Positions 1 to 64,000 of a stretch of 64,000 bases of DNA are shown piece after piece. The stretch is taken from contig OY970340.1 in NCBI GenBank assembly GCA_963717465.1, positions 2,368,001 through 2,432,000 on the forward strand, written 5' to 3'. This stretch comes from Candidatus Bathyarchaeota archaeon. GTDB lineage: Archaea; Thermoproteota; Bathyarchaeia; Bathyarchaeales; Bathycorpusculaceae. Numbering within the stretch: the stretch's first letter is position 1; each line of letters opens with the position of its first letter. The notes under the pieces were generated by a model, which was not told where the DNA came from, did no database searches, and saw nothing but the letters and a program-made list of their open reading frames with translations. Both the position numbers and the translations under genes were made by a program.

Positions 1-84
1 TACAAAGCCGGAATGCCCTCAGCAGGAGCTAAACTTAAATGTCGAATTTAATGAATTGTCGTTTAATTAATTAAAGAAGAGAGA

Positions 85-894
85 TTGAACATGCCGATAG
101 CTAAACTTGATGGTATTAACATTAATTATAGAGTGGATGGGCAAGGCGAGCCCTTGGTGATGATAATGGGGTTTGGCTCTTCAATGGGTGCGAGTATGAA
201 TCAAGTATCTTTCTTCAAGAAGCATTATCGTATAATTACATTTGATAATCGGGGCGTTGGCAAGTCTGATAAGCCGCAGGGTCCCTATTCAATGAAAATG
301 ATGAGTGAAGATACGGTTAAGCTGATGGATTATTTAGGGATTGAAAAAACTCATGTTTTAGGTGCCTCAATGGGTGGCATGATTGCTCAAGAATTGGCTA
401 TAAACTACCCGCAAAGAATAAAGAAACTGGTGCTCGCGTGCACAAGCGCAAATCTGAAGGATAATGGAAAACCAGAGGAACTTAAAAAACACATGCAGGA
501 AAATAACAATAGCCAAATGATAGATCCAACCATGATGATTGGTCTATCATTTAACAAGCCACTTTACAAGTATACCGCCCTCTTCTTTGGCAAGATTAGC
601 ATGATGTTTTCAGGGTCTAAAAACGATGCAGGTTTTGCTGGACAAGGTGAAGCTTGCAGCAATCACAATACATTGGATAGGTTACAATTTATCACGGCTC
701 CAACTCTTGTCATTGTGGGAACTAAAGATAGACTAATCCTGCCTGTTTCGTCCGAGGTAATAGCTTCTAAAATACCCAACGCTAAGCTAGTGAAAATTGA
801 GGGCGGCTCTCACTGCTTCTTCATGGAGATGAAAAACAAGTTCAACAGTGAAGTCTTAAACTTTCTAAAAAATGACATGCCAAGCTCATTGTGA
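85..894 (+). CDS. alpha/beta fold hydrolase
   Basis: GxSxGG nucleophile elbow (GASMGG), FDNRGVGKS motif, C-terminal GTKD and GGSH catalytic Asp/His. Confidence 0.9.
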   Translation: MNMPIAKLDGININYRVDGQGEPLVMIMGFGSSMGASMNQVSFFKKHYRIITFDNRGVGKSDKPQGPYSMKMMSEDTVKLMDYLGIEKTHVLGASMGGMIAQELAINYPQRIKKLVLACTSANLKDNGKPEELKKHMQENNNSQMIDPTMMIGLSFNKPLYKYTALFFGKISMMFSGSKNDAGFAGQGEACSNHNTLDRLQFITAPTLVIVGTKDRLILPVSSEVIASKIPNAKLVKIEGGSHCFFMEMKNKFNSEVLNFLKNDMPSSL

Positions 895-1072
895 CACAGT
901 GGCATCTGAAACGTAAGTTTTCTGTTTTAGCAAAATAGCGCATGTTTGAAATCAAATTAATGCGGCATTAACTGAGGACTACTTGAACCATATCTAAATG
1001 GCATTTTTTTATTTTCGTATGATAATCGCGGCACGCAAATTTTAAAACCATTCTGAAGATATCTTACCCCCT

Positions 1073-2176
1073 ATGTGCTGTGCAATTAAACGCAATGTCG
1101 CTTCGGATTCACTCTTAAGAAACAAGAAGATTTTTTGGATTTTAATAATTATCATTTCGATTATTTCTTTCAGCCTCAGATACGCCAACATTAATGCTCC
1201 TCAATATGTAGATGAAACTACATACATCATCCTAGCCCAATCTCTCTCCACAGGACACCTTGCCACTCAGTCCAGCTTTACGAATGTGTATAACTCTACA
1301 GGATTGGCAACAATTAGTTTGAATAACGGCCTCATAATCGTTGAGCCATGGTTTGATCATCCACCATTTTTCTCCATCTTAGATATTCCATTTCTAATTT
1401 TTGGCGCTCCAAGGCTTCTGCCAATTATCCTAGGCGCTTTGTCGACATTTTTAATAATGTACTTATTGAGAAATAACGCAGTTGAATCTATTTTAGCTGG
1501 TTTTATATTTGCAGTTTTTCCCTTTGCAATTCAACTTAATTCGATGATGTTTATCGACAACGGTTCAACATTTTTCTTTTTGCTAACTATCGCTTTAACA
1601 TCAATGTATGAAAAAAGGAAAATGGAAAGAATTCTTATTCTTGCAGGAATCTCTGCCGGTATCTCGTTCTTGAACAAAGAATTAGGCGTCTTCGCCATTC
1701 TGTACTTTCTATTTTACCTCATAGCTACGCGCAGTTTCAAGAAAAATTATAAATGGCTAATTCTAGCAATCGGAGTAGCATCCTCTTGGTTCATAATGGG
1801 GCTATCAATAAACAGCCAACTATTTTTAACAATCTTTACAACTCAATTTGGAAGAACCAGTTTGAGCTACAACCTTCAACACATATTCTACACAGCATTA
1901 AGCAACTTTAGTTACGATTACAATAATTTTTACATTGGCAGTACAAGCTTACTTCTCGTTCTATCATGGATTGCCGTTGTCGGTTTTGTCTTCATTAAAG
2001 GACATAAATTGATAAAAATTGGACTTTTAAGCTTCGTGATCACCATGGCAATTATAAGATATGCTTGGTTCTATACATGGATCGCAATGTACCCATTCTT
2101 CGCTATAGCAATTGCCTCTTGCATCTGCGAAATACTTAACTATACAAAACACGTTTGGCGACACTTTAACGAATAG
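1073..2176 (+). CDS. membrane glycosyltransferase, GT-C/family 39 (PMT-like)
   Basis: Multiple TM segments, 'YVDE..Y' and 'WFDHPPFF' motifs typical of GT-C enzymes. Confidence 0.75.
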   Translation: MCCAIKRNVASDSLLRNKKIFWILIIIISIISFSLRYANINAPQYVDETTYIILAQSLSTGHLATQSSFTNVYNSTGLATISLNNGLIIVEPWFDHPPFFSILDIPFLIFGAPRLLPIILGALSTFLIMYLLRNNAVESILAGFIFAVFPFAIQLNSMMFIDNGSTFFFLLTIALTSMYEKRKMERILILAGISAGISFLNKELGVFAILYFLFYLIATRSFKKNYKWLILAIGVASSWFIMGLSINSQLFLTIFTTQFGRTSLSYNLQHIFYTALSNFSYDYNNFYIGSTSLLLVLSWIAVVGFVFIKGHKLIKIGLLSFVITMAIIRYAWFYTWIAMYPFFAIAIASCICEILNYTKHVWRHFNE

Positions 2177-2910
2177 TCTGATTAACCCACTATGCTAAGT
2201 CTAGCAAAAACACGTGATAATATTAACAAGCAATAAGATAATGGTTGGAAGATGACTTTTTCAAGTCACCCACAAAATATAATTTCTTAATGCTTCAAAA
2301 CGATTCCTGAAGCATTTTTATGTTTGACTTGCAGCTTTCTCCTTTTCGATTCTCTCTTTTTCGATTTTTTCGTAACAAGTTCCACATACAAAACGCTCGC
2401 GATTTTTAATTATAATACGTTGAAGCATAACATCTTCTGCTTTACATATTGGGCATCTCCCCATACCAAATCACCTACGAATATTTCCTTGCCTTTTGAT
2501 ATAAGACTTTTTGAATAAAAAATCATAATCTTCTTGGAAAAGTTGATATTAGGTAAACGCTACTTCAGCAAAAATATATTGAACTACAATCAAATAAAAC
2601 AGTGGGGAGAAGAAATGGTAAATCTATCGCTCACGAACAGATTACTGATGCCATAATGAATTATTTCTGGCAAATCGACATGAAGAATACCTATGGAATT
2701 TTGGCTTGTTTTTATAATGATTCTGCGCTTGATTTTCTTGATAATGCTGTTGAAGGATTGACTGCAATCAGAGAATTCTACAAAACTACTTGCTGCGACA
2801 TTGATGTGTACTAGAAGATGTTGATTTTGATACAGCCTTATAATAAAAAAAGGGTAAAAGAAATTAATTGTAGTTCAGCTACTTACCTGCTGCTTGTCGT
2901 TTGTTGTGTT

Positions 2911-3255
2911 TTAGAATTGCCACGAACTTGGGGCTTCAATGTTTAATTTATCGGTAACAAATTTTTTAGCGCCAGGAATGTGCAATTCTAAAGGTGCAGT
3001 AGTTGTTATTGTCGTCTCAGTAACGCCGTTGATTGTACGTATGTTTTCTTTAGTAAAACGAGTTGCCGCATCGTCGTCATCGGCTTCAAGCCATAGAGAG
3101 TAATTCCACGGTCCCCCAGTTTTGAATCCACATTTGATTTGAGCATCCTTAGCAACAGGCTTTTCAAAACACTTATTTAATGAGTTGCAGAACAAATCTG
3201 GTTTATCTTCGGACATTTTAACCATGACAATGTATAATTTCTTGGTTTTTTGCAT
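2911..3255 (-). CDS. Lrp/AsnC ligand-binding-domain-like protein
   Basis: 'TGGPWNYSLWLEA...IRTINGVTETTIT' resembles the AsnC/RAM domain; no HTH. Confidence 0.5.
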   Translation of the reverse strand: MQKTKKLYIVMVKMSEDKPDLFCNSLNKCFEKPVAKDAQIKCGFKTGGPWNYSLWLEADDDDAATRFTKENIRTINGVTETTITTTAPLELHIPGAKKFVTDKLNIEAPSSWQF

Positions 3256-3517
3256 TTTTTCTCACCTTTAAAATTAGCTTGTGGCAATACCACATAAACA
3301 TTTGTTGTTGTCATTATACAACAACAGAGGGCTAAATAGTAGAAGAACCTGGTTGGTGTATGTAATATTAAAAATTGTTGATCTTTCTTTGAACAGAGCG
3401 TGTTTCTATAAGATAAGACATGGTTTACTCTCGTTATTATTAATATAACCGGCAAAATTACCCATTGATCTAAAATCCACGCGTGCATTCAAGCAAGTAA
3501 TTCGGGAATTTCAACAA

Positions 3518-3757
3518 TTATGGTTTTGGGACATAAATGATAAATCCATTTTCTTCTTTTATGCTTAGATTATAAGCTTGCATAATTTGCTGCATTTTTT
3601 CCCAGGATAATTCATCAAACGTTCCCTTAATGCACAGTTTATACCCGATAGTTCTATCTCCATCAACCGACTTGCTTAATGCAAAAGAATCAATCCATTT
3701 TCCAGTAAAACTAGTCAAAATTTCTTGCATAACAATAACAGCTTCATTCCTCTCCAA
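3518..3757 (-). CDS. small hypothetical protein, paralogue of 39475-39735
   Basis: Shared pattern R.(E/D)AV..(M/L).EIL...GY...K...L..KE..G..I between the two ORFs. Confidence 0.6.
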   Translation of the reverse strand: MERNEAVIVMQEILTSFTGKWIDSFALSKSVDGDRTIGYKLCIKGTFDELSWEKMQQIMQAYNLSIKEENGFIIYVPKP

Positions 3758-3878
3758 AAGAAAACTCCTCCAAGTTATCGGTCGCTTAATAAGTATAATA
3801 TAAGAATTTTATTCTTCATATATATACGATTTTGTGACTGTCTGATGACAACTACAGATTAAAAAAAAGAGCCCTGCT

Positions 3879-6398
3879 TTACGGCACAACTTTATGGCGG
3901 GGGATGTGGACGATGAATTTTGTGCCTTTGCCTGTTTCGCTTTCAAAAGACACTGTTCCGCCTAAGGCTTCAGTCATGCGTTTGACTACTGCTAAACCGA
4001 ACCCTTGACCTCTTGATTTAGTTGTAAACAGTGGAGTGAACAATTTGCTCTTTGCTTCTTCAGGAATTCCACTGCCAGAGTCAGTTACCGTAATTGCAAC
4101 GTTCTCTTTATCCATGCTAACGTTTATAGTGATTTTTCCACCGTTTGGCATGGCTTGAACCGAATTTGAAATCAAGTTGCTGATTATCCTTCTAAACAAA
4201 TCAGGATCTATCACAATCTTGCTTGCTTCTTTCTGAACTTTCGTTTCAACTTTAATCGTAGAAGGAAAATCATGCTTAGAAAGTATCAAATTAATTAGCT
4301 CTTCAATTTGAGTTTCTTTTAGGATAGGTCTGATAGGTTTCGCGTAATCTTGAAGGTCCTGCACAATTTTGTTAACGTAGTCAATGGAGTGCTCAATTGC
4401 TTTTACGCTTTCCAGTATGCTTTCTTTTTGTTTGCAATCTTGTAGATCAACTAGTTCTGTCTCCACCAAGTACAAGTCACCTATTATCGACTGCAGTGGA
4501 TTGCGAATGTCATGCCCAACCATACCTGCCGTGGCACCGATAGCCGCTAATCGTTCAGCGTCTTTAAGTTGTTCAAGTCTTTGCATCGCAAGAGACTCCA
4601 TCTGACTAGCGTACTCTTCAAGCTGCACTGCATTTTCTTCAAGCTTCTTCTGGGTTTCCTCTAACTGTGAGGTACGTTGTTTTAATGTCTCTTCAGCTTT
4701 CTTACGTTCAGTAATATCCATTGAGTAAATTCGAATACAGCGGCTATTAGGAACAAGGAAGAATTGCTGGCTATACCATTGGTTACCGATTTTAACTTCT
4801 CGGCTAAACGTACTTGATGCTTTGCTCTCAAAAGCTTTTACGACATCTTGCCAGTTAGACAAGAGAGGATGCGCTATGCCTAAGCTGCCAAAATTATCGA
4901 AGGTTTTAGCTGCCGGATTAGCATAGGTAATATTGCCCTCAAAGTCCATTTCAAAAATTGGATTAGGATTGAGCATTGGAAATGAAGCTAGTCTGGCAAT
5001 TTCATCTTCAGCTTTCTTGCGCTCTGTAATATCCGTAAGAATTGATAAAAAGTGTTCTTCTCCTTTGAAAGTAATTGTTACCGTTGAAATCAACAGACGC
5101 CTATATTCTTCTCCCCTAGTCTTGTACGTCCATTCATTGGTTGCGATTTTGTGTTGACTTGCCTTACCAATTATCTCCGCTCTGACTTTTGGGTCTGTCA
5201 CTATTCCCAGCTCAGCGGCCGTGTGCCCAATAATCTCATGTTTTTTGAACCCAAATAGTTGCAAGTAAGCTTCGTTTGCGTCCACAAATATAGTATCGTT
5301 AACTCTTTGGATTAGCATAGGATGAGGATTTGAGTTAAATGCCTTGGAAAAGCGTTCTTCACTCTCTTTAAGTTCTTCTTCAGCTTTCTTGCGGTTTGTG
5401 ATATCATTAACAACATAGCTGAATGTTGGGTTACCGTCCTTTTGAGTCCCCAGATAGGTGACTGTTGCTGAAAGCCAAGAATCTTTGCCGAGTTGGCTGT
5501 CAATGTACTCAAAAGTAACCGGTTCCCGGCTGTTTTGGCTTTCTTTGTAATGCTTGAGCCAAACTTTAACTCTTTCAAGGGGCTCTCCAAGTTCTGAACC
5601 TAGTTTATCTTTTAAGTCCTCAGGCTCTAAACCGATATAGCTAGCTGTAGCCTTGTTATCCTTTAGATGTCTAATATCTGCATCGTTGATAACTTCGACA
5701 ATGCCCTGCATAACTCCTTGACTGTCAAAAAAGCTGCTCAGCAAAGCTTCACTATGACTGAGGTTTTTTTCAACCTCTCTACGACGTACGATATCTTCCA
5801 TTAAAACCCATTTTTGACCCTGCTTAACTAGCGTTCCGGCATGATTGCGGATGACATCAATTACATCTGTGCCAGAGCAGTTAGGCAGATAATAGGTACA
5901 AAGAGCAAGCATCTTGTGCTTGCCAATAACCGTGTTTATAGCTTTTTCGTAATCAACAAAATTTTTCCAGAGATTGCGCTCTACCCAGAAAGTGTTACCG
6001 GTAAGCCGTAAACCTTCAAAACCAATTTTCAAAGCATTCTCCTCTTTCTTAACCCAACCATTTAGCACTCTGTCAGAGTCAAATTTTCCATCTTGCAAGT
6101 ACCAATTGTCATAGGAGATTACTTCGAACTGGTCTTTTTGCAAGTATACATCTAAATTCGGTATAGCTTTGGCAAGTGCTTGTTTGGCTTCTTCAACCTC
6201 AAAAGGTGGAGAAGTAACCCACATACAGAACTCATTGCTATGAAGGCCTTCCGAAAAGTAAGGAACCAAAATGTCGAGTAAGTCTTGTTTAGATTCGTAA
6301 AACTGACACAGGTGCGTTCCCCACGGTATATCTCCGACAAGATAATTACCAAATTTGCGAGGTTTATTAGTAGTATTTGATGATGACTTCTTTGGCAT
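3879..6398 (-). CDS. MEDS-PAS sensor histidine kinase
   Basis: N-terminal MEDS (WGTHLCQFYE), PAS/PAC repeats ending DITERKKAE, H-box GHDIRNPL, HATPase N/G1/F/G2 boxes. Confidence 0.92.
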   Translation of the reverse strand: MPKKSSSNTTNKPRKFGNYLVGDIPWGTHLCQFYESKQDLLDILVPYFSEGLHSNEFCMWVTSPPFEVEEAKQALAKAIPNLDVYLQKDQFEVISYDNWYLQDGKFDSDRVLNGWVKKEENALKIGFEGLRLTGNTFWVERNLWKNFVDYEKAINTVIGKHKMLALCTYYLPNCSGTDVIDVIRNHAGTLVKQGQKWVLMEDIVRRREVEKNLSHSEALLSSFFDSQGVMQGIVEVINDADIRHLKDNKATASYIGLEPEDLKDKLGSELGEPLERVKVWLKHYKESQNSREPVTFEYIDSQLGKDSWLSATVTYLGTQKDGNPTFSYVVNDITNRKKAEEELKESEERFSKAFNSNPHPMLIQRVNDTIFVDANEAYLQLFGFKKHEIIGHTAAELGIVTDPKVRAEIIGKASQHKIATNEWTYKTRGEEYRRLLISTVTITFKGEEHFLSILTDITERKKAEDEIARLASFPMLNPNPIFEMDFEGNITYANPAAKTFDNFGSLGIAHPLLSNWQDVVKAFESKASSTFSREVKIGNQWYSQQFFLVPNSRCIRIYSMDITERKKAEETLKQRTSQLEETQKKLEENAVQLEEYASQMESLAMQRLEQLKDAERLAAIGATAGMVGHDIRNPLQSIIGDLYLVETELVDLQDCKQKESILESVKAIEHSIDYVNKIVQDLQDYAKPIRPILKETQIEELINLILSKHDFPSTIKVETKVQKEASKIVIDPDLFRRIISNLISNSVQAMPNGGKITINVSMDKENVAITVTDSGSGIPEEAKSKLFTPLFTTKSRGQGFGLAVVKRMTEALGGTVSFESETGKGTKFIVHIPRHKVVP

Positions 6399-6983
6399 GA
6401 CAAAAGAAAGTGCTCAATCCTGATAAAAACCTTACAGTTTTCAGACATTTTTCTATTTATGCAATAATTTCAGTTCGATGAGCCGCGAGAATTTCATTTT
6501 CAAATGACGTTTTCAAAACACCAAACAAAACAGACAGAAGACAAAGCAAGCACTGTCACAAAACTTATAATTTGAACACTATCTTAACGTTGCCATTAGA
6601 ACCTATTGACTGCTAATCTAGACAGCGTCACTGTGGACACAAACAATTAGAGTCAGTTACCCACGGCCGTTAAGTCTCTAAATTTCTTAGTAAGGCGCTC
6701 AGTTTCTATCAAAGCAATAACCTTGATGCCGCATCGATTAAATGTTTAGCTAATAGAAGCAAACTTTCATAAATAATGTTCTATTTCAACCGCTAACACG
6801 AAATTTGTAAAAGACTCACCCAGAACAAAAGGGTAGCGCTGTTATAAGCGCTGACTAACAAAAAGAGTGAAGGAGAGGTTTGGGTTTAAGATTAAATCTT
6901 TAATCCAGAAATTCCCGTCGCAAGATCAATTTTGGTTTGTTACGTAAAAACAATTAAATTTAGCACAATATAGTATTTACTAA

Positions 6984-7259
6984 GAAATTTCACTGGGGAC
7001 GATAACTACGCCTGACTTAGGAGAAGCATTTAGTCTCGAAAAAAATGAATCAATCCAGTATACGATTGATGCCAGATTTGAACCGAAAAAGGACAACGAA
7101 GCAAAATCAGGCAACCTCATTTTGACAAGCCAAAATATCATATTCTTAGATAAGCAGAAAAACGTGTTATTTAGAGCCCCTCTGGAAAACATAGTTAAAA
7201 TTTCTAGAGGTCTAACGCATGATAAATCAATATCGATTTGGCTGAGAGATACTACCTAG
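6984..7259 (+). pseudogene. possible fragment of a PH-domain-like gene
   Basis: Open frame without a start at its 5' end, reading ...KSGNLILTSQNIIFLDK..., resembling the G-x-L-x-L-T-x-x-x-I-I-F pattern of bacterial PH domains. Confidence 0.25.
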
Positions 7260-7505
7260 CGTTCAATTTTTTCCGATTAATATTGATTTTGCATCTTTTA
7301 AAGAGTTATGTGCAATCTTTCCTAAGGTAATTTCAGCAAGAAAAAAGTGCGCTAATAATGGTTAGCTCAAATTGAAGAGCGAAATTTTGCTTTAGAGTAT
7401 TTATATCAATCAACCTTCACTGGAACTAATTTAATATTCTTTTTAACTTTGTAAGACGCTTTTCTGCTTCTTTTCTTACAAAAGAAAAATTCTCCAAAGG
7501 CACTC

Positions 7506-8342
7506 TTGCATTCTTCTAGGCAATTAATTATAAATTCAATTGTTTGCTTTCTTGCTAATTCCTTCAGGAGAGATACCGCAATGTCCAAAGGAAAATCAAT
7601 CAATGATAATGCAATTCCTATTGAGGCTCAGATTATGGTTAAGAATGCAATAGATTATGAAAAGGCGGGCAAATTTGAGAGCGCTTTGAGCGCACTGGAT
7701 GAGGCTGTTTTGATTCAACCAAACTTTGTTGATGCATGGCTAATGAAGGGCGTAACCTATGGCAAGTTAGGTCAATGCAATGAATCTATAAAATGCTATG
7801 ATAAAGTGATCGAATTAGACCCTGAACATTCAAATGCATTTAGACTTAAAGGGGCGATGTTAATGATGCAAAACTCGTTTGCAAAGGCAACTGATTGCTT
7901 CACAAAAGCCATCGAGTTAGAACCAAGCAACATGGAGCTTCGACATAGCCTGGCAACTTCTTTTCAAAAACAAAAAAAGTTTGAAGATGCATTCAAATGC
8001 TATCAGGACATACTAAAACATGAGCCTAAAAATCCTCAGATTCATTATTTAATCGGAATCACGCTGGGAAACATGGTTGACTATGAAAAAGCTCTCTCAT
8101 ATTTTGAAGAAGCACTTAAGCTAAAGCCTGATTATAACGATGCACACCTCGGCAAGGGGCTTATTTTGGCAAAACTCGGAAGAACTGAAGAAGCAAAACA
8201 ATGCGCTAATAAAGCATTGGGGATAAAAAAAGAATCGGGAAGTACTCATACCGATTCTATTCGTTCGCTAAATGATTCTTGCAGACTAGATTTTGAAGCA
8301 GCTCAAAAAAGATATAAACAAGCATTCTCTCCTCAGCATTAG
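7506..8342 (+). CDS. TPR repeat protein (likely start 7581)
   Basis: About six TPR-like units (e.g. AWLMKGVTYGKLGQCNESIKCYDKVIELDP). Confidence 0.9.
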   Translation: MHSSRQLIINSIVCFLANSFRRDTAMSKGKSINDNAIPIEAQIMVKNAIDYEKAGKFESALSALDEAVLIQPNFVDAWLMKGVTYGKLGQCNESIKCYDKVIELDPEHSNAFRLKGAMLMMQNSFAKATDCFTKAIELEPSNMELRHSLATSFQKQKKFEDAFKCYQDILKHEPKNPQIHYLIGITLGNMVDYEKALSYFEEALKLKPDYNDAHLGKGLILAKLGRTEEAKQCANKALGIKKESGSTHTDSIRSLNDSCRLDFEAAQKRYKQAFSPQH

Positions 8343-8585
8343 GCAATTATGTCTCCCTCAAAACTAGTAAACTATTGAATTAAATTGAATTAAAATGACA
8401 ATTCATCAGTGGTTTAATTCTGTACAGTTTACAGTAAGCCATTAGTAAATTGGAATAATTCAAGACTAATGAATTAATAAAAATAGGACATATTTTTCTT
8501 TCTCGATCAGTTACTTATACCATTTGTTAAAAAATTCTCTAAAAAAACTTTAAAAAAATAAAAAAGGATGTTTGGATTATTCTTC

Positions 8586-10883
8586 TTATGGTCCGATCGG
8601 GCCGATGTTGGCTGAGTATACTTTTGCGAGTGCCGCTTTGAAACACCAAGCTCCAACTTCAGGGCTAAGCTGCTCCGCATCGTTCGGTATTGTAACGTCA
8701 ATGTTCCAGTCAGTCCATCCATGCAAGAATGGCTCCTCACCAGGCAACTCGGGACGCCACCAACCATGCTCAGGCGAAACAATCTTCGGATTAACGCCGA
8801 AATCGTACCGTACTTGTTGCATGCATCTTCCAACAGGAGTCTCAATGTAAACCCACTCGCCATCACCAATACCCATATTACGCGCCGTTAGTGGATGCAA
8901 CTTTACACGTGGAAAAGGCCGCAAATGACGCATCAAACTAATATGCCGCAATTCACCGTGATGAGCTTCCTGGAATCTTGCTCCACTGCACAAAATCAAC
9001 GGAAAGTCCTTAGCGATGTCAGGCGCACTGATCGGTGTCCAAGCACACTCCTGATAATACGGCAATGGATCATAATCGATCTGCTCCAGAATAGTTGAGT
9101 AGAAAGCAACTTTACCCTCAGGAGTACCAAAGCCTCTGACCTGTCCAGTCTCAGGATCAAGCTCCTCATACTTCTTGAACCTAGGTTCATACGGCGGAAC
9201 ACCCTTCCACTCCTCAATCACCTGTTTGCGCGTCCAACCAGCAGGCTCATAGAAAATGTCCTGAAACTCTTCTAGGGTTTTCCATCGCCAAACTTGATCA
9301 ATTTTTTCTTTGCCAAGCGTTCCAACTGCGAGGTCACGGTATATTAAGGCGTCATCTTTTAGATCCCACAAGCCAGGTATTTTCTCAGGCACTGCGCGAT
9401 CGCCAGCGATCTCAAACTCGATTTGACCTTGTCCTGAAACTGTCGCGTAGCCGGAATTTCTCTCAAATTGACTTGTTCCAGGTAATACGTAATCTGCGAT
9501 CATTGCTTCAGGCGTCATTTGAGCACATTCAATGTATACGAATAGTTCAAGCTTCTTCAAACCCTCATAAGCCTTCTTGATGTTTGGATAATTCCTCAAT
9601 GGACCGACTTCGCCAGAAATCATAGCTTTGATTGGATAGGGCTTCTCAGACACCATCGTGTCTATGAACGTTGGCCAGTTTGGACCTCTTGATCCAGAAG
9701 AGTGAGCACCACCCGTCCAGTATCCTTTAGAATCAGCTGCCTGATTAATCAACGGAGCAATCGTAAAGTTCAACGCTCTGTATTTATCGATTCCTACCTG
9801 CTTCATCATTTGTTCAACGTCAGCCTGTTGAACTATGTCATGGATTGCCATTGTTGCATTCATGAATTTCGGTTTTGCGTGTAGGTATTCGCCGCCTTCA
9901 ATATCGATGTTGCCGGTTAACGCGGGCATCATGTATTTTGCGCGAACGTTGCTTAAAGAGTTCCTGCCTGATGATTCAATCGCGTAGGCAAACGGGAAAG
10001 TGCATGGACTGTTCTTCGCTATGAACCTTGCTGCTTCCCTGATCTTCTCAGCTGGAATCCAAGTTATCTCTGCAGCCTTCTCAGGCGTATACTGCTTAGC
10101 CCGTTCCTTGAGCTTGTCAAATCCAAAAGTCCATTTCTCCACAAAATCATGATCATACAGGTCCTCTTCAATGAGCACGTTTATCATTGCCATAAACAAT
10201 GCAGCATCAGTCCCAGGTCTAATCGCCAACCATTTTTCAGAAAGCCTCGCAGTCTCGCTGAATCGCGGATCAATACAGAGCATTTTCGTGCCAGCCTCCA
10301 ATCCCGCAACGAAAGCAGGCCAAGAATAAGTCCAAGACTCACTCGGGTTCGTGCCTGCAACAAAGATACCTTTCGTCTTGCCAGGGATAATCATTGCATA
10401 CGTAATTCCCACGCCATAACCCAATCCTAGGGCTTGGTTCGTGGGTCCAGCTCATGTCTGAGCCGCAATCGAACCAAAATTCGGACTGCCAATCAAAACA
10501 AAATAACTAGCAAGCCCTAAACCTATGTTTGCGGCTCGACCTGTACCCCAGAAACCACAAGTAGTTTCAGCACCATACTTTGCAATGATTTCCTTCATCT
10601 TTTCGGATATTTCGCTTATTGCTTGTGCCCAGGATATTATTTGCCATTTGCCTTCGCCACGTTTGCCAATGCGCTTCATTGGGTACATTGGCCTGTCCTT
10701 GTGGTAAATGTATTCTAAGCTGTACTTCCACTTTTGACAGTACGGCCCGGGGTTAAACGGGCTTTCCCAGTCAGGCTCAACCTTAGTGATTTTTCCGTCT
10801 TCAACTGTCTCGAGCAATTGGCAGGATCCAGTACTGCAGAAACCGCATATGCATCTATGCATCTCTTTTTTAACTTCACTCAT
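8586..10883 (-). CDS. Mo/W-bisPGD oxidoreductase (acetylene-hydratase-like), 765 aa, with in-frame UGA at codon 144 (putative selenocysteine)
   Basis: ORFs 10452-10883 and 8586-10424 are in one frame, separated by TGA (10452-10454) plus 9 sense codons. N-terminal 4Fe-4S motif CGFCSTGSC..C, IDPRFSETA, RPGTDAAL, ADYVLP, C-terminal Molydop_binding domain. Confidence 0.85.
10408..10445 (-). promoter_or_regulatory. candidate bacterial-type SECIS hairpin immediately 3' of the in-frame UGA
   Basis: mRNA UGA-GCUGGA-CCCACG-AA-CCA-AGCCC-UAGGAUU-GGGUU-A-UGG-CGUGGG; three stacked helices, G-rich apical loop about 24 nt after the UGA. Confidence 0.6.
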
Positions 10884-11288
10884 TATTTAATCTCCTAACT
10901 CATTTATCTCCTAATTCTTGTTTGCTTCTTCAGCACCGAATTGGATGTAACAGAAAATTAATAAAACTTGCGGTTTTATTGTCGAAAATTTCAACAATTT
11001 GTCATTGTGTATTATTTCTAACTTACATTTTGCAACATTGTTACAAATATTAGTAATTTTTTAAAACATATTCTCAAACAGTTCCGTCATAATTTTGCGA
11101 TAAAGTTCAGGGTTAATCAGTTATCTAAGTCTGTTAGTCCGAGAAATCCCATTTAACATTGGCTCAATTATAACCTTAAGCAAATCGACTTAACCAATAA
11201 GCGAATGCAGAAGTTCATATGGCTGAACTTAACAAGTTTTATTTTTATCATTTGTGTTACTCTAGTCCTTAATTATATGCAATAATTT

Positions 11289-11810
11289 TTAAGGTTGAAA
11301 AAGTGACTCCAAATTTCGCAGTGAAAAGGGTTTTGGAAACTTTTTGCCCGTGTAAAACATGAAGCTGTTTGTTTCAACATTTGGACGAAACATTGATTCT
11401 TTTTGCATTCTGTCAGATAGTTCTAGATAACTGTTGTATGTTTTGTGTGCTGATACGACTACCCAAGTGGTTCCTGCGAAACTTTGCTCCATAAACACGC
11501 ACAGTATTTCGGGCTGTTTTTGAATCAATTCTTGAGCTTCTTTAGCTTGTGCTGGTGTAATCACATCACTCGTTTTTGCGAATGAAAATACAATAAAGTC
11601 TAAGCCCATTTTGTGGAAGTCAGGTATTACAGTGTATTCTTTTATGTAGCCCTCTTGCTCTAACTTCTTTTTTCGTCTGGACAACGTTGCATTGCTTATT
11701 CCTAAGGTCTTGGCAACAGCTCTATCACTTTTGCCGCCAAGCGACATTAGAGCAAACAAAGCCTTCAGGTTTTCCTGTGCTTTCTTGTCCGACGTGTCTT
11801 GCTTGCTCAT
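11289..11810 (-). CDS. Lrp/AsnC family transcriptional regulator
   Basis: HTH 'KSDRAVAKTLGISNATLSRRKKKLEQEGYIKEYTVIPDFHKMG'. Confidence 0.85.
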   Translation of the reverse strand: MSKQDTSDKKAQENLKALFALMSLGGKSDRAVAKTLGISNATLSRRKKKLEQEGYIKEYTVIPDFHKMGLDFIVFSFAKTSDVITPAQAKEAQELIQKQPEILCVFMEQSFAGTTWVVVSAHKTYNSYLELSDRMQKESMFRPNVETNSFMFYTGKKFPKPFSLRNLESLFQP

Positions 11811-12023
11811 AATTAATTCTCAACTTCACATAGTATTCAGTATATTGTTTAAGTTTTTCGCGTTCATCGATAATTAAGAAAAAGGGCTTCTGTGACTTAA
11901 GTTAATATCAAGTGTTGTTTGTGTTACCGCTAGCTCGTCATATTTTGGCTATAGTTATCGCTTTTTCCTTATTTCCCAAAACTTTTTATAAAAGGTGTTC
12001 CTTAAAACGAAGCATTAAGGAGA

Positions 12024-14057
12024 TTGATAGAAGTGAGTGTAAAATTTAAATATCTTTTTTCTCCGTTGAAAATAGGGCCAGTGACAATTCCTAACAGAAT
12101 AATGTTGACTGGTCATAGTAATTTTCATGTAGATGAAACGGGAAACCCGACAGAATATTTGGCGTACTATCAGGCTGAAAGAGCAAAGGGCGGCTGTGGG
12201 CTAATATGCTATGGATTTATCTCAGTATATCCGAAGGAAATGGCGTGGGAGTATCCAAACTTCCGTTCTAGTTATACTACGCGTGCGCTTATACTTAATG
12301 CATATCCGCGTGGTCCTGACGAGGATTCTATTCCATCTCTGAAGAAAATTACTGATTTGTGTCACGATGCTGGCACTGGAACAAAGGTTTTTGCTCAGAT
12401 GGGTGCTAGTGGATGTTGGGAGGGTAGATGGGCTCCTTCCGAAACTGTAGACCCAGCAGATCCAAGAAAAACCAATATGGAAATGACTGAGGAGCAAATT
12501 GAAGCGGTGCTTGATGGTTTTGGAAAATCTGCCAAGAACATGTTAAAAGCAGGCTTTGATGGTATTGAAATTCATGATCATGGTGGCTTAGTACATCAGT
12601 TCATGTCTCCATTAACGAATAGGCGAAAAGACAAGTGGGGCGGAAGTTTAGATAATCGAATGAGATTCTTTTATGAAGCAATTAAAAGATGCAGAGAAAA
12701 CATGAGCAGTAATATGGCTTTGATTACTAGGCTTTGTGTTGATGAATTCGTTCCTAACGGAATAGGCGTGATGGATGGCGTGGAGATTGCAAAGCTACTG
12801 GAAGATAAGGTTGATGGTCTTGATATTGACATTGCAACTGAACCCGCATCCCTAAACGTTATAGTTGCTCCACTGTATATGGAGCCTGGCTACCAACTGT
12901 ATGGAGTTGAAGCGGTGAAAGAAGTCATAAAGAAGATACCTATAGGTTGTGTTGGTAGAATCAATGATGCAATGTTTGCTGAAAAAATCTTGGCTGAGGG
13001 CAAAGCTGACATTATAGGCATTTGCAGGGGACAGATTGCCGATCCTGAATTCTGTAACAAAGCTAAAGCAGGAAGACTAGACGATATAAGACCCTGCTTG
13101 TATGAGAATGAGGGTTGCATGAAAACAGGTTCTGTACAATGCACTGTAAACCCCACTAATGGATGCGAGAAGGCTTGGGGAATTGGAACAATTAAGTCTG
13201 CTGCAAAGAAAAAGAAGATTTTGGTTGCTGGTGCGGGTCCTGCAGGAATGGAATTTGCTAGAATTGCAGCTACCAGAGGGCACAATGTTACCATTTACGA
13301 AAAGTCAAATGATGTTGGAGGAGCCATTAATTTAGCTATGAAGTTGCCGGGAAGAATGGAATATGATGGTTTCAAGAGATGGCTAAAGATTCAGCTTGAC
13401 AAGTTGGGAGTTAAAATTGTCCTTAATAAGGAGGTTACGCCTGAACTTGTTAAGAGCGAAAATCCGGATGCTGTAGTAGTTGCTATTGGAGCAGACCCCA
13501 TGCGTGACGGCGACAACGCAGGCATGTATGCCGCAATTGATGGATGGAATCAGCCAAACGTTTGTGTAGGTGAAGACATACTTGAAGGCAAAGTTGACAT
13601 CAACAAACTTGGACCAAGAGTAATCATTTATGATCAAGTTGGCTATGATGAAGGCTTGGGAATTGCTGAAATGATTGCAGATGCTGGAAAACAAGTTGAT
13701 ATAAGGTCTGCAAGCTACTTTATCGGCGGTGCTGATATATTCCCGACTTTGCAGTTTGCACAATTGTTCCAGCGTCCAATGGAGAAAGGTGTGAAGCTTA
13801 GTCCAATGTCGTTGATGACTTACATTAGTGGGAACACAGTCGGGTTCATGAACAGTTTTACTCATGAAATGTACGAAGTCGAAGCTGACAATATTGTTCT
13901 CTGTGTAAGTAAAAAACCAAATTCTGAACTGTTCAAGAAGTTAATGGCGGCAGGATACAAACACAACGTAAACCTATACAAGATCGGCGATGCAAACGCT
14001 CCACACAATATCTGCGACGCCGTATACTACGGCCACGGCTTGGGAAGGGAAATCTAA
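12024..14057 (+). CDS. OYE/FadH-type NADH:flavin oxidoreductase (FMN barrel, 4Fe-4S, FAD domain)
   Basis: AGFDGIEIH, NRRKDKWGGSLDNRMRF, RPCLYENEGC..CTVNP, GAGPAG Rossmann motif. Confidence 0.9.
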   Translation: MIEVSVKFKYLFSPLKIGPVTIPNRIMLTGHSNFHVDETGNPTEYLAYYQAERAKGGCGLICYGFISVYPKEMAWEYPNFRSSYTTRALILNAYPRGPDEDSIPSLKKITDLCHDAGTGTKVFAQMGASGCWEGRWAPSETVDPADPRKTNMEMTEEQIEAVLDGFGKSAKNMLKAGFDGIEIHDHGGLVHQFMSPLTNRRKDKWGGSLDNRMRFFYEAIKRCRENMSSNMALITRLCVDEFVPNGIGVMDGVEIAKLLEDKVDGLDIDIATEPASLNVIVAPLYMEPGYQLYGVEAVKEVIKKIPIGCVGRINDAMFAEKILAEGKADIIGICRGQIADPEFCNKAKAGRLDDIRPCLYENEGCMKTGSVQCTVNPTNGCEKAWGIGTIKSAAKKKKILVAGAGPAGMEFARIAATRGHNVTIYEKSNDVGGAINLAMKLPGRMEYDGFKRWLKIQLDKLGVKIVLNKEVTPELVKSENPDAVVVAIGADPMRDGDNAGMYAAIDGWNQPNVCVGEDILEGKVDINKLGPRVIIYDQVGYDEGLGIAEMIADAGKQVDIRSASYFIGGADIFPTLQFAQLFQRPMEKGVKLSPMSLMTYISGNTVGFMNSFTHEMYEVEADNIVLCVSKKPNSELFKKLMAAGYKHNVNLYKIGDANAPHNICDAVYYGHGLGREI

Positions 14058-14240
14058 AACCTTCTCCAAAATTTCTTTTTTCATAACTTGAATTTTTTTT
14101 GAAGCAAAATTGTTGCACTTTTAGTAGTTAATTCCAAGCGAATAAGAGATCTAAATGTCAAAAACCATAAAGGAAAAATTTCGAAAAATTTAATTCAATG
14201 AATTTTCAAAAAATTGAAAAGATTGAATTAATGCGTAGGA

Positions 14241-15746
14241 TTATTGTCCGTATTTTTTATTAAATTCGGCTAATGCTGCCTTACGTTGTTCGATAAACGT
14301 TTGAAGCTCTATTTTGGCCTTTTCTGTATTATCAACTATGTCATCAGCTTTAGTTTTAACAGCTAAATTAGAATCACCTGTTTTTTCAAGCGATCCTTTA
14401 ATTTCTTCAGCTTTCTTCTCAACCGCTGCTGCGGCATTACTCATATCACCCGATATCTTTGATGCTTCCTTAACATCGTTAACAACCGTTTCAGTCAAAT
14501 CTTCAACATTCTTTGCGATGACCGCCACATCTTTAGCGATTTTCTCCAGCTCCTGAGCAGCAGACGTTTGCTCCTCAACCGTAGCAGAAACCTCCTCAGA
14601 AGCAGAAGAACTCTCCTCAGCAATACTAGCAACCTCATTAATCGTCCTAACAACACTATTCAAAGCATTAAGACCACGATCAACACCCATCGTCAAGTGG
14701 CCTACTTTACTAGTCATCGTATCCATAATCTTAGCAATACCCTCAGCCTCCTTAATCGCATCCAAAACCACCTTCGTACCTTCAGCCGCATTAGTCTGAG
14801 ACTGAGTAGCAATAACATTAGTCTGCGTTCCTGCATCTTTAATTCCCTTCACAAGGCTGATGGCTGATCCTGCAGCTACTTTTGATTGACCCGCTAAACC
14901 TTTAACGGCATCAGCAACAACCGCAAAGCCTCTTCCAGCTTCTCCTGCTCTAGCCGCCTCAATCGCCGCGTTCAAAGCCAACATATTAGTCTGACCAGCA
15001 ATATCCGAGACGGAATTAGCCATCTGACCAACCTGCTCAACACTATTAACCATCGAAACCACCGCATCAGAAACCTTCGTTATATTAGTCTTAATATCCT
15101 CAATAGCATGCAAACCCTGCTGACCCTTCTCATTAGCATGCTTAGACTTCCTCAAAGCCTCATCAGTAACCAAAGAAGCCTCCTTAGCAATACCACCCGC
15201 CTCATCCATAACCCTCTTCAAAGCCTCAGTACTCTTAGCAGCCTCCTGAGAAAGCTCAGCCAACTTCTGTGCCCCAGTAGAAACCTGCTGCGATGCAGTG
15301 CTAACCTGCTGCATGCCTAAAGATATCAAATTAGACGTCTTCTCTACTTGTTTGCCCATATCCTCAACGCTAACACCAGCCTTGGCAACATCCTGTGCAC
15401 TTGTTAAAGCTTTTTGTGCATATTCACCAACTGTCTTTGCAGAATTTGCAAAATTAGAGACTAATGTTGAAGTTTCTATTGCAAGCTCCGCAGTGGCAAG
15501 AGTTGTTGAACCATGCTCCATTATATCTTCATCAATTCCCTTGGCAGAATTAATTGTATCTTCGCTATTTTTGATAATTTTTTCAATAACTTGAATTATC
15601 CCCTCAAACTCTTTCACATGATATTGTAAAATCTCTTCCTTCTCAGTTTGAAGCTTTTTGTTTTCTTGGACAAGCTGCTCTAACTGGCGTTCGAGCTCTG
15701 AAACTTTATTTTCCTGAGATTCAGCGGCCATTTTAATCAAATCCAA
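14241..15746 (-). CDS. soluble methyl-accepting chemotaxis-like protein (MCP1)
   Basis: Signalling hairpin [27 protein letters not shown]; no TM segment. Confidence 0.9.
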
Positions 15747-15940
15747 TTTGGCTAACTTTTATAACTAAATTTCGAATATGTAGCTTGCGGCTTAACGATA
15801 TGTACTGTAAATTAAGAATTTGATTCCATTTTTTGAAAAACCTGTCTCACAGCAATGGAGTAATACACATTTAAAAGTGCAAGAAGGTAAACCTGAAGCA
15901 TATCAGCGCTTTGAGGCCAAGTTTTTTATCGTTGTTATAA

Positions 15941-16354
15941 TTAAAGTGCGAATTGAACGAGATAATATTTCTTTGATTCAATCAAAAATGTGCAATCCTT
16001 GATCAAGAATAGGTGGCTAGTGCAATTGCAATCTGAACAGCCAAAATCTTTGACTTCTTCGCCTTTCTTGCTTAATTTTTTGGCAGTATTGCATTCTTCT
16101 TTTTTGCTTGCTTCCTGAAACAGAACTTTAATAATTTTGGTGTTTTCGTTTTGAAGTAGATAGTCAATATGCCAGAATAGATTTTTTTCTTTTCGCAAAT
16201 GCCGTTTTACGCGAGTTTCAAGATTGTTTTGTGCACTGCCGACGTAAGCGTACAATCCTTTTTTGAAAGCTAAATTTCCTAATGCCCCAACTGTTATGCT
16301 GAGGTCTCTTGTTACTTGAATTATTAGCACATAAACGCCCTTCAAAGCATTCAT
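15941..16354 (-). CDS. GIY-YIG (DUF123/Uri-like) nuclease family protein
   Basis: GVYVL...YAYVGSA...RH...WHIDYL...GCSDCNC.SHL. Confidence 0.85.
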   Translation of the reverse strand: MNALKGVYVLIIQVTRDLSITVGALGNLAFKKGLYAYVGSAQNNLETRVKRHLRKEKNLFWHIDYLLQNENTKIIKVLFQEASKKEECNTAKKLSKKGEEVKDFGCSDCNCTSHLFLIKDCTFLIESKKYYLVQFAL

Positions 16355-16626
16355 CCTTCGTTTAACTTGCAGTTCGTTTGCGGATTATATTCTGCTTTCA
16401 AGCAAGTAGTTTTTTAATGCATGCACGACTAACCATAAATGTATTAGACTATTTATTTGATATCAAAAAGACAATTCAAAACAATTATGGGCGGGAACAT
16501 TAAGCTAGTTTTATGTTGAAGTTTGCATAAAAATATGATATGGAGTTGGTTTAGTTTTCCAGAGAAAGCCTGATTCAAGCACACAACTTAACTAAGACGT
16601 TTGATGGGTTCACGGCAGTTGACCAT

Positions 16627-17475
16627 GTGGATTTCCAAGTCTATAAGGGTGAATGCGTTGGTTTTCTTGGTCCAAATGGGGCTGGAAAAACTACCACTGT
16701 GCGAATGATTTACTGTTTCTCGCCCATAACAGAAGGTGAATTGACAATTGCAGGGTTTAATGTTACTAAGCAAGCAAAAGAGATAAAAGGGCTGGTTGGT
16801 GTTGCGCCTCAAGAAGACAATTTAGATCCAGATTTTACAGTTATAAAGAATTTGACTGTGTATGCACGCTACTTTGACATTCCAAAAGAAAAAGCAGAGA
16901 AACGGGCAAGACTGCAATTGAAGTTTTTTCAATTAGAAGGCAAAGAAAAAGCTGATGTCGCTGAACTTTCAACAGGTATGAAAAGGCGCTTGATTTTGGC
17001 TAGAGCATTAATTAATGAGCCGCAGGTTTTGCTTTTGGATGAGCCAACTACTGGTCTTGATCCTCAAGCTCGCCATTTGGTTTGGGATGAGGTGCGCAGT
17101 CTGCGTAAACAAGGCGTGACAATTATTATCACCACGCATTATATGGATGAAGCGGCTGCATTGTGCGATCGAATCTTAATAATGGACAACGGAAAAATTA
17201 TCGAAGAAGGAATACCTGCTGAATTGGTAAAGAAGCATATTGGCGAAGACGTTCTGGAAGCAGACAACGACCCGAAAATCGTGGATTTGCTTAAAGCAGA
17301 ATTTCCAGACGCCCGATTTGAAGTTTTCAGCGACCGAATTAACGTTTTCACAACACGAGGACACGGGGCATTTGAACGTTTCATCGAAAAACACCCGCTT
17401 AGAAATGTGCTTATACGAAATGCCAACTTGGAAGATGTCTTTCTCAAACTTACCGGCAGAGGACTTAAAGATTGA
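16627..17475 (+). CDS. ABC transporter ATP-binding protein (NodI/DrrA-like); true start probably upstream
   Basis: Walker A GPNGAGKT, signature LSTGMKRR, Walker B LLLDEPT. Confidence 0.92.
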   Translation: MDFQVYKGECVGFLGPNGAGKTTTVRMIYCFSPITEGELTIAGFNVTKQAKEIKGLVGVAPQEDNLDPDFTVIKNLTVYARYFDIPKEKAEKRARLQLKFFQLEGKEKADVAELSTGMKRRLILARALINEPQVLLLDEPTTGLDPQARHLVWDEVRSLRKQGVTIIITTHYMDEAAALCDRILIMDNGKIIEEGIPAELVKKHIGEDVLEADNDPKIVDLLKAEFPDARFEVFSDRINVFTTRGHGAFERFIEKHPLRNVLIRNANLEDVFLKLTGRGLKD

Positions 17476-18311
17476 AAACAACCATTAAATCGTCATCAAA
17501 ATTCTCTATACCAAAATTAACTTACAAGGTTTGGCGTGTTTGGAGAAGAAACTTTGATGTTTTCTTGAAAACAGTGAAAGTTAATTTTTTCCCTTCCTTA
17601 TTTGAGCCTATCCTGTACATTTTTGCTTTTGGATTAGGCTTAGGTGGATTGATAAGCGGTGGCCAAGTTGCGCCAGGTGTCCCATACGTCAACTTTTTAG
17701 CGCCTGGTTTAGTTGCGATTTCTATAATGAACGGCGGTTTCTTTGAAAATACTTACGGATCTTTTGTTAGAATGTACTATCAAAAAACATTCGACGCAAT
17801 AATAGCAACGCCTGTTAGCGTTGATGAAGTCATCGCTGGCGAACTCGTTTGGGGTGCAACCCGATCAGCCATCAACTCCACTACAGTATTAGCGGTTATC
17901 GCTGTTCTTAGCATGTTTTTTCATCCGTCTCTAATTGAAAGCCCACTTGTCCTCTTAGTGCCCCTTCTATCTTTTCTGGGAGGATTAATGTTTGCTTCAA
18001 TCGCCATGTGCTTCACCGCCCTAGCCCCAAACATTGAATTCTTCAATTACCCAGCTTTTCTTTTCGTAACCCCAATGTTTCTTCTCAGCGGAACATTCTT
18101 CCCCATTATAGGAAACCCGCAGATCCCTTATGCGATTCAACTATTTGCACAAATTGCCCTGCCATTAACCCCTGTGGCTACAATAACAAGAGGCCTATTT
18201 TTTGGCAATTTGAGTTTTAATATGCTTTTGGGTTTAGCTTGGATTATAACGCTTACAATTGTTTTCTTTATTTTGAGTATAAACTTGATGAGGAAACGGT
18301 TAATAAAATGA
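17472..18311 (+). CDS. ABC-2 type permease (NodJ-like)
   Basis: Overlaps the ATPase stop; hydrophobic; FLAPG and PMFLLSGTFFP motifs. Confidence 0.88.
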   Translation: MKTTIKSSSKFSIPKLTYKVWRVWRRNFDVFLKTVKVNFFPSLFEPILYIFAFGLGLGGLISGGQVAPGVPYVNFLAPGLVAISIMNGGFFENTYGSFVRMYYQKTFDAIIATPVSVDEVIAGELVWGATRSAINSTTVLAVIAVLSMFFHPSLIESPLVLLVPLLSFLGGLMFASIAMCFTALAPNIEFFNYPAFLFVTPMFLLSGTFFPIIGNPQIPYAIQLFAQIALPLTPVATITRGLFFGNLSFNMLLGLAWIITLTIVFFILSINLMRKRLIK

Positions 18312-18312
18312 G

Positions 18313-19245
18313 CTAAAGCTTTAGCCCCATAATTTCAGCCACGATAAGATAGTAAGCGGCTAATCCTTTCCAAGAACCCCAACCTTGTGCAATTTTTCTC
18401 GCTTCAGCACTGGTAATAGCTTCGCCATTGCGGTAATAAGTTGAGATTACTCTACGAATTCCAAAATCATCAGCAGGAAAAGCATCAAACATTTTCATTC
18501 CCCTAAGCATCGTAAGTTCAGCAGTCCAAATTCCGATGCCCCTAATTTCGTCCAGCTCAGTTATGACTTGCTCTGAAGTTTTGCTCTTCAAGCCTTCCAA
18601 ATCCAAGCTTTTTTCAGATATTAACGTTGATGCACCCTTGATGTATTCCGCTTTTTTCTGACTTAACCCGCAACTGCGTATCTCTTCAACGCTTGCAGAA
18701 GCTAGGGTTTGCGGAACTGGATACGCATAGTAGACTTCACCAGCTAAGCTTAAGGCGTCGCCGAATTTCTTTGTCAATTTTGCTTCTATCAAATTGGCAA
18801 CTTTAATTGAAATCTGCTGCTCAACGATGGAATCGACAAAGGCTTCAAAAACCGTCTGTGTTGTAGGACTCTTCAGTCCTCTTAATAGCTGAGTTATTTT
18901 ATTCATCACCAGATCAGTTTTCACATCTTCATAAAAAGAAGACAAGTTAAGATCTAAATTGAAAATATAACGAATTGTCTCCTGAGCTTTACTTACATCC
19001 TTCGTTGAAAGTGCACCGTTAGATCTGAGTGTTACTTTTATTGTTGGTTCATTGATAGAACCTTCAGAAGTTAAGTTCACGAGAACCAGGTTATCGTAGA
19101 TCCGTAGAACTTGGTGAAATTGACCGTTGCCGTAAAAACGTATCTGTTTATCGCCATGCGCAAAGAGATTTAAAGTTAGTTCAGAATTGAACGGCGGAAT
19201 CGGATCAATTGTAATTTTCTTTGTAAAGATTTTATTCAACTCCAC
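18313..19245 (-). CDS. alkA: DNA-3-methyladenine glycosylase II (HhH-GPD)
   Basis: IVEQQIS, HhH IRGIGIWTAE, FPADD. Confidence 0.85.
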   Translation of the reverse strand: MELNKIFTKKITIDPIPPFNSELTLNLFAHGDKQIRFYGNGQFHQVLRIYDNLVLVNLTSEGSINEPTIKVTLRSNGALSTKDVSKAQETIRYIFNLDLNLSSFYEDVKTDLVMNKITQLLRGLKSPTTQTVFEAFVDSIVEQQISIKVANLIEAKLTKKFGDALSLAGEVYYAYPVPQTLASASVEEIRSCGLSQKKAEYIKGASTLISEKSLDLEGLKSKTSEQVITELDEIRGIGIWTAELTMLRGMKMFDAFPADDFGIRRVISTYYRNGEAITSAEARKIAQGWGSWKGLAAYYLIVAEIMGLKL

Positions 19246-19364
19246 ACCTTTTGCTTTCGCCTTGTTCTGGCTTAACCGTTTAGCTTTTTTAAAAATATTC
19301 CGCTTGATAAAAATTAAAGATTTTTAACTTCAATTCTGCTAATGTAAGCAGGTATAGGATTGAT

Positions 19365-20045
19365 TTGATCATGCGTATAGTTGTCCGTTTAGGCGGTTCC
19401 GTTGTAGCTTCACCTGTTAACACTGAGTTGTTGATTAAATACGCTGACTTGTTAACTTCTGTGAAAGCTCAAGGCCATGAGGTAGCAGTGGTTCTCGGTG
19501 GAGGAACACTAGCTAGAGAATTCATTGGAATCGCTAAAAGCTTGGGACTTGATATGCAAGCTCAAGATGAAATTGCAATTTCAGTTTCCCGCTTGTTTGC
19601 TCAACTCTTTCTCAAGAAAATCGGAGATGCCGGTTGTGGAAAGATTGCTATTACGCTCGACGACGCGGCAGAATGTTTAGGTGAAGGCAAGATGGTGGTG
19701 ATGGGCGGTTTAAAGCCTGGAATTACCACTGATGCGGTTGCCGCTTTAGTAGCTGAACGGGTGAAAGCGAATTTGCTCGTAAAAGGCACTGATCAAGATG
19801 GTGTTTACAATAAAGACCCGCGAAAGCATGCTGACGCAATCAAGTTGGATCAAGTCTCTTTTGATGATTTGCCCAAGATTTTTGAGGAGAATGTGCATAA
19901 GGCTGGAATGCATCAGATTATTGATCCTGAAGCTGTCAAGGTTTTGAAACGCAACCAGTTAAAGCTAATAGTTGTTAACGGGTTTGCGCCTGAAAACATT
20001 TTGTCTGCTATTGAAGGCAAAAATGTTGGGACTTTAATTAGTTAA
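19365..20045 (+). CDS. pyrH: UMP kinase
   Basis: RLGGSV, GGGTLAREF, PGITTDAVAA, DGVYNKDP. Confidence 0.92.
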   Translation: MIMRIVVRLGGSVVASPVNTELLIKYADLLTSVKAQGHEVAVVLGGGTLAREFIGIAKSLGLDMQAQDEIAISVSRLFAQLFLKKIGDAGCGKIAITLDDAAECLGEGKMVVMGGLKPGITTDAVAALVAERVKANLLVKGTDQDGVYNKDPRKHADAIKLDQVSFDDLPKIFEENVHKAGMHQIIDPEAVKVLKRNQLKLIVVNGFAPENILSAIEGKNVGTLIS

Positions 20046-20267
20046 TTCTCCATTTTGCTTTATTACGATACAATTGGAATAGCACTATCCTGGCGGTACC
20101 TTAACAAATAAACGTAATCAAACACGATTACGTTCCCCACAATTTTTATTTAAAGCACGTTTTCTATAGCAGGCTCTTTCGCGAGAGAGATGAATTCAAC
20201 CAAACCAGCAGAGTGTTAATTGCTTAATTACAGAAGACGTTTTTAAAAGCCGGAAGATGGATGATTA

Positions 20268-21185
20268 TTAAACGCTAGTGAAGAAATCTCTGGCTTTTGC
20301 CTCTTCGAATTTTCTTGCAACCTCATCAATTTGTCGACCTAGAATTTTTGCATTAATACTGCCTAAGCCTTTCTCGTTGGCTTTGCGTATATGCTTAACA
20401 TTGTTTGGATCAATACCCATAACTCTGCACGCGGTAGCATCAGTTGCCACAATATCTTCGCCAGCAATAATCAAATCCATCTTAACGGGCTTACCGTTGC
20501 CGGGCCCTTTGCCTTCCATACCAACAAAACCATCGATGACTGTTAATTTAGCCTTAAGAACAGCATTAATATCAACTATGACACCGCTCATGCCTCTGTT
20601 ATGATATTTGAATTTGACCTTATCAGGCAGCAGCCCAAACATGTTCTTCATGCCTAAAGTAACCTTTGTTATCGTGCTAGTTTTTAGTTTGGCCGCGTTA
20701 ATTATCGCTGATTCAGTAACTAATCGTGAAACAGTTATGCTTTTCAGCGTTTCCCTATCGGGAATATTTAGTTTTACCCTGTCTTCAATATGACGCAAAT
20801 TAATACACTCTACGCCGTTGCGTGTGCACATTTCTTTCATTCCTGTTGCTTCAAAAGCTTTATCAGCGTCAGTCATCGAGGCATCGGATTCGACAACGTA
20901 AATCTGTTTAACAGGTATATCCTTCAACTTTAAGATGATTGCTTCAACAACAAGTGGATCAGTCGTCGCGCCAGTATCCCATGTTTTATTAACGATGAAA
21001 TTGACTTTAATTATCACTTTGTCAAAGCCAGTTAAAGCTTTCTTGTAATTGATTAAGTCAAGGGCTTCAAAAACTGGCTTGTGCCCTCGCTCACCTTTAA
21101 CAATAGCAACATCAGGCAAATCTTGCATAGTGGTTGGTATACTGAGGTAACTTATAAAATATTTCCATTTAACTGTAAAGAGCAT
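20268..21185 (-). CDS. DUF362 domain protein (likely start 21128)
   Basis: IKVNF..TTDP, KLKT, TLGMKNMFG, DGFVGMEGKGP, DIVATD. Confidence 0.85.
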   Translation of the reverse strand: MLFTVKWKYFISYLSIPTTMQDLPDVAIVKGERGHKPVFEALDLINYKKALTGFDKVIIKVNFIVNKTWDTGATTDPLVVEAIILKLKDIPVKQIYVVESDASMTDADKAFEATGMKEMCTRNGVECINLRHIEDRVKLNIPDRETLKSITVSRLVTESAIINAAKLKTSTITKVTLGMKNMFGLLPDKVKFKYHNRGMSGVIVDINAVLKAKLTVIDGFVGMEGKGPGNGKPVKMDLIIAGEDIVATDATACRVMGIDPNNVKHIRKANEKGLGSINAKILGRQIDEVARKFEEAKARDFFTSV

Positions 21186-21322
21186 GATTTTAGGTAATAA
21201 AGAGAAACTGCTCGAAAATTTTTACAATAAGCATAAGCGTGTAATTGTCTAAGAATAAAGAGGTAAAAACTTTGTCCCTTTTGTGGGACGACCATGCTAT
21301 TGAATTAAACTTTTTCGTGTTG

Positions 21323-21733
21323 TTATATGTCTTTTAGTTCATCTATTCGTATTTCTTTGGGGTCTAAGGGTTTTGAAGGAATGCGGTATGGGCTTTGTTC
21401 AATTATTAAACTAACTTGTTCTAGGTCTTTGAAGCCTCGTGCAAGCAGTTCTTCAGTTGATGGAGGGTCAATGGTTAATTGGAATTTAGGCCTCTTTTCC
21501 ATTTGAATTGTGCATAGACTGGCGCGAACTTTCATTTCTGGAACCATTTGGGAGTATTCGTCGCCATACTTTGCTTTTTTGACGGTTAAGTGTACTTCTT
21601 CGTCTGTGAATCCTTGAGAGAGCAGTTGATCATAGTCCTCGAAGGTTAAACCTACAATGAACATTTTCCCTTTGATGACTGTGATTTCGAAAAGGGAACC
21701 TTTGGTTTCGTATTTTGCGCCACTTTGAGCCAA
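21323..21733 (-). CDS. hypothetical protein
   Basis: Co-oriented 20 bp downstream of the ATPase; no motif recognised. Confidence 0.55.
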   Translation of the reverse strand: MAQSGAKYETKGSLFEITVIKGKMFIVGLTFEDYDQLLSQGFTDEEVHLTVKKAKYGDEYSQMVPEMKVRASLCTIQMEKRPKFQLTIDPPSTEELLARGFKDLEQVSLIIEQSPYRIPSKPLDPKEIRIDELKDI

Positions 21734-21753
21734 TTTAAACCCCGCGATTTTGA

Positions 21754-22986
21754 TTAGAAAAGTTTTCTAATCGAGTCCTCTGAATCAGTTATTTTTACTT
21801 CGCTTATTATCGATTCTCTTTCAGGTTTTTCGTAATGATAGATTTTAACGTCTTCAGGAGATAGCAGTTTCTCGTTAACCAATTTCTTAAGTGCCAAAAC
21901 AATGTGGTCAGAGTGGCATGTCATAAGTATTTGTTTGTCTTCGTTAGCTATTTCTGCAAGTATTCTAGTCATTTTCCTCTGCATCACGGGGTGTAAGTGA
22001 ATTTCTGGTTCTTCAATCATAATCATGGTTCCAGGAGGAGATAAGGTGCCCAAGACAACGGATGGAACAGACTGGTTTACTCCATAACCTGAATTGACCG
22101 CGCTAACCCACATGTCTTTCTCGACCAGGTCGATTACAACGCTTGGTCCACCTAAAACGTATGGACTAACATCTATACCTAAAAGTGCTAGCCTATCCGA
22201 CATTCTCTTCAGACCTTCTCTTTGAGCTGGATATCTTTTAGCTTCATTTATCTTGTAGAGTATTAGGTTTGACAACCATTCTTCAAGTAACGATAAGTCT
22301 CCTGCTCGCTTGGAAACCTCTTCAATCGATGGTGGCCCTGCGAGTAGAGGATAACTATACTTGGTAAAGCCTCTTACTACAGAGAGATAAAGTGCATTAT
22401 TGAACCACTCAATTACTTTGCTTTGAAGACCTATAACCCGCTTAAAGTACACTGCGTCTGTTGATTTGTATTGGCCACCGCCATATCCTGATCCTGCTTG
22501 AGACAAGAAAACTCTGTGATACGGTTCAACTGCTCCGGGTGCACCACTGTCCCAGAACCAAGCTTTTTCTTTCCCTACTAAAAAGTCTTCGATGATGCGT
22601 TTCTCCATCACTTTCACATCGTAGGTGACATCGTTTCCGTCAATCTTGAAGTTTAGACTGATCCGGATTGGTAGCCTGGTGTCATGGAGGTGAACCATTT
22701 CTCGATAATCGCCAAGCCTCAGCAGATAGTCATTATAGATTATTTCTCTTCGCAATATGCTCTGCTTCATTAAGACTAGAGCTTGAGAAACAGAGGTTTT
22801 TCCAGCAGAATTTAAACCCGTTATTATATTGAATTTTGACAATTTTAAAGTGGCATTTTTTAATGCTTTAAAGTTTTCAATATGTACTTCATCTAGCAAG
22901 ATGCAACACCTGAGTGACCAAAAAATTAGTCTTGATGACTTAAAAGTGTTGCTATAATTAATAGAAATCTTTCTTGTTTGCATCAT
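21754..22986 (-). CDS. ABC/SMC-type AAA ATPase (AAA_15/AAA_21-like)
   Basis: IENFKA, Walker A GLNSAGKT, SGYGVNQ signature, IEEPEIHLHP, TCHSDH. Confidence 0.85.
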   Translation of the reverse strand: MMQTRKISINYSNTFKSSRLIFWSLRCCILLDEVHIENFKALKNATLKLSKFNIITGLNSAGKTSVSQALVLMKQSILRREIIYNDYLLRLGDYREMVHLHDTRLPIRISLNFKIDGNDVTYDVKVMEKRIIEDFLVGKEKAWFWDSGAPGAVEPYHRVFLSQAGSGYGGGQYKSTDAVYFKRVIGLQSKVIEWFNNALYLSVVRGFTKYSYPLLAGPPSIEEVSKRAGDLSLLEEWLSNLILYKINEAKRYPAQREGLKRMSDRLALLGIDVSPYVLGGPSVVIDLVEKDMWVSAVNSGYGVNQSVPSVVLGTLSPPGTMIMIEEPEIHLHPVMQRKMTRILAEIANEDKQILMTCHSDHIVLALKKLVNEKLLSPEDVKIYHYEKPERESIISEVKITDSEDSIRKLF

Positions 22987-23088
22987 TCATAAAATTAAAT
23001 TAAAAAAATTAATAATCTAAATTAAAAATATTTATATGATTTGAAATTTTGGCTTTGAAAATTTGGCCTGAGAAATTAACTATTCAGT

Positions 23089-23880
23089 TCATTCTTGAAT
23101 TGAAGAAGCCATATTCTCGAAGAGTTTTTTCCATCCTGCAGACTTAACTGGTAAATGATTTAGGCGATCTATTCGAATTTTAATCGCATCTTTTTCTGGA
23201 CAATAATTAAGGCAAGCACCGCAGTATACGCACGTTTTTTTGTTAACGCTAACTTTTCCCTTCGTGTTAATGTATAAGGCTTCAACTGGGCAAGATTTTA
23301 AACATTTTTTGCAGCCCTTAGGGCATTTTTTAGAATCAAGGTTAATCGTGCCTTGAATAATTTTTTTTACCTTGATCACGCCGTTGCATAATTTGCAGCC
23401 TGGACAGCCTGTTTCGCATCTTGTGCAACAAGGGCAAAGCTCTGTTTGAATTATGGGGTAATACACATTTATTTCCAGAATTTTTAGTGGGCACCATTTG
23501 CCGTGTCGAGGACACACTGCTGCATTCTTAAGGTTAAGTTTAATGGATCGTGCAATTTGAGGAAAACTTCCAGTTTCAACAACTGGCACAACGTGTTTTT
23601 CATCTACGTAATGCTTTATCGCGTTAAATATGCATAAATTCTCGCACAATCCACAATAATTACATTTTTCCACGTCAATATCAATTACGTTTTCTTTGGA
23701 ATTTGTGCCATCTGGATCAATCTTGGGAAGTTTTATAGCATCTTTTGGACATACCCAATAGCAAAGGCGACAGTTTTTGCATAATTCTCTGTTTAAAACG
23801 AGCTTGTATTTTCTATTGTAGATTTTGCGTTCAATCGAGAGTTCTTTAGCTGAATTTTGTTTAGTTAGTTTAGATTGCAT
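23089..23880 (-). CDS. polyferredoxin (FwdF-like 4Fe-4S protein)
   Basis: Multiple CxxCxxCxxxCP motifs. Confidence 0.82.
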   Translation of the reverse strand: MQSKLTKQNSAKELSIERKIYNRKYKLVLNRELCKNCRLCYWVCPKDAIKLPKIDPDGTNSKENVIDIDVEKCNYCGLCENLCIFNAIKHYVDEKHVVPVVETGSFPQIARSIKLNLKNAAVCPRHGKWCPLKILEINVYYPIIQTELCPCCTRCETGCPGCKLCNGVIKVKKIIQGTINLDSKKCPKGCKKCLKSCPVEALYINTKGKVSVNKKTCVYCGACLNYCPEKDAIKIRIDRLNHLPVKSAGWKKLFENMASSIQE

Positions 23881-24000
23881 TTCCCAGTATTCACTCGTAG
23901 CGCTATGAAGTATCGTTAATCACTTTTCATATCTCCCAATTAAAAGTTCGCTATAAAAATGAAAATATGTATGTTGAAATTAATGAGAAGAAGGGGGGTT

Positions 24001-24334
24001 TTATGCAGCTTTAGTATACTGAGTTACCGACGTATTTTCTTTTGTTTGGGCTTTAATGTAGTATGTTTTTCCACTCACCCACTCAAAAGTAATGATTCCC
24101 GTTGCTTTCTCATTCGGCGCAATAACTGCAGGACTCCACACTATGGGAATTTCACTATCGCTGAATTGACTTGATTCACGGAAAAGCGCCACAGGCAGCA
24201 AATTACCGGCTAACTTCTCCTGTATTCTTTACCTCTATCTTGAACTGCTTAGGTGAACCAGCAACAGCTTCCAATTTTTCAACCACAAGCGTGGGCTCAA
24301 TTTTTTTCACTGCTTTGACAGGCCTAAAACACAA
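24001..24334 (-). pseudogene. possibly frameshifted small gene
   Basis: GGAGGTGA RBS, then a frame reading MCFRPVKAVKK...IEVKNTGEVS that stops near 24203, while the 24001-24201 ORF continues in another frame. Confidence 0.3.
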
Positions 24335-24602
24335 AACAGATCACCTCCAACTCCTCCTGAAACCTCCATGTTACCCATTACCCATACTAACTCTAAATAT
24401 TAATGTTACTCTCAAGCAGAAGATTTTGCATTTAAAACTTCCAAAATATTTAACCTGTGGAAAAGATAATAATAACTTGCCTAAATAAGATGATTAATAC
24501 ACAAATTGATAAACTTATTATTTTATCAAACCATCAAGTTAGGAATATCTGCAACTTTTCCAGTCTCAGTAAAGTTTATAGTAGTTTTTCTGCATATAAT
24601 TA

Positions 24603-25058
24603 GTGTTGTTTTTAAAATACAAATTCGGAGGTGATAATTTTTTGCCTGATGTTGTTGATACAGCCGTCTCAGTTGGTAATTTTAACACTCTTGTAACAGC
24701 AATAAAAACAGCTGGACTAGAAGAAACTCTAAAAAGCCCAGGACCATTCACCGTTTTTGCCCCGCTCGATGACGCATTCGCGAAATTGCCTAAAGGTGAA
24801 GTTGTTGAATTGCTCAAGGATAAGCCAAAATTAAAGTCAATTTTAACTTACCATGTGGTTCAAGGAAAATTTATGGCTGAAGACATGCCGAAAGTTAAGA
24901 AACTAAAGACAGTTCAGGGAGAAGATGTGAAAATTGACTCAGCAAAATGGCATGGACACAAAAACTTCAAGGTAAACGATGCAGATGTAATAAAAACCGA
25001 CATAATTGTTGACAACGGTGTATGCCACGCAATCAACAAAGTCCTTATGCCTAAATGA
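24603..25058 (+). CDS. fasciclin (FAS1) domain protein (likely start ~24642)
   Basis: [33 protein letters not shown]. Confidence 0.9.
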
Positions 25059-25092
25059 TTTAACTACGTTAGAAAAATCGTTTTAGCTTTCT

Positions 25093-25509
25093 TCAATAAT
25101 CTCCAATTTTATTTTTCAAACTTTCCAAATAGCCAGGCAGACTTTCTATACATTGTACATCCCTGCCAACCAAGAATGAAAGAGCATGCCAATACTCTAA
25201 ATTAGGTTTTATTTTCGTTCTTTCCAGACCTTGCCTTAGCTTCTCAGTTCCCTGAAAACCGCGGCGATCAAAATCCAACAAGAGAATGACTTCAGGAACT
25301 CCTGCTTTTTCAAGCATTAAAAGAACATCAGAAAAAGATTTACCGCCTGTTTTAATGGTGATAATTCTTCCTTCAATGCCTAAAACCCTTAGAGCATTTT
25401 CATCTTTCTTGCCTTCCACGAGTATAATCATGCTTTGCGAAGAATTAGCCCGTAAGGACTCGATTATTTGAAGGATTTTTTCTTGTTTTTCTTTGAGGCG
25501 GTTTAACAA
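25093..25509 (-). CDS. TOPRIM domain protein
   Basis: ILVEGKKDE and LLDFDRRG. Confidence 0.85.
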   Translation of the reverse strand: MLNRLKEKQEKILQIIESLRANSSQSMIILVEGKKDENALRVLGIEGRIITIKTGGKSFSDVLLMLEKAGVPEVILLLDFDRRGFQGTEKLRQGLERTKIKPNLEYWHALSFLVGRDVQCIESLPGYLESLKNKIGDY

Positions 25510-25514
25510 AGTTC

Positions 25515-26627
25515 TTACCTTGTAATCTTTGCTTTTCGCACTGCTTCTAAACAGTCTTTGGCTTCATTGTTTGTTTGGAAGTATCGTCTAACGGGCTCCA
25601 AGATTTCAGCAAGTTGAGTAGCAACACCATTCTTCAAGTCCATCGGATGCAGTTTACCATTCAAGTACGCAGATTCCAGATCTGTAAAACTTTCAAAATC
25701 TACGTTTCCTCCGAATTTAGATGGACGTTCGATGGTGAAAACTGATTTCTCCCTAAAGATGATGTGCTTACAAATGTCCATGATAGGATTGTACTCGACA
25801 GTTTTTTCTGGGCAGAAAGCTTTGGAGAGTTTTTGTTTAATTTCTTCTGGTGAATCGTAAATGAAGATGCATGATTCAGGTTTACTTTTGGACATTTTGG
25901 CTGATGCGATGACTTCTTTTTCTTGACCTTCAGGGATGGGCCAAACTTTAGGTTTTTCTAAACCTTGTAGAAGATGGTGATGAACGCAAACGGGCTTCCA
26001 GAAACCAATTTTTTCTCCGATTTCGCGGGCAACCATGTTTGCTTTTCGTTGATCTAACCCTAGCTGGCAGATTTTTACTTTCAAATGAAAAATGTCTGCA
26101 ACTTGCATGGGCGTGTATAAGTAATCTGAAACGTAATGAGCTTCGCCTTCTTTTCTTCCAGCGATTTCAAGTGTGCGTGTGGTTCGGGCTAAAGTTATGT
26201 TTTTCGCCACAGTAACGGTCTTAGCCCAATAAGCAATATCATCATAGAGCTCATCAGAATAAATGAACTCAACTTTATCAGCTGGAACGCCAAGAGCCAG
26301 CCATGAGTGCCTGAAAAGGTCAGCTGCCTTGCGAATAAGCGCCAAATCTCCGCCTAGCTTGTTGTTTAGCCATGCGTGCCAAGTGGCAAGGAAAGCTTTG
26401 AAGTGAACGCCTGCTTCTGCGAAGTCTTTCATTTTGTAAGCACAAATAACTCCCGTACCCAAATGTGCTAACCCAGAAGGTTCCCAACCGTTATAAGCAA
26501 CTGGGTGCTCCTCAGTTTCCAGAAGGGAACGTAAGTCTTCTGGCGTCACGACTTCGTCAGTTGGCGGTCTGCAAATGAGTTCAATTTTCTTGTCTAAATC
26601 CAACGTAAACTCAACTCTATTCTCCAT
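25515..26627 (-). CDS. tyrS: tyrosine--tRNA ligase (archaeal)
   Basis: YNGWEPSG.AHLG, YTPMQVAD, GLDQRK, KMSKS. Confidence 0.95.
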   Translation of the reverse strand: MENRVEFTLDLDKKIELICRPPTDEVVTPEDLRSLLETEEHPVAYNGWEPSGLAHLGTGVICAYKMKDFAEAGVHFKAFLATWHAWLNNKLGGDLALIRKAADLFRHSWLALGVPADKVEFIYSDELYDDIAYWAKTVTVAKNITLARTTRTLEIAGRKEGEAHYVSDYLYTPMQVADIFHLKVKICQLGLDQRKANMVAREIGEKIGFWKPVCVHHHLLQGLEKPKVWPIPEGQEKEVIASAKMSKSKPESCIFIYDSPEEIKQKLSKAFCPEKTVEYNPIMDICKHIIFREKSVFTIERPSKFGGNVDFESFTDLESAYLNGKLHPMDLKNGVATQLAEILEPVRRYFQTNNEAKDCLEAVRKAKITR

Positions 26628-26655
26628 AGCTTATTATAATTATGAATTTAAGAAT

Positions 26656-27048
26656 TTACGTGGAATGGAGCCAAGTTGTTCTAATTTCTTGAATCTGGCT
26701 AAAATGTGGGTCATCTGAAATGCAAATTGCTCCCAGCATTAACGCTGTAGCAGCTATCATACTGTCACCCATTGAGAGATTGTACTTATGCCTTAATTCA
26801 GCAGAGATTTGGGCAACCTGTTCGTCTACTGATAATACATGGAAATCTTTCATGATTAATGCTACTCTAAGTTTAGCTGTTTCTTTTCCTTCTCGGGCAA
26901 GGCAAATTTGGAATAATTCGTGAATGGATATCGCTGAAATGTATTTTTCTCGGTATCTTTTTTCCTCTAATATTTTCGGATAAATTTTTTTATCTTTAGA
27001 ATAGAAAAGCTCGACAAAGAATCTGGTGTCGTATACCTTTCTATTCAT
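26656..27048 (-). CDS. PIN-domain VapC-type toxin
   Basis: VYDT..F, HE, LSMGDSMIAATA, SDDPHF; overlaps the antitoxin stop. Confidence 0.88.
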   Translation of the reverse strand: MNRKVYDTRFFVELFYSKDKKIYPKILEEKRYREKYISAISIHELFQICLAREGKETAKLRVALIMKDFHVLSVDEQVAQISAELRHKYNLSMGDSMIAATALMLGAICISDDPHFSQIQEIRTTWLHST

Positions 27049-27271
27049 CTTCTTCCCTTAGTTTATCAAGCAACTTCTTCATTTCTTCTGGAGTTGCGTA
27101 CTTTGAGCCTGAACCGATCATATCCCAAATTGACATTTTGGGCTTGAGCAATATGCCTTCATTTGTATCAATTACTTCAAGCCTTGTTCCTTCTTCAATT
27201 TTGTATTTTTTGCGAAGGTTTACAGGAATAGTTGTCTGACCCTTTCTTGTTACTACAACTTCATTTTCCAA
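27041..27271 (-). CDS. AbrB/MazE/SpoVT family antitoxin
   Basis: VTRKGQTTIPVNLRKKYKIEEG. Confidence 0.9.
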   Translation of the reverse strand: MENEVVVTRKGQTTIPVNLRKKYKIEEGTRLEVIDTNEGILLKPKMSIWDMIGSGSKYATPEEMKKLLDKLREEDE

Positions 27272-27343
27272 CTTTAATGCACTACTACTTTACAGTGTTC
27301 TTACATTTTTAAACATTATCAAAAAAGATTTCATGAATTGTTC

Positions 27344-27550
27344 ATTCGCGGGCTGTTTGTCTCCCACGTAACCTAACACTTAACCGCATAGCTGAGCGTC
27401 GCTTTAAGCTTGGCTAAGCTCTCTCGGCGTGGGATTTTTGCCCGGTCCCATCTGTCCCATGTTTGGGTGAACTCGCCATCACCGCAACGCAAGTTTTGTA
27501 GGTCTTGCAGCTTCCGTTGAGTCCGTCGGCATGGATGTATTGATGGGATA
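27344..27550 (-). ncRNA. structured GC-richer intergenic tract, possibly a tnpB/omega-RNA-derived relic
   Basis: Two adjacent closed domains (27446-27452/27542-27548; 27349-27353/27440-27444 with 27362-27368/27428-27434); minus frame reads YIHADGLNGS. Confidence 0.35.
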
Positions 27551-27612
27551 TGAGATTAGAAGAATTCTTGCAAGTTTAAGTATTGCTGTGTCTGTGTCTC
27601 AAGCAGACTGTG

Positions 27613-28704
27613 TTATTTGATTATATTTTTTGGTTTTCCTTGGATGAATGATTGAATGTTTTCGATGGTTGTGTTAACTAGTCGCTCCATTGATTCCTTG
27701 CTGTTGAATGCGCAATGCGGCGTGATGATGACGTTGTTTAGCCTTAGAAGTATGTGAGTTCTAAGCATGGTGGCTAAGCGTTCGCGTGGTACATTGTCTA
27801 GTAATAGTTGTGCTTCTTCGCGGATAAGTGATTCTTCTTCAAGAACATCTAAGCCGGCGCCAGCGATGTCGCCGTTTTTTAAGGCTTCTGTTAAGGCTTC
27901 GGTATCGATGAGCCCGCCGCGTGCAGTGTTTATTACTATTGCGGTTTTTTTCATGGTTCTAATGGTATTCTTATTGAGGAAATGGTAAGTTTCATCATTC
28001 AGAGGCAAGTGAAGCGTAACCACGTCGGAATTGCTCAGCAAATCTTTTGAATCAGTATATTTGAAGCCCAGTGAATCAGCAAGCTTAATGTTAGCATATT
28101 TATCGTAAGCTAAAACATTCATTTTGAAGCCTTTGGCAATTTCTATCACTTTTGTTCCAATCCTGCCTGTTCCAAGAACTCCTATGACTTTGCCGTTCAA
28201 ATCAAAGCCGTTTATGCCGCCGCAAGTGAAATTGCCAAGACGAGTTTGTTGATCAAAAGAGTGGATTCCGCGGGAAAGGGAAAGAATCAAAGCAAAAGTG
28301 TGCTCAGCGACCGTGTTTTCACCGTAAAGCGGGACATAACAAACTGTAATGCCCTTGTTTTTACATTCTTGGATGTCAATGTGGTCAAAACCTGTTGAGC
28401 GAGTTGCAATCAGCCTGGTCTTGGATAGTCTACTTATTAATTCCTTGTTTAAGTTTGAGTAAATGAATACTGAGATTATGCTGTAATCTGCTACTTGGTC
28501 GACATTTGCTTCATTTAAAGACTCCGTAAACAATCGAACTTGATGTCCTTCGAATGCAGACTTAAGGAAAGGCTCCTCCCAGTCTTGAACCTCAAAAAAA
28601 GCAATATTCACAAAAACCACTATAAAATAGATAGAATAAACAACACAATTAAAGGTTAGGTTAACCGCAAGCTGTTCAAAGCTGCCCATTAGTAAGCATA
28701 GCAT
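27613..28704 (-). CDS. D-isomer-specific 2-hydroxyacid dehydrogenase (D-lactate DH-like; start probably ~28612)
   Basis: TRSTGFDHID, GTGRIG, INTARG, GLDVLE, ITPHCAF. Confidence 0.92.
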   Translation of the reverse strand: MLCLLMGSFEQLAVNLTFNCVVYSIYFIVVFVNIAFFEVQDWEEPFLKSAFEGHQVRLFTESLNEANVDQVADYSIISVFIYSNLNKELISRLSKTRLIATRSTGFDHIDIQECKNKGITVCYVPLYGENTVAEHTFALILSLSRGIHSFDQQTRLGNFTCGGINGFDLNGKVIGVLGTGRIGTKVIEIAKGFKMNVLAYDKYANIKLADSLGFKYTDSKDLLSNSDVVTLHLPLNDETYHFLNKNTIRTMKKTAIVINTARGGLIDTEALTEALKNGDIAGAGLDVLEEESLIREEAQLLLDNVPRERLATMLRTHILLRLNNVIITPHCAFNSKESMERLVNTTIENIQSFIQGKPKNIIK

Positions 28705-28747
28705 GACTAGAGAAAAGAGGATTTAGAAACTGTTCAGGAACTAGAAG

Positions 28748-29011
28748 TTAGAAGTATCTGTTGACGTAGATGATTGATGTGAATCCGCATGTTGGGCAGT
28801 TGATTTTGAACTTGTTGTAGTCGTTTTTTATAAAGGCAGGGTATCCCTCGAGGTTTCTCACAGTTATAATGTAGTCTAGGTTGGGCTCGCTCGTTAGGCT
28901 TTGAATGTTTCTGAGGTTCTTAGTGAACTCGGCTTTGCATTGTGGACAATCTATTGTTACGGCGTCCCCGCAGAACGATTTAAGATAGTTTCCCTGAAAG
29001 GCGATTTTTGC
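28748..29011 (-). pseudogene. 5'-truncated paralogue of the element gene 43590-44129 (double-CxxC protein)
   Basis: Manual translation AKIAFQGNYLKSFCGDAVTIDCPQCK...CPTCGFTSIIYVNRYF*; 58/87 aa identical by hand count; no start codon ahead of the homologous part. Confidence 0.8.
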
Positions 29012-29194
29012 CCCTGTGCAAGCTGAATTTTTTACAAGAAACTCCTGGCTTTGCCATGATTGCCACGACTGCCAGGGTTAAAAATGACTCCGTCGATTAC
29101 AAACATTTGATGTTTTAATAAAAAATCCGCTAAAACCCGCTGAAGAACCCCTTAGAAACTTCAAAAACTACAGTGTCGAATACCATTAGGCAAG

Positions 29195-29268
29195 GGCCGA
29201 GGCAGGGATTTGAACCCTGGCAAAAGGCTCCACAGGCCTCTAGGCTACCAAGCTACCTCACCTCGGCC
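29195..29268 (-). tRNA. tRNA-His(GTG), with genomic G-1 and no encoded CCA
   Basis: (G)GCCGAGG..AGGT AGCTTGGT AGCCT A GAGGC CT GTG GA GCCTT TTGC CAGGG TTCAAAT CCCTG CCTCGGC C cloverleaf. Confidence 0.93.
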
Positions 29269-29347
29269 ACTTTTCCATGCCAAACAATGTCTTCGGCCGC
29301 TTTTCACTAACTTCAGCTTAAGCTTCTTAAGTTTCATAGCATCGCCT

Positions 29348-30667
29348 TTATTTTCTTTTACGGAAGATTTTTCCTCCATCATTGTACTCTCCTGTAATAT
29401 ATTCGAATCCTACCTCGATTAGTTTGCATGCGTCTTCAGCGGTAAATGCCAAGCGTGTTATGAATTGGTCATTCGGCAAGGTTTTAAAGAGGTTCTTTTC
29501 CAGTTGAACGTACAGCCTGGTGTTTTCTATGTTCTTATGGCCAAGGAATTCAGCAACAAGAAGGATATCCGGTGTGTAATGATAGAGCATTGTTCCTTTC
29601 CAATACCTAAAAGTATGCATGTGAATTTCTTTAAGGCGTGGATTCCCAAGTCTGAAAGCTAATTTATTTCTAGTCCTGCAGAGTTGATTCTTCAGCACAT
29701 TCAATGTCATTTTGCCAAATACTAGCTCACTATCTCGCGGCAAATTGCTAAGCATGTTAAGCAGTTTTCCGCTCAGATCGCTAAAGATTCTCGCGTTACT
29801 TCCTTTCTCGGGACAATTGCACATTATAACTCTTCTTTCTAAGTCGACGTCTTTCCAAGGAAGAGCAATAACTTCGCCTCTTCGCATTGCAGTTTCTTTA
29901 AGCAGTTGCAGGAAAGTGGCCAGTATATTCGGTGATCCAGCAATTAGATCGTCTATTTCTTGCTCGGTTGGAATAAATGGGTTTTTGCGGATAATCTCAT
30001 ATATCGGTGCGTCCCAAGATAGCCCAATGAACTTTAAGAAGTCAGTGTAAGCATTGATCACGTTTCTTTTTCGGCTGCCACTCCAAATTTTACCATTGAA
30101 AGCCGTTTCTATGTTGGACTGTTTTGCTATGACTTCTTTCACTGTTTCAGGATCTGCCAGGTTAGCGCCTCTAGAGATCAGCGTTCTTAAAACTGAGCTG
30201 CTTAAGCGTATGGTCGAGTCCTTGTAGCCTTGAAGCTTCATTTTAACTTCAAATTTTAATAGCATGCCTTTGACGTCTTTTTCATCACTCGCAACAGTCT
30301 TAAATTCTGCTGCGGTAGCCAAATTTTTCGTTGTCTCCTTTTTCTCCTCAACATCAACGCATATTTGGCGATTGCTTCTTTGCCCTGCAAACCTTAAATA
30401 ATTTTCCGAGAACCTACGCCCGCAATCAGTACATTTTAGAATACTTGTTTGTTTACCATCACCAAGCTTTCTTGAGCCATTATGCACTGTTCTGATACTG
30501 CCACATTCAGGACACTTTAAATCGGCTGTAACCTGAAGGTTTCGGGTAGGCTGAAGTTCATTTGGGAGCGCCTTAGCGTCGACTTGGAGGCGGCCAGAAT
30601 CAACGCTACTGCCAGAGCCTAAGAAGTGGTTAGCAAGCGCTTTTCCCTGAGCTTCAACCTCAACCAA
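29348..30667 (-). CDS. tyrosine recombinase/integrase with N-terminal zinc ribbon
   Basis: MRRGE (R), EKG (K), HTFRY (HxxR), LGH, TRLY (Y); CPEC..CTDC N-terminal to the core. Confidence 0.92.
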   Translation of the reverse strand: MVEVEAQGKALANHFLGSGSSVDSGRLQVDAKALPNELQPTRNLQVTADLKCPECGSIRTVHNGSRKLGDGKQTSILKCTDCGRRFSENYLRFAGQRSNRQICVDVEEKKETTKNLATAAEFKTVASDEKDVKGMLLKFEVKMKLQGYKDSTIRLSSSVLRTLISRGANLADPETVKEVIAKQSNIETAFNGKIWSGSRKRNVINAYTDFLKFIGLSWDAPIYEIIRKNPFIPTEQEIDDLIAGSPNILATFLQLLKETAMRRGEVIALPWKDVDLERRVIMCNCPEKGSNARIFSDLSGKLLNMLSNLPRDSELVFGKMTLNVLKNQLCRTRNKLAFRLGNPRLKEIHMHTFRYWKGTMLYHYTPDILLVAEFLGHKNIENTRLYVQLEKNLFKTLPNDQFITRLAFTAEDACKLIEVGFEYITGEYNDGGKIFRKRK

Positions 30668-30861
30668 ACTAACAAGAGCCTCCAGTACTGCTTAATGAAA
30701 AATCCTGTAACGCAACACTAAAATCAGGTATAGAATTTGCGACATTTTGCGGCAAATAAGGATTCTCAACAACCGCTGGAACTTGTAACGCAAACCTTAA
30801 TTCGTTAAGAAATTTTGCACTTTTTTGCACCAAAAGGGGCATTCTGCAAATTAGGTTATCG

Positions 30862-31113
30862 TTACAGTTCTGCATTCAGCCCCAGCTCCTTAAATTCTGC
30901 TGCCTTTTCAGCCCATTCTAGCCATTTTTTTGTTTTTCCTTTTCCGTTACAAATTCTTTCAGTGGCAAGGTGGTCTTTTCTGGACAAAACTGGACAAAAT
31001 CCGACAAAATCCAACACTGTTATTGCGTTACATGCAAAATTTGCTAATCTCGCATACCCCCGTTTTCCCTCAAAATACCACAAATTCTTAGGCTTACCGT
31101 TACAGCATTGCAT
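30862..31113 (-). CDS. hypothetical element protein
   Basis: Overlaps neighbouring ORFs in a co-oriented run. Confidence 0.4.
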   Translation of the reverse strand: MQCCNGKPKNLWYFEGKRGYARLANFACNAITVLDFVGFCPVLSRKDHLATERICNGKGKTKKWLEWAEKAAEFKELGLNAEL

Positions 31114-31513
31114 CGCGGCTTTCCTCCTCTGTGATGTTATGTGAGGTTTCCTGTTTCTCCTCTAATTCACTGTTTGATAGGTCAGGTAATGCAATTGGAA
31201 TCTGGTCCTCTAATGGCTCTGCTACTGGTTGCAGTTGGCGCCACATAGCATTTTCAACCGAGCCTATAGGCGGCCTTACAGTTTGGCGAGCTCGGAAGAA
31301 ATAAACCCGGTGTTTCGAAGAGCAGAATTTAGCGCGGCGAGTACGAGCTGGAAAATTAGTATGACAGAAAAGGCATGTTGCCATTAACGCATCCTTGTGT
31401 TTTGTGACGTTTTGTAACAATTCAGTCTGCAGAATCTCTTTTTGCGTTACATCGCTTGTCGAGGTTAGTTCATTTGAACTTACCCTTCCAGTTGAGACGC
31501 TGGGTGTAGTCAT
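31100..31513 (-). CDS. zinc-finger protein
   Basis: CLFC...RAKFCSSKHR motif; starts 1 nt after the helicase stop. Confidence 0.55.
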   Translation of the reverse strand: MTTPSVSTGRVSSNELTSTSDVTQKEILQTELLQNVTKHKDALMATCLFCHTNFPARTRRAKFCSSKHRVYFFRARQTVRPPIGSVENAMWRQLQPVAEPLEDQIPIALPDLSNSELEEKQETSHNITEEESRDAML

Positions 31514-31514
31514 T

Positions 31515-33479
31515 TCAAGCGGCCTCTTCTATTGGATCTTTATCTTCAAAACTTACACCTTCAGGATAAGCAGCCTTCCAAACTGCATTGTTGAATTTCT
31601 TTTTCAAATCATTAAAGCATGCGTCACATCGTCTAAGAGTATCCTTTTCTGGGGTTACTATTTCCTTAGTAATTGCAAGTTGACTGCAGGCTTCACATTT
31701 TTCCCCGTCCTTAATTTCCTTAACCCAAAAAGTCGGCTTTGTAGCGAGTGTATCGAGTGTATCAGGTGGGTATATACTCTTATTTTTAGATTCTTCACTA
31801 CTCTCTATTTTAGAGAGAGTAATAGGAGTCGCTACAGTCGCTACAGTCGCTACAGTCGCTACAGTCGCTACATCTAAGCTTTTCTGAGATGCCTCGCTTT
31901 TTTTAGCATAAGTAACATTCATGTAAACATGAATTCCTGCTTTTCCGTCGATTCTTTGTGTGGTTTGGATGACTTGAGGAATTTGCTTTGTTAATTCTTG
32001 AGTAAATTGTCCTTTGTTCCTTGGGGCTGCTATTCCGCTTTCAGCGCACCATAGGCCAACTTTTGACCATAGCTCTTTTTCTGGAATGAATTGGTTTTCT
32101 TCATAGCGTAAGTTTGATTCTATGAATGCTTGTGCTGGATTTGAGTTTTTAACGTATTTTTCTCGATTTTCTTCTATGTTCTCGTTCGCGCTAAAGCAAC
32201 CATTTTCTAATAATCGTTTTCTTCCTTCTAAAGCCCAATTAAGGAACCCTGACATTTCCTCTTCGTTTTCAGCCAGTTTATCAGCTAATCTTTTGATTTC
32301 ATTTACGCCTGGTATAAACTGCTTGTTGAAAGCGATTAGATTTTGCCTACGGTACCAGGCGTCAGTGTCATCGTCACTGGGTGGCAGCTGGTTGCAACTA
32401 TAGAATTGTTTAGGCAGGTCATCAGGGTTTGCTGTGAAAGGTTGACCATACTTATTCTGCATTGTCATGGGATCATCCCCTGACATCATTTTTGCGTTGC
32501 CAGTTGCAGAGATTTTTGTTTGTGGAATATCTCGACCTAAATTGACTAGTTTTCTGTAGCAGGTTGCTCTCTCGTATTTGTCATTGCATAATGCTTGAAG
32601 TGTAACATTTGATACGTTTTCGGGTCCTACGAGATAGGTTATTAACGTTAAAACTTGGCCTTTTCCATTGCCGCCTCCTCCAATAAAAATTGTTATTTTA
32701 TGAAACAACATTCCACGGATGAATATGTTTCCTATCGCTTCCTGGAGTAACGGAAGTTGTTTCTCTCCTACGATTTCAGTGAAGGCTTTAAGAATTTGAG
32801 GGCATTTAGCATTAGGGTTAAATTTATGGGGTATTTTGATTGTAGTATATTCGTTCGGTGTTGGATTTATCAGAATGTTTTTCTCTAAATGCAAAAAACC
32901 ATTTTTAACGCCTACGACAGCGTTGCTTGGTTTTATTTCTTCTAAAGTTATGCTTTTCAAGCAATGAAGCGTATTTTCATACAAAGCCTTAGTGTTGCGA
33001 TCACCTATGATTTTTGGCAGTAATTCCTGTAAATAAGTATCACCATCATTGCGCCAAATTCTTCTTTCGGCATCATACCTGCTTAATTTCCCTGTATCTC
33101 GATCAGTTTTGAAAAGATAATTAACGCTGATATCATTAGCGATTTCTTGTGCCCTTAAGGGGAGCTCTTTAATGTCTTCATTTGAAGTTACAGGCATTTG
33201 AATGTAAGTTTTTGGATTAGGATTATATTTTTGTTTTAAAGGTTCGTTTATTTCTTCTTTACATTCTGGACATGCCCAAAGGTTAGGTTGTCCATTATCA
33301 GTATATCCTATAATTCGTAAAAGCTTGCCTTCTCTTGGGCATACATCAAACTCAAAATGCTCTGCCTCTTCTTCATGAAGACGATTAAGCGCTTCTTCAT
33401 GTTCAGGATTAAATTCTTTTGGCAGTCCCGTGGGGATATCGGAAACAATTGGGTTTGGTTGCGGTTGCTCTGTCATCAC
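31515..33479 (-). CDS. phage/plasmid D5/P4-family SF3 helicase (replication protein)
   Basis: D5_N-like region (VGVKNGFLHL), Walker A GGGGNGKG, motif C FYSCNQLP, AWYRR; N- and C-terminal CxxC pairs. Confidence 0.85.
   Translation of the reverse strand: MMTEQPQPNPIVSDIPTGLPKEFNPEHEEALNRLHEEEAEHFEFDVCPREGKLLRIIGYTDNGQPNLWACPECKEEINEPLKQKYNPNPKTYIQMPVTSNEDIKELPLRAQEIANDISVNYLFKTDRDTGKLSRYDAERRIWRNDGDTYLQELLPKIIGDRNTKALYENTLHCLKSITLEEIKPSNAVVGVKNGFLHLEKNILINPTPNEYTTIKIPHKFNPNAKCPQILKAFTEIVGEKQLPLLQEAIGNIFIRGMLFHKITIFIGGGGNGKGQVLTLITYLVGPENVSNVTLQALCNDKYERATCYRKLVNLGRDIPQTKISATGNAKMMSGDDPMTMQNKYGQPFTANPDDLPKQFYSCNQLPPSDDDTDAWYRRQNLIAFNKQFIPGVNEIKRLADKLAENEEEMSGFLNWALEGRKRLLENGCFSANENIEENREKYVKNSNPAQAFIESNLRYEENQFIPEKELWSKVGLWCAESGIAAPRNKGQFTQELTKQIPQVIQTTQRIDGKAGIHVYMNVTYAKKSEASQKSLDVATVATVATVATVATPITLSKIESSEESKNKSIYPPDTLDTLATKPTFWVKEIKDGEKCEACSQLAITKEIVTPEKDTLRRCDACFNDLKKKFNNAVWKAAYPEGVSFEDKDPIEEAA
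31740..31872. repeat. five 9-bp tandem repeats (AGTCGCTAC) plus three degenerate inverted copies; candidate origin
   Basis: 31827-31871 perfect x5; 31740-31766 TGTAGCGAG/TGTATCGAG/TGTATCAGG; AT-rich spacer with palindrome 31800-31820. Confidence 0.85.
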
Positions 33480-33481
33480 TT

Positions 33482-33976
33482 TTACGCTCCTGGGTCAAAC
33501 GCATTTACTTGCTGCAAAATCGGAGAAATTGTTTCAGAGGAGTAATTCAGAAATGTATAGTATTCTTTCGTGTCAGTGTTAGCGAAGACCCGCGAGTTAC
33601 TCAATGGTTCTCCTAGCTGCATGCGAATAAAAGCTGCAAGTCTAGCACATTCATCGAGATTTTTAGTTGTTATTTTTATTGTTGAAATTTCTTGGGTCAG
33701 GCCTTTTTGGCCGTCAGGTAAAATTCCATTTTTTCTATCTAATATTTTGTCTTTATTCATTCGTGTTCGTTTGCCTTTCCCTGCACGCGCAACGGGAACA
33801 ATATAACGCTCAAATACAGTAGGCGAACGATCAAACGCTTTATTTTCAGCTTTTTCGCCACTTAAGCTTTTTGTCTTATTCGGTACATCATTGCAATAAT
33901 GCGAGGCAGAAAAAATGGAGTTAATGCACTCCTCAAGCTTCATTTCTTCAGTGAATTTTGTTAAAGTTGATTCCAC
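33482..33976 (-). CDS. hypothetical element protein upstream of the helicase
   Basis: GAGGCGG RBS-like sequence; ends 2 nt before the helicase start. Confidence 0.6.
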   Translation of the reverse strand: MESTLTKFTEEMKLEECINSIFSASHYCNDVPNKTKSLSGEKAENKAFDRSPTVFERYIVPVARAGKGKRTRMNKDKILDRKNGILPDGQKGLTQEISTIKITTKNLDECARLAAFIRMQLGEPLSNSRVFANTDTKEYYTFLNYSSETISPILQQVNAFDPGA

Positions 33977-34004
33977 TTTTTAGCCGCCTCTATATTTCTT
34001 CATA

Positions 34005-36608
34005 TCAGGGCAGATTAGCGAACCAAGTGTTTCCTTGGCGTGCTGTAACTTCAAGTGCTGTCAATCTGTCTCTTAGAGCTCTACTGATTGCTGCCCCGCC
34101 CTGGTCTTTGCCGTAACTCCAAAGTTGAGTTTGATACTTCTGAGCTACCGGAACAAGATCTACTTCTACACGGTGAAGCCAGCCACTTTCAGGCGTTTCA
34201 CGATCAAGTATGTGATGGATTTTTACAAAACGGTAATTCGGCGATGTGCTTGATATGCCCCATTTGTCAACGTTCAAAGTCACTGAAGCGCCAGGAAGCA
34301 TAGCCCAAGCGTTACTGACGAATCCGCAATCTCCAGTAGCCCAAAGAGTTATTTTTTCAAGCGGCGCTTTCCTTTTTTGGTAAATGCTGTTTGCGTATGC
34401 TGATGCTTCAAAGAAGGCTCCGAAATCACTTTTAGTAATTGGTAATTGACGTTTACCAAAACCATTCGGGTAAGTTACGCCGTTAATAGTGTATGGTGAA
34501 TTAATGTTTGTAGGGTCAGGGTCAGAGGGAGATTGATTTGCCCAATATGCGACGGCTACAGGCTGCACGTTAGGAATCTGCAAGTTATCAATTAAGACAT
34601 ACTGCAATGTTGGATTGGAAGGTTCATCAAATGTGAAACGAATCGCCGTTATTTTCCATGAAAAGCCTGAGCCTTCAAGTTGAACCCATTTTGGATAGCT
34701 CCCCACTGGATTAATAAGTTGAGTTGGGCCACATGGAACACTTATACTATTCCATGCCGCGCCATCCGTAAGAAGATTAGGAAGATTAGGCGTGTAACCG
34801 ATCCAGTTTCCAGCATCATCCTTAAGGCTTAACCACCATTGAAAATGATCGTTTGGTGTTGTATCATGGGCAAAGAGGTCAAAAGTTATGTTTACAGGCA
34901 GTGTCAGTTGAGAATAGTCAATTTTGTTTATTCCGTAAAGTGGAAAGTTTAATTGGCCGCCGGCAAATGTTCCGTTACTTTCAGGGCATTCAATTGATGC
35001 TACTCCTGCAGAGGGAGCTATTGGCGAAGACTGCTCATAATCTATTGGTTGATTGCTTGTTGTCTGAGAGCCTCCACTTGGGTTAACTGTGTCAACGAGA
35101 CTGCAGGTTGCCCAGACTGAAGCATTCTGTTCTGTAAAAAGGTCGTCGCTGCTTAAGTCTAGCAAAACAATAATGTAGTTTCGCAGGTCTAAAGCGTCAG
35201 CGTAAGCGCGTTCAGCATATTTGATAAGATTGTTGCTTGAGTTTCCAAATATGCAGTTAAGTTGAATTCCGCTTGCTTGCTGGTTGCCTGAGCCATCATG
35301 AGGGAACATGTGGAAAACGCCGTTAGAATCAACGTAACCGCTGTAATCAATCAAATCAAAGATGTCTCGAATGCAATCTGTGAGGTATTTTCCTTCAGGT
35401 TCATAAAGAATTTGGGGCGCTGTTGAAGGCGAAGTAAAAGAGACGGCGGCGCCTGATTGAGAAAACAATGTTGCTATTAAATCATCAGCTTTTACTTGTG
35501 CTTGTGAAAGTACTGTTCCATTGATTACGTTTTGAAGAGTTTGAGCGCGATCTCTTCCTCTATATTCAGCTAAAGATAAGCATTCATGCTGTTCATCTTC
35601 CATTAGGATACAGATGGGTTGGTCGACGTAGCCAGACATTAAAGGCGCATTATTCTTGCTGATTTGTATTGGAGCGTTTGGGTTTCCACCGAAAACGTTA
35701 GCTCCATTAAAAAAGTTAACTAGGAAACGTCCAGTTATGTCAGTTTCGCTTAGCCACAACTCGATATGCTGAATAAGACTGCTATAATCGGTGCCGCCAA
35801 TAAGTACCTGAGTTGAAGCGTTGTATGCTAAAAATATGGCTTCAAGAGTATGCGTTTGGCCATTGCCACTATACTGAATCACGTAAGGATTAGTTGAACC
35901 GACATTTACGCTATCAAGCAACCAATAATTAAGAAAGTAACCTGGGTTTGGCGTGGTAGTCACGTTAGTATTTGAAGAGATAGTTTGTGTTCCTGAAGGC
36001 GAAACAGAACCGTTTTGGCTTGCAGAAATCGTATATGTGTCAGGTGTAGGAGATGCATCGGCTATGCCGTAGAGTTGAAACCAAAAAGAGGCAAAATTGC
36101 CTGAAGTAGTTTCAGAGCAAGTGTAAGGTGCCCAATTTGATGTTAATGCTGATGCGTTTCCACTATACGCGGCGTTAGCGTCAGCCGACCAAGCCGCATT
36201 ATTTCCTGAGAGGGCAGTGCACTCTATAACAAGAATGTACTTTTTAGCTGCAGCATAAACGTGTGTTCCGCTAAAAGTAAATTGCGCAGTAAATGTTTCA
36301 TCTTCCTCTGGATTAGTCACCGTTACAGGAGCGCTTGTTTCTAAAGGAGCACCTGTTGGAATCATGCTTATTCCGCTTTGCGCAGAAGCTTCATACATGA
36401 CAGCCTTAAGGGTAGCTGAGCCACCACCGTTTTGTGGAGCAATATATAATCGGATGATAACGCGAGTTAACTTATACCAGTTTGGCGGTGCACTTCCCAT
36501 AGGGAGGGCTTGCCCATTTGCGCTACCGCTCGCTGGATAAACCGCACTAAAACCGTTACCGCAATTGTAATTTCCAGTAGTGTAACTTGTAATTAAAACC
36601 TCACTCAT
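34005..36608 (-). CDS. large virion-like protein: beta-rich N-terminus, Ig/InlB-B-repeat-like domain, tail/baseplate-hub-like region with a carbohydrate-binding-like insert
   Basis: YTISASQNGSVSPSG..PNPGYFLNYWLLD repeat-like unit; 'LMSGYVDQ..YRGRD..YVDSNGVFHMFP' resembles gp27/Tal-type hubs (pattern only). Confidence 0.5.
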   Translation of the reverse strand: MSEVLITSYTTGNYNCGNGFSAVYPASGSANGQALPMGSAPPNWYKLTRVIIRLYIAPQNGGGSATLKAVMYEASAQSGISMIPTGAPLETSAPVTVTNPEEDETFTAQFTFSGTHVYAAAKKYILVIECTALSGNNAAWSADANAAYSGNASALTSNWAPYTCSETTSGNFASFWFQLYGIADASPTPDTYTISASQNGSVSPSGTQTISSNTNVTTTPNPGYFLNYWLLDSVNVGSTNPYVIQYSGNGQTHTLEAIFLAYNASTQVLIGGTDYSSLIQHIELWLSETDITGRFLVNFFNGANVFGGNPNAPIQISKNNAPLMSGYVDQPICILMEDEQHECLSLAEYRGRDRAQTLQNVINGTVLSQAQVKADDLIATLFSQSGAAVSFTSPSTAPQILYEPEGKYLTDCIRDIFDLIDYSGYVDSNGVFHMFPHDGSGNQQASGIQLNCIFGNSSNNLIKYAERAYADALDLRNYIIVLLDLSSDDLFTEQNASVWATCSLVDTVNPSGGSQTTSNQPIDYEQSSPIAPSAGVASIECPESNGTFAGGQLNFPLYGINKIDYSQLTLPVNITFDLFAHDTTPNDHFQWWLSLKDDAGNWIGYTPNLPNLLTDGAAWNSISVPCGPTQLINPVGSYPKWVQLEGSGFSWKITAIRFTFDEPSNPTLQYVLIDNLQIPNVQPVAVAYWANQSPSDPDPTNINSPYTINGVTYPNGFGKRQLPITKSDFGAFFEASAYANSIYQKRKAPLEKITLWATGDCGFVSNAWAMLPGASVTLNVDKWGISSTSPNYRFVKIHHILDRETPESGWLHRVEVDLVPVAQKYQTQLWSYGKDQGGAAISRALRDRLTALEVTARQGNTWFANLP

Positions 36609-37000
36609 TCAGGCACCACGCTGCGATAAACGTCTCGCATTTGTTTCTGTTGTTGTCTTTCCTGAGCTTGATTCTGCAAATACTGCTGATACTTTTCCCA
36701 TTCTGCAAAAGCAACCGTGATTAAAGGCATTAAAATTGGTGCAATGATAGGCGCTAGCTCTGGCGCTAATTCTTTTATTGCTTCATGACTAAGAAAATGC
36801 GTCATTGCTTCTGGACTGCGAACAGCACGCGCTCCACGCACCACAGTTCTAGGGCTAACTCCAAAACCTGAAGGTTCCCCGCCTTCACCGCTTTCTTGAC
36901 TACCCCAATAAGCATTATACTGGCTAGGATTCCACTCTTCACTTTCACCGCCAGCTCCTTCACCGGCACCAGTTTCTGAACCGCCAAACGACGTAGCCAT
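36605..37000 (-). CDS. hypothetical protein with a hydrophobic helix and Gly/Glu-rich N-terminus
   Basis: Stop/start overlap with the 867-aa gene. Confidence 0.6.
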   Translation of the reverse strand: MATSFGGSETGAGEGAGGESEEWNPSQYNAYWGSQESGEGGEPSGFGVSPRTVVRGARAVRSPEAMTHFLSHEAIKELAPELAPIIAPILMPLITVAFAEWEKYQQYLQNQAQERQQQKQMRDVYRSVVPE

Positions 37001-37286
37001 GCCTAGTGCCGCCTTCCTGCTTACTCCAATAAGCGTTGTATTCGCCTAACTGCTCAGCTTCTTCATCCGCTTCCAGACTGCAGCCGCAATGGTTGTGAAC
37101 GTTTGCTGCGTAAGAATCAGGGTCTTCTTGCTCTGCGTTTGGGAAAGTAGCCGGAATCGCGCTTTCATTAAACGGCTTATTATCGTACCCGATGCATTGT
37201 TCGCAGTGGTTACAATTCGTGCCTAAATGAAAAGTGAATGGGCGGTCTTGCTTCTGCAAATCCTGATTATTGTCGTTTTCGGTCAT
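36960..37286 (-). CDS. Cys/His-rich protein with a MuF-like CxxC...HxxCxC pattern
   Basis: CNHCEQC...VHNHCGCSL; GGAG RBS. Confidence 0.4.
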   Translation of the reverse strand: MTENDNNQDLQKQDRPFTFHLGTNCNHCEQCIGYDNKPFNESAIPATFPNAEQEDPDSYAANVHNHCGCSLEADEEAEQLGEYNAYWSKQEGGTRHGYVVWRFRNWCR

Positions 37287-37303
37287 CTCCAGTCAAAGCA
37301 CCC

Positions 37304-37459
37304 TTATTTTTTGCAATTCTTTCTACAGCCATTCACAAGGCATCCAAAAGTAGGCCCGTGGCAGTTGGGGCATTCTTCTTGAGATTTTTGAGCCTTAACT
37401 GCCTTAGTTAACTCATTGCAAACAGGAACCCAAGCTCCCGTTCCTTTATTATTTAACAT
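37304..37459 (-). CDS. 51-aa Cys-rich protein (not in the ORF track)
   Basis: MLNNKGTGAWVPVCNELTKAVKAQKSQEECPNCHGPTFGCLVNGCRKNCKK; GGAGG upstream. Confidence 0.5.
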   Translation of the reverse strand: MLNNKGTGAWVPVCNELTKAVKAQKSQEECPNCHGPTFGCLVNGCRKNCKK

Positions 37460-37862
37460 TTAGGGCCTCCTTGGAGCTGGAAGATTTAGCTTGTTCTTTA
37501 TTTTTGAAATAGACCTTTCCATCTTTAAGATAAATCCTTCCTAACGGATCCCAGGCACCGTTAAGTTTGATATTGCCCGTAATAAGCGGGTTCTCTATTA
37601 CCATTTTATCGGTTAATCCTTCAACGGTAAACGTAACTTTTGCTGTCTGACCAACTAGTAGATGGGTTCTGTCGCATTCGATTTTTAGGGGAGCGTTACT
37701 TTCGTTAATAAACCGAATCTTGAAAATGTCGATGTCCGACTCATTACGGATATAATAGTTTTCTTGCATTTGCTCGAAGCATATTACAAAAAGAGGATGC
37801 GAATCGCTGACGGGATCCTTGTAGGCGCTATCATGATACCAGCCAATTTTTGGCGTACTCAT
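37449..37862 (-). CDS. hypothetical element protein
   Basis: GAGGT RBS; co-oriented with the operon. Confidence 0.55.
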   Translation of the reverse strand: MSTPKIGWYHDSAYKDPVSDSHPLFVICFEQMQENYYIRNESDIDIFKIRFINESNAPLKIECDRTHLLVGQTAKVTFTVEGLTDKMVIENPLITGNIKLNGAWDPLGRIYLKDGKVYFKNKEQAKSSSSKEALNVK

Positions 37863-37966
37863 GATTTTTTAACCTCTTTTTTAACTTTAGCTTTTAAGTG
37901 TATTTCATCTTTGAATTGTTTCATGCTAGATCGCCTTCGATCGGTGCCTTGTTGTTTATTGGACAC

Positions 37967-38161
37967 TTAGGTTAACCCCGGCTCGTTTTTGAGTCCATTC
38001 AAATCTTTTTGGGCATTTTCCTTTTGAAAGAAGTCATTAAGCGCTGAACGAATTAGCTTGCCCCTGTTTGGAAACTTGCCTTTTGAAACAAGTTCGTCGA
38101 TTTTCTGTTTTTCCATTGTTGAGAGCTTAAAACTCAACATTTCAGGGTATTCGGGTATCAT
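37967..38161 (-). CDS. ribbon-helix-helix (CopG-like) regulator
   Basis: LSFKLS..IDELVSKGKFPNRGKLIRSAL. Confidence 0.8.
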   Translation of the reverse strand: MIPEYPEMLSFKLSTMEKQKIDELVSKGKFPNRGKLIRSALNDFFQKENAQKDLNGLKNEPGLT

Positions 38162-38251
38162 TTTTCGTTATCACTGAGAAGTGTTTATATACAGATCTGC
38201 TATATAACCCTTATAACACGGATAGTAAACATAGAGAGTGGATAGTTAAAA

Positions 38252-39103
38252 ATGAGTGAAATGGAAAATAAAACTGAAGCTACCAAAAAATCGGAAAGAA
38301 TTGACGCCATATTAAGCGTGATAGCTGAGAGTCCTGATCCGATAAGTCCTTCTGCAATGCAAGTTAAACTAGATGCAGCCTACTCCAGAGTACATGAAGC
38401 CTTTATCGAGGTGCATCGACAAGGATTGATACAAAAAGCAACTGTGAAATCCAAAAAAAACATGCCGAAAACAGTCTATAGTTTAACCTTTAAAGGAGCC
38501 CTCAAATACCTATCGACATTTACATTAACTCCTAATACACTAATGGATATATTCGAATTCGAGAAAAAAGAAGATGAAGCAAAAGCCCTCTTAATGATTG
38601 AAAAAATAGGCATACTTTTGAATTATCCACTTTTCAAAGAAATCAAATGGCTGTATTCTCGTTACAGTAGCGTGGTTGCATATTTTATCGATGTATCAAG
38701 AGGCCTACTTCGCGGACCTTTAGTAGGTGAAGCGGCTAAGGCTGAAATTGTAAGTAGACCTAACAGTAAGGTACCCGACGCTTATTTTTCGTATGGAGGT
38801 TATCTGCGTAGAATTGAAGAGGATGAAGCAAAGGAATTAGTTAAGACATTAGGTTCAGATCCAAAAAGAATAAATCAATTACGAGCTGAGGAAAACGCTA
38901 TGTTAATGTTTAATTTTGCCGAGTTTTTTTTCATTAATGGGGTACCCTATCAGGGAATTGACAATTCTAATATAGATTTTTCTAACGTTGCTCTTAGTTC
39001 ATTTGCTAAAGAAATTCTCAAAGACAATTTATGGAAAATACACGCATTGGAGCGAGCTGTAAAAGTGTTCTCTGGCCAGAAGGGAGCAGATAAAACAAAA
39101 TAA
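38252..39103 (+). CDS. N-terminal winged-HTH protein, divergent from the RHH gene
   Basis: ILSVIAE..YSRVHEAF..QGLI..YSLTFKG. Confidence 0.6.
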   Translation: MSEMENKTEATKKSERIDAILSVIAESPDPISPSAMQVKLDAAYSRVHEAFIEVHRQGLIQKATVKSKKNMPKTVYSLTFKGALKYLSTFTLTPNTLMDIFEFEKKEDEAKALLMIEKIGILLNYPLFKEIKWLYSRYSSVVAYFIDVSRGLLRGPLVGEAAKAEIVSRPNSKVPDAYFSYGGYLRRIEEDEAKELVKTLGSDPKRINQLRAEENAMLMFNFAEFFFINGVPYQGIDNSNIDFSNVALSSFAKEILKDNLWKIHALERAVKVFSGQKGADKTK

Positions 39104-39474
39104 GAGAAGAATTAAGAACTGAACTGCAACGTGAACTGGGAGGCAAGAAAGATGTGTGAAGATTCCGAAACTATTGAAAATAATCAGTTGAAGTTAATAG
39201 CAAGTTGAAAAACTTAGGCATTAGGGATATTAAGTTTGATGAAAAAATGAAAGCACCAGGAGAGATAGTAGGTCTAGACCCCAAGTTTATAGACCCATTT
39301 AAAGCATTGGAAAGTATTATCAAAGATTTAGCTGATGAATTAGCAAAGGCAAAGACAGACCTTTGGCTTTTAAAACAGAAATAATAGCATTCATGAAACA
39401 TAAACCAAAAAGAGAGGCTATTTTGCTCAACTATTTGAGCAGAAGCATGATGGTGATTAGTAAAAAAGCATAAG

Positions 39475-39735
39475 CTAACTCTTTTTTATTGGTTTAAAAA
39501 TTATTGTTTTTCCATCTGTTTCTTTCAGTTCTAGCCCATTTTTAATAATGAACCATTGAAGGCATATTTTGTTTGATTGGTTTAGGTATGTTTTAAGGTG
39601 AATTTGATAGCCATGCGATAAGATGTTATCGGAACCAGAGGGCATAAGCGCTAAATAATTTCCATCAACAGAAGTGCATTTATTCAAAATTTCCTTCAAT
39701 AAGTTAACTGCATCTTCTCGCTTCAGAAAAGTCAC
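39475..39735 (-). CDS. small hypothetical protein, paralogue of host gene 3518-3757
   Basis: By-eye similarity over the full length. Confidence 0.6.
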   Translation of the reverse strand: MTFLKREDAVNLLKEILNKCTSVDGNYLALMPSGSDNILSHGYQIHLKTYLNQSNKICLQWFIIKNGLELKETDGKTIIFKPIKKS

Positions 39736-40224
39736 TATTAAAATAAATGTTGATGCTTGTAAAATCCTTTGCTGAAGAATTTAAAGCAAACTTGGAAGCT
39801 TCGAAAGTTTTTTTAGTCCAGACAACCCCTAATATTTCAGAGGGCTTATCCTTTGGATGCTTTAGTTATTTGGCGAAAACCTGTTACTTGCGGTTTCTGT
39901 GGGAATCCTGCCCTAGATCCGGGGCTCAAGGGTACCTGGATTTAGCAGCTGGAACGCGAATATTTTGTCCTCACTGCAGCGTTTATGGACCTTACGAGAA
40001 AGAGTATGCGTCTTCTTTCACGGTTCCCTATCAGTACGGCGTTTTCTTCGTTAAAGATAAGGACGGCCGAGAGCACCAAGAGCAAAGAAAAATCTATAAT
40101 GCAAGAGCGCAGGAATTACTCGCGGCAACTCTTCAAACACGTTAACCCTCCATTCATGACAAGCATTTTTTTAGTGGAAAAGCTAGGTTTTTTAATATAA
40201 AAAAGGTGACTTATAGAAAGTCAC

Positions 40225-42684
40225 TTACTGGGTTTTCTCTGTTGCTTTTGCTTCTGATGTTTGAGCGCTTCTATTTAATATGTACAAGGCATTCTTTGAG
40301 TCCGAGCTAAGTTCAATAACGTCTTTGCTAAAAATCCAGCTTTGAAGTCTCGCTACGTCTCTCGGATGGATTCTTGCTTTGATAACTGATTCTTGAGGCA
40401 TGCACCATTTTAAGCCAGGATAGAAAAGGTCTTTATGGCGTGCTTTGTCAATTTGAGCATTCAATAAGTGCGCGGCCATTTCGTTTGGTGTTTCATTGTA
40501 CTCTTTGCTGATTGCTTCGATTTCTAAATAAACGGTTTCTGGAATTGAGATTTGAACAGTTTTCTTGTTAACTGATTCCTGAGCCAATTTTCTCACCTCC
40601 TTTTGATCTTGCTTTTAGGGCTAATTTTGCGGTTTTCACATAGTAACCTCAGTAAGAATCTTAAATTTTGTTATCCATGACCCAACGCTGACATAACGTT
40701 CCACACCTGGTTCGGAAAGAAATTCTTTCAATGCTCCGTGCAAATATTGAGCCTCTTCGTAAATCATCTGGCGGGCTAAGTCTTCAATAGACATGTCAGA
40801 ACCGAAGAAAGCTAAATATTCCTTCAAAAAGCGTAGTGTATCTTTGTCGATTGAAGTATTTACTGGAACCATGTCGTTAGTCGTTGCTGTTTGGCTTTTG
40901 TTTTCATTTTCACTCAACAGTTCACCCCCTTCATTACTTCTTTTTTTGCCTGTAGATTTTATCTTCGCCAAAAAGCCAGTAAGTATAAACATAGTTTAAA
41001 CCTTGATAGCGATCCCGAATGTTACAATCAGCTTTCCTGAGTTCGTCATACGCTGTTGAAAACTTTGCCTGGTCATTGTCTTGCTTTACTGCCAACTCAA
41101 AGGTACCAATCTTAGTGCCTTCCTGAATTTGCCATTTCAAAGCGTTAAAGGCGATTTCTTGCAATTCAGCGTCTTGTTTATGAGCGCTCCCGGCTTTTCG
41201 GCTATCCTGCAGACCCTTAGCCTGGCCAATCTTGTCTAAGAGTTCATCGATTGCTTCAATTTTAGCTTGGCACGTGTTACGCTCAATGAGTAACATTTGG
41301 ACTTCAAAATCTGAAAAATTATATTTCTCGGCTATCAAACCTTAAGCCTCCACTTTATTTTTTTGTTCAAATCGTTTCCTACAGTCTAAATGGTGCTGGC
41401 AGGACAGCATCAACTCAGCCTCGCAATTATACGATCCAAAACAGGAAGGGGTTTTCATTTTTAGAGCGCCTTTATTTTTTTCTTCCTCTTAGTTTTGACG
41501 GCTAACGGATAATATTCTAAGAAACGATTCCTGAAAGCGGCTTTTGCAAAGTCTTCTATGGTTTCGGTTGCCCAGGGCAATTGCTCTTTTATGAACTCAT
41601 AGCTTTTTATGGTTTCTGGCGATACTTCAAAGGTTACTTTCATGCTGTTTTCACCTCCTGGTTAATCCTTTTCTGGAGTAGCGTTTGTCTCGGCAACCCA
41701 GCGAGTTTTGCAGGATTCACAATAGAAATCTTCACTAACGTCAGCTGGAGTACTAACTAGTATGATGTGATCTGTTCCATCTATAGAAGCTGTTACGGGT
41801 TTATTCTCGGGGTTCCAACTATCGACAAACTTCTTTTTCTTCAATTCTCCACCGCAAGCAGGGCATAAAGGAACTTCCGGTAATGCCGCGTGTTTTTGAA
41901 TAGTATCAAGAAGGTCCTCAGTTAATTCATCGATGTCTTTCACGATTTTGTCGTATTTTTCTGTCGTCTTTCCAACAATCTTTTCCATATATTCTTCCAT
42001 GGGTATTTTTTGAGGATCTAATGCTTGTTTCAAATTCGATTTTTGAGACATTTTCTTGTTCACCTCCTTAAGCAGTTTCTTGCCTAAACATTGTCGCAGA
42101 AACGGCTTTTTGCATAACTTCATTGAAGCGCCGTTTAACAGCTGCTTTTGATATGCAATCATCGAAATCTTCAAGTTTTATGGATAACGGTTTTTCGCTG
42201 AAAGTTCTCTGTTTGACTTCCCATTCACCCGGATTATTTGAGACGCCGATTGTGAGAACTGCATACAGGTTAAAGATGTCGATCTGAGTGCCTATCCAGC
42301 CTTTCAAATCAAGGATATCATTGATTTGTTCTTTTGTGTATTTTGCCATGTTTACCACTTAATTCTCTCCTTTGAGTTCATTCCCATTCATATTTTTGAG
42401 ATCAGGGTCGCAAAAGCGAGAGTAAGAACCGCCGGGGCAAATATTGCCAATGGCTTGGCAGTAATCTTTTTTAGGACACATTTTTACCACTCCAAGCTCA
42501 TTCGTTCTCGGCGTTCAGGGTTGCATTTGTGGCAATTGCTGCAGTCTATCCAACTGTTTGCTCGCTCACAGAAAACATCATTATTAAATCTTGAAACTCT
42601 TGAGCGATTGCCGCATTTGGGCAATTTATGAGATTTAACAAACGTTCCATAAGTGTTTTCTTGTTGAGTCATCATTTCAATCAC
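40225..42684 (-). other. run of small co-oriented element ORFs (40225-40596, 40636-~40914, 40934-41338, 41461-41643, 41662-~42051, 42068-42358, 42484-42684)
   Basis: Tight packing; several have GGAGGTGA RBS; two RHH-like and zinc-ribbon motifs. Confidence 0.65.
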
Positions 42685-42685
42685 T

Positions 42686-42779
42686 AAGTTACTGTAATGG
42701 TAACCTATGCTTATTAAGGTTACGGTTATGGTAACCTATTAACAGCAACCTTATATAATACTTAATATGATAGTAACCT
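42686..42779. promoter_or_regulatory. tandem palindromic operators A(A/G)GTTAC-N7-GTAACCT between divergent genes
   Basis: 42686-42706 and 42717-42737 (perfect arms); extra half-site GTAACCT at 42773-42779. Confidence 0.7.
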
Positions 42780-42798
42780 GAAGGCTGAAACCAAAAGA

Positions 42799-42978
42799 AT
42801 GAGGCAATATATTCTATCCGAACAGGAAAAAAAAGTCATAATGGAATATTTGGAAACCGGAAAGAAACTTGAAGGCTTCAAAGTAATCCTACATAGAGCT
42901 AGAAACCTGCAAACAGTCACCAGTGATTTAGAATTAATTAAGCGGTTTCTATCTAAGGTTGAAGGTGCTAAGTCTTGA
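42799..42978 (+). CDS. 59-aa protein (not in the ORF track), candidate repressor
   Basis: MRQYILSEQEKKVIMEYLETGKKLEGFKVILHRARNLQTVTSDLELIKRFLSKVEGAKS; overlaps the next ORF by 4 nt. Confidence 0.6.
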   Translation: MRQYILSEQEKKVIMEYLETGKKLEGFKVILHRARNLQTVTSDLELIKRFLSKVEGAKS

Positions 42979-43454
42979 AAGTAAAAGTCGGAGATGTAAC
43001 CTTTTCTGATGCAATTGTGAAGAGATACATTGATCTCAGTGAGGGATTTCCTGCCCTTTTGATCCGAATTGATTACAAAAATGATAAAGCTGAAATGAAA
43101 GAACTCTCAAGGACTAACTCAACTGACTTAATTCCATTTGAATTTGATCAACTAAAGACCATGGTTTCAATTCAACCAACTCAGTTTGTAGATGGTGACC
43201 CAGAGAGACCTTATCTTATCCTTAGAGAGTTTTTCGCACCGTGCAATTATAAGTCAATCCAGTATGAGTCCCTGAGTGATTGTTTTTTAATACCTGAAGA
43301 TGTCAAAGGGTTTGATACTAACATAGATGAGGCCGATAAGAAGGATTTGCTGACACCTTCTTACCTAAGCATACTTCCATACTGGCGCTTAATTTTACGA
43401 GAAGGCATACCTGAAGAGTATTTTACTAAAGAAGACAAAAAAACAGAATCGTAA
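42975..43454 (+). CDS. hypothetical element protein
   Basis: Coupled to the upstream ORF. Confidence 0.55.
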   Translation: MKVKVGDVTFSDAIVKRYIDLSEGFPALLIRIDYKNDKAEMKELSRTNSTDLIPFEFDQLKTMVSIQPTQFVDGDPERPYLILREFFAPCNYKSIQYESLSDCFLIPEDVKGFDTNIDEADKKDLLTPSYLSILPYWRLILREGIPEEYFTKEDKKTES

Positions 43455-43589
43455 ATTTTAACAGTTTTGTTCTCATGTGATAACAGAAAAAAATCATCGC
43501 CTGGATCATCGCTCTTTGAGTGCTGAAGAGCTCACCACATCGGGGAGGGAAAAAGGAGGAGAACCCAAAAACCTCCCTGGAGCACAAAG

Positions 43590-44129
43590 TTAGAAGGACC
43601 TGCTCGCGTAGACGATTGACATAAAGTTGCAACTGGGGCAGTAAACTTTGAACTTGTGATAGTCGTATCCGATGAATTTTTGGTACTCTTCAAGGGTTTT
43701 AGCATTGATGAGATAGTCCAAGTTTGGCTCGCTTGTTAGGGTTCGTATGTTTCTGAGGTTCTTGGTGAATGTGTTTTTGCATTGTGGGCAGTCTATTGTT
43801 ACGGCGTCCCCGCTGAATAATTTGAGATTAGTGCCTTGGAAGGTTATTTTGGCAGCCGCTAATTTTTCAGTATAGCTAATGTCTGTGACTTGGTTTTGAA
43901 GGCTCTCGTTTTCTTTAATGAGTTGGTCGATTCTTGTTCTATTTTCAGTAACAACTTTGTCGATCTTGGCCTTTTCTGCTGCATAGTCAAAGCCTAATTT
44001 CTCTTTTAGAAAATTAAGGACTACGTTGTCAAAGTTTATGTTAATAGTGAGTAGATAGCTTTGGTCTCTCATTTTCTGAATCTCTTGGTTATTGCCGGCT
44101 ATTCTCGTTTCTATGTCTCTAAAACTCAA
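43590..44129 (-). CDS. coiled-coil plus double-CxxC protein
   Basis: CPQC and CPSC; GGAGGTGA RBS and TATA-like TTTTATAATA upstream. Confidence 0.75.
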   Translation of the reverse strand: MSFRDIETRIAGNNQEIQKMRDQSYLLTININFDNVVLNFLKEKLGFDYAAEKAKIDKVVTENRTRIDQLIKENESLQNQVTDISYTEKLAAAKITFQGTNLKLFSGDAVTIDCPQCKNTFTKNLRNIRTLTSEPNLDYLINAKTLEEYQKFIGYDYHKFKVYCPSCNFMSIVYASRSF

Positions 44130-44278
44130 ATGATATCACCTCCTGTAACGCTACGGTTATTATAAAAAACACTGAAAATCTCGGAAAACCCACGAATAAC
44201 ATGGAAAATCAAGGAAAAACCGAAAAAAAAGGGAAAAGTTACGAGTGATGAATAAAACATGCCAAAAGTGGCGACAAA

Positions 44279-44299
44279 TACCTCACCTCGGCCACTTTT
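44279..44299. repeat. att copy 2 (right end of element A)
   Basis: Identical to 29254-29274; arms AAAAGTGGC (44264-44272) and GCCACTTTT (44291-44299) are inverted repeats. Confidence 0.9.
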
Positions 44300-44373
44300 T
44301 CGTGCGTTGTCGTGATTTATCGACGCTTTATTTGAGGGATGTTGGTTTCCTATGATTGTGTCAGGGTTCTCCT

Positions 44374-44572
44374 TTATTTCCGTTTCCTCATTAATTGAAC
44401 GCCATTAATGACCATGAAAGGCTTAAAACCAACTTCCCTTAAAGCAACCGCTTCTTCAATTTAACTAACAGATTTAATTGTGAGTTTATTGTAAGATAAA
44501 TTCTTGAATAAAGTTTTTCTCAAGCTGAAAACACAACCGAGTTGTATCGATGTCTAATTCCGAGAAATCGGC
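44374..44572 (-). pseudogene. decayed 3' end of a second integrase (element B)
   Basis: Manual translation DIDTTRLCFQLEKN/LFKNL..*IEEAVALREVGFKPF..LMRKRK* matches the intact integrase C-terminus. Confidence 0.8.
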
Positions 44573-44853
44573 ACTTGAAACATAATAAGAGTGACTAAAA
44601 TGACTGGATCCTCAAGAAAGCAATGATTAGTCTATCGAGGTAGTTGTGGATAAGCAACCACAAATCTTTATCTTATGTGAAGAACAAAATTTATAATTGC
44701 TCAGTTAAAAGAAAAAGTGTTTTTTGTTTTTGTTAGCGGCTGATTTGAGTTGAATGTCGTTATAAATACTGGCTTTTGCAACTCGATCGAAGAGTAATGA
44801 GATTTGAGTCTTTTTTTGAATTTGTGCTTAGTTGCGCAAAGGAAAGGTAGAAG

Positions 44854-45303
44854 ATGGAAAGAAAAAGCCTGGTTTTGATTTTAAAGAACGAGTATATAGT
44901 TGTAACTTTAATTATTTTGTTAGCTTTACTTTCTTGCTTTTTCGTTATTACTTCAGGTTTAGTTTTAATTGGATTATTGCAGCTATTCGATTGTTTAGGT
45001 GTCAGCCTTGTTGTTTTGAACATTTTGGATTTGGCGACTACCCAAATTGCCTTATCAAAAGACGGCATAGAAAAAAATCCAATACATAAGAGCCTGAATA
45101 AAACAAGAAATGTCTTAACCCTAAAATACATATTAATCAAAATTGGTTTACCCATCTTTCTAATATTACTATTAAATTGTGCGTATTCTTATGATCCTTT
45201 TGAAATAACACTACTCCTTGATCTAGACTTGGCTTTAATTGCCGTGAACGCACTCTATTGTTACGCTTTTTATAACAATTGCTGCGCCATAAAGGAGTAT
45301 TAA
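44854..45303 (+). CDS. small membrane protein (cargo of relic B)
   Basis: Hydrophobic segments; LNILDLATT..IEKNP motif. Confidence 0.55.
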   Translation: MERKSLVLILKNEYIVVTLIILLALLSCFFVITSGLVLIGLLQLFDCLGVSLVVLNILDLATTQIALSKDGIEKNPIHKSLNKTRNVLTLKYILIKIGLPIFLILLLNCAYSYDPFEITLLLDLDLALIAVNALYCYAFYNNCCAIKEY

Positions 45304-45947
45304 AAATGCAAAAAAAGATTTACACGTTGATTCATATAATTAAATTCAGCGCTCATCGCTTAGAGGTGGAGTTACTTGGCCTATGAAACTTTAGTTTTCT
45401 CTTCCTCACAAAGGCTGCAAGCGTGTGCTTTACTTAATTGTTTTATTCTCAGCATGCCTCTTTTCTTGCTGGCGTATTTATGTAGTGCAGATGCTGGGTC
45501 AGTATTACCAACACATATGGTTTATTAATACTTAAGCCTTCCTCGTAAACGCAAATAGGTGTGACAATGCAAATACAAACGAGTCAATATGAAGTTAATC
45601 CAAAACAAAAAATTCTTGTAGACAACATTATCACTTTTGAAAAGGACATAGAACTTCAATTGAACAAACAGGAAATATGCACCCAAGGTTTTAGACTTTC
45701 AAAAGGAAAGCTAATACCCGGCGTACCCCGCAGAAAGTCAGAAGATTGCCTAAAGTTTTGTGCACTCGACCATTGCGATGGTCTATAAATAACGTACTCC
45801 AAATAAACAAACTATTTGACCATAGTAACAAATGGCAATAACCTCAGGAAACTTACTACTTCTTTCCCTAAGGATTGGTTGCCCGATAAGGATTAAAAAG
45901 GGGAAAAAGTCACAAAGGACGGTTTTAACGTGCCAAAAGGTGGAATT

Positions 45948-45976
45948 AGCTAACTCACCTCGGCCACTTTTCCATG
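45948..45976. repeat. att copy 3
   Basis: 28/29 identical to 29251-29279. Confidence 0.88.
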
Positions 45977-46017
45977 AAAAGTCTTGATTTGGATACACAT
46001 TAGAAATATCATCGCCA

Positions 46018-46095
46018 TTATTTCCTTTCACTGAATATTTTTTCACCATCCATGCATCTTCCTGTTTCACATTCAAAATTCGCTTCAACAAGCCG
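46018..46095 (-). pseudogene. decayed 3' tip of a third integrase (element C)
   Basis: RLVEANFECETGRCMDGEKIFSERK* versus KLIEVGFEYITGEYNDGGKIFRKRK*; shared CATCGCC flank next to the stop. Confidence 0.75.
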
Positions 46096-46820
46096 ATAAG
46101 AATAGAGATGATACTGCCTAAGCGAAAAAAGTCTAATAAATCACTTTGAGAGCACTGCATGATATACTTTGAGATTTACTAATTAGCGAAATAGCCTTTG
46201 CAACAAAGCTTTTTAGCTCCAACTGAGGGTACGATTGAGGGGTAGAGATTACGGTTAAGGGATGGCTAAAAGTCTTATTGCTTCCTTTAATTTGCATTAT
46301 CTGGGTATCTGGATGGATGCTTTATATTGTAGGACAACCACGAGCGCCTAATACTGAGTAAAATCCAAACTTCAAGCGAGCTCCATTAAATTCTTAATAG
46401 CTTCATAAAGAATTTCTTAAATACTAAGACTTTTTGGTCGCGATGAAGATGTTGACAGCATATCTCGATTAAATCACCTTTTTTAATATTGCATTGTTTA
46501 CATATTTTATGGAAGATTGCTGCCTCGAATTTAGCCGACTTGAACGACTCAACCTTAACACCTACGTCATATTCTGATCAATGAGCTCTACAAAAAAGGA
46601 AAAGGTTCCAAGAGAGTTGAGAATCTACAAAAAAAGCTTAGCCACCTCACCTAAGCCTCATTATGATGGACGTCAACGGCCTTTCCGCTATTTACCTTGA
46701 ATCAAAAACGGTGTTATTCCCGCAGCAAACGTGCACGTGCGCGTGTTTGTTTTGAATCAAAAAAGCGCTCCCTTAAATATTTAATCAGTTAAAAATTAAC
46801 TAAGGAAGAATTGATGTTTT

Positions 46821-47153
46821 ATGGGATCAGGTTATGTTAAAGCTGCCACGGCATCAGAAATTCCAGTTGGAAAAACAAAAATAGTAAAATTAGGTGACAA
46901 AGAATTGTTGATAGCCAATGTTAGCGGAAAATATTACGCCATTGATGGTAGATGCACTCATGCTGGCACGTATCTATCCCACTGTGCTTTAGATGGTAAC
47001 GTTGTTGAATGCCCGAAACACTATGCAAAATTTGATGTCACAACTGGCAAGGTAGTTTCTCCTCCACAAATAGCCTTTTCTCCTCCTAAAATAAAAAACG
47101 TAAAATCTTACGAGATTAAGGTTGAAAATGAGGATATTATGGTCAGACTTTAA
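46821..47153 (+). CDS. Rieske-type ferredoxin
   Basis: CTH...CPKH motifs. Confidence 0.92.
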   Translation: MGSGYVKAATASEIPVGKTKIVKLGDKELLIANVSGKYYAIDGRCTHAGTYLSHCALDGNVVECPKHYAKFDVTTGKVVSPPQIAFSPPKIKNVKSYEIKVENEDIMVRL

Positions 47154-47810
47154 AAAGACCATGCGCAGATACGTTGATATATCTTACGACAAGCGAGCGT
47201 TAGCAACTAAGTGAAGCCTCAACATTTTTCCTTTTATTAAGAAAATTGTGTGAAAGCCAGTAAATATGAGTCAGTAGTTGTTTTTAGAAAAAGGCTTTTG
47301 ACGCAACAAAACGAAAGCATTATTCGATGATTTCCTTTATTTTGTGGCGAAATTTGAAAAGAGCTTACAATCTAACCTTAAATATTCATCAGACCGTAAT
47401 CTGTAACATTGTGCTAAAAAAAACATTAAAAAGGAGAGTAAAAATTGAGAACAGGAATACTGCACATAGCAGGTTTGCTCCCCCCTATTGCTACAAGGAA
47501 CAAACTTTAGGGCAATCCATGAAGCTACAATGTTTCCATAGAAAAAGTTGGGGTTGGCGGCGTTACTAATAAGCTTCAAAAAGTCTACAAGGATTCGGGC
47601 TGCACCATCGCTGATGAGAAGAAAAGAGTTGTGAAATACCTGAAAACGTCGCAAAGGAAGGCATAAACGCAATATCTCGTAAGTTCGTTTTGCAGGTTAT
47701 ATTTTTTTACATTTGTCAAAAAGAAGATTAGTAATGGCCAAAAAAAATGGCGGTTAGAATTTAGCTCTGATGTAGACTTGAAATACTCCTTGAAGAATCT
47801 GTTGATTAAA

Positions 47811-49352
47811 TTATGATTCAATCCCTAGAGACTTGTTAAACTCAATTGAAGCCTGAATTTGCTGTTTAAGGTCGTCTAATTTTGTCTTGTATTTTTCTAT
47901 AAGAGCATGAAACTCTGTTTCAGCTTTATTTGCAGTGTTACAAATATTTTGAGATTCTGCGATAATGCTAAGGTTGGCTTTTCCTATTTTTTCAAGAGAT
48001 TCCTGAATTTCTTCGGCTTTTTTGTCTGCATTGGCTCCTTTATTTTGCATGTCAGCTGATATTTTCGATACTCCCTTGACGTCTGTAACAACGTCCTCGG
48101 TTAGTTTTTCAACATTTTTTGCGATAGTAGCAACTTGCTTGGCGATTTTTTCTAGTTCTTGTGAGGCGGCAGTTTGCTCTTCTACTGTGGCAGAGACTTC
48201 TTCAGAAGCGGAAGAACTCTCCTCAGCAATACTAGCCACTTCATTAATTGTCTTGACAACATTGCTTAATGAGTTGAGACCTCGATCAACACCCAGGGTC
48301 AAATTGTTAACTTTACTTGTCATTGTCTCCATTATTTTGGCAATGCCTTCAGCTTCCTTAATTGCGCCTAGAACCACGTTTGTTCCTTCTGCTGCGTTTG
48401 CTTGTGATTGCGTTGCAATAGTGTTTGTTTTGGTTCCTGCGTCTTTTATTCCTTTTACTAGAGTAATTGCTGAGCCGGCGGCCACTTTTGATTGGCCTGC
48501 TAAGCCTTTAACGGCGTCAGCGACAACTGCGAATCCTCTTCCTGCCTCGCCTGCTCTTGCGGCCTCGATTGCAGCGTTCAGGGCTAGCATGTTTGTTTGG
48601 CTAGCTATTTCTGAGACTGAATTTGTTATTTGCCCTACCTGCTCTACGGAATTGACCATTGACACGACGGCGTCAGAAACCTTTGTAATGTTTGTTTTAA
48701 TATCCTCAATTGCATGTAACCCCTGTTGTCCTTTTTCGTTGGCGTGTTTAGATTTGTTTAGAGCCTCTTCTGTTACGGCGGATGCTTCCTTTGCTATGTT
48801 GCCTGCTTCGTCCATGACTTTCTTTAGGGATTCTGTGCTTTTTGCTGCTTCTTGTGAGAGTTCAGCTAACTTTTGCGATCCAGTGGAAACCTGTTGGGAC
48901 GCGGTGCTAACCTGCTGCATGCCCGAAGACATCATTTTAGACGTATTTTCTACTTGTCTACTCACTTCCCCAACAGTGAGGCCGGCTTTGGCAACTTCAC
49001 CTGCACTTGACAAAACTTTTTCCGCATAGTTGCCCGCTTCCTTTGCAGAAGTTGCGAATTCGGTAATCATGCTCGAAGCCTGAAATGCTAGTTCACTGTT
49101 GTTAGCAGCCATCACACCAAAATTCTCAACCAACTCATTGATGGTTTTACTTGAACTATTAATGTAATCAGTGTTTTTGACGGATTCTTCAGCAACTTTA
49201 ATCACTTCATCAAGTTCTTCTGCATGAGATTTCATTAACCCGACAATTGCGGAGTGAAGATCATTATTCTCCTGTCGAAATTCTTCTAATTGTCTTTCAA
49301 GTTCTGAAATTCTCTTTTCCAAAGACTCAAGGGCCATAGTAACCAAATCCAA
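47811..49352 (-). CDS. soluble MCP-like protein (MCP2)
   Basis: MCP signalling hairpin; no TM segment. Confidence 0.9.
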
Positions 49353-49789
49353 CTAATTTGCATTTAGCACTTATCTACCTCACTTATTTAGTAATATCTA
49401 GCTTGCGATTTAACAATATGTACAGTAAATACAGATTTGCCCACGAATAGTTACGTATGCATAACAATGGTTTCTAGTAACGACTTATACAGAGTTAAAA
49501 GGCGAGTTTCCAGGTCTACCCCCCCCAGCAAAATAGTTCGAACACCAATCATTTACTTACAATCTTTTTTTCACGGCTTTTTGGAACACATTTTGTTAAG
49601 GGCATTAACAGCATTTTCCACTTTTTAAAGACAAGAATAAACAAAAAAAGATAGATCGCTATAAGCACATGCTAAGAAACGTCATGAACAAATTTTTCAA
49701 TTAGAAGTCGGAAGCTCCAGATTATGACGCAGCGTATTGTTAAGGCAGGCAATCTTAAATTGCAGCAGGGTTATTTCCTCGTTGCATCC

Positions 49790-50065
49790 TCAATTTTTAA
49801 GGATTGATGGTTTTACGGATTGAAATAGGCAACCCATGTTTCGCAACGAGAACGGCTTTGGTGACAAATTATCTGTGCGAAACAGATAGCTACGAGTTTC
49901 ATTTTTCGTACAAGGAATATATCCCCCAAAACCATTCTCTTTGCAAACTTGGTCAATTTTAAATTCATAAAACCATAAATCCTTGCCAAAAAAGAGGATA
50001 TAACGAGGAAATAACCCCCTGTCCAAATCTAAAATAGCCGACATATGAGTAATTAAAAGTAACAT
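49790..50065 (-). pseudogene. remnant containing the C-terminus of an Lrp/AsnC paralogue
   Basis: ETRSYLF..PKPFSLRNMGCLFQ versus ETNSFMF..PKPFSLRNLESLFQ in 11289-11810. Confidence 0.55.
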
Positions 50066-50239
50066 TCGACTTTCTGCTATTATTTTTGCCTCAGGGTGTT
50101 CTTATAATATTGTATTTTGCTATGTTTTTGAGCTACACACTGCTTATATCCACGCATATATTATATCTTAATATATACTAATCAAGACAGCTCACCGGCA
50201 AGAAAGCAATCAAAGAATCAAAAGAGTTGAAAATCAACA

Positions 50240-50656
50240 TTGCATCTAATGACCAAGATCATAATCACCCTTTTCATCCTGGTGATATGCTTTCACTTAG
50301 TTGCAGCCTACATAACGTACATCACAATAAGTTCAGGCAACTACGTTGAAGGCAACCCTACAGCTGCGGAACTTCAAATCAGTTATGGATTAACCAACGG
50401 ATTAATAGTAACCCTGATTCAAGGTTCAGCACTCTCCATAATTCCGCTATTAACTTATTTAGTTCCGGCAAAGTTTGCTCAATCACATTTCGTGCAACCA
50501 TTCGAAAAGGAAAGGACGATGAACATTGTAAAATTTTTCTCGTTCCCATTAGCCTTATCCATCTTGATTTTTCTGGTGTTGATAGCTGGAGTAGACGTTG
50601 CGCATGACTTAGCGATTTTTCTAAGCAATGGACAAATAAACTTGTGGGCCTTCTGA
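50240..50656 (+). CDS. membrane protein
   Basis: Three hydrophobic segments; EGNP motif. Confidence 0.55.
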   Translation: MHLMTKIIITLFILVICFHLVAAYITYITISSGNYVEGNPTAAELQISYGLTNGLIVTLIQGSALSIIPLLTYLVPAKFAQSHFVQPFEKERTMNIVKFFSFPLALSILIFLVLIAGVDVAHDLAIFLSNGQINLWAF

Positions 50657-50783
50657 AAAGTTGCTTTGCCAAGCGTGCGAAACGTTAGTTCCAAGTATTG
50701 CACAAGATAAGCTTATAAATTACAAGAAATGATAAAGGAAGCACTGGGATAATTGTACCACATCCTACCGGTAGGTAATTAAA

Positions 50784-51230
50784 ATGAAACTATGGGCATC
50801 ACTGTACCTGTTGATTTGGATCTTAGTCTTAGAGTTTCTCCTAGTTATGGTTGTTCCCGGTGTGATAGTTTTAATTTATTTGCATGCCATTCTAGGCATT
50901 GCCATTATAGCCATTACTTACTATAACTTTACAAAGGTTAAGAACACCAGCATTGCTGGGCGTGTCAAGCGTACTGCACAAGCGTGCTTCTATTTCTCAA
51001 TAGCGATGCTTATCCTGGGAGTTCTACTTGCATTTAATTTAGGTGGCGCAACAATCATTCCTCCTTTAATTTTCACTATCGTGCTATTCTTCCACGTATT
51101 CTTTGCACTTGCAATGATTACTCAGTCAGCTGCAATCGCAATTGCATACGACATGTGGGAAGAAAACGAATTCAAAGAACAGACACAGCCTGGATCAGTG
51201 CCGCCTGCACCCAAGCCAACCAAGCAATAG
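50784..51230 (+). CDS. membrane protein
   Basis: Four TM segments with intramembrane His residues. Confidence 0.7.
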   Translation: MKLWASLYLLIWILVLEFLLVMVVPGVIVLIYLHAILGIAIIAITYYNFTKVKNTSIAGRVKRTAQACFYFSIAMLILGVLLAFNLGGATIIPPLIFTIVLFFHVFFALAMITQSAAIAIAYDMWEENEFKEQTQPGSVPPAPKPTKQ

Positions 51231-51533
51231 AAGAGCAAGTCTCTGAAAGAATGCATAAAAGGAACTTAACTTAGCACGTGCTTTCTGAGATAAAGGAAAT
51301 TAGGTCAACGTAAGAAAAACCAAAATTATTATTTTTCGCTTTGATTTGAAATTTTAGTTTTTGCTTATTGATTTTTAAAAATAGTGAATTGCCAAAAGAG
51401 ACTCCCGAAAGGTTTTTTTTGAGAGACGAGGATTAGTATGTAGCTTGTTCTGTTTCGCGTAAAATGGGGTGCCGTTGGCATCAAGAGCAAAATCAGCAGT
51501 TTAGGTTACGTTAACAAGATACAAGAAAATATC

Positions 51534-52634
51534 ATGAGCATAAAGCATAAAGAATTGTCAGCTTTGTTTGAAGATCTAAAAGCCGCTGACTGCGTAGTTT
51601 GCGGTGGGTCAGGAAGGTCGCTTTACTCGTTGAACGCTGCTATGAGCCAGATTGCCTTAAGTCAGGCAGGCTGGAGAAACAAGGTTGTCATAACTCCTGA
51701 TGACCCCGGTTTTCCAGGCAAAACCATGTACGAAGCAGCCGCTGACTTTGAAAGACGCTACAAAAAGATTCTGTTGCTTATTAATTCAGGTAGCGGTTTT
51801 TCAGATGACCCGTTAGTTATGGCTCAAGACCTGGCGACCTACATTGAAAAAAAGAAAACTGACAAGTTTTCAATGGGACTCTTAACATCCGCGTTAAGTT
51901 CACCATTAGCGGAGATAGTTAGCAAGTATGGGAATGTTGTTCAGCTTAAAGGTCGAGGGAAATCTAAACCTTCTTTTGAATACAGCGAAACAGGCATGAT
52001 GGGAGACATTTTTGAGCTTGGATCCCTTGAATTACTAAACAGCATGATAGAAGTTATTTTCAGAAACTTGGAAGCTGACGACGTTTACACGCTTTGCGCT
52101 GAAGAATTCGAGAAGATAGGAGAAATGATGGATGCAAACGTGGCTTCCGACACTTATACTAAACTTGTTGATTTGCTTGAAAAACGCACTGACGTGTTTT
52201 TAGGCGGGAAAGGAACTGCGAATCAAATTGCAAAAATGACTGGAGTAAGACTCTTCCACATTAAGAGTTTCTTGGGTGACAACGTTTTCATTACTAGGGG
52301 CGTTAACACGCCGCATCCAAGGGCAGGCGACCTGGAAATTCTTTTATCTTATTCAGGCGAGACTAAACCTGTGGTTATATGGGCTGACGTGATTAAGAAA
52401 TTCAATGGGACAGTTCTTGCAATCACAGGTTCAAAAGATTCAATTCTCGCAAAGAAAGCAGACCTAAAGATAGTTTTGGAAGAAGAAGATAGGCCGAACA
52501 CGCCGAGACGCTTCTACACTAGAGCAGCCTACGTTTTAAGCCCTTTACCTGTTAAGTTAGCTGAAAGACTTGCTCAAAGAGGACTAAGACTCCCAGAATA
52601 CATTATCAGCTGGTACCATTCAGTTACGCAATAA
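51534..52634 (+). CDS. tandem SIS-domain protein (6-phospho-3-hexuloisomerase-like)
   Basis: GGSGRS; LSYSGETK..VLAITG..S.LAKKAD. Confidence 0.75.
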   Translation: MSIKHKELSALFEDLKAADCVVCGGSGRSLYSLNAAMSQIALSQAGWRNKVVITPDDPGFPGKTMYEAAADFERRYKKILLLINSGSGFSDDPLVMAQDLATYIEKKKTDKFSMGLLTSALSSPLAEIVSKYGNVVQLKGRGKSKPSFEYSETGMMGDIFELGSLELLNSMIEVIFRNLEADDVYTLCAEEFEKIGEMMDANVASDTYTKLVDLLEKRTDVFLGGKGTANQIAKMTGVRLFHIKSFLGDNVFITRGVNTPHPRAGDLEILLSYSGETKPVVIWADVIKKFNGTVLAITGSKDSILAKKADLKIVLEEEDRPNTPRRFYTRAAYVLSPLPVKLAERLAQRGLRLPEYIISWYHSVTQ

Positions 52635-54063
52635 TTCCTTTTTTGGTTTTGAGCCAAAAAGGTTTTCCATCGATAAAGCTGCTAAGGAATTCAGTGAACT
52701 CTTTATTCTCTTGGTAAACTTGGCTGATTTCATTGTTTACCACAACTTGAAGTTTTTCTTTGAATGCTTTTTCAACTATTGAGGCTACGCCTGAGTTTTT
52801 GCCGCCGTCAGAAAGTTTTTCTTTTAGAAGTTCAATAACATCAGGATTTTTTCGTTGTAACTCTACCACCCACCTGTTTTGTTCAATATAGGGCCCAGAA
52901 ATCACGTTCGCGTTTTCCTGGTATTTGGATAGAAAGTTTTCGCATTCTTTTTCTCTTTCAAGTTGTGGTCCTAAATGCTTTTTTATATTTGGCAATATTT
53001 GTTGTTCAACTTCAAAAAAGAATATGCTCAGATTTTTTTCGTTGCTCCAAACAGCATCGTTAAGCACTTTATGGCCATTGAGTTCGATTAATTTGTGAAG
53101 AGCTTTTTTTGTTTTGTACAGTTGACCCCATAAAATGTCAGGAACAAACTCAGAATGATGAACAATGATAAAGACGAGAGATGATCCGCGTTTTTCAATT
53201 TTACTCTTTAATTCCTGAATGCTTAAAGCATGAGGTTTCTTTGGGTAAAAGAATTCAGCCGTGGGTTCTTGCAGGAAAGCTCTTGCTGCTCCAATCAGCG
53301 TGTAGAGTTTTTCTGGTCTCACGGCAGAAGCAACGTTTCTTGCTTTATCAACGGGGTCAACGATGACTAATGGTTCTGGAAAAAGAAGTGATAACTCCTT
53401 TTCCCTTTTGGCATAGTGTTGTTCGATGTCGATGACTGTGCGTTGGGAGTATTTTGCAAAAGAGCACAAAGTCTCAAAAAAGGACCCATGCGCCAGTACC
53501 AGAAGTTCGCAGAGGTAGCCGCTGAAGCCACCGATTTTTATTTCAGCGCCGTAAACTTTGATGCCCTTCATGAATTTTTTTAGGAGACGAACTTCATTGC
53601 GCAAATTCTTGTTTAACTTATCTTTGACGTAATCGGTGTGATAGGGTGTTCTATCAGTTGCGCTTTGCCACTCTCCGCGTTTCGTGTTGTAACATGGAAC
53701 AATATGCACTCTGTAACCGTCCACAAAGGCCTCAAGGTAGGGATGCTCAGCAAACCGCTCAACCTGCTTTAAGCCCACTGTAGCTTTTCTAGCGATTTTT
53801 AAACCAACATCGCCAAGATTCTTTCTTGGAATTGAAGTTGGCAACCGCACAAAAATGTCGACGTCAGGGTCTTCTCTAAGCCAAGTGTCTTTAGCAATAG
53901 AACCTTCAACCCGCACAATCGCCTCAACATTTTCTTCCCCGCAAACCGAGCCAATCTTCGTTTCTAAGTCGTTGACTATGGCGTCAATCTTTGCCCTATC
54001 CTCTTTTTTCGGCAAAATTTTTTCAAGAATAGCTTTTGAAACCGCGTTTACTTGGTTTTCCAT
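52624..54063 (-). CDS. cca: archaeal CCA-adding enzyme
   Basis: GSIAKDTWL..DVDIF, AEHPY, SATDRTPYH, GGFSGYLCELL. Confidence 0.95.
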   Translation of the reverse strand: MENQVNAVSKAILEKILPKKEDRAKIDAIVNDLETKIGSVCGEENVEAIVRVEGSIAKDTWLREDPDVDIFVRLPTSIPRKNLGDVGLKIARKATVGLKQVERFAEHPYLEAFVDGYRVHIVPCYNTKRGEWQSATDRTPYHTDYVKDKLNKNLRNEVRLLKKFMKGIKVYGAEIKIGGFSGYLCELLVLAHGSFFETLCSFAKYSQRTVIDIEQHYAKREKELSLLFPEPLVIVDPVDKARNVASAVRPEKLYTLIGAARAFLQEPTAEFFYPKKPHALSIQELKSKIEKRGSSLVFIIVHHSEFVPDILWGQLYKTKKALHKLIELNGHKVLNDAVWSNEKNLSIFFFEVEQQILPNIKKHLGPQLEREKECENFLSKYQENANVISGPYIEQNRWVVELQRKNPDVIELLKEKLSDGGKNSGVASIVEKAFKEKLQVVVNNEISQVYQENKEFTEFLSSFIDGKPFWLKTKKGIIA

Positions 54064-54080
54064 AGTAATCAGTTTCTTCT

Positions 54081-54647
54081 CTATTGAGGGCAGAATTCTT
54101 TAAGGGTTGAATAACTAGGCCCGTGTGGTGATAAGTCGCTTCTTTTCAGTCGAAGACAATCAGCATGTACAATACCAAATTCATAGTCCTTTTTTTTATT
54201 TACAAGTTCAGCAAGCTGAGCTTTGTTTGCTCCTGATTTTATCCTGGCAATTGTCAAGTGCGGGCTGAAACCATAACGATCAGGCTCAAAACCCAAGGCT
54301 TGTATCTTAGGTTCTAGCTGGCTAAAGATGCTTGTCAGTTGTTCAGCACCTTGCATCATTCCAGCCCAAACAACTCTTGGATAATTCATGCTTGGAAAGA
54401 CACCTAAACCCTTAATCTGGACAGGAAATGGCGAAAATTTAATTTGCTTCATAGCTTCAAAAATTTTTTCAGCCATATTTTGGCTGATGTCACCAAAAAA
54501 GCGAAGAGTAATGTGAATATTTTGGGGTGACACAAGTTTTAGGTCTGCGCCAGTTTGGATTAATAGTTTTTGCACTGCTGCTAACCTGTCTAGAATTGTG
54601 TCGTCTTGCATGTCGAAAGCTAAGAAGCTTCTTATGGACTCAGACAT
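54081..54647 (-). CDS. thpR: RNA 2',3'-cyclic phosphodiesterase
   Basis: Two HxT motifs (HITL, HLTI); adjacent to cca. Confidence 0.92.
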   Translation of the reverse strand: MSESIRSFLAFDMQDDTILDRLAAVQKLLIQTGADLKLVSPQNIHITLRFFGDISQNMAEKIFEAMKQIKFSPFPVQIKGLGVFPSMNYPRVVWAGMMQGAEQLTSIFSQLEPKIQALGFEPDRYGFSPHLTIARIKSGANKAQLAELVNKKKDYEFGIVHADCLRLKRSDLSPHGPSYSTLKEFCPQ

Positions 54648-54906
54648 TGAATTTCCTTCAAATTAGTTTTAACACATAACACTCATAAATGCTTATTCGC
54701 AGGGCTCGGGTGATGTCTCCCACGCCAATCCTTCTTATTCTTTTTCTGTGTTTTTAGCATGTTTCTTGTGTGTCAGAGCTTTTTTGTTAAGCTACCAATC
54801 TACTGGAGATGTTAAAGAAGGTTAAATCAAATCTTAATTCACTGTGCATATTGTTGAGCAACAAGCCACATATTAGGGATTATTAATAGATGCAATCAAA
54901 GCGGAT

Positions 54907-56409
54907 TTGATAAAAATGACAGTTGAGGCTCAAGAAAACAAAGGCTCAGAACACGAAGAGCAGTTGGATCAACTTGAACAAGAAATCAAGAAGCTTCGAA
55001 CTCAGAACCGAGAAATATTAAAAATATATGTGAAAAAGCTTGAAGAAGCTATTCAAATTGTTGAAAAAACAGTCAAAACCACTGATGATACCATTAACTC
55101 TGCTAACAAGATTAATCAAGATATCATGACACATGCTGAGACGACTGTTGTAACTGCCGAACGTGCAATAGAAGCTTCAAATATAATTGGCAACGTTGCA
55201 ACTTCCGCAAAGGAAGCTGGCAACTATGTACAAAAAGTCTTGATAAGTGCAGAAGATGTTGCCAAAGCTGGCATCAGCGTTCAGGATATGGGCAAACAAG
55301 TGGAAAAAACATCCAACATGATGTCTCTTGGCATGCAACAGGTCAGCACTGCATCACAACAAGTATCTACTGGGGCACAAAAGTTAGCTGAACTCTCACA
55401 AGAAGCAGCAAAAAGCACAGAATCCCTAAAGAAAGTCATGGACGAAGCAGGCAACATAGCAAAGGAAGCATCCGCCGTAACAGAAGAGGCTCTAAACAAA
55501 TCTAAACACGCCAACGAAAAAGGACAACAGGGGTTACATGCAATTGAGGATATTAAAACAAACATTACAAAGGTTTCTGACGCCGTCGTGTCAATGGTCA
55601 ATTCCGTAGAGCAGGTAGGGCAAATAACAAATTCAGTCTCAGAAATAGCTAGCCAAACAAACATGCTAGCCCTGAACGCTGCAATCGAGGCCGCAAGAGC
55701 AGGCGAGGCAGGAAGAGGATTCGCAGTTGTCGCTGACGCCGTTAAAGGCTTAGCAGGCCAATCAAAAGTGGCCGCCGGCTCAGCAATTACTCTAGTAAAA
55801 GGAATAAAAGACGCAGGAACCAAAACAAACACTATTGCAACGCAATCACAAGCAAACGCAGCAGAAGGAACAAACGTGGTTCTAGGCGCAATTAAGGAAG
55901 CTGAAGGCATTGCCAAAATAATGGAGACAATGACAAGTAAGGTGAATACCTTAACGAACGGCGTTGACCGAGGTCTCAACTCATTAGATAATGTTGTTAG
56001 AACAATCAGCGAGGTAGCCAGCATCGCCGAAGAAAGTTCTTCCGCTTCTGAAGAAGTCTCTGCTACCGTCGAGGAGCAGACATCAGGCGCAAAGGAGCTG
56101 GAAAAAATCGCTAAACAAGTTGCAGTTATCGCGAAAAACGTTGAGAAATTAACCGCGGATGTTGTTAACGACGCTAAGGAAGCATCTAAAATATCAGTCA
56201 ATATTGGAAATGACGCCACAAACGTCGAGAAAAAAGCCGAAGAAATTAAAGCATCTGTTGAAAAAACAAGTGAAATCGATTTAGCTCTTACAACACAAAC
56301 TAGCGAAATAATTGAGAATAATAAAAAATCTAAAGCAGAACTTCAAACTCTAATTGAACAATGCAAGGCAGCAATAGCGGACTTAAGAAGCGCTGAAACA
56401 AGTTCATAA
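54907..56409 (+). CDS. soluble MCP-like protein (MCP3)
   Basis: MCP signalling hairpin; no TM segment. Confidence 0.9.
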
Positions 56410-56574
56410 AAACCCGCAACTGACTAAGCAATTTAAAAAGAATAACCTGGAAATTCAACACCTCAACAGACAGATCATAGCCGACTCAAGAGTTTGAAAA
56501 AGCGGTTTCAAACGACAGTTAATTAAGCGCTAATCAACAGTAAACGCGCACCTATGTGAAGCCTCTATTTAATT

Positions 56575-56980
56575 CTTCCTCCAACCTTTCCTTTTATTGT
56601 ATCCTCCATGTCTATTCCTCCTTACTAGTCGGAATTAAGGCACAAGCCTATTCGACCACATCAAAGGGTCAATAGGGCGTCGCATCCAGGCGCCCATCAA
56701 TCATGCGGACGTCCACTTTAAGGAACAGCGGCTAGCGAGGAGAAATCCTATGCCTGATCATAATACGGCCGCTTATTCTTCAACACCGAATAACAAATCA
56801 ACAACAGATGAGCAGCCACATTCAAACCAACTCTTTTTCCTTTCTTTTCACCAATCGATGATACAGTCGAGTTACTCCCGAATCAAGACTGCGGACATGC
56901 CTCTGAGCAGCCTGAACCATCACCCACCGCAACCAACGACTACCCTCCTTGACAATGCCACCACGCCTAACCCTCCCTGT
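56575..56980 (-). mobile_element. IS110-family transposase 3' remnant with downstream non-coding end
   Basis: GIVKEGSRWLRWVMVQAA...YHRL, frameshift, then LLLICYSVLKNKRPY..* (stop 56748-56750); hairpins downstream. Confidence 0.75.
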
Positions 56981-57043
56981 AAACACACATAATAACGCTA
57001 AATCAAGAAAGCATAAGATACTTTGCAAACTAACTTAGGAACA

Positions 57044-57172
57044 GAGACTGTGTGAAAACTATTTTTGCTTTGAAAAGTTGCATTGTTTGTCTGAAAAATT
57101 AAGTGTGCGCTGGTATTTTTAAAAATGAAGGACGCAATTTTCAGAAATAATTTCAACTTTTCACACAGTCTC
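57044..57172. mobile_element. 129-bp MITE
   Basis: Perfect 15-bp TIRs GAGACTGTGTGAAAA (57044-57058/57158-57172); AACA duplicated on both sides. Confidence 0.85.
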
Positions 57173-57192
57173 AACAGCCATGTGCGCGTTGT

Positions 57193-57814
57193 TTAGTAGT
57201 GTCCTGCCAAGTCCCTTTCTATGCCTTTTCCCGCTTCGTATCTTAGAAATCGCTTTAATCTCTTATGTTTATCCTTCGGCTTTTCTTTTTCTGGGAGAGG
57301 CGTTCCGCATACACTGCAGAACTTTGCTATTTCATGGTTTTGCGTTCCGCACTTAGAGCATACATTCACCGTTGCATACTTCTCTTGTTTAGGTTTCTTG
57401 ATGTAGATTCGGCTTACTGCTCCCCCGACTGCACCTAAAATCAATGAAGCTACGCTTCCAACCAAAAACATTACTCCAACCATAATTAAGGCTAAGACAA
57501 ACATGATCTGTGAGAGCGAAGACGACAGCGCATAGAGGGTTACGGTTGCTGGGTTAATTGGGTACCCATCTAAGTTTGCTGAGGACAAGTGTACTCCAGC
57601 TAGTGAAATCAAGGTTAGGATGACTGAGGGGATTATGAAGGTTAACCAACCGTTTTTTGCTCCTGTCTTTGCGCTTCCAGCTGTAAGGGCCGAGATTAGG
57701 GGAGAAAAGAGCTAGGTAATACATGGGTAGTTGCAAGGCGTAGATCAGGACTCCGGAGACTAAACCTATAATTACGCCTATGATTGTTGGATGTTTCATT
57801 TTCTTGTTTTTCAC
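57193..57814 (-). pseudogene. membrane zinc-ribbon protein, possibly frameshifted (57554-57814 plus 57193-57612)
   Basis: Overlapping hydrophobic ORFs in different frames; CSKCG..FCSVCG. Confidence 0.45.
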
Positions 57815-58412
57815 CTAGATTCCATGAAACTTGACGTAAAAGTCCATCCTTTAAAGAACTTAATAGATAATAGAAACTATTTTTGATTTAATTCTTATGA
57901 ATAGAGAATAAATATTATAAGGCTATTAATTACGAAAGATTAACGAACTAATTTGTCTATGAGCAAACGGCTGCATAGATTTTACGATTGTACCTGCACA
58001 CCGACCATAGTAGAGTTAACTTCGTAGTTTATTTTCGTTTGAAAAACAGTTATTTTGTAAACAGCAACTTCTCAAATAGCTTCGTCGCTAAGAAGCATTT
58101 CCTTGATAACATCTATCTTTGATTCTTTTACATCATCGCTCAAGAGTTGCAACCCATAGCCAATTGACAAATTAGACATAAACGCGCGTTCTTCTCTTTT
58201 TCTTTGTGTTGTGAGTCGTATCGTGTTGTTGTTTCGCGTTCTGTAGTGGGCCAGCGCCTTATTACTCTATCAACATGGAATGTTTGGACGCAAATTGATA
58301 AGTCAACGTGAATCAGAAAAAGCTCAGTGCCTCTCGACTGAAATCTTGCTTAGTAAACGAAAACCTGAACACATAAATCTTTTAAGCAAATCTGATATAT
58401 GAACGAAAAATA

Positions 58413-58988
58413 GTGTGCAGTATGAATGTCGACAAGGTTGTTATTGGCTTAGCTGGAATGCCTGGTGCAGGAAAATCTTTAATTGTTGATGCGGCACGCG
58501 AGTTAGGCTTTGCAATTGTAGTTATGGGTGATGTGATTAGGGAGGAAACATTGAAAAATGGGTTGGAATTGACTCCGGAGAATGTTGGAAAAGTTATGCT
58601 TGAGCTTAGAAAGAAAGGTGGAAACGCTATAGTTGCGGAGAAAAGCATTCCAAAAATTGAAGAGCAAACAAGCAGCAAGGTGCTGGTGGATGGTTTAAGA
58701 AGCCTCTTTGAGGTTGAAGCGTTCAAGGCGCATTTTCCAAGGTTCATAACTATTGCTGTTCATGCTTCACAGAAAACTCGGTTTGATCGCTTGAGAAATC
58801 GTAGCAGAAGCGATGATTCGAATGCTTGGGAAGTTTTTCATGAACGGGATATGCGTGAGCTAAGCGTTGGCTTGGGAAATGTTATAGCAATGGCTGAATA
58901 CATAATAATGAACGATAACAGCGCAGAACAGTGTAGAAGCGTTGCTGTGGATTTACTGCGAGGGATTGAAGAAAAATGGATGATGTAA
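58413..58988 (+). CDS. P-loop kinase (UPF0200/dephospho-CoA-kinase-like)
   Basis: GMPGAGKS, MGDVIR, VDGLRS, RD.REL. Confidence 0.85.
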   Translation: MCSMNVDKVVIGLAGMPGAGKSLIVDAARELGFAIVVMGDVIREETLKNGLELTPENVGKVMLELRKKGGNAIVAEKSIPKIEEQTSSKVLVDGLRSLFEVEAFKAHFPRFITIAVHASQKTRFDRLRNRSRSDDSNAWEVFHERDMRELSVGLGNVIAMAEYIIMNDNSAEQCRSVAVDLLRGIEEKWMM

Positions 58989-59377
58989 TTATTCGTGTTG
59001 AAACTGAAATAAACCCGACTGAAAGCGAGGAAAAAGTGAAGACGGCAATAACCAACTTTTTAGCCAACACGTCAATGTCAACCAAACCAGCTCATAGGGG
59101 AAGCATTTTGCTTGCTGAAGCTAAAGGGCAAGATTCGCTGGTTAAGCTTCGGAACCTGCTGAGAAATGATCGGATTCGTGATGCTGCAAGAAAATTGCTG
59201 TTAAAGTCAATTCGTGGGAACACCATTAGTTTTTGCTTGAATAAGCAGGTTGCTTTTGCTGGTCATGTTTCTTTTTCTGAGGAAACCGCTGAGTCTCCTT
59301 TAGGTCCCTTAAGAGTGACTATTGAAACAAATAATCCAAGTCAGCTTGTTGAGTGGCTGGCTGAGAAGACTGTTTAG
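58976..59377 (+). CDS. UPF0201-like RNA-binding protein
   Basis: INPTESEEKV..IRDAAR..LNKQVAFAG..ESPLGP. Confidence 0.85.
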   Translation: MDDVIIRVETEINPTESEEKVKTAITNFLANTSMSTKPAHRGSILLAEAKGQDSLVKLRNLLRNDRIRDAARKLLLKSIRGNTISFCLNKQVAFAGHVSFSEETAESPLGPLRVTIETNNPSQLVEWLAEKTV

Positions 59378-59393
59378 TGGATAAGGATAAAGT

Positions 59394-60416
59394 TTGCCTG
59401 CTAAAGCCTCGATAACAAAGAAAGGCGCCGTGTTGCTGGGCGATTATGTTGCTTGCGACGCTTATGATGCGACTAGACCGCTAAGGGTTGTTACGCATGC
59501 GCATGCTGATCATCTTGGCGGGTTGCGGACAAGTTTGAAGAGTTGCGAGAAAGTTTTGATGACTAAGGCAACAAGAGACTTATCCGAAGTACTTGATGGG
59601 GCGCTTAAATCGAGGCTAAAGTCGGTTGAAGCATTGGATTATGGTAAGGCAGTCAGGTTTGGCGAAGAAAGAATTACTTTGGTTAAGGCTGACCATATTT
59701 TAGGTGCTGCTCAAGTTCTAGTTGAAGATGCAAGTGGAACCCGAATTGCGTACAGTGGCGATTTTAGAATTGATGATACGCCAGTTGTGGAATGTGACGT
59801 TCTGGTGGTTGAATCCACTTATGGAAGTCCTTCATGCAGGCGCTCATTCAACGTGGATGTAAGAGAACTCCTCGTATCTATGATTGAAAAACAATTAAGG
59901 TATGGATCAGTCTACGTTTTTGGGTATCATGGTAAACTTCAAGAAGTAATGCAAATTCTCACCAAAGCACACGTTTCAGTCCCCTTTGTTATGCCGGAGC
60001 ATGTCTTTGAAGTCTCCAAGGTTTGCGAGCGCTATGGGATGCAGCTTGGCGGTTGCTTAACAAGGTCCACGGATAAGGAAGGTCGTGAACTTTTAGATGA
60101 CAATTTACCATGCGTTGCGTTTTACCACATGAACTCGCATAGTCAAGTTGGCTTGAGAAACGCGCGGATTACTGTTAGCGGTTGGGAGTTCCATTCGCCA
60201 TGTAGACAAGTTGGAGCTCGAGAGCACTTAGTTGCTTTGAGTGATCATTCGGATTTTGACGGCTTAATTGAGTATGTTAAGCGTTCAAAAGCAAAACTTG
60301 TTGTTACGGACAATTACCGAGTCAGCTACGGCGAAGTGTTAGCTAAGGAAATTAGAAAACGCTTAAAAGTTTCTGCTTTTGCTATGCCGACGACTAAGGG
60401 GCAAACTACTCTTTAA
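59394..60416 (+). CDS. MBL-fold (beta-CASP-like) nuclease
   Basis: THAHADH, HILG, YSGD, ESTYG, SDHSD. Confidence 0.85.
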   Translation: MPAKASITKKGAVLLGDYVACDAYDATRPLRVVTHAHADHLGGLRTSLKSCEKVLMTKATRDLSEVLDGALKSRLKSVEALDYGKAVRFGEERITLVKADHILGAAQVLVEDASGTRIAYSGDFRIDDTPVVECDVLVVESTYGSPSCRRSFNVDVRELLVSMIEKQLRYGSVYVFGYHGKLQEVMQILTKAHVSVPFVMPEHVFEVSKVCERYGMQLGGCLTRSTDKEGRELLDDNLPCVAFYHMNSHSQVGLRNARITVSGWEFHSPCRQVGAREHLVALSDHSDFDGLIEYVKRSKAKLVVTDNYRVSYGEVLAKEIRKRLKVSAFAMPTTKGQTTL

Positions 60417-60474
60417 GCACTCGATGTTGAAAGTTTAAAAGCGAAAAACCATAATTTTTACAGCGGAGGATAAT

Positions 60475-61746
60475 GTGACAGCCAAATCGTCTTTAATTGC
60501 TGGTTTCTACAAGTTGCCGCTAAAGGAGCGTTTAGAGATAGTTAAAGAGTTTGCAGGCTTAAGCGATGAAGAATGCCGTTTACTGCAGGATACGGGTTCT
60601 TTGCCTTTGGATTTGGCTGATCACATGGTTGAAAACGTGATCGGTGCTTTCCCTGAGCCTTTGGGTTTAGGAGTTAATTTTCAAATTAACAATCGTGACT
60701 ATTTGATTCCGATGGCTACAGAAGAGCCAAGCGTTATCGCTGCAGCCAGCTACGCCGCGAAGATGGTTCGTGACGGAGGAGGATTCCACACAAGCAGCAC
60801 TATGCCTATTATGATCGGGCAAATCCAAGTTGTAAAACTAAAAGATGCCCAATCCGCTAAAAAACAGGTTTTAAAAACCAAAGCCGAGGTTTTGAAGAAA
60901 GCAAATGATCAGGATCCGGTTTTGGTTTCTGCTGGTGGCGGAGCTAAAGATTTGGACGCAAAAATAATCGACACCTCAATGGGGCAAATGTTGATTGTTG
61001 AATTATCCGTGGATTGTCGCGATGCGATGGGTGCTAATGCCGTGAACACTATGGCTGAAGCCGTTGCGCCGATGATTGAAGAGATTACTGGTGGACAGGT
61101 TTACTTGCGGATTTTATCCAATTTAGCTGCGAAACGGTTGGCTAAAGCGTGGTGTACAGTGCCTAAAGAAGCACTTGGCGGAGAAGAAGTAGTTGAAGGA
61201 ATAGTTTACGCGTCAGCTTTTGCAGCGGCTGATCCGTTTCGTGCGGCAACTCATAACAAGGGAGCGTTAAACGGAATATCAGCGGTTGTTCTTGCTACAG
61301 GCAATGATTATCGGGCAATAGAAGCTGGAGCCCACGCTTACGCAGCATTAAAAGGACAATACACCAGCTTATCAAAATGGGAAAAAAACCAAAAAGGCGA
61401 CCTAACAGGAGTTATCGAGTTGCCCATGGCTGTAGGCTTAGTTGGCGGTGCCGTGCGAACTCATCCGATAGCAAAAATCGCAGTGAAGATTTTGGGTGTA
61501 AAGTCAGCCAACGAATTCGGCGAAGTTTTAGCTGCAGTTGGTTTAGCTCAAAATTTAGCGGCGCTGCGTGCACTTGTTCATGAGGGAATTCAGCGGGGTC
61601 ACATGTCTTTGCATGCAAGAAACATCGCCATAAATGCAGGCGCAAAAGATGACTTGATTGACCAAGTCGCTGAACAAATGATAAGGGAACACAAAGTACG
61701 TGTAGACAGAGCGAAAGAAATTCTGGAAGAATTAACGAGAAAATAA
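60475..61746 (+). CDS. mvaA: HMG-CoA reductase, class II
   Basis: ENVIG, TEEPSVIAA, DAMGAN, THNKG, EGIQRGHM. Confidence 0.92.
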   Translation: MTAKSSLIAGFYKLPLKERLEIVKEFAGLSDEECRLLQDTGSLPLDLADHMVENVIGAFPEPLGLGVNFQINNRDYLIPMATEEPSVIAAASYAAKMVRDGGGFHTSSTMPIMIGQIQVVKLKDAQSAKKQVLKTKAEVLKKANDQDPVLVSAGGGAKDLDAKIIDTSMGQMLIVELSVDCRDAMGANAVNTMAEAVAPMIEEITGGQVYLRILSNLAAKRLAKAWCTVPKEALGGEEVVEGIVYASAFAAADPFRAATHNKGALNGISAVVLATGNDYRAIEAGAHAYAALKGQYTSLSKWEKNQKGDLTGVIELPMAVGLVGGAVRTHPIAKIAVKILGVKSANEFGEVLAAVGLAQNLAALRALVHEGIQRGHMSLHARNIAINAGAKDDLIDQVAEQMIREHKVRVDRAKEILEELTRK

Positions 61747-61882
61747 GCAAATATTATCTTGCCCAAAGTGCATTGCTCATATTAGTCCTATTAATTAAAT
61801 AGGAATTTTTTTGGTGCCAACTGAGCTGCGAACATAGGGAATTATGGTAATAGTTATATAGTTATATCGTTGCAGTTTATGC

Positions 61883-62110
61883 ATGAGCAAATATGCAACT
61901 ATATCTGTTCCGGTTGAAGTGAAAGAAAAGCTGGAAAAAGCCAAGGGTAACAAAGAATGGGGTGAATTCTTGCTTGAGTTGTATACTGAGAGAAAACTGC
62001 TCAAGAGCAAGAAATCCTTCGATGAATTAGCAAATCTCCTCACCGACAAAGAGCTAAAATTGATGATTGAATCAAGCGAAGAGTTCAGGGAGAAGTTCAG
62101 CTTCGCATGA
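61883..62110 (+). CDS. VapB-type antitoxin
   Basis: ATISVPVEVKEKLEKAK; ATGA overlap with the PIN gene. Confidence 0.8.
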   Translation: MSKYATISVPVEVKEKLEKAKGNKEWGEFLLELYTERKLLKSKKSFDELANLLTDKELKLMIESSEEFREKFSFA

Positions 62111-62451
62111 ATCTCATAGACACAGGCGTATTAATCGACATGCTTAAGCAAAAAAGGTACAATCCTGGAGCTATCTCGCCTTTAACATTGATTGAAGTTC
62201 TAAGGGGAATCGACGAAAAGAAAAGAATAAGGGTGAAGGAACTGTTAGAAGAAAGTTTTGCCGTAGTAAACTTGGATAATGCCATCATCGTGAAATACTG
62301 CGACCTTTATTGCAGACTAAAAAAAGAAGGCAACCTAATACCAGACGCCGACCTCTTAATCGCAGCCACGGCATTAGCTCACAATCTGATACTAGAAACA
62401 ACCAACGGGCACTTTCATCGTCTGAGAGATTTGGGATTAAAAGTCAAGTAG
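62107..62451 (+). CDS. VapC PIN-domain toxin
   Basis: IDTGVLID..E..DADLLIAATA..T.N.HF. Confidence 0.88.
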   Translation: MNLIDTGVLIDMLKQKRYNPGAISPLTLIEVLRGIDEKKRIRVKELLEESFAVVNLDNAIIVKYCDLYCRLKKEGNLIPDADLLIAATALAHNLILETTNGHFHRLRDLGLKVK

Positions 62452-62460
62452 AATTTAAAG

Positions 62461-62543
62461 TGCACTGGTGGAGATTTGAGTCCACAACCCGCTAGCGATA
62501 TGGTCCTAAGCCCTACTCCTTTGACCAGACTTAGCGCAGATGC
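62461..62543 (-). pseudogene. degenerate tRNA-Leu(TAG)
   Basis: AAGTCTGGTCAAAGG D-arm, TAGGG-CTTAGGA-CCATA anticodon arm, long variable arm, damaged T-arm (CTCAAAT) and damaged 5' acceptor strand. Confidence 0.7.
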
Positions 62544-62574
62544 AGTCTCCCAAAAGACCGCCGATGTCGCCAAA

Positions 62575-63348
62575 TCATGAAGTTTGTTCTTCGGCTAATA
62601 ATGCTGCTCCTAAAGCGCCGTTTATTTGGGGTTCTGGTGGGGCGAAAACTTTGTATCCAAGAATTTTTTCAAGGGTCATTTTCATTCCCAAACTTTTTGC
62701 TACACCGCCAGTGAAAATCACGTCATTTTGCAATCCAACTTGTTTTGCCATTCCCAGCATGCGTTTAGAAATAGCTTCATACAGGCCTGCAACTATGACC
62801 TCGCGTTTTTCTCCTTGGGCTATTAACGAGACAACCTCTGACTCTGCGAAGACCGTGCACATGCTGCTGATTATCGCTGCTCGTTCAGCGGAAGCTGCCA
62901 GTTCACTAAGCGATTGAATAGCAGTATCCAAGGTCCTAGCCATGACTTCCAGAAACCTTCCTGTCCCAGCAGCACATTTATCATTCATCAAAAAATTGCT
63001 TATCCGTCCATCCTCGTCAAGGCTGATCACTTTGCTGTCTTGTCCTCCAATGTCAATGATCGTTCGGGCGCTTGGAAAAAGGTGCCTTGCACCCTTAGCA
63101 TGCGCTGTAATCTCGGTAACAACACTGTTCGAAAAATCAATATTCCTTCGACCATAACCAGTTGAAATTATCCTGGTCAAGTCAGAACGAGTGATGTTCG
63201 CGGCAGCCAAGGACTTGTTTAAGGCGTTTTCGGAAGCAGCCTTGACGTTTGCGCCTGTATTAACGATTGAATAGGCTAAGGTTTCTTTGTTCTTGAGAAT
63301 GACGGCTTTTGTCGCTGCTGCTCCTGCATCGATTCCTGCGAAAAACAA
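62575..63348 (-). CDS. 2-hydroxyacyl-CoA dehydratase activase (ASKHA ATPase)
   Basis: STGYGR, IDIGGQDSK, MNDKCAAGTG, SSMCTVFAESE, GGVA. Confidence 0.92.
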   Translation of the reverse strand: MFFAGIDAGAAATKAVILKNKETLAYSIVNTGANVKAASENALNKSLAAANITRSDLTRIISTGYGRRNIDFSNSVVTEITAHAKGARHLFPSARTIIDIGGQDSKVISLDEDGRISNFLMNDKCAAGTGRFLEVMARTLDTAIQSLSELAASAERAAIISSMCTVFAESEVVSLIAQGEKREVIVAGLYEAISKRMLGMAKQVGLQNDVIFTGGVAKSLGMKMTLEKILGYKVFAPPEPQINGALGAALLAEEQTS

Positions 63349-63379
63349 TTATGCTCTATCCAAAAAAGGGATTGATTGG

Positions 63380-64000
63380 TTATTTTTTAGTTTGGATCAT
63401 TTCTATAAATGCGTCGATGCGTGTGCGGATTTGTTCTGCGTCTTCCATAGTGTAGTCTGTTTCAATTTTTAGCATTGGTAAGCCTAATGCTTTCATTTCT
63501 TTTGCTACTTTGATAGCTTCGATATTGTATGTGTGGCAGAATTGCAGCGTGTAGTACAGCATGCCGTCTGCGTGGAATTGTTTGGCTAAATTCTTAACGC
63601 TAACTAAACGTGAATCGTTTGGAGTGAAGCAAGCGCAGGGAATTTTGGAGTATTTTTCAACGAGAGCTTTTAGCAAATCGTTAAGGGTGTTGCCTTTTGG
63701 CTCGACTAAGTCTGTGAAGTATCTTGTTCCTGTGCAGCTTTCTTCAACTACGATGGAAGCGCCTGCAGATTCAGCAATGCTGTGCACTTTCCAGTTAGGA
63801 ATCGCCATTGGACATCCCGAAAGGGCAAGTCGCGGTGCAGTCTTGCTTGTTACGCCTTCACCTTTCTTGACTCTTTGCTCAAGTTCATCGCACAGTTCAT
63901 TAACTTTGCTCGTGAAGCGTTTGGCATCATCGTAGAAACTTATCTGCATAACTATCAAAGCATCCAACCCGCTGATTGGCGAGGGAATATTTTTTCTCAA
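63380..64000 (-). CDS. 2-hydroxyacyl-CoA dehydratase/double-cubane-type subunit (partial, runs off the window)
   Basis: SGCP, EESCTG.RY, CACFTPN, LQFCHTY, IETDY, TRIDAF; upstream of the activase. Confidence 0.85.
   Translation of the reverse strand: MRKNIPSPISGLDALIVMQISFYDDAKRFTSKVNELCDELEQRVKKGEGVTSKTAPRLALSGCPMAIPNWKVHSIAESAGASIVVEESCTGTRYFTDLVEPKGNTLNDLLKALVEKYSKIPCACFTPNDSRLVSVKNLAKQFHADGMLYYTLQFCHTYNIEAIKVAKEMKALGLPMLKIETDYTMEDAEQIRTRIDAFIEMIQTKK

Follow-up and report, generated by a model that had tools for sequence, protein, structure and literature searches.

A SECIS-like hairpin directly after an in-frame UGA inside an acetylene-hydratase-like gene of a Bathyarchaeota archaeon

The gene and its in-frame UGA

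We analysed a 64,000-nt stretch of Candidatus Bathyarchaeota DNA (the window), and all coordinates are positions within it unless the genome is named. The gene under study lies on the minus strand, and its features are as follows.

8586..10883, minus strand: gene for an acetylene-hydratase-like Mo/W-bisPGD enzyme, 765 aa (translation with TGA as U; Pfam domains)
10891..10897, minus strand: Shine-Dalgarno-like UAGGAGA, with GGAG 8 nt 5' of the ATG (sequence; comparison of the 5' flanks of paralogues)
10454-10452, minus strand: in-frame UGA, codon 144, putative selenocysteine (alignment to Cys of homologues)
10451-10446, minus strand: spacer of 6 nt, GCUGGA, from the UGA to the hairpin base (no pairing in either the MFE fold or the pair-probability profile)
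10445-10408, minus strand: SECIS-like hairpin, 38 nt (stability against shuffles; conservation and compensatory changes; trough of synonymous variation)
8565-8560, 8558-8552 and 8547-8541, minus strand: three oligo-T runs, 20-45 nt past the TAA at 8588-8586 (sequence)

The 765-aa protein carries Fe4S4, Molybdopterin and Molydop_binding domains (Pfam PF04879, PF00384, PF01568), and among solved structures it comes closest to acetylene hydratase (2e7z; E 3.9e-108, residues 11-756 aligned). Judged by its sequence, it falls in the acetylene hydratase branch of Mo/W-bisPGD (MopB) enzymes, with a putative hydratase activity. Database proteins 63-79% identical to it exist (NCBI). These close relatives are 560-607 aa long and cover only ~73-79% of the protein, because gene callers stop such genes at the UGA. 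The Shine-Dalgarno-like sequence is the sole 5'-flank block common to most paralogues.

Residue U144 aligns to the Cys at chain position 138 of 2e7z, which we take to be the W ligand. The codon is TGC or TGT in 17/17 archaeal homologues. Of the aligned bacterial or metagenome homologues, 157 in all, 141 have a Cys codon and none (0/157) has TGA there; 11 paralogues in the genome do carry TGA at this codon. Otherwise TGA acts as a normal stop codon in the genome, ending 350 long open frames (TAA ends 784 and TAG 247). From the alignments we infer that UGA-144 would be read as selenocysteine (Sec). Most of the homologues that we retrieved are bacterial, with identities of only 27-35% on genome contigs and only 28-41% on metagenome contigs. 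None of 40 relatives has a match to the gene at E<=1e-50, and among 401 genomes of the class we find a match in 14 others, 34-42% identical and none with TGA.

Structure and conservation of the hairpin

The hairpin begins 6 nt past the UGA with a lower stem of 6 bp, in which CCCACG (10445-10440) pairs with CGUGGG (10413-10408). An internal loop of two unpaired bases, AA (10439-10438), separates it from a middle stem of 3 bp, CCA (10437-10435) with UGG (10416-10414), and A10417 is bulged between this and an upper stem of 5 bp, AGCCC (10434-10430) with GGGUU (10422-10418). The apical loop is UAGGAUU, 7 nt (10429-10423), and its first base lies 22 nt past the UGA. Sequence and fold thereby agree with the initial annotation of the locus, which had described a 38-nt hairpin with these stems and this apex at this distance. 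It had also offered an alternative apex, with a bulged U and an A-U pair closing a GGAU loop; this can indeed form, at -17.0 versus -19.9 kcal/mol, and is 2.9 kcal/mol less stable than the MFE fold. The MFE loop opens with U and A, so that its GG lies outside the first two loop positions. By inspection of its sequence the hairpin lacks an AUGA/GA quartet, and eaSECIS and kink-turn motifs are absent as well.

We compared the stability of the hairpin with shuffled controls, as the initial annotation had proposed, and found it to be more stable. The 66 nt that contain it fold at -21.8 kcal/mol (RNAfold) versus a mean of -15.2 (sd 2.8, z -2.36) for dinucleotide shuffles, of which 3/200 are as stable. 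For the 48 nt after the UGA the values are -19.9 kcal/mol versus -12.2 (sd 3.1, z -2.48) for protein-preserving synonymous-codon shuffles, with 8/500 equally stable. By itself, the hairpin of one gene copy is only moderately unusual, and its weight comes from comparative evidence.

All 11 UGA-bearing paralogues keep the hairpin, with folds of -16.0 to -22.2 kcal/mol. Against synonymous-codon shuffles they score z -1.5 to -4.0 (1 to 42 of 500 shuffles equally stable), strongest in the three most divergent paralogues and, for most copies, a modest -1.5 to -2.5. The spacer is 6 nt long in ten of the 11 and 7 nt in one, and the loop is UAGGAUU-like in 9/11. Across the paralogues 89% of cells are paired, versus 23-47% when the partners are slid. 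Within this sample, paralogues of a single genome, the covariation that had been suggested as a check is present: both sides change at 5/14 pairs, and 0/500 shuffles reach the covariation score. RNAalifold retains 11 pairs, 4 of them compensatory, with a covariation term of only -0.25. For instance, a 43%-identical paralogue has CCAACG/CGUUGG instead of CCCACG/CGUGGG, and paralogues with differing peptides inside the helix still keep the pairing. The lower stem is invariant in the ten close paralogues, and the covariation therefore depends on a small number of events among kindred sequences. The 5' internal-loop bases (alignment columns 16-17) differ among the 11 (AA, TA, AT, TT, TC, GT). Over the 15 codons that follow U, synonymous variation is 0.25 versus 0.43 +/- 0.076 gene-wide (rank 13 of 718 windows), and the window that begins at the hairpin base has the second-lowest synonymous variation in the gene. 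The structure of the hairpin is conserved beyond what the protein sequence demands.

Homologues with Cys provide a further comparison that the initial annotation had called for. A comparable helix is absent in 17/17 archaeal Cys homologues, whose folds range from -6.5 to -14.2 kcal/mol. The 141 bacterial Cys homologues fold at -14.1 on average, with 17 of them at <= -19; they are G+C-rich, and their raw fold energies are therefore an unfair control.

Flanks, selenocysteine machinery and other selenoprotein genes

The 3' flank of the gene had been described as A/T runs with no evident hairpin, and its composition (23% G+C) and weak 120-nt fold (only -9.0 kcal/mol) bear this out. The oligo-T runs at 8541..8565 are probably an archaeal transcription terminator, and, beginning 20 nt past the TAA, they would allow a 3'-UTR SECIS little space. 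A run of at least five T lies 5-30 nt past the stop in 7/8 intact paralogues. The 3' flanks of these eight share no similarity, and their 5' flanks have only the RBS and short blocks of 13-17 nt in common; we found no conserved or structured UTR element in either set. Rfam SECIS models gave no match at E<=10 over positions 8000-11200. A UTR element with divergent sequence remains a candidate. The central observation of the initial annotation, a SECIS-like hairpin placed in bacterial style inside an archaeal CDS with no UTR element evident, holds.

We next consider the Sec machinery of the genome, which is a complete pathway of archaeal type. A profile search of the genome recovers SepSecS at 488.9 bits versus a cut-off of 224.85, and two PSTK-aSelB fusions with the domains KTI12, GTP_EFTU, D2 and aSelB_III. 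As portions of fusion proteins, their PSTK parts stay under the curated cut-off (151 and 134 bits versus 290.5), with Pfam KTI12 at E 1e-34 and 6e-39; those homologues of the fusion that carry names belong to Bathyarchaeota/Bathyarchaeia. SelD is itself Sec-containing, and there are two tRNA-Sec genes. SelA was not found in the genome (best match 20.5 bits versus a cut-off of 267.9). Both SelB homologues have aSelB_III and no SelB-wing domain; SelB-wing_3 (PF09107) gave no match in the genome at E<=0.1, with a positive E. coli control. We know of no RNA-binding domain in aSelB for such a hairpin. A bacterial-type SelB/SECIS system, one of two explanations put forward in the initial annotation, is contradicted by this inventory. 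It had also named a counter-scenario, in which the Sec system is of archaeal type and the SECIS lies in the UTR: the first half describes this genome, and for the second the flanks yielded no such element.

The search for similar hairpins at other Sec genes, also suggested at the outset, was productive. HdrA2-MvhD (P0125; NF040770 match of 1074 bits, under the model's curated cut-off of 1100) is unrelated to the Mo/W enzyme and has two UGAs, and +6 hairpins follow both of them in 6/6 Sec-type Bathyarchaeia genomes. Folds at the Sec sites are -20.7 to -26.8 kcal/mol at the first and about -23 at the second, versus -4.9 to -13.1 and -8.6 to -20.8 at the same sites of 24 Cys orthologues; the Sec-versus-Cys contrast is thus clear at the first site and partly overlapping at the second (682). 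Oligo-T lies 10-13 nt past the HdrA2 stop in 3/6 genomes. The apical loops of all these hairpins are 19-25 nt past the UGA. The Mo-enzyme and HdrA helices differ in register, and no strict loop motif is common to the Mo enzyme and the two HdrA sites. The six Sec-type HdrA genes are mutually 82-86% identical; the paralogues of the Mo enzyme are kin and so are these six, and each association of Sec with a hairpin may be one evolutionary event. The third verified selenoprotein gene, SelD, lacks the +6 design and has a small hairpin at +1 (-9 to -12 kcal/mol).

We also scanned the genome without seeding on known selenoprotein genes, comparing coding-like in-frame TGAs with control Cys/Trp codons at a fold threshold of <= -16. 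Such folds occur at 17/658 TGAs versus 0/694 control codons, and 12 of the 17 are Sec sites of the Mo-enzyme paralogues and HdrA2-MvhD. Several scan matches were rejected as false positives: a 5'-UTR hairpin (G000 157563), an Ftr gene start (556764), an ordinary stop past a complete BcrAD_BadFG domain (62577 in the window), the antisense strand of a paralogue (2495995) and two whose translations are not protein-like (645570, 1611389). P0126, with two UGAs and a hairpin at each, was left out of the evidence; sequence searches against Pfam, NCBIfam and PDB matched nothing, and none of 5 Sec-using genomes has an orthologue. A genome-wide fold run over TGN sites, with a prefilter and a loose hairpin descriptor, found hairpins after 88/115368 random TGA trinucleotides versus 75/94452 TGY/TGG. 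They are equally common after both, and therefore shape alone is not diagnostic.

Possible roles of the hairpin

Among known elements, the hairpin most invites comparison with the bacterial SECIS (bSECIS; E. coli fdhF is its prototype), which, as treated in the relevant part of PMC13188914, is likewise a single stem-loop within the CDS, directly after the UGA. The model given there has an apical loop of 3-9 nt, an upper stem of 4-16 bp, a UGA-to-loop distance of 16-37 nt and an MFE <= -7.5 kcal/mol, and the hairpin falls within these limits (7 nt; 5 bp, plus the 3-bp middle stem; 22 nt; -19.9 kcal/mol). It shares GG in the loop with bSECIS; unlike bSECIS, its MFE fold has no G in the first two loop positions, its helix begins after a fixed 6-nt spacer, and its host is an archaeon with SepSecS/PSTK/aSelB, without SelA and the winged-helix SelB that reads bSECIS. 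With the eaSECIS of Methanococcus/Methanopyrus, in the sections of PMC13188914 and PMC9622424 that describe it, the hairpin shares archaeal Sec machinery and a helix in two parts, which has an internal loop as well as G-C pairs under the apical loop. However, eaSECIS are elements of the 3', rarely the 5', UTR; they act at distances of 88-679 nt and are not bound to a strict limit (PMC9622424), whereas the hairpin sits in the CDS and keeps a fixed 6 nt from the UGA. An eaSECIS also requires a GAA_A internal loop in which two adenines are invariant, and the 5' internal-loop bases of the hairpin vary among the 11 paralogues. The eSECIS-like elements of Asgard archaea (PMC11227280) are also a non-euryarchaeal archaeal variant, but the hairpin shares neither their 3'-UTR location nor their kink-turn core, GA_[G/A]A. 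The eukaryotic SRE of SEPN1, as PMC2248747 presents it in part, is a CDS stem-loop a few nt past a Sec UGA that works with an archaeal/eukaryal-type elongation factor, but it only assists a 3'-UTR SECIS, and near our gene no UTR SECIS is evident.

The genome carries, in two copies, the PSTK-aSelB fusion of Bathyarchaeota described by Mukai et al. 2022 (PMC8762117); that paper's main text, in which SECIS occurs 0 times, describes the fusion and not the recoding signal. In the SECIS portions of reviews up to 2026, archaeal elements are placed in UTRs (PMC13188914, PMC11227280, PMC9499178), and the factor that binds them is given as still unknown in PMC9622424, in the portion concerned. Our literature searches, which covered papers apart from their supplements, found none on an in-CDS SECIS in archaea. 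Until now, descriptions of a Sec UGA with such a hairpin inside the gene have concerned bacteria alone; here the arrangement is found with Sec machinery of archaeal kind.

Based on these data, we propose that the hairpin is probably a cis-acting signal that turns UGA-144 locally from a stop into selenocysteine with archaeal-type machinery, and, with much the same confidence, that Bathyarchaeia use a UGA-proximal, in-gene SECIS-like signal together with that machinery. The hairpin would be served by tRNA-Sec, SerRS, PSTK fused to aSelB, SepSecS and SelD. With the UGA in the ribosomal A site, the 6-nt spacer would put the helix base at the mRNA entry channel, a geometry known from frameshift and readthrough stimulators and from bacterial SECIS. 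The ribosome would pause with the UGA exposed and the apical loop, ~22 nt downstream, near the factor-binding side, where the PSTK-aSelB:GTP:Sec-tRNA-Sec complex, some adaptor or a ribosomal protein could contact it. Such a contact would favour Sec-tRNA over the release factor aRF1, either through sequence-specific recognition of the loop or with the helix acting mainly as a roadblock. We see the chances as evenly balanced for a broader proposal, in which Bathyarchaeia with the PSTK-aSelB fusion decode Sec via in-gene hairpins at a fixed 6 nt as a third SECIS mode, local signalling is ancestral or convergently re-invented, and the second, divergent PSTK-aSelB copy (altered GTPase motifs, own tRNA-Sec) may be dedicated to the 11-copy Sec enzyme family.

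The main rival, which we regard as unlikely, is that the hairpin is an accessory SRE, as in SEPN1, and that a true SECIS elsewhere on the mRNA recruits aSelB. An SRE is by definition a readthrough-stimulating stem-loop downstream of a Sec UGA (in the part of PMC2248747 that introduces it), the Sec machinery here is of archaeal/eukaryal type, and SelD does without a +6 hairpin, so that another signal may exist. Against it, no conserved or structured element was found on either side of the eight intact paralogues, oligo-T follows closely on the stops of the paralogues and of HdrA2, Rfam SECIS models find nothing, and the hairpin itself lacks eaSECIS and kink-turn motifs. The spacing of an SRE from its UGA is reportedly 6 nt (Howard et al. 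in 2005). Fixed spacing of 6-7 nt is typical of readthrough and frameshift stimulators, and the constant spacing here would also suit a pure roadblock without specific recognition, with UGA-144 decoded by its best competitor, Sec-tRNA-Sec or a near-cognate Cys/Trp tRNA. The absence of a strict loop motif across the Mo enzyme and the two HdrA sites fits this, and a Cys at residue 144 could still ligate the metal. We give it a smaller chance still, since the genome keeps a complete, duplicated Sec pathway, loops are conserved inside each family, and apical loops keep a narrow range of distances from the UGA.

Two further readings have very little probability. The initial annotation had considered that the gene came from a Sec-using bacterium, with the hairpin as a relic of its bSECIS or read by a bacterial-type factor. 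Most retrieved homologues are bacterial, and three of four structural bSECIS criteria (in the part of PMC13188914 that gives them) hold in the MFE fold and all four in the alternative fold. But this origin is already largely refuted: TGA occurs at the site in none of the aligned bacterial or metagenome homologues, SelA and the SelB winged helix were not found in the genome, the same +6 design recurs in the archaeal HdrA2-MvhD gene, and a relic would not retain compensatory changes and low synonymous variation in 11 copies. It is similarly improbable that the helix is a coding artefact, arising from a conserved peptide (GPT...GVG) and chance. Synonymous shuffles alone fold at about -12 to -14 kcal/mol, and therefore the peptide predisposes to pairing, with a base rate of similar hairpins of about 8 per 10000 positions. 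Against this, native folds beat the shuffles in 11/11 copies, pairing is kept where the peptides inside the helix differ, synonymous variation dips at the hairpin, and HdrA shows the Sec-versus-Cys contrast.

If the hairpin is indeed a local Sec signal, the rule that bacteria use the CDS and archaea and eukaryotes the UTR is not a divide between domains, which bears on how SECIS elements move between CDS and UTR in evolution. Local marking of Sec together with a PSTK-fused aSelB would offer a short, well-defined RNA-protein pair for testing how archaeal SelB is recruited. Selenoprotein finders that seek 3'-UTR elements would miss Bathyarchaeial selenoproteins, and the gene family described here would reveal a Sec-containing branch of acetylene-hydratase-like enzymes.

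The window gene and its selenocysteine machinery

The hairpin lies in a gene for an acetylene-hydratase-like Mo/W enzyme, a single 765-codon frame whose in-frame TGA (codon 144) we infer to be read as selenocysteine (Sec).

10883-8586, minus strand, Mo/W enzyme gene
10454-10452, minus strand, the only in-frame TGA of the 765-codon frame
11289-11810, minus strand, winged-helix HTH protein, upstream neighbour on the same strand as the Mo/W gene
12024-14057, plus strand, Old-Yellow-Enzyme/pyridine-nucleotide-disulphide oxidoreductase fusion, divergently oriented neighbour
7506-8342, plus strand, TPR protein, downstream neighbour

The product carries Fe4S4, Molybdopterin and Molydop_binding domains and aligns over its full length with acetylene hydratase 2e7z (E 3.9e-108), which places the TGA opposite the cysteine at chain position 138 that we take to be the tungsten ligand. 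TGC or TGT stands opposite the TGA in 17/17 archaeal homologues and in 141 of the 157 homologues from bacteria or metagenomes; the remaining 16 are probably misaligned at this codon, and none of the 157 has TGA there. No gene for an electron-transfer or membrane-anchor subunit adjoins the enzyme gene. The 6-nt spacer, 38-nt hairpin and T-rich 3' flank described in the initial annotation were matched exactly by sequence and folding.

The host genome (3.05 Mb, single contig, 40% G+C) has a SepSecS match (488.9 bits), a SelD with its own in-frame TGA, two tRNA-Sec genes and two proteins of ~730 aa in which PSTK (KTI12) is joined to aSelB (GTP_EFTU, D2 and aSelB_III domains); neither SelA nor a SelB winged-helix domain was found in it. 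The organism is thus an archaeon whose Sec pathway is itself of the archaeal kind, which removes the bacterial-type SelB that the initial annotation had offered as one option. TGA is also an ordinary terminator here, ending 350 of 1381 long open frames.

L004:670-2868, plus strand, PSTK-aSelB fusion gene, one of two copies
L005:1081-3273, minus strand, PSTK-aSelB fusion gene, one of two copies
L214:296-380, tRNA-Sec, one of two genes
L215:239-324, tRNA-Sec, one of two genes

The relatives of the fusion that carry names come from Bathyarchaeota/Bathyarchaeia, for which two papers already describe it (PMC8762117, PMC9499178). The two copies are 54% identical to each other, and the two tRNA-Sec genes are 97% identical, differing at the acceptor-stem end. 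Copy 2, next to the second tRNA-Sec, departs from the usual GTPase motifs (GHCKHGKT; EMPGN for DLPGH; SKID for NKID). Five other Sec-using genomes have one fusion gene apiece.

Conservation of the hairpin at selenocysteine codons

Taken singly, the hairpin of the window copy is only moderately above chance. It is more stable than dinucleotide shuffles (z -2.36; 3/200 equally stable) and, in the codon-shuffle comparison suggested in the initial annotation, than peptide-preserving synonymous shuffles (z -2.48; 8/500 equally stable), the excess being moderate in this copy. Stronger support comes from paralogues, although these copies are kin. Eleven copies in the genome, eight intact frames and three broken ones, share the TGA position.

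Sec-enzyme copies on the single contig (G000:C1)
First six: 124642, 132694, 480584, 617083, 1134713, 1211628
Remainder: 1822504, 2055182, 2378454 (window), 2495990, 2799134

All 11 carry the hairpin (-16.0 to -22.2 kcal/mol), starting 6 nt after the UGA (7 nt in one copy), and every fold lies below its own synonymous-shuffle mean (z -1.5 to -4.0), with the strongest scores in the three copies that have peptide differences inside the helix. When all 11 copies are aligned, 89% of cells are paired, versus 23-47% when the partners are slid. Both sides have changed in 5 of 14 pairs, and RNAalifold retains 11 pairs, including 4 compensatory ones, with a small covariation term (-0.25). The lower stem does not vary in the ten close copies. 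The 43%-identical copy has CCAACG/CGUUGG in place of the window's CCCACG/CGUGGG.

The helix is absent from the Cys paralogue of the same genome, and none of 17 archaeal Cys homologues of the same class (32-40% identity) has a comparable one after the Cys codon (-6.5 to -14.2). Bacterial Cys homologues are G+C-rich, so their raw fold energies are uninformative. The Sec enzyme has multiplied to eleven copies, of which frameshifts or stops have broken three, and has no match at E<=1e-50 in 24 same-genus and 16 same-order genomes; gene callers cut these proteins off at the UGA.

Genome-wide, we scanned 4019 in-frame TGAs with open flanks, 658 of them with coding-like flanks. Folds of -16 kcal/mol or below followed 17 of the coding-like TGAs and none of the 694 control Cys/Trp codons. 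The paralogues account for eleven of these TGAs, and a twelfth is the first UGA in an HdrA2-MvhD fusion gene, P0125, which has a VhuD-like domain and scores 1074 bits against NF040770, where the curated cut-off is 1100; the other five were accounted for as non-Sec. The second HdrA2 UGA also has a +6 hairpin; hdrA is among the genes in which the initial annotation suggested looking for similar hairpins. Full-length HdrA2 orthologues with two TGAs occur in five other genomes among 401 of the class searched. All six Sec forms have +6 hairpins (site 212, -20.7 to -26.8; site 682, about -23), and 24 fetched Cys orthologues give -4.9 to -13.1 and -8.6 to -20.8, respectively. The Sec forms belong to a single clade, which makes this association one event per site rather than six. 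The three independent helices (Mo enzyme, HdrA sites 1 and 2) have the 6-nt spacing in common, with apical loops beginning 19-23 nt past the UGA. Such a hairpin follows an arbitrary TGA or TGY/TGG trinucleotide at a rate of about 8 in 10000; thus its shape by itself is not diagnostic, and its presence at the Mo-enzyme and HdrA2 Sec codons is beyond chance.

A proposed mode of action and its rivals

Our data establish the anatomy and conservation of the hairpin and the Sec machinery of the genome. For its action, we propose that the hairpin stalls the ribosome on the UGA and also recruits or positions PSTK-aSelB:GTP:Sec-tRNA-Sec. From general ribosome knowledge, a UGA in the A site and a 6-nt spacer would put the helix base at the mRNA entrance, as for frameshift/readthrough stimulators and bacterial SECIS, and the loop, ~22 nt downstream, would be positioned as in bacteria. 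In bacteria, SelB binds the SECIS loop at such a position. The hairpin would work similarly to a bacterial SECIS, but the bacterial SelB reader that defines that class was not found in the genome. It differs in kind from euryarchaeal SECIS and from kink-turn SECIS: its helix does not conserve the GAA_A motif and has no kink-turn quartet. Three reviews place archaeal SECIS elements in UTRs (PMC13188914, PMC11227280, PMC9499178), and another paper gives a UGA-to-SECIS distance of 88-679 nt without strict limit in Methanococcus (PMC9622424). Nowhere in the literature searched, supplements aside, did we find an archaeal SECIS described within a CDS.

A rival reading makes the hairpin a helper like the Sec redefinition element (PMC2248747), with a distal SECIS hidden elsewhere. 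Rfam SECIS models gave no match at E<=10. In 7 of the 8 intact paralogues, runs of five or more T begin 5-30 nt past the stop. The 3' flanks of the paralogues fold weakly and show no similarity to one another; the 5' flanks have in common an RBS and a few 13-17-nt blocks, nothing else. For HdrA2, 3 of the 6 genomes have T-runs beginning 10-13 nt past the stop. The hairpin might instead be a pure roadblock, a bacterial relic or an artefact of coding. On this last rival, seven intact paralogues, compared without the 43%-identical copy, show synonymous variation of 0.25 over the 15 codons after the Sec codon versus 0.43 +/- 0.076 gene-wide (rank 13/718), and the stretch beginning at the helix base is the second lowest in the gene.

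Exceptions and other hairpins near TGA codons

L213:301-1332, plus strand, SelD gene, Sec codon at residue 18 (also L246, L249)
L212:301-1539, minus strand, P0126, candidate 413-codon frame with in-frame TGAs at residues 203 and 263
62506-62577 (window), minus strand, stable hairpin (-19.8 kcal/mol) after the TGA of a BcrAD_BadFG-type ATPase gene
62578-63348 (window), minus strand, the BcrAD_BadFG-type ATPase gene, terminated by that TGA
G000:C1:157520-157566, minus strand, strong hairpin (-20.8 kcal/mol)

The SelD UGA departs from the +6 design: its only helix is a small one that begins at +1 (-9 to -12 kcal/mol); this hairpin, AGCUG...CAGCU directly after the UGA, occurs in 3/3 Sec forms and partially in 3/3 Cys forms. 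In genome G247 a strong hairpin immediately follows the SelD stop codon. P0126 has a hairpin downstream of each TGA and was excluded from the evidence count; nothing in Pfam, NCBIfam or the PDB sequences matched it, no family could be recognised, and 5 Sec-using relatives contain no orthologue. The ATPase TGA was rejected as a Sec site and is an ordinary stop, since the Pfam domain is complete ahead of it. The hairpin at 157520-157566 lies just 5' of the ATG of a gene for a ~200-aa membrane protein and may be a 5'-UTR regulatory structure.

Follow-up and report, generated by a model that had tools for sequence, protein, structure and literature searches.

The tRNA-His gene of a Candidatus Bathyarchaeota archaeon (contig OY970340.1) is preceded directly by the integrase gene of a mobile element that integrated at the 5' end of the tRNA, which raises the question of what now drives transcription of this likely essential gene. 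The original prediction for this locus proposed that the element must supply the leader and promoter of the tRNA, either through a pair of TATA-like CTTAAG hexamers or by read-through from the integrase gene, and that the resulting dependence could stabilise the element. We examined these proposals in a 64,000-nucleotide stretch of the contig, hereafter called the window, in the rest of the genome, and in related genomes, viral contigs and metagenomes. Coordinates refer to the window unless they are given with the prefix G000:C1, which denotes the whole contig.

A tandem array behind the tRNA-His gene

The tRNA-His(GTG) gene is intact and lies on the minus strand at 29194-29267, with a genome-encoded G-1 at 29268. 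It is present in single copy, being the sole tRNA-His among 48 ARAGORN calls in this 3.05-Mb single-contig genome, and Rfam matched the tRNA alone at the locus. The integrase ORF (29348-30667, minus strand) stops 80 nt from position +1 of the tRNA on the same strand, as had been predicted. A duplicated core covering the first 14 nt of the tRNA, G-1 and the leader had also been predicted and was recovered exactly: the attR core at 29254-29274 (minus strand; tRNA nt -7 to +14) is repeated over 21 bp with no mismatch at 44279-44299 (minus strand), 15,025 bp away, where the second tRNA-His 5' fragment forms the attL of the youngest element. The array does not end at this correctly recognized partner, and two further copies on the minus strand had gone unlisted, namely fragment 3 at 45948-45976 (1 mismatch in 29) and fragment 4 at 46641-46657 (3 mismatches in 17), which is probably the outermost attL and is followed by a T7 tract. 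A genome search with a 17-mer at up to 3 mismatches gave 6 sites, 4 of them in this array. The true att site does not appear to be a 3' tRNA repeat, as the acceptor-stem 3' end of the gene has no second copy in the genome when searched with sliding 18-mers, and 2-mismatch matches to anticodon/T-arm 18-mers were scattered, some in other tRNA genes, with none within the window.

An integrase C-terminal remnant precedes each of the inner fragments, about 50 codons long before fragment 2 and degenerate before fragment 3, and the locus is therefore a tandem array. Its order toward the tRNA is a divergent Rieske ferredoxin gene (46821-47153, plus strand) that is probably the host flank; fragment 4; the oldest remnant, A (45977-46640, about 0.7 kb, minus strand), with its degenerate integrase tail at about 46018-46100; fragment 3; the older element remnant B (44300-45947, about 1.7 kb, minus strand), ending in the 50-codon integrase tail at about 44374-44526; fragment 2; element C (15,025 bp); and the tRNA itself. 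Decay in the array grows with distance from tRNA-His, a gradient that matches the insertion of each newcomer at the rebuilt tRNA gene. As integration took place at the 5' end, the DNA ahead of nt -7 all belongs to elements. This stretch of element or remnant DNA extends from nt -8 over about 17 kb, and the tRNA-His gene has been cut off from its former promoter. The spacer at 29275-29347 is likewise not plain host sequence, because relatives that retain similar sequence retain it together with an integrase tail.

Several other features lie in the neighbourhood of the array. Just 3' of tRNA-His, positions 28745-29011 hold the 3' half of a homologue of ORF 43590-44129 in the same orientation (73% at the nucleotide and 66% at the amino acid level), with no accompanying 3' tRNA fragment. 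Downstream of the tRNA, a PIN-domain toxin and a MazE-type antitoxin (26656-27271) are located between a dehydrogenase and a class I tRNA synthetase of the W/Y type. A repeat at 47253-47697 looks non-coding, has about 20 partial copies genome-wide and is perhaps a small mobile element or remnant. Three related genes with a chemoreceptor-like MCP signalling domain (14241-15746, 47811-49352 and 54907-56409) occur in direct and inverted arrangement.

Element C and its integrase

The integrase of element C is an intact protein of 439 aa with an N-terminal CxxC zinc ribbon, and its sequence places it in the tyrosine recombinase/integrase superfamily. The Phage_integrase domain (PF00589) was found above the cut-off (E 1.2e-15), and residues R262, K288, H351, R354, H377 and Y386, which we take to be catalytic from what is established for tyrosine recombinases, are invariant among 33 aligned relatives. 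The nearest structures are XerA/XerC-like. Identity as the chromosomal XerA was rejected, the NCBIfam model NF040815 giving 72.8 bits against a cut-off of 220.

Also encoded on the minus strand of element C are a P4/D5-like primase-helicase (31515-33479), whose gene contains VAT repeats with a 9-bp unit occurring about five times at 31827-31872, and three ORFs (34005-37286) whose homologues form part of a block of virion genes at another place in the genome. An 867-aa protein among the products of these ORFs resembles a tail/baseplate protein (scores 0.85-0.87), which we note as a lead only. The first ORF inside attL (43590-44129, minus strand) encodes a zinc-finger-like protein of 179 aa. No capsid, terminase or portal match to Pfam or PHROGs was found among the element C proteins scanned, and with the tail-like lead as the sole indication a complete head-tailed provirus was rejected. 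Because capsid and terminase genes went undetected, the most fitting description of element C is that of a defective provirus or cryptic element.

Attachment site and crossover

Element C is bounded by a direct repeat of tRNA sequence, with the integrase inside and a 5' fragment upstream, which is the arrangement of a site-specific tRNA-integrated element. For the 12 attL/attR pairs examined, from 11 loci, the shared sequence ends at nt 14 nine times, at nt 16 twice and at nt 11 once. In the modelled attP, a 9-bp perfect inverted repeat puts 15-bp half-sites around tRNA nt 9-14, and from this repeat and the nt-14 boundary we infer that the strand-exchange overlap is at nt 9-14 (29254-29259), at the junction of the acceptor strand and the D stem. 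The right half-site, which includes the 9-bp perfect part, is located in the P' arm at 44264-44278 (minus strand) and is inverted relative to nt -7 to +8. A second, degenerate left half-site lies at 29291-29305 (minus strand; 11/14 match at -36); it is probably an integrase-binding repeat, and the block is conserved in an alignment of 15 arms. The metagenome contigs L168 and L170 share 2,338 nt at 100% identity as far as nt 14, beyond which one of them enters tRNA-His and the other a P' arm. Such junction-type contigs in relatives fit tandem insertion.

The two arms differ in their T tracts. The P arm, which is now the leader region of the tRNA (29275-29347, minus strand), has no run of five or more T residues, and the P' arm carries a T8 tract (44223-44230, minus strand). 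Archaeal transcription terminates at oligo-T tracts, and the T8 tract is accordingly a probable terminator. A T run of at least 5 occurs in all 11 P' arms (96-nt windows; background 27-37%) and in none of 55 P arms (26-91 nt; background 15-24% for 50 nt), which points to a probable terminator beyond the crossover and to no obvious stop between integrase and tRNA.

An ATG at 29335-29337, 10 nt past the integrase stop, starts a frame that runs through the att site. In the attP model this frame encodes 78 aa, and its stop codon overlaps with the beginning of the following ORF (44127-44130). The frame is often kept in relatives (49-77 aa) with varying peptide sequences, and it may represent either a gene that integration cuts in two or a by-product. 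In the P' arm, 50-60 bp of the sequence at 44165-44224 recurs at 8 other genome sites, one of them right after a tRNA-Thr, possibly as a dispersed arm motif. Viral contigs were also searched for a free attP; a single-protein scan gave 1 distant locus with nothing informative, and an alignment scan gave 9 loci, 5 of which ended at the integrase stop and none of which was informative.

The integrase family and its tRNA targets

Adjacency to tRNA 5' ends, which the original prediction had proposed to survey among homologous integrases, proved to be common. The 168 loci consisted of 79 genome loci (from the best 80 of 537 hits), 9 viral-contig loci and 80 metagenome loci (the best 80 of 578), a sample in which close relatives of the query integrase are over-represented. 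At 95 of the 168 the integrase faces a tRNA 5' end, which is a full 5' end 26-94 nt from the integrase stop in 82 cases and a 5' fragment or cut tRNA in 13. The remainder face a tRNA 3' end (32), run off the contig (19) or do neither (22). Among the 54 genome and viral 5' cases, with gaps of 26-91 nt, the target is His in 29, Phe in 8 and Ser(GCT) in 8, the other 9 being single calls, and the anticodon is in some instances doubtful; the same integrase tail is found at integrase loci before Phe, Ser, Met, Gly and Pro tRNAs. Of the 7,999 proteins scored, 2,404 belong to the family at E 1e-20, with the target known for the fetched loci only. At three loci (L205, L231 and L241) a third geometry was seen, in which a tRNA 3' half follows the integrase stop on the same strand. 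Another locus, L083, was considered as the published provirus BATPV1 and rejected because the coordinates differ.

Two changes between 5' and 3' types are needed on the integrase tree (FastTree, 112 rows, unrooted), from which 33 of 145 rows were left out as unclassified. The 3'-type integrases face the reverse complement of the acceptor-stem 3' strand, and this sequence resembles the 5' strand. The symmetry of the acceptor stem may thus allow an integrase to switch between the two ends.

The present genome holds further traces of the family. Four broken integrases (G000:C1:909888-910783, 1553460-1553769, 2103963-2104895 and 226628-226861) lie behind a tRNA-Val on the same strand, in convergent orientation to the 3' ends of tRNA-Cys and tRNA-Ala, and ahead of a 3' tRNA fragment. 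Integrase tails lie at the 5' ends of two more tRNAs, at G000:C1:837152-837255 (minus strand) and 2316394-2316504 (plus strand); ARAGORN calls these genes Thr and Ile (with introns), probably wrongly, because at the 5' end they correspond to the Phe and Gly tRNAs of relatives. A 5' fragment of tRNA-His that extends to nt 14 stands alone at G000:C1:232855-232875 (minus strand; L140), 2.16 Mb from the gene, with a promoter-like site of 8.0 bits upstream, and is possibly an attL stranded by rearrangement. Several of the tRNA-His matches from which the loci below were drawn lie less than 300 nt from a contig end, as expected for an integration hotspot.

A motif retained from the integrase tail

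As a standard for promoter scoring, a native BRE-TATA matrix was built from the regions upstream of 40 tRNA genes of this genome (median 8.2 bits in leave-one-out scoring and 2.5 for random sequence). A canonical promoter in the spacer was rejected as the rule for the family, since the 54 5'-type loci had a median of 3.8 bits, with 14 at 6.4 or more, versus a median of 7.7 bits, with 19 at 6.4 or more, for 29 control tRNAs (one of them itself a tail stub).

The loci at which the element has decayed point elsewhere. We collected 112 tRNA-His loci, one per genome, from a subset of matches; 4 had too little upstream DNA, which left 108 informative loci. A substantial integrase is present at 19 of these, a tail stub alone at 54, and neither at 35, using a strict stub pattern with a false-positive rate of 0.13%. 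Integrase or stub is therefore found at 73 of the 108, and in the window's own genus, for which all 20 matching genomes were taken, at 16 of 18 informative genomes. In 25 stubs the integrase match was from 18 to more than 400 nt long and ended at the stop every time. The nearest upstream ORF was divergent at 13 of the 24 stub loci with an ORF call, though such orientation calls are crude.

An unbiased Gibbs search covered the 67 loci at which no integrase HMM coverage was seen, 9 of 111 having been left out. It recovered GAAAACGTAAATAA, the DNA of R-K-R-K-stop, at 8 bits or more in 50 of the 67 (3% for shuffles), in genomes that are not independent and with many rows that may stem from few old insertions; the motif is absent from the other 17. 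Its start falls at -58 to -50 in 31 of the 50 motif-positive loci, so that the motif mostly lies about 54 nt upstream of tRNA-His, which is the native promoter position. Retention is selective, for conservation drops about 7 nt upstream of the motif in decayed loci and persists there in 35 integrase-bearing loci. Compared with the native matrix the motif gives r 0.58, the 99th percentile of a null taken over fewer shifts than were scanned being 0.53. The BRE half fits (5.0 bits in stubs vs 5.0 in control tRNAs), whereas the TATA half scores low (median -2.8 bits in stubs vs 3.7 in control tRNAs). A drift of the stubs toward a stronger native promoter score than that of intact genes was not seen (p 0.12 and 0.51, values that overstate because the genomes are related).

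Of the 48 tRNA calls in this genome the tail motif marks exactly three, each of which has an integrase tail, and the remaining 45 lack it. Across the family it reaches 10 bits or more in 43 of 54 5'-type tails and in 3 of 12 3'-type tails (7 of these 12 belong to one clade), and it is thus not exclusive to 5' types. In the window, the candidate tRNA promoter occupies the last integrase codons, R-K-R-K-stop, at 29346-29361 (minus strand), and combines a BRE-like element with an atypical TATA. This copy is a weaker variant that lies at -94 and scores 11.0 bits on the stub motif and -1.1 on the native matrix. The promoter-like motif of remnant B (44372-44387, minus strand) scores 17.7 bits and that of remnant A 4.0, and precise excision of element C would leave tRNA-His behind the tail of remnant B with its motif. 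A separate TATA-like sequence, TTAATATT, is found in the KDNLIF codons of one clade (8 of 37 loci) and is absent from the window's clade; it has been kept at a few loci that lost RKRK and may be a second promoter option.

Proposed mechanism and alternatives

We consider it probable that tRNA-His is driven by a promoter that is dual-coded in the integrase tail at 29346-29361 and has been domesticated by the host. A Bathyarchaeia tyrosine integrase would recombine its attP with tRNA-His nt 1-14, displacing the former promoter together with a 14-nt fragment whose transcript would be stopped by the oligo-T tract of the P' arm. The rest of tRNA-His would thereby be fused to the end of the integrase gene, and a replacement promoter inside the last integrase codons would give a leader of about 20-60 nt, presumably removed by RNase P. 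Each new element would enter the rebuilt tRNA, leading to the tandem arrangement A-B-C with the youngest beside the gene, and as an element decays selection would retain the tail motif and some leader only. The original prediction is supported in that integration is at the 5' end and the leader is element DNA, with the better promoter candidate falling immediately beyond the interval it had named, in the closing codons of the integrase. Its suggestion that dependence of the tRNA stabilises the element does not agree with the excess of stub-only over integrase-bearing tRNA-His loci, or with the loss of two element bodies in the window itself. Host selection appears to act on the last 20-120 bp only.

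An alternative that we regard as unlikely is that tRNA-His is transcribed mainly from the integrase operon by read-through, or, once the element has decayed, from promoters that happen to lie upstream, and is released by RNase P, the tail motif being kept for some other reason, for example as a protein-binding site. The window would permit this, since no T run of 5 or more occurs from the integrase start region (30702) to the tRNA and native-type promoter sites are present upstream at 31100 and 31486. The lack of T tracts in all 55 P arms and the ATG that in many loci opens one frame through the att site would also suit read-through, and recombinant tRNAs of pTN3-like elements are said to use the integrase promoter (PMC8371274). 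In this genome, read-through out of the integrase operon may add to tRNA-His expression, and to that extent the original prediction may hold. It cannot be the general answer, however, because stubs of down to 18 nt survive beside unrelated, often divergent, upstream genes, where the tail motif is the sole conserved part; moreover, an intact integrase that was constantly expressed would be expected to favour excision.

Rather less likely still is that the motif is the ancestral tRNA-His promoter of these families, captured by the integrase as its last codons. Many of the loci that we call decayed would then be true empty sites, and the element would carry a mere copy. The position of the motif at the native promoter distance is compatible with such an origin, as are its likeness to some native promoters (the tRNA-Lys(TTT) site scores 8.6 bits), the many loci without any other integrase trace, and the fact that the tree is unrooted. 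A host promoter of tRNA-His would not, however, be expected as the same tail at integrase loci before tRNAs of other specificities, and decayed loci often retain the preceding Phe/Leu codon bases and an element-type half-site repeat. The motif is also missing at five non-target tRNA-His genes (families f11 and f5), which have native-type sites at -49 to -54. Finally, it is most improbable that the promoter is the CTTAAG pair, which exists at 29317-29322 and 29326-29331, about 10 nt from where it had been placed: the two TATA-like hexamers do lie 50-65 nt upstream, inside the native distance range, but they were rejected as TATA boxes because they score at chance level (2.6 and -0.4 bits on the native matrix, 2.6 being the peak of the whole tRNA-His upstream region) and occur in 1 of 15 aligned homologous arms, and the dependence that they were to create has not kept element bodies in most relatives.

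If the retained integrase tail is indeed the promoter of tRNA-His, mobile DNA has lastingly rewired a housekeeping gene that is essential to a lineage abundant in sediments. This would be a clear case of promoter domestication in which the same bases code for both protein and promoter. A short 5' site of this kind would also tend to escape searches designed around 3' repeats.

Comparison with known systems

The Mesorhizobium element of Zhao and Williams (2002) is reportedly a case of 5' displacement. In the Islander collection 159 of 3,919 islands have 5' fragments, which makes this a known minority mode, and tandem arrays are known as well (PMC4383910); elsewhere 5'-distal integration is described as considerably less frequent, with 1 case among 39 (PMC6563490). 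Targeting of the 5' end has been regarded as rare and, within archaea, as nearly confined to pTN3-like integrases (PMC8371274), whereas it predominates among the members of the present family that were sampled.

The pTN3/TKV4-like suicidal integrases of Thermococcales use an attB located within the 5' portion of a tRNA gene, with an att of 41-43 bp that reaches the anticodon and splits the integrase gene (PMC5495485, PMC8371274), and they have been called unique in archaea for targeting the 5' half, with sites of 40-50 bp (PMC8371274). The present element has in common with them, as far as they are described there, the 5' attB and a rebuilt tRNA that is severed from its own promoter and reliant on element DNA. 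Unlike the suicidal pTN3/SSV type, the integrase ORF here is whole and the att site lies 73-93 nt past its stop; and in contrast to the 40-50 bp att of the SSV/pTN3 type, which extends to the anticodon loop, the site is 21 bp long and ends at nt 14. The pNOB8 type, compared by description, resembles our element in having an intact integrase beside the reconstituted tRNA on the same strand, and differs in its att of 40-50 bp as against 21 bp (PMC3293823, PMC8371274). No archaeal plasmid or virus relatives of the integrase were found at E 1e-5 in plasmid and phage collections, which possibly do not include pNOB8.

Similar in geometry are two single cases, the Caldiarchaeum tRNA-Thr insertion (PMC3293823) and CalSub-E1 (PMC6563490), in which a 5' fragment lies upstream, an intact recombinase is found by the rebuilt tRNA on the same strand, and fragments were later scattered. 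The likeness is one of geometry, and subsite mapping, promoter analysis and a lineage-wide scar are absent from the parts of these accounts that we consulted. The crossover subsites listed by Islander are the anticodon loop, the T loop and the T/acceptor junction (PMC4383910); the nt 1-14 crossover described here is not among the three and looks like the mirror image of the T/acceptor junction. In the parts of two papers on Bathyarchaeia viruses that were available (PMC10848311, PMC11705971) we found no analysis of 5' att sites, and their supplements may list such sites. No report of an nt 1-14 subsite or of a retained integrase-tail promoter was found in literature searches outside subscription papers.

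Our combined reading has two parts, and we would give about even chances to both being correct together. The first is that in at least three Bathyarchaeia families the tRNA-His promoter has been replaced by one coded in the last five codons of an integrase, and that in this genome the same has probably happened at two more tRNAs. The second is that tRNA nt 1-14 constitutes a novel subsite outside the three listed, with switching between 5' and 3' ends by way of acceptor-stem symmetry. Targeting of tRNA 5' ends is known from pTN3 and Caldiarchaeum; what is new here is the combination of an undivided integrase, a site of 21 bp that stops at nt 14 and use across a family, and most likely also the widely retained integrase tail as a tRNA promoter.
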